Both the position numbers and the translations under genes were made by a program. Shown one piece after another: positions 1 through 32,000 of a DNA stretch of 32,000 bases. Numbering within the stretch: the stretch's first letter is position 1; every line of letters starts with the position of its first letter. The stretch is from NCBI GenBank assembly GCA_964426185.1, contig CAYRPF010000024.1:1-32000 (forward strand), in the 5' to 3' direction. The DNA is from an uncultured archaeon. GTDB lineage: Archaea > Asgardarchaeota > Lokiarchaeia > Sigyniarchaeales > Promethearchaeaceae. The notes beneath the pieces are model-generated. The model was not told the DNA's origin. It did no database searches and worked only from the letters and a program-made list of their open reading frames with translations.

Positions 1-10
1 AAACCCCCCG

Positions 11-1462
11 CTATTTTTTCTTTTCTTTCCCGATTTTGTCAAAATCTAATTCTTCCAAAGCTTGAAGCATGGCATCTTCTTCAATTTCCAAATCCACATC
101 ATCATATTCTGAAGCCATAGCTTCAAAATCTGGAGTTAAATCTCCGTCAACTCCAGTAGGGGCATTTACCGAAGTTGATTCTTCCGAAGGTGCAATAGGT
201 TCATTTGAAAATTGTTGAGGTGCTGTTGTTTCACTAGAAGGAGTAGAAGGAGTTGTTGCAGCTTGGCTTTGTTGCCCTGTTAGTGTTCCAATTTCAAAAG
301 AAACATAATCATCTAAAGGTACTGGTGGAACTTCATCTTCATAAATGGGAATTCCATAAGGAAGGTTAGTTTTCTGTTTACGAGATTTTGCTATGGTTAC
401 TTTGGTAGTTGATATTTCTGCAATTTCACTTAAATCTGCCAAGATTTCATCAGGGATTCCTCCAGAAAATACGGAAGTTGGTGGTGTTTTAGAAGATTGT
501 GTCTGAACAGTATCTGGCTCATTCGAAACGGTAGGGATTGGAGTATCGACTGTTTTTGCATCAGAGGCAAAACTATCTAAAGTAGAAAGTAAATCATCCA
601 TAGATTCTTCCAATTCGCTTGTAGAATTGCTTGAATCGATCTTTGGGGAGGGGGAAGGTGTTGAAGGTGGTTTTGATGCGAAACTATCAAGAGCTGCAAA
701 AATATCATCCATATTTTGACTAGGAGTTGCTATGTCTTTTGGAGTTGAATGTATTGGAGATGGAGAAGTAGAACTTACGGGAGCCACTTGTTGCACTTCG
801 TTGATTTGATTAGTCGAAATTGGTTGTGGTGATAAGTTCTCTCTCCCTATCATCAAATCGTTATCAATTTTTATTATATTATTCGGAGAAGGTGTCTTTT
901 CTTCTTCACCACCCCATTCCTTTAAGAATTCTAAAACACCTTCCATGGCTTCCTTATCAGTATCGTTACTTTTATCCATTTGAAATGATTCTGTTAAAGA
1001 GGTACGAGCTTCTTGCTTTAATCGGAAATCTCTATCTCGGCTGGCTTCAATTTCACGTTTCAATTCTTCAGTCATCTGTTTTCCTGCTAAAATATATGCA
1101 AAACGGTGAGCCATATTACGTAAATATTCCATGTAATATCCAACACGTAAAGGATTGGAAATTCCACCAAAAATCATATATTCTTCATTGATAAATTGGA
1201 GAATTACAAATCCATCGTCTGCTTTAACAAGAATTTCCCGTAATTTCCCGTGATTTACAGCAAGACTGAGTCTTTCTGCAAGATCAATAAGTGCCGAGCT
1301 GCTGGCAGTTTCAGCATCAGCATCCATTTCGCTACTGTGTGATGTGGCAACTGCCATTCCAATATGACTTATCACCGCAATTCGTTCAAGATCGGTGCCT
1401 TTTTCAATTTGCTGAATTTCATACATTAATTCTTCGGAAATCTCGGGGGAAACCATTGCCAT
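11..1462 (-). CDS. Roadblock/LC7 (MglB-like) domain protein with long acidic Ser/Thr/Pro-rich disordered C-terminal region
   Basis: N-terminal ~125 aa show the roadblock pattern (RIAVISHIGMAVA...ASSSALIDLAERLS...LREILVKADDGFVILQFINEEYMIFG). A charged helix and ~300 aa of low-complexity sequence follow. Start placed at ATG 1462 (MAMVSP) rather than TTG 1486. Confidence 0.8.
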   Translation of the reverse strand: MAMVSPEISEELMYEIQQIEKGTDLERIAVISHIGMAVATSHSSEMDADAETASSSALIDLAERLSLAVNHGKLREILVKADDGFVILQFINEEYMIFGGISNPLRVGYYMEYLRNMAHRFAYILAGKQMTEELKREIEASRDRDFRLKQEARTSLTESFQMDKSNDTDKEAMEGVLEFLKEWGGEEEKTPSPNNIIKIDNDLMIGRENLSPQPISTNQINEVQQVAPVSSTSPSPIHSTPKDIATPSQNMDDIFAALDSFASKPPSTPSPSPKIDSSNSTSELEESMDDLLSTLDSFASDAKTVDTPIPTVSNEPDTVQTQSSKTPPTSVFSGGIPDEILADLSEIAEISTTKVTIAKSRKQKTNLPYGIPIYEDEVPPVPLDDYVSFEIGTLTGQQSQAATTPSTPSSETTAPQQFSNEPIAPSEESTSVNAPTGVDGDLTPDFEAMASEYDDVDLEIEEDAMLQALEELDFDKIGKEKKK

Positions 1463-1544
1463 GATATTCAATTCCACACAATTCAATGTGATCGTTAGCG
1501 CGATATATATATGAGTAAGAGAGCTTCTCCCTTAAAAATACTTT

Positions 1545-1582
1545 AGGTAAAAAAGTAAATATAATTTTACTTTCACTTACCT
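1545..1582. promoter_or_regulatory. Imperfect inverted repeat in the divergent promoter region between the roadblock gene and the cdc6-like gene
   Basis: AGGTAA(1545-1550)/TTACCT(1577-1582) and AAAGTAAA(1552-1559)/TTTACTTT(1566-1573) form nested arms. Confidence 0.4.
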
Positions 1583-1625
1583 CTCTTTCTCGGGCTTTAA
1601 ATAGATAAATCCAGTGGTAAGGATA

Positions 1626-2900
1626 ATGCCACTTCAAAATCTAATAATCCCAGCAAATGCAAGTTCTTTTGCCGATTTTTTAAACAATATTGCTGATAGT
1701 CCTAAACCGGGATACGTTGGACCGCGCGCTATCTTCAATCCTCATTATATTCCTCCTAAAATTTTAGTTCAACGTAAAAAAGCAGAGCTTGTATATGGTA
1801 TTTTAAAAGATGCCTTGGAAGATGAATATTCTTCAAATCTCACTGTTTATGGTTTACAAGGTGCAGGAAAGAATCTGCTCATTAACCTAATATTTCAATG
1901 GTTGAGCGCACATGATGTTATCGTAGATATTGGAAAAAATTCTCCTATAATTATTTTAAATGACTGTAAGGATCAAGCCTTAGGTCAGTTTCTTTTCAAT
2001 ATACTGCAAAATCTAAATGACAAATTAGCGCATCAATTAGATTTGCAAGAAAGCCTACAGTGGGACGCAATAACTATGTGGAATACATTTAAATATTTAG
2101 TCAAAAAAAGCCCGCGCTCAATTATTTTATATCTCAGCCAGATTGAATCTATGGAAGAAGGTGTCATTGCGAAAGTTTTAAATTTTGCAAAATCGCTCGA
2201 CAAGTTGCATGTGGTAACCACCATAAACACTGGGAATCATTTTTACGCCTTTAATCAGTATTCTGGATTAGATCATCGAATTCTTATGAATTCTTTAAGA
2301 TCTTCTGATTTATATGAAATAACCCGACAACGGGCAGATATGGCATTTCATCCATGGTTAGAAAAGGATGCAATAAAATTGATCGTAGATTATATCATCG
2401 AATACGGCACGAAAGTTCCTGGCAGTTGCATTAGTATGTTGAAACATTTATATCCTATCGTGGAAGAACAAGGGAATCTAACGGCGGAGGACATTCGAAA
2501 AGTAAGTCAATATTATTTTGAAGGAGTGTCAATCGATTCTCTGACCATCACGGATTATATAATGCAGACTCGTTGGGAAGAACGGCTATTTTTGGATTAT
2601 TTAGTTAATTATTTCCAGAATTCTTCTCGTTTTTACATTCCAGGCAAAGAAATCCAACGTGCCTATCAAATGACTGCAGAAGAGATGGGTTTTACCCAAA
2701 AATCTCATGATATGCTTCAAATGTTGACCAACATAACTCGATCGGAGATACTTCTACCAAGTCATTTTTCCCAAAAATCGGGGGCTGATAAAATTTGGGT
2801 GGAAGATCAAGCCACACTTTCACTTCATTACCTTTCTATGCCAGTTGAGGAAGTTAATCAAGTTTTAGAATTTGGTTTTGGGATTATTCCTGAAAAATAG
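1626..2900 (+). CDS. Divergent Cdc6/Orc1-family AAA+ protein, probably ATPase-inactive
   Basis: FNPHYIPPKI...R N-terminal Cdc6 signature, P-loop VYGLQGAGKN, LYEITRQRADMAF lid helix and C-terminal winged-helix-like region (EIQRAYQMTAEEMG). Walker B is degenerate (ILYLSQIE). ATG at 1626; GTG 1614 is an alternative start. Confidence 0.8.
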   Translation: MPLQNLIIPANASSFADFLNNIADSPKPGYVGPRAIFNPHYIPPKILVQRKKAELVYGILKDALEDEYSSNLTVYGLQGAGKNLLINLIFQWLSAHDVIVDIGKNSPIIILNDCKDQALGQFLFNILQNLNDKLAHQLDLQESLQWDAITMWNTFKYLVKKSPRSIILYLSQIESMEEGVIAKVLNFAKSLDKLHVVTTINTGNHFYAFNQYSGLDHRILMNSLRSSDLYEITRQRADMAFHPWLEKDAIKLIVDYIIEYGTKVPGSCISMLKHLYPIVEEQGNLTAEDIRKVSQYYFEGVSIDSLTITDYIMQTRWEERLFLDYLVNYFQNSSRFYIPGKEIQRAYQMTAEEMGFTQKSHDMLQMLTNITRSEILLPSHFSQKSGADKIWVEDQATLSLHYLSMPVEEVNQVLEFGFGIIPEK

Positions 2901-2917
2901 CAATTATGGGTGTGAGC

Positions 2918-3742
2918 TTAGTTTGAAATCCAAGATGTAATTTTTTTTTGATTACGGATTGGGGAAAATTTGTTTTTCAATTGAATACCTGATTTATATT
3001 TTATTATTTCTAAAACTCGTTCCACCGTTTCATAAGGAGTTAAATGCTCTGTATCAAGCTTAACAATCTTCTTTTTTGCTTTTAAATCAAATTCTTCGAA
3101 TATTTCAGCATATTTATTGAGTACCCTTAAAAGATACTTAAAATCATCTTCATTCCATTTTTGTCGCTGTATATCTAAGGAACCTCGGTGATAAATACGA
3201 TTCATAATGCTTTTTGGTTCAGCATAGAGATAAATAACGTATTCTTTCTGCCATGGAACAGAAATAAAAGTATCATAAATTAAATCATAATCAATTTTGG
3301 GTAAGCCGAGAGCCTTTGCATATATTAGTGTGGAAAGAGGACTTCGATCAAGGATGGCAACATGATTATGTTGGTTACGTATAAATTGACCAATTAAACC
3401 ATTCCTTTCAATCATTTGCTGTTGATAATGAAGTTCAGATCGAAAGGCAATTTGTTTGTTTTTAGAACCAAATGGAACAGGCGGAATGGAGCGTAATCGT
3501 TCTGGAAAAAACTTGATATCAAGGTTATCGCTCAATTTTTTTTTTAGTATTTCATATACAGTAGTTTTTCCAACTCCGTGAACTCCAGCCAGCGAAAATA
3601 CCCAACCATCTTGTTTGGTTTTTGTTTTTTTTCTTGCTTTTGTAACCTTGCTTTTTGAATTTACAATAGAAGAAAGTGATTTGAATTCCTTCTTCTTTTT
3701 ATGATTATTATCTAAAAGTGGTGTGATTCTTTCATCCCTCAT
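2918..3742 (-). CDS. Deoxynucleoside kinase / thymidylate kinase family P-loop kinase
   Basis: P-loop LAGVHGVGKTT, FFPE, ILDRS motif, VIYLYAEPKSIMNRIYHRG lid; Lys-rich N-terminal extension. Confidence 0.8.
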   Translation of the reverse strand: MRDERITPLLDNNHKKKKEFKSLSSIVNSKSKVTKARKKTKTKQDGWVFSLAGVHGVGKTTVYEILKKKLSDNLDIKFFPERLRSIPPVPFGSKNKQIAFRSELHYQQQMIERNGLIGQFIRNQHNHVAILDRSPLSTLIYAKALGLPKIDYDLIYDTFISVPWQKEYVIYLYAEPKSIMNRIYHRGSLDIQRQKWNEDDFKYLLRVLNKYAEIFEEFDLKAKKKIVKLDTEHLTPYETVERVLEIIKYKSGIQLKNKFSPIRNQKKITSWISN

Positions 3743-3992
3743 TAAGTTAAATTTTTTCGATGCTTGGTGCGCCTTAAATTCTGAATATCCATTAAATATT
3801 TTTTTTTGCTCTCTATTAACTTAATTATTACGCGTTAAATATTTTTCAACTCTTTCTTCCTTAAAAAATTTCAACCAGAAGCTGATTAGTGAATTATTAG
3901 ATATTTGCCATTTCGGATGATCTGTTGAGAATATGCTTAAAAAAAGTATTAAGTAATGCAATTTTTTAACAATATATAGGCGAGTGATTAAG

Positions 3993-5378
3993 ATGATTCT
4001 TACAAAAGATGAAATCATGAAGCACATGGAAGATATTATTCACTCCATTCCTCCGCACTACTATGCCGACATTCTTTATGATTCCATGGCGATTCTTACC
4101 ATCAAACGCTCAAAAAGTGGGCATACTTCAAATGTAAAGCCAAAGAACCGTGGTTTCGTCTTTCGAATTTTTAATGGAAAAAAATATTATGAAATTTCTC
4201 ATCCTGATTTACTTCGATTGAAAATTCAAGTACAACAGTTAATTCAAAGATTAACTAATTTTTCTGATATAGAGCTATCATCATATCCACAACATAATTT
4301 AGATCAAGAAGTAGGGATGCAGAAAGATTTTACTGAAATACCAATCCAAGAAAAAATCAATCAAATTGACCATTATTATCAAGAAATAACCTCCCAAGAT
4401 TCTCACATTAAAAATCTTTCTATATATTTTCAAGATTCAATTCAAGAACGGATATTTTATAACACAGAGGGTAGCTGTTTAAGACAAGTTCTCCCGCGGG
4501 TGGCAATGCAATTTATCCCAATAGTTCATGCAGAAGGAAAAGTTGATTCCAATAAAATGACGGTTAGCGGTCAAGGTGGTTGGGAAATATTAGATGTTCT
4601 AACTCCAGAATTGTTACATAAATTTGTGGAAGAATCTGTTGATATTGCTCGAGCTCAGCTACCCCCTAGTGGTATTTATCCAGTAATCTGTGATCCATCA
4701 TTTTCAGGAATGCTGGCGCATACAATCTTTGGCCATGGAGTTCAAGCAGATACAATTGTAACTGAACGGAGTTATTGGAAGCGATATTTCAATCAGCAAG
4801 TTGCTTCAGAATTGGTGAATATCAGTGATTCTGCACAAACGGGTGCTTATGGAAACTATATTTTTGACGATGAAGGTGTAATTAGTCAGAAAAGTCCGTT
4901 GGTTGAAAATGGGATCTTAACCCATTATTTGCATTCTCGAATTACGGCCACCATCTTAAATATGCCTAACGCGCTTTATGGTAATGGTCGTCGTCAAAAT
5001 TTCATTCACCCTATTTACCCACGTAATTCAAATACGTATTTTGAACCAGGAGACTTTGAACTGGAAGAAATGCTCCAAGGAATATCATATGGTCTATTAA
5101 TAGAAAATGGAGATTATGGAATGGAAGAATTTGATGGTTCTGTCCAATGCAATTCTACTTCCGGTTTTCTTATAGAAAATGGTGAAATAACAAAACGGGT
5201 GAAAGGAATTGCATTAACCGGTCAAGCTCGTGAATTTTTACTTTCAATAGATGCCATTTCTAAAGGTCCAGTTGAATTTACGGGTTTAAACAGTCGAAAA
5301 GGTTTGGATGAATGGGTTCCTGTTACGTATGGAGGAGTATACATTCGAGCGCAACATGGATTTGTCAGCCCTGGATAA
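3993..5378 (+). CDS. tldD: TldD-family protein (TldD/PmbA metalloprotease subunit) with a degenerate active site
   Basis: GMLAHTIFGHG, FDDEG, LVENGIL, GNGRRQ, PRNSNTYFEPGD and GFLIENGEIT motifs; directly upstream of a pmbA-like gene. Start may be GTG 3984. Confidence 0.9.
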   Translation: MILTKDEIMKHMEDIIHSIPPHYYADILYDSMAILTIKRSKSGHTSNVKPKNRGFVFRIFNGKKYYEISHPDLLRLKIQVQQLIQRLTNFSDIELSSYPQHNLDQEVGMQKDFTEIPIQEKINQIDHYYQEITSQDSHIKNLSIYFQDSIQERIFYNTEGSCLRQVLPRVAMQFIPIVHAEGKVDSNKMTVSGQGGWEILDVLTPELLHKFVEESVDIARAQLPPSGIYPVICDPSFSGMLAHTIFGHGVQADTIVTERSYWKRYFNQQVASELVNISDSAQTGAYGNYIFDDEGVISQKSPLVENGILTHYLHSRITATILNMPNALYGNGRRQNFIHPIYPRNSNTYFEPGDFELEEMLQGISYGLLIENGDYGMEEFDGSVQCNSTSGFLIENGEITKRVKGIALTGQAREFLLSIDAISKGPVEFTGLNSRKGLDEWVPVTYGGVYIRAQHGFVSPG

Positions 5379-5403
5379 AGGAAAATAATGAGGGAAAAGT
5401 ATA

Positions 5404-6807
5404 ATGAATTATGATACTGCCAACCATCCGCTGTATTTCATTGAAAATCTCGCCGATATTGTTGAGCGCGAAATAAAAAAAGCTAAAATCGAGAAATGGG
5501 ATATATATTTGTACCACGAACGGGTGAATGGGATCCATTTTCGAAAAACAGAAATTGAAGAACAAACAAATTATTGTAATCTATCTTATTTTATCCGAGT
5601 TTTTCAAGATAGTGATGCTCATTCCATGGGTGTAGGGATAATAAACCTAAATTCTACCAATCCTTTCCACATTCAAAAAGCAATCCAGCAAGCTAAAGCA
5701 TTATCAAAATTTAATCAAGAACCCAAATATGATTTAGTTTTTCCGGGAAAAACATATGCTAATCCAATTACTTATGATAAAGATATATGGGAAGATCCTG
5801 TCTTCTTTTTAGAAACCAAGGGGAAAGAAATTCAACAGAATTTGCGCGAAATAATCCCTGCTAAAACCACTTCTGGACATTTTCGTTATTTTCGTAAGCA
5901 AAAAATGCTGATTAATAGCAATGGATTTAAAAAGTTGAAGAAATCCAGTAATTTTTCATATGAATTTTCCTTTAAAGCAGAGAGAGGGGATAAAATTGCA
6001 GAATATTGGCCACAAGGCTATGTAAAACTAGCCCGCGACTTAAAATTTGACCAATTTGTCCCAGAATGGGCATCCCGTGCTAGAGATGCTTTAAATTCGC
6101 AACCACCTCAAAAAAATGAAATGATAGATGTCATATTTGCTCCAGAATTGGTTCGAAAAGGATTGTTGATGACTGTAGGTTTTTCTGCCACTGCACGCGC
6201 CTTTTATGAAAAATCCACCCCATTTCATATTGGAGATCAAGTTGCAGTGGATTCCTTTACTTTGGTGGATGACGGTTTAATTGAAGCTGGGCTTAATACA
6301 TCTGCATGGGATTCAGAGGGAAATCCAAAACAACGTACTGAAATCATCCATAAAGGAGTTATGAAGCATTATTTATATGATCAAAAATACGCCACACTTC
6401 TGAATAGTGAGTCGACTGGAAATGCTCAATTGAAACACAAACGAGGTGGAAATATAAGTATTGAGATGAATAACTTGGTGGTTGCCCCGGGTAATCATCC
6501 TTTACGTGAGATCGTTTCGGATTGTCGGAGAGCAATTTTAGTTATTAATTTTCCATGGTTACATCCCAATCCCATCAGCGGAGATTTTGGAGCCCCTATC
6601 GATAATGCTTATATGATTGAAAATGGGCAATTAACTACACCAATTCGAGGAGGCACTGTTTCCGGAAATATTTATGATATGCTTATGAATATTGATGAAA
6701 TTTCCAAAGAAACGCGATTGGTCATGAATGCTCAAGTTCCCTATATTAAATTTAAAGGAATCCGGTTATCTTCGGAATATAATGGCAGTAGAAGCAAATT
6801 AATTTAA
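5404..6807 (+). CDS. pmbA: PmbA/TldE-family protein
   Basis: FTLVDDG, WDSEG, STGNA, NPISGDF and AYMIENGQLTTPIRGGTVSGNIYDML motifs; no HExxxH, as expected for PmbA. Confidence 0.9.
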   Translation: MNYDTANHPLYFIENLADIVEREIKKAKIEKWDIYLYHERVNGIHFRKTEIEEQTNYCNLSYFIRVFQDSDAHSMGVGIINLNSTNPFHIQKAIQQAKALSKFNQEPKYDLVFPGKTYANPITYDKDIWEDPVFFLETKGKEIQQNLREIIPAKTTSGHFRYFRKQKMLINSNGFKKLKKSSNFSYEFSFKAERGDKIAEYWPQGYVKLARDLKFDQFVPEWASRARDALNSQPPQKNEMIDVIFAPELVRKGLLMTVGFSATARAFYEKSTPFHIGDQVAVDSFTLVDDGLIEAGLNTSAWDSEGNPKQRTEIIHKGVMKHYLYDQKYATLLNSESTGNAQLKHKRGGNISIEMNNLVVAPGNHPLREIVSDCRRAILVINFPWLHPNPISGDFGAPIDNAYMIENGQLTTPIRGGTVSGNIYDMLMNIDEISKETRLVMNAQVPYIKFKGIRLSSEYNGSRSKLI

Positions 6808-6854
6808 TACCAACATTCCTTTACTAATTCGATAATCGATGGAGGAAATATTAT

Positions 6855-8816
6855 ATGCGTAGTAACCGAAAATTACTCTTATTTACATTGATTTTTGTAA
6901 ATATCATTATGATGCTTGGTAGGGTCATACCTCAATCTGTAAGAGCGGTTTCGCTTTCCAAAGAGCCTTTACTCCTTGTTAATCCTGTTATCGATACTAC
7001 TTCTTCAATTATAACTCATGGAGATGAATTTGATACAAAATTTCTTCCAAACGGGACCATCTATCTACTCACGACGACTTCTGATTACTTTGGCTCATAC
7101 CTCACATTATTTAGATATTCTCCCGAATGGGTTCTACAAACTTCTATATCTGTGTTAAATCGCTCGGAATCTCTACATAATCCGCAAATTTGTATTGGAC
7201 AAGATGGAAGTTTTCATGTGGTCATTGGAATAGAAAATATGGGTCATTTATATTTATTTTCTAATAATTCAGGTAGTTCTTGGTTTCAAACTTTAATTTG
7301 TGCGGATTCATCGATCCAGACCAAAATTCAAGTTCAGCTGGATGAATTAAACCAACCTCATTTTGCTTGGCTTAATAACTCAAATTCTCTTGTTTCGACA
7401 TTAGAATATCTGTATCCTACTTACAATTTTATCCTTACAACTCAAACAAATACAACTTTTTATAATTCTACGGTAAACTCTACCACGATTTCTGAATCTT
7501 CTGAAATTGAGCATTCTTTCCGCCAAAAACAGATGGTATTTGAGCAAGATGTATTTCCCAAAGATTTCACGTTTGTAGTGGAAAATTTAACCCACACTCA
7601 ATTCATGGTGCTTTCTTCCAACTTTTTATCGGGATCATATTCTCACAATTCATCAATCCAGAATGGCACGCATTTCTCTCAAATTGATCAGTTGAATTTT
7701 CAAATTCCTTATTCTTATTCAAATATAACCCAATCTAGCTTGGAAACTTATAATTTTACAGTTGACGAAAATTCTACCATTTTTGTTGAAGAATGGAGCA
7801 ATACAACTACATTTTATTCCAATCTCACTGAAGGTAATTTCAATCCCAAGCATACCATCGGGTTTTCTTCATATAATGAAACTTTTGCTTATCCTCGAAT
7901 GAAAATCGATTCAGCTGACCAAATGCATCTATTTTGGTTGGAACATCGGAATGAAACCAGTTGGATACATTATGTAAAATTCGATGCCAAACAGAATCTT
8001 ATTCTAAATAACTCTTTTACAGCATTTACAGGAAGTTCTTTACAGCTGTTGAACAATACCTTCCAAATTTTTTCTGCTTCTAACTTCCTTCCCTACTCCA
8101 TGGAAATATTTGAAGGAATTATATTTGGAAAAACAACGACTAATTCAATCTGCTTAAATGTATTCCATCTTACTTCATCTGGCTTGGATATTGAACCCGT
8201 AATGGTTTTTTCTCCATCTACAATCTTTTCTAACCCTTCACAGTTTTTTTTCCACCCTTTGTATCGGACTTTAGTCGCTTCTATTTGGAACCCGCTGCAA
8301 TTGAACTTCGATCTTATCCGATTTATCGGCCAAAATCCACATTTCGCTCCCGCTTATACGCTTTCGGCCAGCCTCCAATATACTTCTAAAACTATTCCTT
8401 CCAACTTAAATTCTACCGTTGATGAGAACTATTCCACCATAGTAGTTTCTGATCAACGCGATTTAGATTTACGAGTTGGTATCTCAAATTTCTATGATGA
8501 AAATTGCAGCTGCAACTTAACCCTTCATTTCAACTCCCCTACTGCATTCCTCAAACAGAATTCAGCCGAAAGCCACCAAATCCTCTTCCTTCAAAATGGA
8601 ACTGTACAGTATTATGAATGGGCTTTCTCTTTTCTGGAAGATAATTCATATCACCGTCTGGTGGCCGTGGATCTATATTCTGGAGAAAAATTTGTAGATC
8701 GCTTTGGATTTTATGTTATAGTTATTCCGGGAATCAACGCTCTTGAACTAGGTTTCTTCATCGTAGGGTTAATGGCTTTCAGCTCGGTGTTTTTTTGGTA
8801 TAAACGTGTTCGTTAG
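6855..8816 (+). CDS. Secreted, C-terminally anchored surface glycoprotein (beta-rich)
   Basis: N-terminal signal peptide, numerous N-x-S/T sequons, Asp-box-like SNNSGSSW, and a C-terminal IPG motif followed by a TM helix and basic tail (KRVR). GGAGG SD upstream. Confidence 0.75.
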   Translation: MRSNRKLLLFTLIFVNIIMMLGRVIPQSVRAVSLSKEPLLLVNPVIDTTSSIITHGDEFDTKFLPNGTIYLLTTTSDYFGSYLTLFRYSPEWVLQTSISVLNRSESLHNPQICIGQDGSFHVVIGIENMGHLYLFSNNSGSSWFQTLICADSSIQTKIQVQLDELNQPHFAWLNNSNSLVSTLEYLYPTYNFILTTQTNTTFYNSTVNSTTISESSEIEHSFRQKQMVFEQDVFPKDFTFVVENLTHTQFMVLSSNFLSGSYSHNSSIQNGTHFSQIDQLNFQIPYSYSNITQSSLETYNFTVDENSTIFVEEWSNTTTFYSNLTEGNFNPKHTIGFSSYNETFAYPRMKIDSADQMHLFWLEHRNETSWIHYVKFDAKQNLILNNSFTAFTGSSLQLLNNTFQIFSASNFLPYSMEIFEGIIFGKTTTNSICLNVFHLTSSGLDIEPVMVFSPSTIFSNPSQFFFHPLYRTLVASIWNPLQLNFDLIRFIGQNPHFAPAYTLSASLQYTSKTIPSNLNSTVDENYSTIVVSDQRDLDLRVGISNFYDENCSCNLTLHFNSPTAFLKQNSAESHQILFLQNGTVQYYEWAFSFLEDNSYHRLVAVDLYSGEKFVDRFGFYVIVIPGINALELGFFIVGLMAFSSVFFWYKRVR

Positions 8817-8872
8817 AAATACCACACTTTTTTAAGATCCAGCAGATAAGTTACCTATATATAAAGTTAAAA

Positions 8873-9802
8873 ATGATTGTTATGACTATTTCTAATGTTC
8901 CAATATTAGGTATCGCTAACTCCGGAAAAACAAGTCTAATTCGCACCTTCCAGCGTGAATTTAAGGCACTCGCAAAAATCAAACCCACAAAAGGTATCGA
9001 AAGAAGTAAAATTTCGCTCTTTGGGCGAGAATTGATAGTATGGGACTTTGGAGGTCAGCAGAAGTATCTGTCGAAATATTTTAATCGAGCCGAATTATAT
9101 TTCAGCGATTTAGAGCAAGCATATTTTGTAGTTGATATTCAAGACCAGAAAACCATTACAAGTGCAATTAATTATTTTCAAACCCTTCAGAAATCTCTTG
9201 CAGAATATTCTCCAAGCGTGCAGTTATATGTACTACTTCACAAGTTCGACCCTGGATTTGAAAAAGATCCAGCTACAGTGGAGTATGTCAAAACCATAGG
9301 GCAAAAATTTTCTGAAATGGCCCAGCCTCTTCGCACAAAAGTGATTGAAACATCGATATTTAATCCAATTTCAGTGATTCATGCAATGTCAAATGCGGTT
9401 TTGGGGAACAATATCTTAGCCTCCAATGCTGGAGTGATTTTAAGCGAATTTGTTGAAAATAACAACCTGCAAGACCAAATTGAGTTTATTTTACTTTATT
9501 CTGAGGATTTAGTGGAAATCGGCAGTTATTTTCCCGAAAATGTAGATCACGAGACTTTGAAAGCAGCCGCTAAGGAGATATTTGCGGCTTTTCAACCAAA
9601 GAAACTAAAGCTTTATGCTGGTGAATTTACCATTGAATCTGAAGGTATTGAATTATTGGCTCATCGAATTGTAGGAGACAATGACCAAAACTTCTATTTA
9701 TTGGTGGGATACAAGCCTGAAAAGGTATATAATGTGCTAACATTGAAAGATCAAGTCAAGTTGCTTCTGGATCATGTAGAAAAATTGTTAATGTTCCTCT
9801 AA
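8873..9802 (+). CDS. Small GTPase of Rag/Arf-like type fused to a C-terminal roadblock/longin-like domain
   Basis: G1 GIANSGKTS, G2 PT, G3 WDFGGQ, G4 HKFD, G5 TSIF (HKxD and TSI are Rag/Gtr-like), plus ~130 aa alpha/beta C-terminal domain. Confidence 0.85.
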   Translation: MIVMTISNVPILGIANSGKTSLIRTFQREFKALAKIKPTKGIERSKISLFGRELIVWDFGGQQKYLSKYFNRAELYFSDLEQAYFVVDIQDQKTITSAINYFQTLQKSLAEYSPSVQLYVLLHKFDPGFEKDPATVEYVKTIGQKFSEMAQPLRTKVIETSIFNPISVIHAMSNAVLGNNILASNAGVILSEFVENNNLQDQIEFILLYSEDLVEIGSYFPENVDHETLKAAAKEIFAAFQPKKLKLYAGEFTIESEGIELLAHRIVGDNDQNFYLLVGYKPEKVYNVLTLKDQVKLLLDHVEKLLMFL

Positions 9803-9973
9803 AACTCGTTGAAAAGTTAAAATACTGATTGAAAACTGATCAAGCGCATGGTCTTTATTTGCTAAAGAACGGGTTAAACGATATATGTGGTATTTCCCAA
9901 TAATTACTGATTGTAAATCATCTTTGAATATTTGTTTGGCCAGATCTGCTATTGAAGAGAGCATTAAGTCACT

Positions 9974-10002
9974 TTTGATAACTTTGGTAACTTTGATAAC
10001 TT
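9974..10002. repeat. 9-bp tandem repeat (TTTGATAAC, TTTGGTAAC, TTTGATAAC)
   Basis: Three units read directly, ~75 bp upstream of the 4Fe-4S gene. Confidence 0.7.
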
Positions 10003-10077
10003 AGCTTTTTTGATTATTTTTGAAAACGGAAAAAATATTCTTATTAGCAAATTAAACCAAATTATTGTGATATACTT

Positions 10078-11238
10078 ATGGCCATCGCAAGTTACCCTAC
10101 AATATCAGATCAAATATATTTCAAACTACAAAAAAGATTGGATAAACTTCCAATTGGTTATCCCAAAACAGAATCCGGTGTGGAAATTCGAATCTTAAAG
10201 TACCTTTTTACACCTCAAGAGGCAGCCATTGCAATTGATTTGTCTTATCTCCCCGAAACCATTTCTGTAATCTTTAAGCGAATTAAACGTAAAAAAATGG
10301 TAGACTCGGAAGAACAATTAGAAGAAATATTGGATAGAATGGCAGAAAAAGGGGCTATTGTTCGACATATCACTCGTAAAGGATTAAAAATATATTCTGT
10401 GGTCATGTTAGCAATCGGCATGTTTGAATTTCAAGTAGATAAATTGAGTGAAGCCTTTATTCGCGATTTTCAGCAGTATTTGGAAGAAGCTTTTCGGGAT
10501 GAAGTGCTTAAAAGTAATCCTCAGCAGCTAAGACCCATTCCAACTGAAAACAGCATGTTAAGAGAGCTTCCTATTCTTCCTTATGATGATATTCGGAAAA
10601 TTGTGAAGAACTTGAAGGGTCCGATTTTGGTAGCAAATTGCGTTTGCAAACAAGGACATGATATCATTGGGGATCATTGTAAAGTAACCGATCAGCGGGA
10701 GTGGTGCATTATCATTGGCGGTGCGGCTAAAAATTATCATGATCTCGGGTGGGGGCGGTATATTGATAAAGAGGAACTAATGGATATTCTGACGTTGGCC
10801 GAAAAGGAGGGTTTGGTGGTTCAGCCGTCCAATTCCCAACAACCATTTTGTATCTGTCTGTGTTGTGGCTGCTGTTGTGAAGTGTTAACTTCTGCAAAGG
10901 TATTGGACAATCCTGTGCAATATTTCAGTTCCAATTACATAGCCGTAGTGGATGAAGAGGCATGCATAGGTTGTGGAATTTGTAAAAATCGATGTCAAAT
11001 GGATGCTATCACTATTGAAAATAAGAAATCGCACGTAGATCTAACCAGATGCATTGGTTGTGGGTTATGCACTACAACATGTACACCTCAAGCGATAAAA
11101 TTACAAAAAAAAGAGTATGTAGTTGAGCCTCCTGTAAATGCTACCGAATTATATATGAATATGCTTCGAAGTAGAGTGGGAAATGCTAAGATGATGTTGA
11201 TGCTTATCAGACGATTGCTGGGAAAGAAAGTTCTATGA
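10078..11238 (+). CDS. 4Fe-4S dicluster domain protein with N-terminal HTH-like region and Cys-rich central domain
   Basis: CIGCGICKNRC and CIGCGLCTTTC ferredoxin motifs; CVC...C...C and CICLCCGCCC clusters; FTPQEAAIA N-terminal pattern. Confidence 0.85.
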   Translation: MAIASYPTISDQIYFKLQKRLDKLPIGYPKTESGVEIRILKYLFTPQEAAIAIDLSYLPETISVIFKRIKRKKMVDSEEQLEEILDRMAEKGAIVRHITRKGLKIYSVVMLAIGMFEFQVDKLSEAFIRDFQQYLEEAFRDEVLKSNPQQLRPIPTENSMLRELPILPYDDIRKIVKNLKGPILVANCVCKQGHDIIGDHCKVTDQREWCIIIGGAAKNYHDLGWGRYIDKEELMDILTLAEKEGLVVQPSNSQQPFCICLCCGCCCEVLTSAKVLDNPVQYFSSNYIAVVDEEACIGCGICKNRCQMDAITIENKKSHVDLTRCIGCGLCTTTCTPQAIKLQKKEYVVEPPVNATELYMNMLRSRVGNAKMMLMLIRRLLGKKVL

Positions 11239-12077
11239 AAGAAACGCTTCTAAATTATCGGATTCATGGGAAATCGCCGTTTAAAGTGGTGTTCCTGCAT
11301 GGAGGACCCGGAGCTTGGGGTGAAATGGCCCCCGTAGCGGATTTTATTTCCCGAAATTATGAGATTGGCTGTGTAGAAGCATTTCAAACCAAATCTACGT
11401 TACTTGAGCAACTGAAGGAAATCGGAGAGATAATCTCACACATTGCTGAACCTCCTGTTTTACTTATTGGTTTTTCTTGGGGTGCTTGGTTGGCATATCT
11501 GGCAGCTGCTAATTCCAATTACAAAAACCTCATTAAAGCCATCGTTATGATTGGGTGCGGACCTTTTAGTCAATCATATTTCCTGGAATTGCAACAGATT
11601 CGAAAATCACGCATGACTCAGGAGGAATTCTCCTTTTATCAAGAATTTGAGTCCAATCTTCAGTCTGTTGGTAGTGTTCAAGAGCGAGAGCATATAATTT
11701 CTGAGTTGGGTAAAATTTGCGAAAAAACTGATCATTGTGATTTATTACCTCCATCTGAAAGGATAATTTTTCCCAAGGTCAATTTTCCCATTGATCGGGC
11801 TACATTTTTTGAGAAAGCGTTATCTGAGCTGCAAGCTGAACGAAAGTCGGGAAAATTATTAGAATATGCTCTCAGTATTACTTGTCCCGTATTTATTTTA
11901 CATGGAGATTATGATCCTCATCCCGTGATGGGTGTAATCAATCCTTTAAAACCATTTTTAGATCAAATTTCAGTGAAGATATTTACCCACTGTGGACATA
12001 AACCATGGATGGAAAAACAAGCATACAGCGCATTTTTTGAGGAATTGCAATACATTGTGGAGAGCATATTCCAGTAA
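11235..12077 (+). CDS. Alpha/beta hydrolase
   Basis: HGGPG oxyanion motif, GFSWG nucleophile elbow, HGDYD, CGHKPW. ATGA overlap with the upstream gene. Confidence 0.9.
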   Translation: MKETLLNYRIHGKSPFKVVFLHGGPGAWGEMAPVADFISRNYEIGCVEAFQTKSTLLEQLKEIGEIISHIAEPPVLLIGFSWGAWLAYLAAANSNYKNLIKAIVMIGCGPFSQSYFLELQQIRKSRMTQEEFSFYQEFESNLQSVGSVQEREHIISELGKICEKTDHCDLLPPSERIIFPKVNFPIDRATFFEKALSELQAERKSGKLLEYALSITCPVFILHGDYDPHPVMGVINPLKPFLDQISVKIFTHCGHKPWMEKQAYSAFFEELQYIVESIFQ

Positions 12078-12156
12078 AAGAATAATCCGAACAATTCATC
12101 TATACAAAGCAAATAATTTAAAACAATGTGGGAATAATGGTTAATGGAGATTAGTT

Positions 12157-13083
12157 ATGCACCGAATTTTAATTCTGAAAGGTGGCGGATTACGTGGATT
12201 ACTGCAATTGCCAGCGTTGGAATCGATTGAGTCTTACTTTGATAAAAAAATTGCAGAAATTTACGATCTGATTGTTGGTTCTTCAGTAGGAAGTATCACT
12301 GGCGGCATTCTTGCAACAGGTAAATTCCCGGTTTCAAAATATTATGATTACTTTATGCGCTATATTCCGAAAATTTTCAAACGACGCAAGGGTTTGGGGC
12401 TTTTCCGACCGATTTATGAACAGAAAAATTTCTCCCGCATGTGGCAAAAGCTTTTTCCCGATTCTAATATCTTGATGAAAGATTGTCAAACCCGCTTTTT
12501 AAGCACTTCTATCAATTTATGCGATTTTCGCACTCACTTTTTCAAATCATGGGAAGAAAATGACGGGCAATTATCCTTGGAAGAATGTATTCTACGCTCT
12601 TTTGCCGCGCCCTATTATTTTGGACCGGTAATTGACCATGATCGAAAAGCAGTCTGGGTAGACGGCGGATTGGGAACCACAAACACACCGTTGATGATTG
12701 CTTACGCCGAAAGTATCAATTTAGGATGGCTTCGTGAAAAAGTGGAATTTACCGTAATTGGGACCGGTAATGTCAATTATTCCATGGATTTTGAAAAAGC
12801 TAAGCATTTGAATTTGCTCGAACAAATCAAGATGTTTCTGTATCCGAGAGAAGGTGGTTTAGCTCGGGTGCAATCTACTATGAATCAAGTTGATTTAATG
12901 CACATTATTGCCAAATCCAATCCATTAGTCGATTTTCACTATTACGATGTCGAGATTGGTTCGGAGTATTCAGGTTTAGACAAAAGAAAACATATTCATG
13001 CATATCAAGGCTTTGGAAGGATTATTGCGGATCAAGTGGATAAAGATCTTCAAGCGGTAGATAATTTAAGTATGCCGCTTTGA
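12157..13083 (+). CDS. Patatin-like phospholipase
   Basis: GGGLRG, GSSVG (catalytic Ser), SFAAPYYF and DGG (catalytic Asp) motifs. Confidence 0.92.
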   Translation: MHRILILKGGGLRGLLQLPALESIESYFDKKIAEIYDLIVGSSVGSITGGILATGKFPVSKYYDYFMRYIPKIFKRRKGLGLFRPIYEQKNFSRMWQKLFPDSNILMKDCQTRFLSTSINLCDFRTHFFKSWEENDGQLSLEECILRSFAAPYYFGPVIDHDRKAVWVDGGLGTTNTPLMIAYAESINLGWLREKVEFTVIGTGNVNYSMDFEKAKHLNLLEQIKMFLYPREGGLARVQSTMNQVDLMHIIAKSNPLVDFHYYDVEIGSEYSGLDKRKHIHAYQGFGRIIADQVDKDLQAVDNLSMPL

Positions 13084-13100
13084 ATTATGCGATATACATG

Positions 13101-13160
13101 CACTTAAACTCACTTAAACTCTCCTAAACTCACCCAAATTCACTTAGAATCGCTTTAAAC
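13101..13160. repeat. Degenerate 10-bp tandem repeat, about 6 units, consensus CACTTAAACT
   Basis: cacttaaact cacttaaact ctcctaaact cacccaaatt cacttagaat cgctttaaac. Confidence 0.75.
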
Positions 13161-13209
13161 CACATATATTTGATTTTTATATTAAAATGCATACATTTTT
13201 ATCATTTAA

Positions 13210-13326
13210 CTCGACAAATTTGTTAACAACTTTGGATAGACAATTTGGTCCGAATTTTACTGTAAATGTCGAGGGTTTGAATTCAACGCTTTCTTTTTCA
13301 GGTATTGTCAACCAAAGTTGTGGAGG
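13210..13326 (+). promoter_or_regulatory. Putative structured 5' leader of the dodecin gene
   Basis: ACAACTTTGG(13226-13235)/CCAAAGTTGT(13312-13321) with GACAAT(13239-13244)/ATTGTC(13304-13309); second pairing CTCGACA(13210-13216)/TGTCGAG(13267-13273); GGAGG SD begins at 13322. Confidence 0.5.
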
Positions 13327-13336
13327 GATTGAAAAA

Positions 13337-13549
13337 ATGACTGATTCTGTTTATAAGGTGGTGGAACTTGTCGGAACATCCACTACGTGTTGGGAAGATG
13401 CCGTTAAAGCCATAGTAGAAAAAGCAGCCAAATCACTACAAGATATTCGGGTTGCAGAAGTAAAAAAACTCGATGTACGCATCGATGAAAATAAAGTGGT
13501 GCTATATAGGGCTAAAGTTGAACTTTCATTCAAATACAAGGATGAGTAA
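13337..13549 (+). CDS. Dodecin-family protein (calcium-dodecin/Rv0379-like subtype)
   Basis: MTDSVYKVVELVGTSTTCWEDAV...IRVAEV...YRAKVELSFKY; GGAGG SD upstream of ATG 13337. Confidence 0.9.
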   Translation: MTDSVYKVVELVGTSTTCWEDAVKAIVEKAAKSLQDIRVAEVKKLDVRIDENKVVLYRAKVELSFKYKDE

Positions 13550-13574
13550 GTGCATCACGGAAATATGATTGTGG

Positions 13575-13630
13575 TTTTTTTTTTGTTTTTTACACCTTCA
13601 GTTTTGTTTTTTCGGTAATTTCCTTTTTTC
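13575..13630 (+). terminator. Archaeal-type oligo-T terminator region downstream of dodecin
   Basis: Multiple long T runs shortly after the stop codon. Confidence 0.5.
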
Positions 13631-13747
13631 CAATTGGTTTTCTAATTATTTTCATGCTCGAAGTCAGTCTTATCTACATATTCATAATTGAATCGTAAAA
13701 AGAAATAAAAATTTAAAAGAAAGAAAGAATTCTCTTAAGCTAATATT

Positions 13748-14071
13748 ATGAATGAAAAAGCTGCTAAAATTCAGAAAGAAAAGAAAACCCTGGAAATTAT
13801 GATACAAATATATTGTAGGGCTAAGCATGAAACACGTTCTCAATTATGTGATTCATGCCAGGATATTTTTGATTACGCAGTTAAAAGATTAAACTCTTGC
13901 CCGTTGTTGGAAAACAAACCAACTTGCGCGAAATGTCCAATTCATTGTTATGCACCCGAATATCGAGAAAAAATTCGTGAAATAATGCGATTTTCGGGTC
14001 CAAGGATGCTATATAGTCATCCTTTTCTCGCCATAAACCATTTATCAGATCTTCTTAAAAAGAGAAAGTAA
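13748..14071 (+). CDS. YgbA-like (nitrous oxide-stimulated promoter family) Cys-rich protein
   Basis: EKKTLEIMIQIYC...H...LCDSC...YAVKRLNSCP...KPTCAKCPIHCY...REKIREIMRFSGPRML.HP family signature. Confidence 0.88.
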   Translation: MNEKAAKIQKEKKTLEIMIQIYCRAKHETRSQLCDSCQDIFDYAVKRLNSCPLLENKPTCAKCPIHCYAPEYREKIREIMRFSGPRMLYSHPFLAINHLSDLLKKRK

Positions 14072-14089
14072 TAAGCTATTGAAAATAGC

Positions 14090-14653
14090 TTACCCCTTAT
14101 CCAAAGCTTGTTCAACCAATATATCTATTATTGCATTAAATGCATCATGAACATGCTTGCCCGTCTTCGCAGATGTCATATACATACCCAAAAATTTCCG
14201 CTTCTTCACGATTTCCTTTATTGCTGAGTCATCATATTTCTCCTCATCTATCAAATCCGACTTGTTCGCAAAAACAACCATCGGCAACTCCCCGCAGTAA
14301 TTTTGAAAATCATCCACCCAATCATTTATGGCATGCATTGTCTCTTCCCGAGTTAAATCATATACAACGATACAAGCCTTAGCGCCATTGTAAAAGGTAG
14401 GACGCATGAATTTGAATTGATCTTGACCAGCAATGTCCCATAAGAAGAGTCTTGCTCTTACTTTTTCACCATTTGGTCGATTTACAATAGTTTCATATCG
14501 GCTGAACTGAGCGCCGAGAGTCTTAATGTAGTCTTTATTAAACGAGCCTTGAGTAAACCGCTTGATAAGTGATGTTTTTCCTGCGGCCCCTGAGCCGATT
14601 ACACACAATTTAAAAATGAAATCGTTACTGAATTCTTCTTCGGAATTGCTCAT
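14090..14653 (-). CDS. Rab-like small GTPase without prenylation motif
   Basis: FKLCVIGSGAAGKTSL, YIKTLGAQF, LWDIAGQ, FYNGA..CIVVYDLT, NKSD, TSAKTG. Start placed at ATG 14653 (MSNSEEEF). Confidence 0.92.
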   Translation of the reverse strand: MSNSEEEFSNDFIFKLCVIGSGAAGKTSLIKRFTQGSFNKDYIKTLGAQFSRYETIVNRPNGEKVRARLFLWDIAGQDQFKFMRPTFYNGAKACIVVYDLTREETMHAINDWVDDFQNYCGELPMVVFANKSDLIDEEKYDDSAIKEIVKKRKFLGMYMTSAKTGKHVHDAFNAIIDILVEQALDKG

Positions 14654-14984
14654 AATAGTCACAAAATCTGTTCTAAAATAAGGTTGGTTGCGCACCCTTA
14701 AAAAAGATTCGGAAATGGAATTCGGTGCAGAATTGATTTTTATTAGGCGAAAAGGAAGGTATTTGCAATGCAAAAGAGAGTGCATTTCCAAATATTAAAA
14801 AAGTGGGAAAAGTTCTGAAATAGTTGAAAATATTCGAAATATCGCCTTCCTTAGGATAAAAAAAGCATTTAAAAATTACTACTGTAATATAATTAATAAC
14901 AGCTTCCGTTGTATAATGTTCCTTATTTCGAACTCAGCTTGAACCAATAAAAAATACTCTATTAAAATAAAAGAGGCATTCCGT

Positions 14985-15458
14985 ATGGCATATCCGTTGA
15001 TTCTATATTTTTCTTCACCATTTTGCGCCCCTTGTAAAAATGTCGAGCGGATGCTAAATGAGATAAACGTTAGTCTGTTCGGTAACAAATTGCGCATTAA
15101 GAAGATTAATATTGCTTCAGATATATCATTGGCTCAAAAATTCAATGTAATATCAGTTCCAACAATAATCATCGGTAACATTCGGATGTCGGTGATTATA
15201 GATAAAAACGAGCTTACTGATGCAATATTACAAGGTTTTATCTCATCCGTTTCATTTGAGGAAGAAGAAATGGGATTCGATCGTGATGAAAAATTAAAAA
15301 CCAAAAATATTGAACACGTAAAAACCGAAAATTGTGGAAATGTAAAAACCGAAAGTATGGAAGAAATTGGGGTTAAAAGTGAGGAAAATAAATTAAAAAC
15401 CGAAGATAATGCTATTAATTCTTTAAACTTGCAAGCTAAAGAGGAGCCTAATTATTGA
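14985..15458 (+). CDS. Thioredoxin-like protein with repetitive charged C-terminal tail
   Basis: FSSPFCAPC (CxxC) and AQKFNVISVPT (cis-Pro loop); tail with (V/L)KT(E/K) repeats. Confidence 0.8.
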   Translation: MAYPLILYFSSPFCAPCKNVERMLNEINVSLFGNKLRIKKINIASDISLAQKFNVISVPTIIIGNIRMSVIIDKNELTDAILQGFISSVSFEEEEMGFDRDEKLKTKNIEHVKTENCGNVKTESMEEIGVKSEENKLKTEDNAINSLNLQAKEEPNY

Positions 15459-15543
15459 TACTCAAAATTAATCATAAAATTAATCAAAAAAATAATCGAA
15501 AAAAATCACAAAAAAAATAATGTGAAATAATTGAGGGAAAAAA

Positions 15544-16020
15544 ATGAATCGAATATTATTGGAAGAAATGTTGCAGAAAATGAAAAAAGATTTAATTCAA
15601 GGCAAAGAGATAGGAAATTTAAAAATCGGGGCTTTATACGCTTTGGGTAATCAGCTTGATGCAATTTACTATTTCATGGGGCATGAATTAAGCGGAGTAT
15701 TAGAAGTGGAAGAAACCATTAGCAGCCCTATCGTGCCTGCATTAGAACAAATTTCTAATCAGTATAATTTAGGCAAATTCATCTTGGTGGAAGAAGATAG
15801 AGAGCACATTACTTTTGATTTGGATCGATGTAATTCGTGTAAAGATCTTACTATTTCTAAGGTGAAAATGCCACAAGGTTTTTGTTCTTTTGAAGCGGGG
15901 TTGTATGCAGGTCTGGTAGAAAAAATGACAGGAAAACATTGTTTCGCACAAGAATTGGAATGCCGGTTGCAAGGAACGGTGGATTACTGTAGATTTATGA
16001 TAGTCATTCCACAAGAATAA
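15544..16020 (+). CDS. V4R (4-vinyl reductase) domain protein
   Basis: CNSC...FCSFEAGLYAGLVEKMTG...ELECRLQG..YCRF V4R pattern; GAGG SD. Confidence 0.88.
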   Translation: MNRILLEEMLQKMKKDLIQGKEIGNLKIGALYALGNQLDAIYYFMGHELSGVLEVEETISSPIVPALEQISNQYNLGKFILVEEDREHITFDLDRCNSCKDLTISKVKMPQGFCSFEAGLYAGLVEKMTGKHCFAQELECRLQGTVDYCRFMIVIPQE

Positions 16021-16128
16021 TCATTAGTAAAAAGTGTATCAACCGAAATCTTTTTTTATTCAAATTACCTTAAGGTAGAACATGAACATATTCAACTAAT
16101 CACTAATACGTTCATGGAGAAAATTAAA

Positions 16129-16386
16129 ATGAGCACTCAAGATAAAGTTGTAGCTTTTATATTGTTGGTGACGGATTCAGTTGCCACGCAGCAAATATTT
16201 CATGATGTTAAGAAGATGGATAAAGTTAAAGAAGCCCATATGATATATGGAGATTATGATTTGATAATTAAAGTGGAATTGAACAATTTGCAAGAGATGA
16301 CTGCATTTATGATGCAATTACGTAAAGATTTTGCCGTTAAAAAGTCATCTACTCTGATTACCCTATCTGAAGGAAATAGTTCATAA
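16129..16386 (+). CDS. Stand-alone Lrp/AsnC ligand-binding (RAM) domain protein
   Basis: VAFILL...VKEAHMIYGDYDLIIKV...SSTLI; no HTH. GGAG upstream of ATG 16129; ATG 16114 is an alternative start. Confidence 0.85.
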   Translation: MSTQDKVVAFILLVTDSVATQQIFHDVKKMDKVKEAHMIYGDYDLIIKVELNNLQEMTAFMMQLRKDFAVKKSSTLITLSEGNSS

Positions 16387-16460
16387 AAAATTAATTAATT
16401 TTAAAATTAATTTTCATTTTTTAACTCATAATTTATTAAGGATGCAGAAAAAATTCAACT

Positions 16461-17120
16461 ATGATTCCATCTATATTAATCATTAACGGCTCTCCCCGCA
16501 AAAAAGGTCTCACCATGTCTCTTGTTTCAGTTTTTCAAAAGAAAATTGAAGCGTTAAACTCAGACCCAGAGAAAAATCTAAGGTCAAAAATTTCAACCGA
16601 AGTTTTACATTTAGTAGATTATAATGTAGTTCATTGCTCGGCTTGCGATAAATGCTTACGAAAACCTTATGAGTGCCCTCTTGATAAAAATGATGATTTT
16701 AGATTGATTGCTGCGAAAATGAAGCAAGCAACTGCCATTATCATAGCCACTCCGACCTATTTTTCAAATGTTTCTGGATTTGTTAAGGATTTGATTGATA
16801 GATCCCGACCCCTTAAAATGGCTAAATATAAATTAAAAAATAAGTTATTTTCAGCAATCGTTACCTCGGGTTTAGTGGCAGGGGGTTTGAATGTCGTTCA
16901 AAATTCCTTGATACAATATGCTCTAATTCAAGGTATGGTTGTAGTCGGTGCATTGGGACATCCTGTATTGATGAGTAATTTTCCTACAGAAACCAGCCAA
17001 AAACTCGAATTAACCGAATTTCGGAAACCTAATGAATTATCAGGAGTAGCAACAGCGAATTGTGAAGCATTAGCCGAGAGAATGTGGGATTTACTTCAGC
17101 ATGGATTAAAATTTCAATAA
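16461..17120 (+). CDS. Iron-sulfur flavoprotein / NADPH-dependent FMN reductase family
   Basis: INGSPRKKGLT, compact CSACDKC...C motif, ATPTYF, KDLIDR. Confidence 0.88.
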   Translation: MIPSILIINGSPRKKGLTMSLVSVFQKKIEALNSDPEKNLRSKISTEVLHLVDYNVVHCSACDKCLRKPYECPLDKNDDFRLIAAKMKQATAIIIATPTYFSNVSGFVKDLIDRSRPLKMAKYKLKNKLFSAIVTSGLVAGGLNVVQNSLIQYALIQGMVVVGALGHPVLMSNFPTETSQKLELTEFRKPNELSGVATANCEALAERMWDLLQHGLKFQ

Positions 17121-17173
17121 TAGAAGTTCTTCAAAAATGAAATGCTTCATAAAACGAAGTTAAAAAAATGAAG

Positions 17174-18262
17174 TTATAACTTCATAATATAACCTTTCAT
17201 TACAAATTCATCCAAAATATCTGGAACCCTGCTATAGTCAAACTTTAAAAGCTGTTCAGCTGCAATTTTACGTAATTCATCAATTAAGTGCTTTAGAGTA
17301 ATGGTTTTTTCTTTTCTTAAGGTTCTTAAAGTGTGTTTCTCTAAGATATCTGGAAGCATTTCCGCTTGTCGGATATGAGTGTCATCATTATACATAAAGA
17401 GCGTTTTATCATCCAATTTCAAAACGATTTCCGCTTCACCCTCTGGTTTTTCCAGCTTTTCAACACTTTCATTCCGATCTCTCATTAATTGAATCAATTC
17501 AGGCGTGAAATATTCAGCTTGTCGAGGATATTTTTTTCGGAGCACTTTTTGAATTTTCTCTGTTTTTTGGAGATTCTCTACCTTAATTTCCTCAGCAAAC
17601 TTGGAAAGATAATCAAAGAAATTCTTTGCATATACAATCTGCAATTTTGGTGGTGTTTTTTTAATCATATCGAAGAGAAATTCTAGAGGTTCTGTGGTTA
17701 TTGAACTAAATGGCTTCTGAACAACCAACTTATAGGCTACATTATAAATTGTATATTTCTTCAATTTTTCTTTGTGTTCGTCATTATATTCAAGAAATTT
17801 ATCTGCATGAAATATTTTTGCATTCCGTGCCACATCAGGAAATATTTTGGCTAAATAAGTGAAAAGAACGCAAAAACGTTCGGAATCAGTCTCATTTTCA
17901 ATTAGGAGAAAGGGACTTCGGATAAAACCACCAAATAATAATACCCGTAAATCATCTTCACTGATAAATTTCATGATATTAGAATAGGTGATATTAAATT
18001 CGTCTGCACGGCGGAGAATATCGTTTTTTAGATTTTCAACTTTCTTTTCTTCATCCATTAATGAAAATTCTAATACTAAATAATCACGTACATCAAAATT
18101 CTTATCCACATATGCGTAGAAAGCATCCTCACAAATCATTCCAGCAGGTATGAATACGCTTGTGGCACCAGTTTCTTTTTTCTGAATAACATCAACTGGA
18201 ACAGGAATTCTTCCTGATCTTCCACACACAGGACAAATTACGGTAATTTTTCGTTCGCTCAT
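17174..18262 (-). CDS. Hypothetical protein with N-terminal CxxC Zn-binding-like domain and C-terminal winged-helix-like domain
   Basis: ICPVCG...MICEDAFYAYVDKNFDVRDY N-terminus; C-terminus ends ILDEFVMKGYI. ATG 18262 is preceded by GGGTG. Confidence 0.65.
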   Translation of the reverse strand: MSERKITVICPVCGRSGRIPVPVDVIQKKETGATSVFIPAGMICEDAFYAYVDKNFDVRDYLVLEFSLMDEEKKVENLKNDILRRADEFNITYSNIMKFISEDDLRVLLFGGFIRSPFLLIENETDSERFCVLFTYLAKIFPDVARNAKIFHADKFLEYNDEHKEKLKKYTIYNVAYKLVVQKPFSSITTEPLEFLFDMIKKTPPKLQIVYAKNFFDYLSKFAEEIKVENLQKTEKIQKVLRKKYPRQAEYFTPELIQLMRDRNESVEKLEKPEGEAEIVLKLDDKTLFMYNDDTHIRQAEMLPDILEKHTLRTLRKEKTITLKHLIDELRKIAAEQLLKFDYSRVPDILDEFVMKGYIMKL

Positions 18263-18351
18263 AGGCACCCACACTTTTTCAATTGGCGTTTAGATCGTTC
18301 TTACTATACTATTATACGCTTAGCGGTTATAAAATTTCGTTTTAGGAACTC

Positions 18352-19752
18352 TCATAAATTAGAAAAACGTGAATTATAATTATTGAGAGAACGACTGATT
18401 TTGGGAATTGCTTCTGTATATGAAGTTAAAACACCAATAAAAGGTTGTTCGGTAATAGACTTCAACAATGGTTGCAAAATTGAAAATATTTCATGACGAC
18501 ACTCCAAATTCCCTTCAGCCAAAAGTGAAATATAATAATCATTAATACGGGAAAAAATAATAAAACGATATTGTTGAAATCCTAAACGAACAGAAATCCA
18601 ATCCGGCATCATCAGTGTGTTTGCAAGAGTATTAGCTGCAATAGCTTCTACTTTGGCAGTAATAATTGCTTCTTGTAGTTCCATACGATCTTCAAAATCT
18701 TTTGAATCTTCTTCTGATCTTGGGGGAAGATCTTCAAATTCCAGAGTGGTGGTAATTAATTTTGATATAATGCCAATCGATTGATAACTCAAACCAAAAT
18801 AATCGACCCGCATTTCTTGTGAAAGCATTTTCAAAGGTTTAGGAGTGAAGACATCATTTAATTCTATCATAGTTTCTAATAAATACTTAATTTTTTTCTG
18901 GAATTTTTGAGAAATTTCGTATTTTGCGATTTTATTAAATTCATCCAGTGGCTTATTTCTAAAATAATCTTTCACTGAAATATTGATTTGTTGAAGCAGC
19001 CATTGAGCCTTTTTTTCGGGGATTTTCCCATAAATGATCAAAATTAATTCGTTTTCTTCTGCAAAATAACAGATTTCTTGTTCATCGCTTGTAGGAGATT
19101 TGAGAAGCATTCTATCCAAATTTCCACTTAAAATTGAAGTGGCTATGTATTCCAAATTAATAGCTAAATCTAAAAGATAGGTAAATGTATCATTCAAACT
19201 GAAAATTTCTTCTCTATTTTTTGAAATAATTCCGATATATTTAATATATTCATCTGCATTGCCAAGCTGAATTTTTTCTTGTTCAACTTGCAATCGGGTT
19301 ACTTTTGTTGAAATTTTTACTCTCGCAATAGAAGAATCGATTTGTGAGGTTTTAACTTGAAAATTTTTCACTATAGCAGGAGTGAGCTTTTTTACAGAAG
19401 TAGAAGCAATCGAACTTGCAACAATATCCGGATTTTTTTGAATTCTGAGAGATTTTAAGAACGATATTCGAGCGGATGAAACCTCCGAAGAAGATTTCTT
19501 TTTAGATGAAGTTAATTTTATAGGAGGAGCAAAGTTTTTAGAAGGAGTAAAATTTCCAGAAGGAATTTTAGATTTTTGATTGGATGATTTATTTTCTTTG
19601 ATGGTTGAATTATGGAGAAAAAGAGATGGAGGAGCAGGTTTTTGTGATAAACTTAGTTTTTTATTGCAAAATGGGCAAATTCTAACATTTTTATTGGGGA
19701 GAGTTTTTCCACAATAGGGGCAATCTTTTTTGGAATCTGGTAAATGAAACAC
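18352..19752 (-). CDS. Hypothetical protein: Zn-ribbon, basic disordered linker and two putative longin/roadblock-like domains
   Basis: CPYC...CPFC N-terminus, Ser/Lys/Pro-rich linker and two alpha/beta segments. GTG start with AAGGAG SD and upstream TTTTTATA box. Confidence 0.65.
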   Translation of the reverse strand: MFHLPDSKKDCPYCGKTLPNKNVRICPFCNKKLSLSQKPAPPSLFLHNSTIKENKSSNQKSKIPSGNFTPSKNFAPPIKLTSSKKKSSSEVSSARISFLKSLRIQKNPDIVASSIASTSVKKLTPAIVKNFQVKTSQIDSSIARVKISTKVTRLQVEQEKIQLGNADEYIKYIGIISKNREEIFSLNDTFTYLLDLAINLEYIATSILSGNLDRMLLKSPTSDEQEICYFAEENELILIIYGKIPEKKAQWLLQQINISVKDYFRNKPLDEFNKIAKYEISQKFQKKIKYLLETMIELNDVFTPKPLKMLSQEMRVDYFGLSYQSIGIISKLITTTLEFEDLPPRSEEDSKDFEDRMELQEAIITAKVEAIAANTLANTLMMPDWISVRLGFQQYRFIIFSRINDYYISLLAEGNLECRHEIFSILQPLLKSITEQPFIGVLTSYTEAIPKISRSLNNYNSRFSNL

Positions 19753-19772
19753 GACGTTTACTCCTTCTTCGC

Positions 19773-19851
19773 TATGATTAATAATTTCGTTGGAGATATA
19801 AAAATGTTAACCTTATGCTCTCTTCATTATGATTAATAATTTCGTTGGAGA
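19773..19851. repeat. Exact 24-bp direct repeat TATGATTAATAATTTCGTTGGAGA at 19773-19796 and 19828-19851
   Basis: Read directly; 31 bp separate the copies, and the second copy contains the GGPP synthase stop codon. Confidence 0.9.
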
Positions 19852-20819
19852 GAAATTTGGGTTAGTAATTGCAAACGCTTTTTCCCATCGTGAGATGGAA
19901 GATGTTCAAGATTATTTAAGGCATTTTGGATGAAAATATTCGCCATGTCTCGAGCTTTTTCAATTGCCCCACTGGACTGGATTAATGAAATACCTCTCTC
20001 TATTTGTTTTTCTGTCAAGTTATTATTGACTAAAAGTCCTTCTAATTCATTTTTTTCAGACGAATTTAGTAAGGAAAGAGCCGCCAGTATGACATAACTT
20101 TTTTTACCCTGACGCAAATCGCTCCCAATCGGTTTCCCAAATTTTTCATCTCCAATAATACCCAAAATATCATCAACAATTTGAAAACCGATCCCAAAAT
20201 TCATACCAAATTGACTCAAAGCATTACAGATGTCCGGGTTGGCACCTGCCACAATCGCCCCTGTCCGAGCACTTAAAGCAAGCAAATCACCTGTTTTTCG
20301 GGAAACCATATCTAAATATTCATCCACGCTGACATCATTCCGTTTTTCAAATTGAAGATCCATTGCTTGTCCTTCACATATTCGGATCAAGGTTGCAGAA
20401 AAATCTGAAATAATTTTAATTTTTAGGGATGAATTTAAGGATGATCGCGTGATAATCAAAAACACTAATGATTGCAGGGAATCTCCTGCCAAAATGGCAA
20501 TATTTTCTCCCCATTTTGTATGAACAGTAGGAAATCCTCGACGGAATTCATCTTTATCCATAATATCATCATGAATTAATGTAAAAGTATGCAAAATCTC
20601 AACAGCTGAAGCAATTGGAATGATTAAAGAATTCTCATCATTAAATATTGAAAAAACAGTGGTCATAATATATGGTCTAATTCTTTTACCACCAGCATTA
20701 AAAAGATGCCGACTTGCCTCAGAAAGTTTAGTATTGCTAAATTTTACATGGATTTGGATGTAATTATTAACCATTTCAACAATTTTAGCAATATCATTTT
20801 GTAAATCAGTATTTGTCAT
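19833..20819 (-). CDS. idsA: Short-chain polyprenyl (geranylgeranyl) diphosphate synthase
   Basis: GGKRIRP, FTLIHDDIMDKDEFRRG (FARM with upstream Phe), GQAMD, KTG, FQIVDDILG, GSDLRQGK. Confidence 0.92.
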   Translation of the reverse strand: MTNTDLQNDIAKIVEMVNNYIQIHVKFSNTKLSEASRHLFNAGGKRIRPYIMTTVFSIFNDENSLIIPIASAVEILHTFTLIHDDIMDKDEFRRGFPTVHTKWGENIAILAGDSLQSLVFLIITRSSLNSSLKIKIISDFSATLIRICEGQAMDLQFEKRNDVSVDEYLDMVSRKTGDLLALSARTGAIVAGANPDICNALSQFGMNFGIGFQIVDDILGIIGDEKFGKPIGSDLRQGKKSYVILAALSLLNSSEKNELEGLLVNNNLTEKQIERGISLIQSSGAIEKARDMANIFIQNALNNLEHLPSHDGKKRLQLLTQISLQRNY

Positions 20820-20831
20820 TTAATTATCTCC

Positions 20832-21929
20832 TTAAATATTTTTTATTTGAATTTTACGCTGTACTATCCAATCACTTAGTGGAGGAAGATAAACTTTCGG
20901 AATACCCGCCAAATCAGAGAGTTTCTGGACACCAGTAAGCATCATGAAAATTTTCAATTCGGAATTCAGCTGTTCACCTAACTCTTCAAGAGCTGATGAA
21001 CCCTTATTAGCCGCTTTTAGAAATGGTAAAGCCAAACCGCAGAGATCTGCACCTAAGCTTATTGATATCCCTATATCTCTACCAGAACGAATACCGCCAC
21101 TCGCAATTAATAATCCGGTCTTCGGTAAAACAGATCTAACTTCTAAAATACTTGCTGCAGTCGGAATTCCCCATGAACTGAAAGTATTGCCTATTTTTGT
21201 AGCCATTTTAGAATCACGATCTTGATTGCGCCTAGCTTCAATACGAGTAAAATTCGTACCTCCAAACCCTGCAATGTTAAAACAATCAAATCCTTGTTTT
21301 ATCAGCCTTTCCGCAAATTCTCGGGACATTCCCACTCCCACTTCCTTAAAAATTATGGGAATTTGTAAATAATCACTTAATTGTGAAATTTTAGCAAGTC
21401 CATCTTTGAAATTTAATGGTTCTTGTTGTTGAATTAATTCTTGTAAAACATTTAAATGAACACATAATCCATCGGCTTCTATTACATCCAGAATTTCAGA
21501 AATTGGAGTAAATGATTCCATTTGTAAGATCTGAGAAATCCCTATATTTCCTAAAACTATTCCGTCAGGATTTGATTTTCGAACGATGCGAAAACTTTCA
21601 AGGTGGCTATCCGGTTTTAACATGATTCTTTGGCTACCTACACAAATAGGTAACGATTTTTGAGCTGCAAATTCCGCTAAATTTTTATTTATTGTATAGG
21701 AAGTTGAAGTACCGCCTGTGAGTGCATCAATTAAAATTGGCGCAGATATAGTTTTCCCTAAAAATGATGTTTGTAGATCGATATCGGAAAAATTTAACTG
21801 TGGAAAAGGTTCATGCACTACATTAACTCGATCCAACCAAATATCGCCAGAGGAATAACCGTCATTTTCAATTGCAAGTCTAATGTGTTCTTCTTTTCTT
21901 TGATATATCGTTGGATCTTCGTTAACCAT
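20832..21929 (-). CDS. fni: Type 2 isopentenyl-diphosphate delta-isomerase
   Basis: RKEEHI, ALTGG, VGSQR, HLNVLQE, KEVGVG, GGTNF, WGIPT and ASGGIRSG motifs; adjacent to GGPP synthase. Confidence 0.95.
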   Translation of the reverse strand: MVNEDPTIYQRKEEHIRLAIENDGYSSGDIWLDRVNVVHEPFPQLNFSDIDLQTSFLGKTISAPILIDALTGGTSTSYTINKNLAEFAAQKSLPICVGSQRIMLKPDSHLESFRIVRKSNPDGIVLGNIGISQILQMESFTPISEILDVIEADGLCVHLNVLQELIQQQEPLNFKDGLAKISQLSDYLQIPIIFKEVGVGMSREFAERLIKQGFDCFNIAGFGGTNFTRIEARRNQDRDSKMATKIGNTFSSWGIPTAASILEVRSVLPKTGLLIASGGIRSGRDIGISISLGADLCGLALPFLKAANKGSSALEELGEQLNSELKIFMMLTGVQKLSDLAGIPKVYLPPLSDWIVQRKIQIKNI

Positions 21930-22023
21930 ATTCTAAAATGAGATTGCTTCTAATTATAATCTTTTGGTTGCTAAATTATTGAAAAAAAGGGAGAAATATT
22001 CATGAAAATAGATAAAAATTAAT

Positions 22024-23346
22024 CTAATTCCTTAAAATTTCCCACATATGTTGAACCCGTTGATTAATTAAGGCTTGGGTTCCAATGTCCGTGCGATGAA
22101 AGAGTTCTCCATGAATATATTGGGTTGCATTTTCAGCGATTTCCTCTGCTTCTTCAATGGAATCAGCGATACCTAACACTGCAATAGCTCGAGAAGTAGA
22201 TGTAAAGATTTTCCCATCTTCTTCACTGACTGAAGCATAGTAGATTTTTGCTCCGATTTTATTTAATCCTTCTTTATCAATTTGTATTTCACTATTTGCT
22301 TTCGGATTTGTGGGATAACCTTCAGGAACTAAATACTTGCATACAGTAGCCTTATTTTCAAATTCAATATTTGACTGTAAGGTTCCATTTAGTATTCTTT
22401 GACAGATCTCTACAAAATTCGATTTAATTATAGGAAGAATGTTCATTGCTTCAGGATCTCCAAAGCGGATGTTAAATTCTACTACTTTTGTTCCTTTCTT
22501 AGTTTTCATGAACTGTCCGTATAAAAATCCCTTATATTTCACACCAGTTTCTAAATGAACCGATTTTACTACTTTTTCCAGCTGTAATCGAGCATATTCT
22601 ACATCATTGGCATTCACAAACGGTAGAAGATGATTTTCATAAGAAATTGAACCCATTCCGCCGGTATTTGGTCCTTTATCGCCGTTATAAGCTCTTTTAT
22701 TATCTTGAACTAATGGAGTACCCACCACATGATCTCCGTCAACAAAACATATATAAGTAAATTCTTCTCCTTCTAATTTCTCTTCGATTACCACGCGCCC
22801 ATTATGATTAAAAATTTCTTGACAGTAATCGTATATTTCTTCTTCTGAATGAAGATGGTCTCCCCAAACTTTTACACCTTTTCCACCAGTTAATCCATCG
22901 GGTTTCACCACTACATTCTCTTTTCCAATTTTTGCTACAAATTCTGGAATTCCATCCATTTTTATGAATGTTTCAAAGTTAATATTTGATTCAATGTTGT
23001 GTTTTTTTAATAATTCCCGGGCAAAAATCTTAGAACTTTCCAATTGTGCGCATTCAATGGTAGGTCCAACAGTAGGAATCCCTTGTATCTTTAATCCATC
23101 AACAATTCCTACGGCTAAAGGTGCTTCCGGACCTACTACAGCAAACTCTACCTTATTCTTTTTTCCAAAGGTGGAAATTTCAGAAAAATTGGTTAAATCT
23201 CCCAGTTTTACGTTGTCATTACAGAGCTTAGCAATACCGGGATTACGTTTCGACATAAATGCACATAGTTCTGCACCCCCTTTTACCAAAGCTTCTGCTA
23301 AAGCATGTTCCCGGGCACCATTTCCAATTAGAAGTACACGTGTCAT
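22024..23346 (-). CDS. purD: Phosphoribosylamine--glycine ligase
   Basis: GNGAREHAL, VGPEAPL, LESSK, VKPDGLTGGKGV, GPNTGGMG, EFNIRFGDPE, HRTDIG. Start at ATG 23346. Confidence 0.97.
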   Translation of the reverse strand: MTRVLLIGNGAREHALAEALVKGGAELCAFMSKRNPGIAKLCNDNVKLGDLTNFSEISTFGKKNKVEFAVVGPEAPLAVGIVDGLKIQGIPTVGPTIECAQLESSKIFARELLKKHNIESNINFETFIKMDGIPEFVAKIGKENVVVKPDGLTGGKGVKVWGDHLHSEEEIYDYCQEIFNHNGRVVIEEKLEGEEFTYICFVDGDHVVGTPLVQDNKRAYNGDKGPNTGGMGSISYENHLLPFVNANDVEYARLQLEKVVKSVHLETGVKYKGFLYGQFMKTKKGTKVVEFNIRFGDPEAMNILPIIKSNFVEICQRILNGTLQSNIEFENKATVCKYLVPEGYPTNPKANSEIQIDKEGLNKIGAKIYYASVSEEDGKIFTSTSRAIAVLGIADSIEEAEEIAENATQYIHGELFHRTDIGTQALINQRVQHMWEILRN

Positions 23347-23467
23347 AATTATCAAAGCACGGGAGATCTCAAAAATTCTTCTCTCCTCTAGTTATTAATC
23401 GATTAATATCACTATCCACAATTGATCTATAATTTTATGAATGCAAAGCATTGAATAGCTATTGATA

Positions 23468-24241
23468 ATGAAAATAATATCCTGGAATGTTAACGGTTTA
23501 AATGCGGCTTTAAAGAAAGGATTGATGGAATTTATCGAAGAAGAAAAAGCGGATGTTTATTGTTTTCAAGAAGTGAAAGTTACTGAAAAGACCTTAGATT
23601 CTACCTTTCTTTCTAACCCATTAATAAAAGATTATAAAATGTATTGGAATCCCGCCCAAAAAAATGGATATTCAGGTACTATGGTGTTATCGAAAATTTC
23701 CCCAAAAGCGGTAATGTACGGATTAAATGATGAAGATCTAGATTCTGAAGGAAGAATGATTACAGTTGAATTCGATAAATTTTTTCTCTTGAATGGCTAT
23801 CTTCCAAATGCAGGATATGGATTGAAACGTTTGGATTTTAAATTACGCTATAATAAAGCATTATGGAACTTTCTAGATGAACTGAAGAAGGAAAAGGGAG
23901 TAATTTTATGCGGAGATCTCAATGTCGCCCATGATGAGATTGATTTAGCTAATCCAGCATCGAATAAGAAACATGCAGGTTTCACCCAAGAAGAACGTGA
24001 TGCATTTAGTGAACTTCTAAATCGTGGATATAAAGATACTTTTCGTCATTTTACAAAAGAAGGAGGGCATTATACTTACTGGTCTTATCGTACAAAAGCC
24101 AGAGAACGCAATGTAGGATGGCGTCTAGATTATTTTGTTGTGAATAAGGAATTTTTCCCTTATGTTAAAAAAAGTGAGAATTTAGAATCAATTTATGGAT
24201 CTGACCACTGTCCTATTCGTCTCACCTTGGATCTCAAATAG
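23468..24241 (+). CDS. xth: Exodeoxyribonuclease III / AP endonuclease
   Basis: ISWNVNG, QEVK, GYSG, EGR, YLPN, GDLNVAH, YTYWSYR, GWRLDY and GSDHCP motifs. Confidence 0.97.
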   Translation: MKIISWNVNGLNAALKKGLMEFIEEEKADVYCFQEVKVTEKTLDSTFLSNPLIKDYKMYWNPAQKNGYSGTMVLSKISPKAVMYGLNDEDLDSEGRMITVEFDKFFLLNGYLPNAGYGLKRLDFKLRYNKALWNFLDELKKEKGVILCGDLNVAHDEIDLANPASNKKHAGFTQEERDAFSELLNRGYKDTFRHFTKEGGHYTYWSYRTKARERNVGWRLDYFVVNKEFFPYVKKSENLESIYGSDHCPIRLTLDLK

Positions 24242-24279
24242 TCATTCAGATTTTTCTGAGAAAGAAAGTGTGATAGTGT

Positions 24280-25266
24280 TTGGAGTTGAGAAATATTCGG
24301 ATATTTTGTATTGGTTCGGTAAATTGGGATGGAATAATTTCTTTCTCCGGAGTAAAACAAGAATTTTTGGGAGGTAGCGCCGCGAATACTTGCATTTATC
24401 TGAAAAAATTGTTCAAAAGATATCCTTTAAATGAGAAGATAAAAATTAATTTAATTGCTGCTATTGGAAATGATAAAAACGCTGAAAAAATACGAGAATC
24501 TCTCGAACAGATAGGAATTTCTCAAAATTATCTAATATCATGTGATGGTGCATCAGGTAAAACCAAAATTACTTTAGATTCAGCTGGTGAACGCCGGATT
24601 GAACGATATCCTTCAGTTTCGTCGCAGCTCGCTGAAAAATTAAAAATTTCACCATTTTCATCCCAGTTGAAGAATTCGATAATTCACTGCAATCATTCAT
24701 TTCAAACACTGGCTACAATTGCCCAGTTTAATTCGAACCTCTTTTCGGTAGATATTAGCGGATTTTTACCTAAAGATAATATAAAAACTGAAACCATTAA
24801 GAATCGATTTTCGGCTGAATTTGACCAGATATTTCCAACAATTACTTTAAAAGCAGTTTTTGGGAATCTTAACGAATATTCTAACTTGCTTTTTCTGTTA
24901 AGATACATTACTGAACCTGCTACATTTATAAAAGCCAGTATTCCTCAAAGGGTAAGTATATTGCGAAAATTAAAGAAAAAGCTAAATACACAAATACTTT
25001 TTGTTAAAATGGGAAAAGATGGCGCTATTATCCTTAATGATGATGATTTTTTTGTGGCAAAACCACCCCATGGACAAAAAATACTAGATACTACCGGTGC
25101 AGGGGATATTTTCAACGCAGGAGCCATATTTGGATTGTTATTTTCTTTTTCTCTTGTAAAAATTCTGAAGATTTCCGTTCATTTAGGTACATGGAAATGT
25201 GCTTTTCTGGGTGCACAAAATTTTCCTATCGAAACTTCTAATTTATTATCCAGAATTTTACATTAA
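24280..25266 (+). CDS. PfkB-family carbohydrate/nucleoside kinase
   Basis: GGSAAN, IGND, N..E, VKMGKDG and DTTGAGDIFNAG signature. Confidence 0.9.
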   Translation: MELRNIRIFCIGSVNWDGIISFSGVKQEFLGGSAANTCIYLKKLFKRYPLNEKIKINLIAAIGNDKNAEKIRESLEQIGISQNYLISCDGASGKTKITLDSAGERRIERYPSVSSQLAEKLKISPFSSQLKNSIIHCNHSFQTLATIAQFNSNLFSVDISGFLPKDNIKTETIKNRFSAEFDQIFPTITLKAVFGNLNEYSNLLFLLRYITEPATFIKASIPQRVSILRKLKKKLNTQILFVKMGKDGAIILNDDDFFVAKPPHGQKILDTTGAGDIFNAGAIFGLLFSFSLVKILKISVHLGTWKCAFLGAQNFPIETSNLLSRILH

Positions 25267-25451
25267 ATCGAGATAATATTCAGATGAGATCCTGATTATA
25301 GATCTTATTATATTTTCGTGTTCAATCAAGAATTTAGCATAAATATTTCCCTCTTTTTTCTTTAATTATGAAATTCAATCTAATTTTTCAACTTTAATTT
25401 TTCAAAGAACACAAAATTTTAAGAAATTTAATTGCAAAATAACATATAATT

Positions 25452-25802
25452 ATGGAATCAATTCAAGAATTTGTTTTAGCTAATCTAAATTACATCTATC
25501 TAGGAATTTCCTTGGGTATTATCTTCTTGCTGTTCAATTCATTGACTAGACGCAAATATCGACCACTTTTTCATTCATTATTCTTTCTCTGCACCGCATT
25601 TATAGTTACCTTTCTAATCAACGATATTTTCATCATTATTTTACTTCCATTTTTCATCCTATTTATTTTGAATATCTTCAATGATAGAATTTTTCAAGAT
25701 TTAGTTACTATAGAAGAAAACCAAATTTTTGAATCCAGAAATCCCCTCGTTTGGGAACAATTTGACACTCCGCCTGAGTTAAAACAAGGAGGAAAATCAT
25801 AA
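25452..25802 (+). CDS. Small membrane protein (~3 TM)
   Basis: Three hydrophobic segments; translationally coupled (TAATG) to the next gene. Confidence 0.7.
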   Translation: MESIQEFVLANLNYIYLGISLGIIFLLFNSLTRRKYRPLFHSLFFLCTAFIVTFLINDIFIIILLPFFILFILNIFNDRIFQDLVTIEENQIFESRNPLVWEQFDTPPELKQGGKS

Positions 25803-27310
25803 TGCTTGAAATACTCTTAGAAAATTTACCGATTATAATATTAATGCTTGTATTAATTATCATTGTCCCAATTATGGAACATCCTAAAATATCCTTCCAT
25901 CTTGTAAATATAGGCATAATTTTAACCATATTTCTTCAAACTCTCATGATATTATCCATCACCATCCCTCAATTGAGTTTCTTTGCACAATACAGTCCAT
26001 CTCAATCAGCTTCATGGATCATCGCTGATTTTTTACTTTGCCTATTCCTTGCGTTACATGTTTTGAATAAAAAATCAATACTGAATTCAAATTCGGGTGA
26101 ATTGATTGGCCCAATATTTCTTTTAATGGTTATTTCTACCATAATCTTGCTTGAATCAGAAAATATCTTCATAATCTCTATGGCATTTCTGGTTTTACTA
26201 AATGTTGTCTATTACATGTCATTTACAGGTGATTATAAGAAAGATCCAAAGTATTTCAAAGAATTCAAAGAAATGGTTGGCTTTACCACATTTTTATTGA
26301 TTATTTTAATCGCAGTTCTAGGATTGTTATTGTTTTCCTATAATTTAATTAATTTAAAGATAACTTTCACTTCAATGCAGTTAATTCAAGAATATTTGAC
26401 CTATTTTGCATACTTTTTAGCCCTTACATTATTACCGGGATTTGGAGTTTTAGTTTCTCGAAAAATACGACGCAATTTCAGTGATTTTCCGCCATTATTA
26501 ATTGGAATTGTATCAATTGTGGTTTTTCCTACAATATTTTTGGTGAATTTCCGAATATTCACCACTTTCATCAGCTTTAATCATACTTTAGGCTATGTTT
26601 TTTTTGGGATTAGTTTAATTGGAATTTTATGGACAATCAAAGAATTAATTTATGAATTTAGAAAACAGACCCCTCAAAAACGTACTAATCTAACCAGAAT
26701 ATTTTTCTTATTAACTAGTATTGATGCACAAGGATTTCTGCTGATTTTGTCTGGATATTATTTTTCAGCACAAGCAAAGACATTATTTTTTAGCACGACT
26801 ATTTGGTATTTCTTAGTCGTGATAATGTTTAAGGTTTTGATCCTCGCAGTAATGTTGCCATATTTGCGGGTTCTTGATAAGAACTATCGCTTAAACACGG
26901 TATCTTCAAAAACTTGGGGTTGGAATTTCGTATTGCTAATATTGGCACCAGGAATTTTTCTGTTTGACAATGCACCTGGTTTTCAATTTATTAGTGGTTT
27001 ATACTCTAGCCTTCTAAATACAGCAACGAATCTAATTCCACAATCGAGCGACATTATCTTTTTATGGATAATATTAATTTTGGGATTAGGAATTATCTCA
27101 TTTGAATTTTTAATTGTGGTTTGGTTCTTCAATTTTATTCGAAAGGAAATCACTTCCAAAAAAAATATCGAACCAGTTTCTCCAACATCTTCGTTAGTTT
27201 TTTCTGATGGATTTTTGGTGATTTTTCTTTATGTTCTAATGGTAATCTGGACCATTTTTGGGCCAAAACTCGATTTAATTTCTAATTTACAAACATTTTT
27301 CTTTTTTTGA
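25802..27310 (+). CDS. Polytopic membrane protein; divergent MrpD/NuoM/NuoN-like antiporter-type subunit
   Basis: About 13-14 hydrophobic helices with residual family patterns (NLTRIFFLLTSIDAQGFLL, IMFKVLIL, APGF). Confidence 0.6.
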   Translation: MLEILLENLPIIILMLVLIIIVPIMEHPKISFHLVNIGIILTIFLQTLMILSITIPQLSFFAQYSPSQSASWIIADFLLCLFLALHVLNKKSILNSNSGELIGPIFLLMVISTIILLESENIFIISMAFLVLLNVVYYMSFTGDYKKDPKYFKEFKEMVGFTTFLLIILIAVLGLLLFSYNLINLKITFTSMQLIQEYLTYFAYFLALTLLPGFGVLVSRKIRRNFSDFPPLLIGIVSIVVFPTIFLVNFRIFTTFISFNHTLGYVFFGISLIGILWTIKELIYEFRKQTPQKRTNLTRIFFLLTSIDAQGFLLILSGYYFSAQAKTLFFSTTIWYFLVVIMFKVLILAVMLPYLRVLDKNYRLNTVSSKTWGWNFVLLILAPGIFLFDNAPGFQFISGLYSSLLNTATNLIPQSSDIIFLWIILILGLGIISFEFLIVVWFFNFIRKEITSKKNIEPVSPTSSLVFSDGFLVIFLYVLMVIWTIFGPKLDLISNLQTFFFF

Positions 27311-27389
27311 ATATTTAGTAAATAAAAGCTACCATATTACTGTTAATAAAATATTTTAAATAACTAGATTTAGGAATGGATGATTAAAT

Positions 27390-28841
27390 TTGCAAAGAAT
27401 GTTCGGTACTTGCGGAATCAGGAAAAAATTCTCAACTTATGATAAATCGGAACAAACATTTACACCAAATATGGCAATACGGTTGGGGGAAGCAATCGGT
27501 ACTGCGATAAATTCTGGAACAGTAGTTATTGGAAGAGACATCAGAACCGCGGCTGTAGCGATCGAATATGCCATCATCAGTGGACTTGTCAGCACAGGCT
27601 GTAAAGTATTCACCATTGGAATGGTAACCACTCCTACGTTAGCCATGTCGATTGACTTTCTTAATGCAGATTGTGGTGTTATGATCACGGCTTCTCACAA
27701 TCCAGCAGAATACATTGGTGTAAAGCTATGGAATAAAGGAGGGTTAGGATTCAGTCCTTCTCAAGAAGACGAAATTGAAAAAATATATCAAAATCGCAAT
27801 TTTGTTCGAAAAAGATATAATGAATTAGGTTCAGTAACTCAAATCTCTGGAATAAATGATAAACATATCGAAAACATTATGAAATTAGTTCAATATAAGT
27901 GTGAAGACCGCCAATTTCATGTGATAGTTGATCCAGGCAATGGAAGTGCCTCCGAAATCGGTCCAAAATTACTGAGCAAATTGGGTTTGGACTTTGTCAC
28001 TTTAAATTCACAGCCAGATGGAACCTTTCCAGGTCGTGATTCAGAGCCCAGTCCAAAAAACTTGGAAGATTTACGACTATTTATTAAACATTCTCCCAAA
28101 ATTCAAATGGGAATTGCATTTGATGGCGATGCAGACCGAGTAATTTTTCTGGATGAAAACGGTCAAGTTGTGGAACCAATCAGAATTTTAACATTCTTGG
28201 CAAAAGAATATATTAAAATTAACTATCCAGATCCCAAAAGGCGACCACTTTTAGCTGTTGTCACCCCAGTTAATTCTTCGGGTGTTATTGAAGCGGTATT
28301 AGAACCAATGGGTGTATCAGTATATCGCACGAAAGTAGGGGATATTAATGTATCCCAAGCAATGGTGAAATACAATGCCTTTTTAGGGGGAGAAAATTGC
28401 GGGGTATATATATGGCCAGAGTATACAAATCATAAAGCACCTGATAGTTTGGCGACTATTGCTATTCTCTTGAAATTTATTTCCAACTATAATGGTAAAT
28501 TTAGTGAATTGTTGGTTGATATTCCAGAATTTCCTTATGTAAAGAAAAACATCGAATTAGAACACGACATTCATTTTAATGAGCAAGATTATCTGAACAT
28601 AGCTGAGAAATTGGAAGAAAAGTTGCTACAAGCAAACTACACCGATTTTAAACTCACTATGGTTGATGGAATGCATTTGCGTTTTAATAATGGATGGATT
28701 TTAATTAGAAAATCTGGAACCACGCCAATTTTACGTATCACCGCAGAATCCCAAACCTCTCTGGAAGAAACGAAAAAATTGATTCAAATCGGTGTTGATA
28801 CTGTAAAATCATTGATGCCAATTGTGGATGAAAGAAGATGA
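27390..28841 (+). CDS. Alpha-D-phosphohexomutase (phosphoglucosamine mutase / phosphomannomutase)
   Basis: FGTCGIR, GRDIR, TASHNP (phospho-Ser), FDGDADR, GGENCG, RKSGTTP; TTG start. Confidence 0.93.
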   Translation: MQRMFGTCGIRKKFSTYDKSEQTFTPNMAIRLGEAIGTAINSGTVVIGRDIRTAAVAIEYAIISGLVSTGCKVFTIGMVTTPTLAMSIDFLNADCGVMITASHNPAEYIGVKLWNKGGLGFSPSQEDEIEKIYQNRNFVRKRYNELGSVTQISGINDKHIENIMKLVQYKCEDRQFHVIVDPGNGSASEIGPKLLSKLGLDFVTLNSQPDGTFPGRDSEPSPKNLEDLRLFIKHSPKIQMGIAFDGDADRVIFLDENGQVVEPIRILTFLAKEYIKINYPDPKRRPLLAVVTPVNSSGVIEAVLEPMGVSVYRTKVGDINVSQAMVKYNAFLGGENCGVYIWPEYTNHKAPDSLATIAILLKFISNYNGKFSELLVDIPEFPYVKKNIELEHDIHFNEQDYLNIAEKLEEKLLQANYTDFKLTMVDGMHLRFNNGWILIRKSGTTPILRITAESQTSLEETKKLIQIGVDTVKSLMPIVDERR

Positions 28842-28855
28842 GTGATTCTTTTAAT

Positions 28856-29608
28856 TTATTTCTTTTTTTTTTGTAATTTAAGCTTTACACGTGATTGGAA
28901 GTGTTTCTTACCGCTTTTTCTGTGTTTTTCCTTATTTCTTTCATTTAGCAGATTTAAAACCACTCCAAGGTAATTCTTAGCACGAGGAACAATTTTTTTG
29001 TTGGCTACTGCTTGATTCCATTTCTTAACTAAAACCACTTCTTTGAGTAAGGCGGCAGTAGTCATTTTGCCAATTTCCATCCAATCTTCCTTAACAATTT
29101 CTTTTTCAGAATCTAAACCTGGGCAATATTCTATCGCTTTTTTGGTGAGATCCATATGAACATCTAAGCCTTTTTGTGGAAAAGAAACGGGACTTGAATG
29201 AAAGTGGAAGGGAAAGGTTCGACAAATATTTGGACGAGCATTATAGATCCGACATTTATTCTTTTTTGATAAAAAGATGCATCTACCATTTTTTTTTTTC
29301 CTTAATCCCACAAAAGCCAATCCATGCTCTGTTTCAATTGGAGGTACAACCAATTTCTCCAGTTCTTTATCTGTAGGAGTATGATCAAAATGATAAAAGC
29401 CAATTACTTTAAGAAAATCTTCCAAAGAATAATTCAATTCAGCTTCCATTCGAAGTATATCAGAGTATGTTAAGTTTACAATCGTATTGCGATCTGAACA
29501 GCATCTTCCACACTGAATGCAGTCAAAATGATAAGGAGGATGGATTTTTTTAGGTAATCTTTTTTTAGGGGGAGAAGATATTGCAGAAGGGGGATTATTC
29601 TTGTTCAT
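28856..29608 (-). CDS. YkgJ/FliB-like CxxCxxCC cysteine-cluster protein
   Basis: FDCIQCGRCC, CIFL...CRIYNARPNICRTFPF, CPG. Confidence 0.9.
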   Translation of the reverse strand: MNKNNPPSAISSPPKKRLPKKIHPPYHFDCIQCGRCCSDRNTIVNLTYSDILRMEAELNYSLEDFLKVIGFYHFDHTPTDKELEKLVVPPIETEHGLAFVGLRKKKNGRCIFLSKKNKCRIYNARPNICRTFPFHFHSSPVSFPQKGLDVHMDLTKKAIEYCPGLDSEKEIVKEDWMEIGKMTTAALLKEVVLVKKWNQAVANKKIVPRAKNYLGVVLNLLNERNKEKHRKSGKKHFQSRVKLKLQKKKK

Positions 29609-29686
29609 TATAATTCTACTATATGAAATTAGGTAATAATAGCAAAAACGTTACTTTTTTTTTAAATCTAATGTTATAAACAAGAA

Positions 29687-30403
29687 ATGTACGACCAAAT
29701 TGCTCAAGACTGGAAAAATAAAAGGCAACACCCTTGGAAACCCCTTGTTTCTATATTGGAGCCTTATCTTAAATTACATTTTTCAAGTTCAAGAGCTGAT
29801 CAAGAACAAACGTCCATATTTTTAGATGTTGGAGCTGGATCAGGTCGTCATTCTGAATTTCTTCAGCAATATTGCACCCGTCTCATAGAAATTGATCAAT
29901 CTAGAGAAATGCTTAAGCACAATAATTCTCCAAGCCTAAAAGTTCAAGCCGATATGATTTCTCTTCCATTTCGGACGAACAGCGTAGATGGTATTTTTTC
30001 TATTGCTAGCATTCATCATATAAAGGGAAAAACACATAGAATTCGAATTATTAATGATTTTCAAAAAATTGCCCGAAAAGAAGCTCTGATTGTAATAACT
30101 GTTTGGAGATTTAAACAAAAGAAATTCTTCCATGAATATAAAAAACAAATACTAGAGAGTACCTATAGAGAATTCGGAATAAAATTATCTGCTAAAAGCA
30201 AGATTGATAAGGAAATTGGAGATGTCAACGTTCCGTGGAAGGTTTCTCAACAAAACCAAGAAATTGTAATTCAACGTTTTTATCACCTTTTTCGAGCTGT
30301 TGAATTTCGACATCTAGTAAAACCTTTTAAATCTAAATTAATAACTGCCTTTGGATCGGGACGGGAAAAGTCGAATTTTTTATTTATTGGAGTAAATGAG
30401 TAA
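29687..30403 (+). CDS. Class I SAM-dependent methyltransferase, Trm9/ALKBH8-like tRNA wobble-uridine methyltransferase
   Basis: YDQIA..W..KR.HPW, LDVGAGSG, SIASIHHI, ITVW, DVNVPW and RFYHLF match Trm9-family blocks. Confidence 0.75.
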   Translation: MYDQIAQDWKNKRQHPWKPLVSILEPYLKLHFSSSRADQEQTSIFLDVGAGSGRHSEFLQQYCTRLIEIDQSREMLKHNNSPSLKVQADMISLPFRTNSVDGIFSIASIHHIKGKTHRIRIINDFQKIARKEALIVITVWRFKQKKFFHEYKKQILESTYREFGIKLSAKSKIDKEIGDVNVPWKVSQQNQEIVIQRFYHLFRAVEFRHLVKPFKSKLITAFGSGREKSNFLFIGVNE

Positions 30404-30433
30404 AAAAATAAATTGTGATTATTTATAATCATT

Positions 30434-31759
30434 ATGGAAAACATTTTGAAACATTTCATTCATACTAAGAAATATCCAATGCTACTAATGACATTGCTAA
30501 TTCTAAGCATTTTTCTGCTTTCCTTTTCTCGAGCAACCTCGACCTTCATTTCTGTTCCTTTTCAAGCAAATCAAGAAATAAACTTAGAAATTACTTATAA
30601 CGTTAATTATCAAGCGCTTTCTCCTTATAACAGTATATTTAAAATTTGGATTCCCCGTTTGAAAACTTGGAATTCAGAAGATATAAATCAAACCGCTGCC
30701 GTTCAAACCGTGAATCAACTAGATATTATTCCTCCTGATTTTTATCAAAAATATTCGTTTGATCCCAGCGATGTTTATGGAAATTCATATGATTATTATG
30801 AACTTGAAATGAAACCTATGTATGATCAAACCACGTTTTCCTATTCTGCGATATACAATGTAGCTTTACAATCACGTAATTGGTCAATTCCAATGGATCT
30901 TTCTTTAAATGATTATAATAAATCAGATTCTATTTACGAATTTTACACTTCTCCTCAACCTTATTATGAAATTAACGATACAGAAGTGCAAACACTAGCA
31001 TCTTCCATTACTCATAATTCCACTAATATTAAAGAAATACTTGAATCTGTCTATTTATTTGTTGAAGATTCCATGAATTACACCGCTATGGATGAAGTTC
31101 TCTCTCTCAAAGAAATAATTGGAAATTATCAAGGGGATTGCTCTGAATTCTCAACTTTGATGGTAGGATTGCTAAGAACTGCCGGAATTCCTGCGCGCAA
31201 AGTATTAGGAATTTCTTTGATCGAAGGTTCTCTCTCGGAACCGATTCCAAAATATGATATGCGGCCCGGAGATCAATGGTCATATTCGTTAGAATCGGAA
31301 AATGTAATACCGGGTCATGCTTGGGTTCAGTATTATGTGCCATATCTTGGGTGGGTGAGTGCAGATCCAACTTGGGGAAAACCTTATTACGCATATGGAA
31401 ATGAATCTGCCTTGCAATATCTTTATCAAATAGATTATCTTCATTTAATTACCACAATTGGTGGTTGGTATGAGTACGATATCAATCCACCTTTGGAAAT
31501 ATTGGAAGTGAATTCAACAGGAATACCAGAATTTCCCTTTCTTTTTCCAATCGGAAACGCTCAAAACTATCAATTAGATTTTCAAATTGACTTTGAAGTA
31601 TTATCAAGTACTTATGTTTCTGGTTTGTACTTAGATCAAAATAGTTGGATTATCCTAATAATTACCTCTAGTTCATTTCTAATAATAGTTTTCTTATGTT
31701 TTGGATCGCTTTATAGTCGGAGGCATAAAAGAAGGAATACTAATTTTTTCAGAAATTGA
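30434..31759 (+). CDS. Membrane-anchored extracellular transglutaminase-like (Cys-His-Asp) protein
   Basis: Signal peptide; GDCSEFS, LLRTAGIPAR, GHAW, ADPTW; C-terminal TM helix and basic tail. Confidence 0.9.
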   Translation: MENILKHFIHTKKYPMLLMTLLILSIFLLSFSRATSTFISVPFQANQEINLEITYNVNYQALSPYNSIFKIWIPRLKTWNSEDINQTAAVQTVNQLDIIPPDFYQKYSFDPSDVYGNSYDYYELEMKPMYDQTTFSYSAIYNVALQSRNWSIPMDLSLNDYNKSDSIYEFYTSPQPYYEINDTEVQTLASSITHNSTNIKEILESVYLFVEDSMNYTAMDEVLSLKEIIGNYQGDCSEFSTLMVGLLRTAGIPARKVLGISLIEGSLSEPIPKYDMRPGDQWSYSLESENVIPGHAWVQYYVPYLGWVSADPTWGKPYYAYGNESALQYLYQIDYLHLITTIGGWYEYDINPPLEILEVNSTGIPEFPFLFPIGNAQNYQLDFQIDFEVLSSTYVSGLYLDQNSWIILIITSSSFLIIVFLCFGSLYSRRHKRRNTNFFRN

Positions 31760-31834
31760 AACTAAAGATTTTTTAATTTTTCCACCAAACGGAATAATAT
31801 AACTTATCTAAACATATTATGGTGACAAGATATT

Positions 31835-32000
31835 GTGAGAAAAACAGAGACAGGAGATAAATACTACAAAATTGTATACTGGGGATGCTTTGCAAGCGGT
31901 AAAACAACAGCAGTCGATACTCTGTTCAAAATTTTACAAGAAAAAACAGATTCAAAGGTACTTCCAGTAGGAGAATTAACAAAAATCGCAACCCCTTCTG
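31835..32000 (+). CDS. MglA-like small GTPase, 5' part only (runs off the window; absent from the ORF track)
   Basis: GTG 31835 follows a GGTGA SD at 31821-31825 and translates VRKTETGDKYYKIVYWGCFASGKTTAVDTLF...GELTKIATPS, matching the MglA-type KIVYxGxxxSGKTT. Confidence 0.8.
   Translation, partial: MRKTETGDKYYKIVYWGCFASGKTTAVDTLFKILQEKTDSKVLPVGELTKIATPS

Follow-up and report, generated by a model that had tools for sequence, protein, structure and literature searches.

Roadblock proteins serve as dimeric platforms for small GTPases. In M. xanthus, the acidic C-terminal (Ct) helix of the roadblock protein MglB binds an allosteric pocket on MglA, and this helix is D/E-rich across phyla, one archaeon included (PMC6785124). 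Roadblock grooves also accept helices from partners (PMC10933270), and the terminal helix on the disordered tail of RomR binds the roadblock protein MglC (PMC12719032). Bacterial equivalents of terminal helices such as those described below include the MglB Ct-helix (PMC6785124) and a CheZ peptide (PMC5760072). The LD motifs of the paxillin family follow the consensus LDxLLxxL and are bound by domains of many unrelated folds; LD signalling has been dated to amorphean, unicellular eukaryotes and was co-opted from export signals (10.1101/278903).

A sequence-only reading of a 32,000-nucleotide stretch of Promethearchaeaceae DNA (the window) had proposed that a gene near its start encodes a roadblock protein whose tail carries paxillin-LD-like motifs. 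The gene is an intact minus-strand ORF of 481 amino acids with its first nucleotide at position 1456 (Table 1). Its N-terminal 125 residues match Pfam PF03259 at E 5e-4, and the MK-D1 orthologue exceeds Pfam's cut-off for Roadblock. The five-stranded sheet between terminal helices and the central helix that mark the family are present in the AlphaFold2 (AF2) model, for which pLDDT in the domain is mostly 76-93 (lowest block 69). Foldseek places this model at a TM of 0.83 with the Thor roadblock 7F8M, and TM values of 0.78-0.83 were obtained against Thor and MK-D1 roadblocks and MglB. These findings confirm the roadblock assignment. The Asgard roadblocks 7F8M, 9JUE, 9JQ8 and 7YH1 thus share the fold of the window protein over the domain, but they are single-domain proteins of other subfamilies with 14-22% identity. 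The closest tail-less paralogue in the genome, about 140-160 amino acids long, is encoded at L100:7067-7546 (G000:C10) and is a candidate heterodimer partner; a second match similar to it is seen across Promethearchaeales.

Table 1. Coordinates of the roadblock gene, its protein elements and the adjoining genes in the window.
Feature	Position	Strand	Basis
Whole gene P0001, 481 aa: Roadblock domain plus motif-bearing disordered tail	11..1456	-	Start from orthologue alignment
Roadblock/LC7 (MglB/LAMTOR2-type) domain, residues 1-125, including the two terminal helices	1082..1456	-	Pfam, AF2, Foldseek
Charged helix after domain, residues 126-163	968..1081	-	AF2 H130-151; close orthologues share 0.61 identity
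Helix A, residues 164-182, D-x-x-A-[LM]-[DE]-x-[LV]-L-x-F-L-x-x-W; Lokiarchaeia-wide	911..967	-	142/159 Loki proteins
Island B, residues 192-222	791..883	-	0.65 identity within the close clade; the first half also occurs in the sister family
Repeat R1 (first motif of the sequence-only reading), variable copy of motif C	674..712	-	Identity 0.34
Repeat R2 (second motif of that reading), recent duplicate	563..601	-	Identity 0.02, 20% column occupancy; DNA similarity to R1
Motif C, residues 332-346, conserved parent of repeats; close (Promethearchaeaceae) clade only	419..463	-	Identity 0.68
Island D, residues 365-392; MIM2-like core phi-P-P-phi-P-L-[DE]-D-Y at 305-331	281..364	-	Identity 0.77 / 0.71
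Island E1, residues 441-455, acidic-aromatic P-D-F ... S-E-Y-D	92..136	-	Identity 0.71 / 0.76
Terminal amphipathic helix E2, residues 456-471; ancestral, common to all tailed orthologues	44..91	-	Profile; AF2 H456-472
Divergent Cdc6/Orc1-like AAA+ gene, head-to-head neighbour, five Asgard lineages (context)	1614..2900	+	Locus comparison
dTMP/dNK-like kinase gene (context)	2918..3742	-	Upstream in 76/80 Loki loci

The tail of ~300 amino acids is S/T/P-rich as claimed (34% S/T/P, with 17% D/E). AF2 predicts isolated helices at residues 248-260, 283-300, 336-349 and 456-472 amid linkers with pLDDT<50, and the pTM of this model is 0.35. A second AF2 model, which used a shorter orthologue and 107 sequences to test whether the islands fold back onto the domain, gave a pTM of 0.44, and no globular domain formed in the tail. 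The mean pairwise identity over 53 close orthologues is 0.74 for the domain, 0.70 for helix A, 0.65 for island B, 0.68 for motif C, 0.77 for island D, 0.71 for E1 and 0.68 for E2, such that several tail islands match the conservation of the domain (0.68-0.77 vs 0.02-0.32 in linkers). Island D is the most conserved tail element, with E[VI][PA]P present in 159/159 Loki proteins. Leu467 of E2 is invariant in two comparisons and at least 90% conserved in another, and the terminal residue is aromatic (W/F/Y) in 78%. With its isolated helices and with islands conserved relative to the linkers, the tail constitutes a disordered scaffold that bears conserved islands, and the proposed multivalent scaffold attached to a roadblock domain is upheld. 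Searches with the tail sequence returned nothing at E<=10 in the PDB and no usable match in the ESM Atlas feature search, and the sole find of an Atlas fold search was a 'hypothetical protein' cluster with 85 archaeal members.

Four tail motifs had been named, and all four are real, residing at 674-712, 563-601, 425-454 and 44-79 on the minus strand within the one intact ORF. However, that list is incomplete, as helix A is not on it, nor are islands B, D and E1. Acidic phi-phi-x-x-phi motifs occur three times in the tail vs 0.017 expected, a count reached by 0/20,000 shuffles, but this statistic overstates the case because the pattern was written after the motifs had been seen. Repeats R1 and R2 align with a score of 48 compared with a shuffled maximum of 41 (0/500), and they are also alike at the DNA level. 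Judging from these alignments, they are a real duplication at both levels, as had been suggested. Copy number varies from zero to four per protein; the repeats are absent from 18/18 sister-family proteins, as is motif C, which is present among the 53 close orthologues. R1 and R2 are recent duplicates of a family-specific motif, motif C, and vary in copy number. The expectation that the named motifs form conserved islands in a divergent linker thus holds for motif C and the terminal helix (0.68 each vs 0.02-0.32 in linkers), but not for R1 and R2, which are the least conserved (0.34 and 0.02).

Do these helices resemble LD motifs by descent? If so, they would be genuine LD-type motifs whose receptors are four-helix bundles of the FAT/vinculin kind, and the protein would be a forerunner of the paxillin scaffold. 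The window protein does share with the paxillin family several acidic amphipathic helices (AF2) within a disordered region, with the correct 0/3/4/7 hydrophobic spacing and an acid at +1, and the many unrelated folds among LD-binding domains (10.1101/278903) also count in favour of this view. Moreover, helix A matches strict LDxLLxxL in 61/159 Loki orthologues, and is the only tail element to do so in some of them. Since the same helix does not fit in the window protein, the LD pattern has been gained or lost within the family. None of the four named motifs fits the consensus, nor does any of 87 repeat copies in orthologues, in which the first position is mostly Pro or Met and the fourth mostly Ile. 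The looser ELM-type pattern [LV][DE]x[LM][LM]xxL matches 31 unrelated proteins of the genome, but not the window protein. LIM domains are absent from the window protein and none was found in the genome (92% complete; weak controls), and FAT and vinculin searches of the same 92% complete genome gave no match, with controls that gave no signal either; thus no known LD-binding domain was found in the host with these weak controls. The dating of LD signalling to amorphean eukaryotes and its derivation from export signals (10.1101/278903) also argue against descent, as do the recent, clade-specific repeats.

An equally good fit to the helices is provided by a bacterial peptide. The C-terminal peptide of CheZ (PDB 2FMF; PMC5760072) ends a flexible tail with phi-D-x-L-L-x-x-L-G-aromatic; its spacing and terminal Leu-Gly-aromatic are shared with E2 of most orthologues, and the terminal helix of the sister family has the same pattern. 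CheZ differs in that it binds CheY receiver domains and is an unrelated protein. Homology to LD motifs is largely refuted, and true LD-type docking is very improbable, the least likely of the readings considered: no named motif or repeat copy fits the consensus, and R1 and R2 are absent from the sister family. The LD likeness is a convergence on a generic 0/3/4/7 acidic helix, which bears out the original caveat that it could be convergent. The idea of a eukaryote-style origin is not supported either: the ancestral terminal helix is without an LD dipeptide, bacteria have equivalent helices, and no tailed orthologue was found in the Heimdallarchaeum and Thor genomes that were searched. The subfamily does not support an archaeal origin of paxillin, and the paxillin framing should be dropped. 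An Arp2/3 CA-like end was considered separately and appears unlikely, as neither the window protein nor its clade retains the Trp. An unrelated 608-amino-acid protein (G000:C7:2092-3915, plus strand) carries a disordered stretch followed by a repeat-like terminal acidic amphipathic helix, and could share a receptor with the tail repeats.

Orthologues were sought with a profile over 1.84 billion representatives and with genome searches. Harpocratesius, L. ossiferum and P. syntrophicum supply the closest homologues, which places the host among the Promethearchaeaceae (Loki); orthologues are present in MK-D1 (P0014) and L. ossiferum (P0012, NEF87_004479). Tailed orthologues occur in every sufficiently assembled Promethearchaeales genome sampled, and also in Hel, Odin (O. 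yellowstonii), Baldr, Freya (F. deiterrae and F. guaymaensis) and families f8, f11, f14 and f23; Odin, f10, f11 and f23 are tail-bearing, and family f15 has a divergent, short-tailed form. Common to the tailed orthologues is a terminal helix of the form A-phi-phi-x-A-L-x-x-L-G-aromatic. In a Baldr-related orthologue, this helix lies ~25 amino acids after the fold, and tail length grades from there up to ~390 amino acids. Among the matches listed for the Heimdallarchaeum and Thor genomes searched and for several other families, there was no tailed orthologue; the best matches in all of these are tail-less and group in a paralogue clade of their own, with strong support. A topology test does not reject monophyly of the tailed forms as a whole (p-AU 0.44).

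This distribution shows a layered history in which the terminal helix is ancestral, and Lokiarchaeia gained helix A together with islands B, D and E1. Motif C is an addition of the Promethearchaeaceae and was then duplicated up to four copies. The layout is the known MglB-plus-C-terminal-helix type, expanded in Lokiarchaeia. The proteins constitute a real and conserved Asgard roadblock subfamily with a motif scaffold, which has apparently gone undescribed so far; a literature search on conserved short-motif scaffolds in Asgard disordered tails yielded nothing on it. Eight records titled Thor-, Hod- or Hermodarchaeota (L027, L030, L036, L037, L046, L051, L081 and L082) carry a Promethearchaeales gene block and a Loki-type protein, and their titles probably do not reflect lineage.

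We hypothesize, with a probability of about 0.5, that the protein is an MglB-type subunit whose terminal helix docks in a GTPase/roadblock module, with the Loki islands adding partners and the repeats adding avidity. The gene would encode a Roadblock subunit of the MglB type that is an orphan, and a scaffold of short motifs would have grown out of its C-terminal extension. Its domain would dimerise like other roadblocks to provide a small-GTPase platform, and the terminal acidic amphipathic helix would fold on a basic, hydrophobic groove of a partner within the module. This partner might be a small GTPase, as for the Ct-helix of MglB, or a second roadblock dimer, in the way that RomR binds MglC and LAMTOR1 binds in Ragulator. 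Further partners would be recruited by the added islands, and the repeats may raise avidity.

This reading is the most likely because short orthologues share the layout of M. xanthus MglB with its Ct-helix (PDB 6IZW; PMC6785124), namely a Roadblock fold, a linker and an acidic C-terminal helix. It is also based on a fold closest to Asgard roadblocks and MglB (Foldseek) and on a D/E-rich C-terminal helix beyond that fold (E2). The host encodes at least 5 MglA-like proteins, about 40 further small GTPases and 11 roadblock proteins. A partner MglA would be expected to have a basic alpha5 pocket; by eye, 4/5 host MglA-like proteins carry K/R in the last helix. The window gene differs from mglB in being an orphan with a tail of up to 350 amino acids and five further conserved islands, and the likeness of the helix is one of layout rather than a sequence-level match. 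Odin- and Freya-type terminal helices carry basic residues, unlike the DDD-rich MglB helix. In about 100 loci, no mglA adjoins the roadblock gene; the MglA-like gene closest to it is 30 kb off and encodes an acidic last helix. The genes conserved next to the roadblock gene encode a Cdc6-like ATPase and a kinase rather than GTPases. In RomR (PMC12719032), a long disordered region likewise terminates in a helix that contains a key Trp and sits on a roadblock dimer, but its head is a receiver domain, whereas the window protein joins head and tail on one roadblock protein. LAMTOR1 of Ragulator (PMC10933270) runs as an extended chain, and its helices keep roadblock dimers in place on a GTPase platform; it is without its own roadblock domain, and no homology to it was found. 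Five MglA-like genes were identified in the genome, most without an adjacent roadblock gene; one of them (L099:1836-2453; G000:C24:31835-32452) lies just beyond the window end, tail-to-tail with a longin/Rag-like GTPase gene.

The conserved Pro-rich core of island D raises a different explanation. The protein might be a single-copy, Lokiarchaeia-only ESCRT adaptor, in which island D acts as a MIM2-type motif and the terminal helix as a MIM1-type motif that together mimic an ESCRT-III tail and recruit Vps4 through its MIT domain, while further helices gather GTPases or roadblock dimers. Such an adaptor, which is compatible with the MglB-type explanation, would tie the roadblock/GTPase platform to membrane remodelling. 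MIT binding of MIM1 and MIM2 has been reported for Asgard proteins (PMC7240154), and the tails of Asgard Snf7 have the same order of Pro motif, acidic linker and terminal helix. The island D core and the Loki Snf7 MIM2 share phi-P-x-phi-P-x-[DE]-[DE]-phi at each position (146 vs 48 sequences), and this 9-residue pattern occurs once among the 2,675 ORFs of the genome, in the window protein. Because of this resemblance and uniqueness, the Vps4 link is the most interesting rival. The phi-P-x-phi-P core with an acidic flank lies in the disordered tail of 144/159 Loki proteins, the MIT domain of host Vps4 is very basic, and snf7 resides 4.8-9.5 kb upstream in 48 sister-family loci.

Several results temper this comparison. 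The window protein has no ESCRT-III core, and island D, with a long conserved aromatic flank, is longer (about 28 amino acids) and more conserved than the Snf7 MIM2. The genome's own Snf7 proteins match island D poorly, and the short core by itself has 87-134 matches across the proteome. The snf7 linkage comes from a single syntenic block, confined to one family and interrupted by unrelated genes; the window's family does not have it. The idea of an ancestral MIM2 was rejected for non-Loki tails, as these are unenriched for phi-P-x-phi-P (5/28 vs 3.0 expected). A complex prediction with host Vps4 MIT (A4, residues 1-78) and tail residues 362-476 scored 0.05 with controls that did not fold, and it counts neither for nor against the adaptor. 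We regard the adaptor as unlikely, at about one chance in five by our reckoning of the evidence. The genome has four Snf7-family genes (L001-L004; G000:C51, C3 and C22), each encoding a MIM2-like Pro motif and a terminal helix, and two of them are head-to-head on C3.

Acidic amphipathic helices could also bind each other or a membrane, with the repeats as stickers in a hub or condensate. PopZ is a comparison case for such a helix-built assembly. The sticker-and-spacer layout, the free variation in repeat number (0-4) and the conserved terminal aromatic residue are consistent with this view. However, the strong acidity of the helices makes binding to anionic membranes less favourable, and islands D and E1, being non-helical and sequence-specific, imply folded receptors. 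Self-assembly or membrane tethering appears somewhat less likely than docking on ESCRT components.

Finally, the gene neighbourhood was considered. The Cdc6-like protein belongs to a distinct subfamily with Asgard members in Loki, Hel-like, Thor, Baldr, Freya, f8 and f14 genomes, with degenerate Walker A/B motifs in the window's clade. If the tail were to bind this product, the GTPase platform would be coupled to replication or cell-cycle control. The two genes are head-to-head in most of the window's family (8 loci plus the window), Baldrarchaeia (2), f14 (3) and Freyarchaeum's family (2), and nearly so in a Hel-like genome (1 locus, with one ORF between). In addition, the Cdc6-like gene of f8 faces an MglA-like GTPase gene instead (L167), and a Rag-like GTPase gene precedes it in two f2 loci. 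However, Odin, f10, f11 and f23 are tailed but without a strong match to the Cdc6 subfamily, whereas Thor has the subfamily and no tailed orthologue was found there; head-to-head pairs can also be explained by a shared promoter region without binding. We consider this coupling improbable, slightly more so than self-assembly. In the sister family, the dTMP/dNK-like kinase gene is directly upstream and co-oriented at a distance of about 100 bp.

A conserved DNA element at 1565-1603 (plus strand), upstream of the Cdc6-like gene, comprises TACTTTC, a C/T-rich run and a TATA-like TTTAAATA. It is kept across Loki, Thor, Baldr, Freya and f14 (L005-L013, L087, L103-L107 and L162-L170), also without an adjoining roadblock gene, and may serve as a promoter element or as an operator for autoregulation. 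By contrast, the mini-ORB-like 8-mer at 1610-1617 was dismissed, since it is unconserved in 16 other intergenic regions. Elsewhere in the genome, a Rab-like GTPase (G000:C9:6551-8467, plus strand) has a ~430-amino-acid Pro/Ser-rich tail with several NPF/PF motifs and a terminal zinc ribbon, and is another motif scaffold.

Work on the 'eukaryotic signature' of Asgard archaea has mostly concerned folded domains, and short-motif scaffolds in disordered tails have barely been described. If true, the ESCRT adaptor would be an archaeal motif-based link from GTPase signalling to membrane remodelling. The subfamily traces the steps from a prokaryotic MglB-type terminal helix to a multi-motif tail, in which repeat expansion is ongoing.

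Follow-up and report, generated by a model that had tools for sequence, protein, structure and literature searches.

What is the long inverted repeat in front of the dodecin gene of a lokiarchaeal genome: a regulatory RNA, a DNA site, the trace of a mobile element or a coincidence? The repeat lies in a stretch of DNA of 32,000 nucleotides, which is called the window in the following. The genome (G000) has a size of 3.26 Mb and 34% G+C. A first-pass annotation of the letters alone had proposed a cis-regulatory RNA leader here, with a riboswitch among its readings. We compared four sequences from three lineages: the window, the locus of H. repetitus (G001, locus L019), a relative from the same genus, that of a second Harpocratesius assembly (L125/L126) and the Logan contig L124. 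The loci L124, L125 and L126 were reached through close homologues of the dodecin. A further contig, L133 (P0133), was identical to the window and added no information. The elements of the leader and the gene are the following.

13101–13146, + strand: tandem repeat with a 10-nt period (CACTTAAACT, 4.6 copies, found by TRF), upstream of the promoter
13174–13183, + strand: TATA-like box TTTTTATATT, which may be an alternative promoter and is not within the block shared with L124
13193–13203, + strand: BRE/TATA-like box ACATTTTTATC, the putative dodecin promoter; the homology to L124 begins here
13210–13216, + strand: 5' arm of stem A, CTCGACA, read from the sequence
13226–13235, + strand: 5' arm of stem B, ACAACTTTGG, with the core CAACTTT kept in L124, G001 and L125/L126
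13239–13244, + strand: 5' arm of the inner helix, GACAAT, from folding
13245–13303, + strand: fast-evolving interior, which holds the 3' arm of stem A, the palindrome TTGAATTCAA and a T5 run (13294–13298)
13267–13273, + strand: 3' arm of stem A, TGTCGAG, within the interior
13304–13309, + strand: 3' arm of the inner helix, ATTGTC, from folding and sequence
13312–13321, + strand: 3' arm of stem B, CCAAAGTTGT, forming 10 perfect pairs with the 5' arm
13322–13326, + strand: Shine-Dalgarno sequence (SD) GGAGG, directly after the 3' arm of stem B and 10 nt before the ATG
13337–13549, + strand: dodecin CDS, 70 aa (Pfam PF07311, E 1.4e-22); homologues begin at the same Met
13575–13584, + strand: T10 run after the dodecin stop codon, a candidate archaeal terminator read from the sequence

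Stem B, the inner helix, stem A, GGAGG, the palindrome and the TTTTTAT boxes (13174 and 13196) were all found where the first-pass annotation had placed them. Stem B is separated from the inner helix by an internal loop of 3x2 nt (ATA/AA). The SD lies outside stem B and begins after its last pair; for the SD to be paired, transcription would have to start upstream of 13217. The internal loop was also compared by eye with K-turn, bulge-helix-bulge, C/D-box and H/ACA elements, and it fits none of them.

In PMC6298564, dodecins are treated solely as flavin buffers. The gene in the window starts with the ATG at 13337; a patatin-like gene (12157–13083) lies upstream and a YgbA_NO-family gene downstream. 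Public gene calls give dodecin products of 105 aa (P0001) and 120 aa (P0132). These are probably over-extended annotations, as the homologues and the SD point to a protein of 70 aa. The leader frame is open together with dodecin over 50 codons (13187–13336). This upstream ORF was rejected as an N-terminal extension, because it is unconserved and the homologues comprise 69–70 aa. Oligo-T serves as a terminator in archaea, and the T10 run is likely to be one. The dodecin unit would then be monocistronic.

The tandem repeat at 13101–13146 is probably not part of the leader, and it is missing from the orthologous H. repetitus spacer. More tandem repeats with periods of 9–12 nt were found in the window by TRF (1232–1256, 9974–10002 and 15464–15553). 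In the sister-lineage genome G002, ATCACTCC occurs four times upstream of dodecin, and the stem interior of L124 contains CAC(C/T)T(C/A)AAC-like units akin to the CACTTAAACT repeat in reversed orientation. Short-period tandem repeats may be a habit of the genus.

Within this genome alone, stem B is an ordinary coincidence and no better than chance. Perfect inverted repeats with arms of 10 bp or more and a gap of 3–100 nt occurred 890 times in the 3.26 Mb (0.27 per kb), which equals the first-order Markov expectation. Among 1027 SD-bearing genes, taken from crude gene calls, there were three in which the segment preceding the SD had a complement of 10 nt or longer located 30–140 nt upstream, compared with zero to two in controls; no genome-wide habit of long-range helices before the SD was seen in this set. 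The folding energy was unremarkable as well. RNAfold yielded -27.2 kcal/mol for 13205–13345 (z -0.28 on the + strand with respect to dinucleotide shuffles), and for 13225–13336 the z value was -0.56 on the + strand and -2.5 on the - strand. The latter is a composition effect: random shuffles that are A/C-rich and poor in G.U pairs fold poorly. Antisense transcription of 13225–13336 could be another reading of the - strand value. Both stem B and the inner helix were present in the minimum-energy and centroid structures of the window. The predicted probability of stem B was 0.93–1.0 in the window, 0.54 in L124, 0.2–0.22 in L125 and 0.02 in G001, and the value for L124 dropped to 0.03 when the transcript carried 22 extra upstream nucleotides. 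Stem B becomes non-random only because it is conserved in relatives.

In all compared lineages, a core of CAACTTT and AAAGTTG brackets an interior of 76–101 nt before dodecin. The nucleotide identity of the dodecin CDS was 79–84%. The spacer between patatin and dodecin comprises 253 nt in G001, like the orthologous spacer of the window. Its arms are GCAACTTTC (-184 to -176 from the ATG) and GAAAGTTGC (-90 to -82), with a gap of 85 nt, and the gap in the window is 76 nt. L125 and L126 carry GCAACTTTT and GAAAGTTGC. The arms of L124 are ACAACTTTGATCG and CGATTAAAGTTGT; the 3' arm is found at -23 to -16, the same position as in the window, and the SD of the window has a homologous counterpart there (GGGAGG). 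The dodecin of L124 is 90% identical to that of the window in protein and 84% in nucleotides.

The loci were compared by a script anchored on the core, as a global MAFFT alignment of the spacers misaligned the arms. A covariance model from four sequences and a helix of 9 bp would not yield usable statistics. Every offset from -1 to +7 was paired in four of four sequences, and none was disrupted. In the order of the core-anchored table, the pairs at offset -1 were A-T, A-T, G-C and G-C, and those at offset +7 were G-C, G.T, C-G and T.G. Offset +8 was G-C in the window and A-T in L124. The helix of L124 is longer by four lineage-specific pairs, which arise from sequence unrelated to that of the window. 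The covariation amounts to about three independent double changes. The two wobble pairs (offset +7) form only on the + (mRNA-sense) strand; G.U pairs thus favour the RNA sense as the probable acting strand. A covariation check upstream of orthologous dodecins had been suggested by the first-pass annotation; in the core-anchored comparison, compensatory changes of stem B pairs were seen in the three lineages available.

We estimated how often such a shared repeat arises by chance. In random 253-nt sequences of G001 composition, a repeat that had any 7-nt core in common with the window's arm was found in 87–124 of 100,000 trials, i.e. about once in 1000. The pattern CAACTTT N60-100 AAAGTTG occurred once in G000 and five times in G001 (4.4 Mb), which is the control level. 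Outside the arms, the spacers of G001 and the window were at random similarity. The leader interiors of the window, L124, G001 and L125 were unalignable. That of L124 contains tandem GAGGTGCGTT-like repeats, and 13245–13303 has no similar copy elsewhere in the genome. We conclude from the comparison that the pairing of the arms is likely to be under selection in three lineages. The leader of the dodecin mRNA probably contains stem B as a structural helix. The element is single copy and confined to the dodecin locus. The closing helix was retained while the 76–101 nt that it encloses were replaced or randomised.

The first-pass annotation had treated the closing of the stem at the SD as a property of the element. 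This does not hold in the H. repetitus lineage: the helix of G001 ends at -82 from the ATG and closes 66 nt further from the SD than in the window. Between the big helix and the SD of L125, TAACTAAAAT may pair with the upstream ATTTTAGTTA (10 bp) or the downstream ATTTTAGTT (9 bp), the three sites being 1391–1400, 1432–1441 and 1461–1469. These alternative hairpins consist of AT pairs only, and chance pairing is plausible.

The tRNA genes of this genome have a recurrent upstream box, an A-run followed by TTTTTA, TTTTAA or TTTAAT, and ACATTTTTATC (13193–13203) fits this promoter box. L124 is homologous to the window with high significance (z 14.8) from ACATTTTTATC onwards, despite a different upstream gene in L124, which is divergently oriented. 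This onset would mark where the dodecin expression unit begins on its 5' side. The distance from the box to the 5' arm of stem B was 22 nt in the window, 23 nt in L124 and 24 nt in G001 (counted from the TATTTATT box there). Transcription in archaea starts at a usual distance from the TATA box. With this spacing, we infer a transcription start site (TSS) at about 13225, 22 nt after ACATTTTTATC. The upstream box TTTTTATATT would possibly give a TSS near 13206–13209, just before the 5' arm of stem A, and an interior TATA-like box (GAATTTTAC, 13252–13260) could place a TSS downstream of the 5' arm of stem B. Genome-wide, TATA-like hexamers showed no positional peak before start codons of crude gene calls. 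Our literature searches yielded neither maps of transcription starts nor studies of mRNA leaders from Asgard archaea.

Based on these data, the reading that we prefer is a constitutive clamp helix at the 5' terminus of the dodecin mRNA in this lokiarchaeon of the Ca. Harpocratesius clade. We hold it tentatively, at slightly under an even chance. Through stem B, about ten nucleotides at the start of the mRNA would pair with the 10 nt that immediately precede the SD. Such a clamp would hide the 5' end from decay that depends on it and loop out an unconstrained insert that evolves fast, and the SD would be offered in single-stranded form where the helix closes. The helix would act as a constitutive structural or stability element and not as a ligand sensor. 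A stabilising effect is suggested purely by analogy.

Sister lineages (G002/L018, L128–L132 and L134) have dodecins of 80–87% identity, and their leaders contain a different hairpin. It consists of an invariant stem (GACAG.AAAAA / UUUUU.CUGUC) and a variable loop of 24–37 nt, and it is located about 23–25 nt before the ATG (L018:435–484 on the - strand in G002). No covariation was found in this stem across the sister loci. In G002, the motif occurs at the dodecin locus only. Positions 13217–13242 of the window align locally with the segment leading into the sister hairpin (z 2.3). The inner GACAAU/AUUGUC helix of the window is therefore probably homologous to the sister GACAG hairpin, and stem B is probably a lineage-specific outer extension of it. 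When metagenomes were scanned with the dodecin protein, all homologues obtained had at most 70% identity, and none of them had this leader or the sister hairpin, and neither element was found at more distant dodecin loci. Other dodecin leaders have features of their own. G008 (L024) has a dodecin of 43% identity, and its upstream region from -75 to -19 contains a perfect 13-bp hairpin (GTGTTCCATGTAA / TTACATGGAACAC), with another hairpin inside it and its closing end 19 nt from the start. In addition, the motif GTTCCA recurs upstream of the dodecins of G011 and G013 and in the sister-lineage leaders.

The preferred clamp reading has to be weighed against explanations without a functional RNA helix. 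The repeat may have arisen by chance in the common ancestor, its arms being kept separately as initiator and pre-SD sequence while their pairing has no function. The Markov-level frequency of such repeats, the similar pre-SD complements in 3 of 1027 genes, the + strand z values of -0.3 to -0.6 and the poor prediction of the helix in G001 and L125 all agree with this. Against it, a shared-core repeat in the orthologous spacer is expected about once in 1000 random trials, and the flanking pairs differ by lineage yet remain complementary, with four further pairs in L124 taken from non-homologous sequence. We regard inherited chance as rather unlikely. The arms could also be a pair of DNA operators or a roadblock, i.e. 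inverted protein sites over the TSS and before the SD that are bound by a dedicated regulator. The 5' arm and the predicted TSS overlap, and this is where archaeal repressors classically bind; moreover, the 7-bp core is invariant, as are the arms of the sister-lineage hairpin. The spacing of the cores (80, 101, 87 and 86 bp) has no constant helical phase, however, dodecin has no conserved regulator gene as a neighbour in its different contexts, and a DNA site does not need arms that co-vary. The arm motif occurred in 31 copies, mostly inside ORFs, and was not enriched in other intergenic regions, so a regulon of this motif was discarded. An operator pair is unlikely. A mobile or invertible remnant (a MITE, a foldback insertion or an inverton flanked by the repeat) would explain why terminal inverted repeats bracket about 96 bp, why the interiors are wholly different between lineages, as if swapped, and why L124 has tandem repeats in its interior. 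The first-pass annotation had named a MITE as its alternative while seeing no target duplication. The latter was correct: the flanks (...TTGTTA and GGAGGG...) contain no direct repeat, so there is no target-site duplication. The MITE itself is contradicted by BLAST of the 133-nt leader, which found only itself in its own genome (next matches with E of at least 0.7 over 14–22 nt) and only CDS matches in 40 relatives. In addition, the pattern of the arm pair was at the control level in 14 family genomes, three lineages share the position of the repeat with respect to the promoter box, and no interior was found in both orientations. We consider a mobile remnant very unlikely.

Other explanations accept the RNA but make it a sensor or a switch. 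FMN riboswitches regulate flavin genes in bacteria, and a long leader before the gene of a flavin-binding protein would suit a riboswitch that binds a metabolite (flavin, CoA or a metal) and controls dodecin. The scan of Rfam that the first-pass annotation had proposed matched no family: at gathering thresholds, nothing was found at the four loci, and with E values up to 10, the sole match of Rfam 15 (4227 models) was an H/ACA snoRNA model on the - strand (17.2 bits). An H/ACA sRNA was rejected, as the gathering score is 80 and the ACA that follows the - strand stem in the window is missing in G001. The would-be aptamer interior is conserved neither in sequence nor in length between close relatives and is unalignable even between loci whose dodecins are 84% identical in nucleotides. 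Together with the lack of an Rfam match, this excludes an aptamer of the riboswitch type, and the riboswitch is the most improbable of the readings. The earlier proposal of a cis-regulatory RNA leader stands as far as stem B is a conserved cis element, probably acting as RNA, with compensatory and wobble changes in three lineages, and its riboswitch part is dropped. A switch could also work by the interleaved stems A and B, by pairing of the U-rich 13217–13224 with the SD or by both, leading to translational control or to attenuation at the T5 run. If the TSS lies upstream of 13210, G.U pairs prolong stem B across GGAGG in the minimum-energy structure, and pairing of the U-rich tract with the SD is possible in L124 too. 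L124 also has a positional analogue of stem A (TTCAACCG / CGGTTGAA) that overlaps the position of stem A in the window. The statistics of the stem A duplex with the interior were weak, with p values of 0.028 in the window and 0.078 in L124, but above 0.9 in G001 and L125, i.e. in the H. repetitus lineage, where stem A is missing; the conserved pseudoknot or alternative fold that had been suggested is accordingly not upheld. T5 runs occur in the interiors of the window and L124 but not in that of G001, and such runs are frequent at 33% T. Furthermore, the switch requires a TSS from the non-conserved upstream box, the SD of G001 is 66 nt further from the helix and no effector or conserved sensing element is evident. 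Such a switch does not appear likely. In a more specific form, two promoters would produce 5' ends that engage stem A or stem B, and together with the U-rich anti-SD tract, these would switch SD access or termination on a protein or metabolite signal. This is likewise unlikely; if true, it would be the first cis-regulatory mRNA switch described in Asgard archaea.

The dodecin leader helix is thus real but modest and clade-restricted, and it is neither a riboswitch nor a MITE. Mechanistically, it is nothing of a new kind, and only a few relatives at the level of the genus have it. For Asgard archaea, it provides a small, concrete candidate: a leader helix specific to one gene, supported by comparison, for which a promoter box and a 5' end are predicted. 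It also indicates that leader interiors turn over fast in these genomes while the closing helix is retained.

Compared with known systems, the leader resembles the FMN riboswitch (Rfam RF00050) and other cis-regulatory families of Rfam in its position and in the flavin-related gene, but 0 of 4227 models match and there is no conserved core. It shares with SD-sequestering elements (ROSE and fourU thermometers, expression platforms of riboswitches) that the 3' arm in the window ends immediately before GGAGG, and that the U-rich tract could pair with the SD if transcription of the window starts further upstream. It differs from them in that the SD lies outside the conserved helix (66 nt further away in H. 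repetitus) and no sensor is conserved. The size of about 96 bp and the terminal inverted repeats, with 16 pairs in 18–19 nt, are MITE-like, whereas the single copy, the missing target-site duplication, the conserved orthologous position and the unconserved interior are not. The hairpin of the sister lineages belongs to the same gene, has the same distance to the ATG, a GACA...UGUC helix and a variable loop, and a TATA-like box lies about 22 nt upstream of its 5' arm; it lacks the outer CAACUUU/AAAGUUG helix, and its loop has only 24–37 nt. Bacterial 5'-terminal mRNA stabilisers are represented by the hairpin of the ompA 5' UTR and the aprE and ermC leaders. They are compact hairpins, while the helix in the window is long-range, encloses 76–101 nt and has a predicted 5' end, and its host is an Asgard archaeon with a different decay machinery (aRNase J / aCPSF type). 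In both cases, a helix would involve the very 5' terminus of an mRNA that has a leader and depends on an SD, the stem is constrained while the loop varies freely, and the element is gene-specific.
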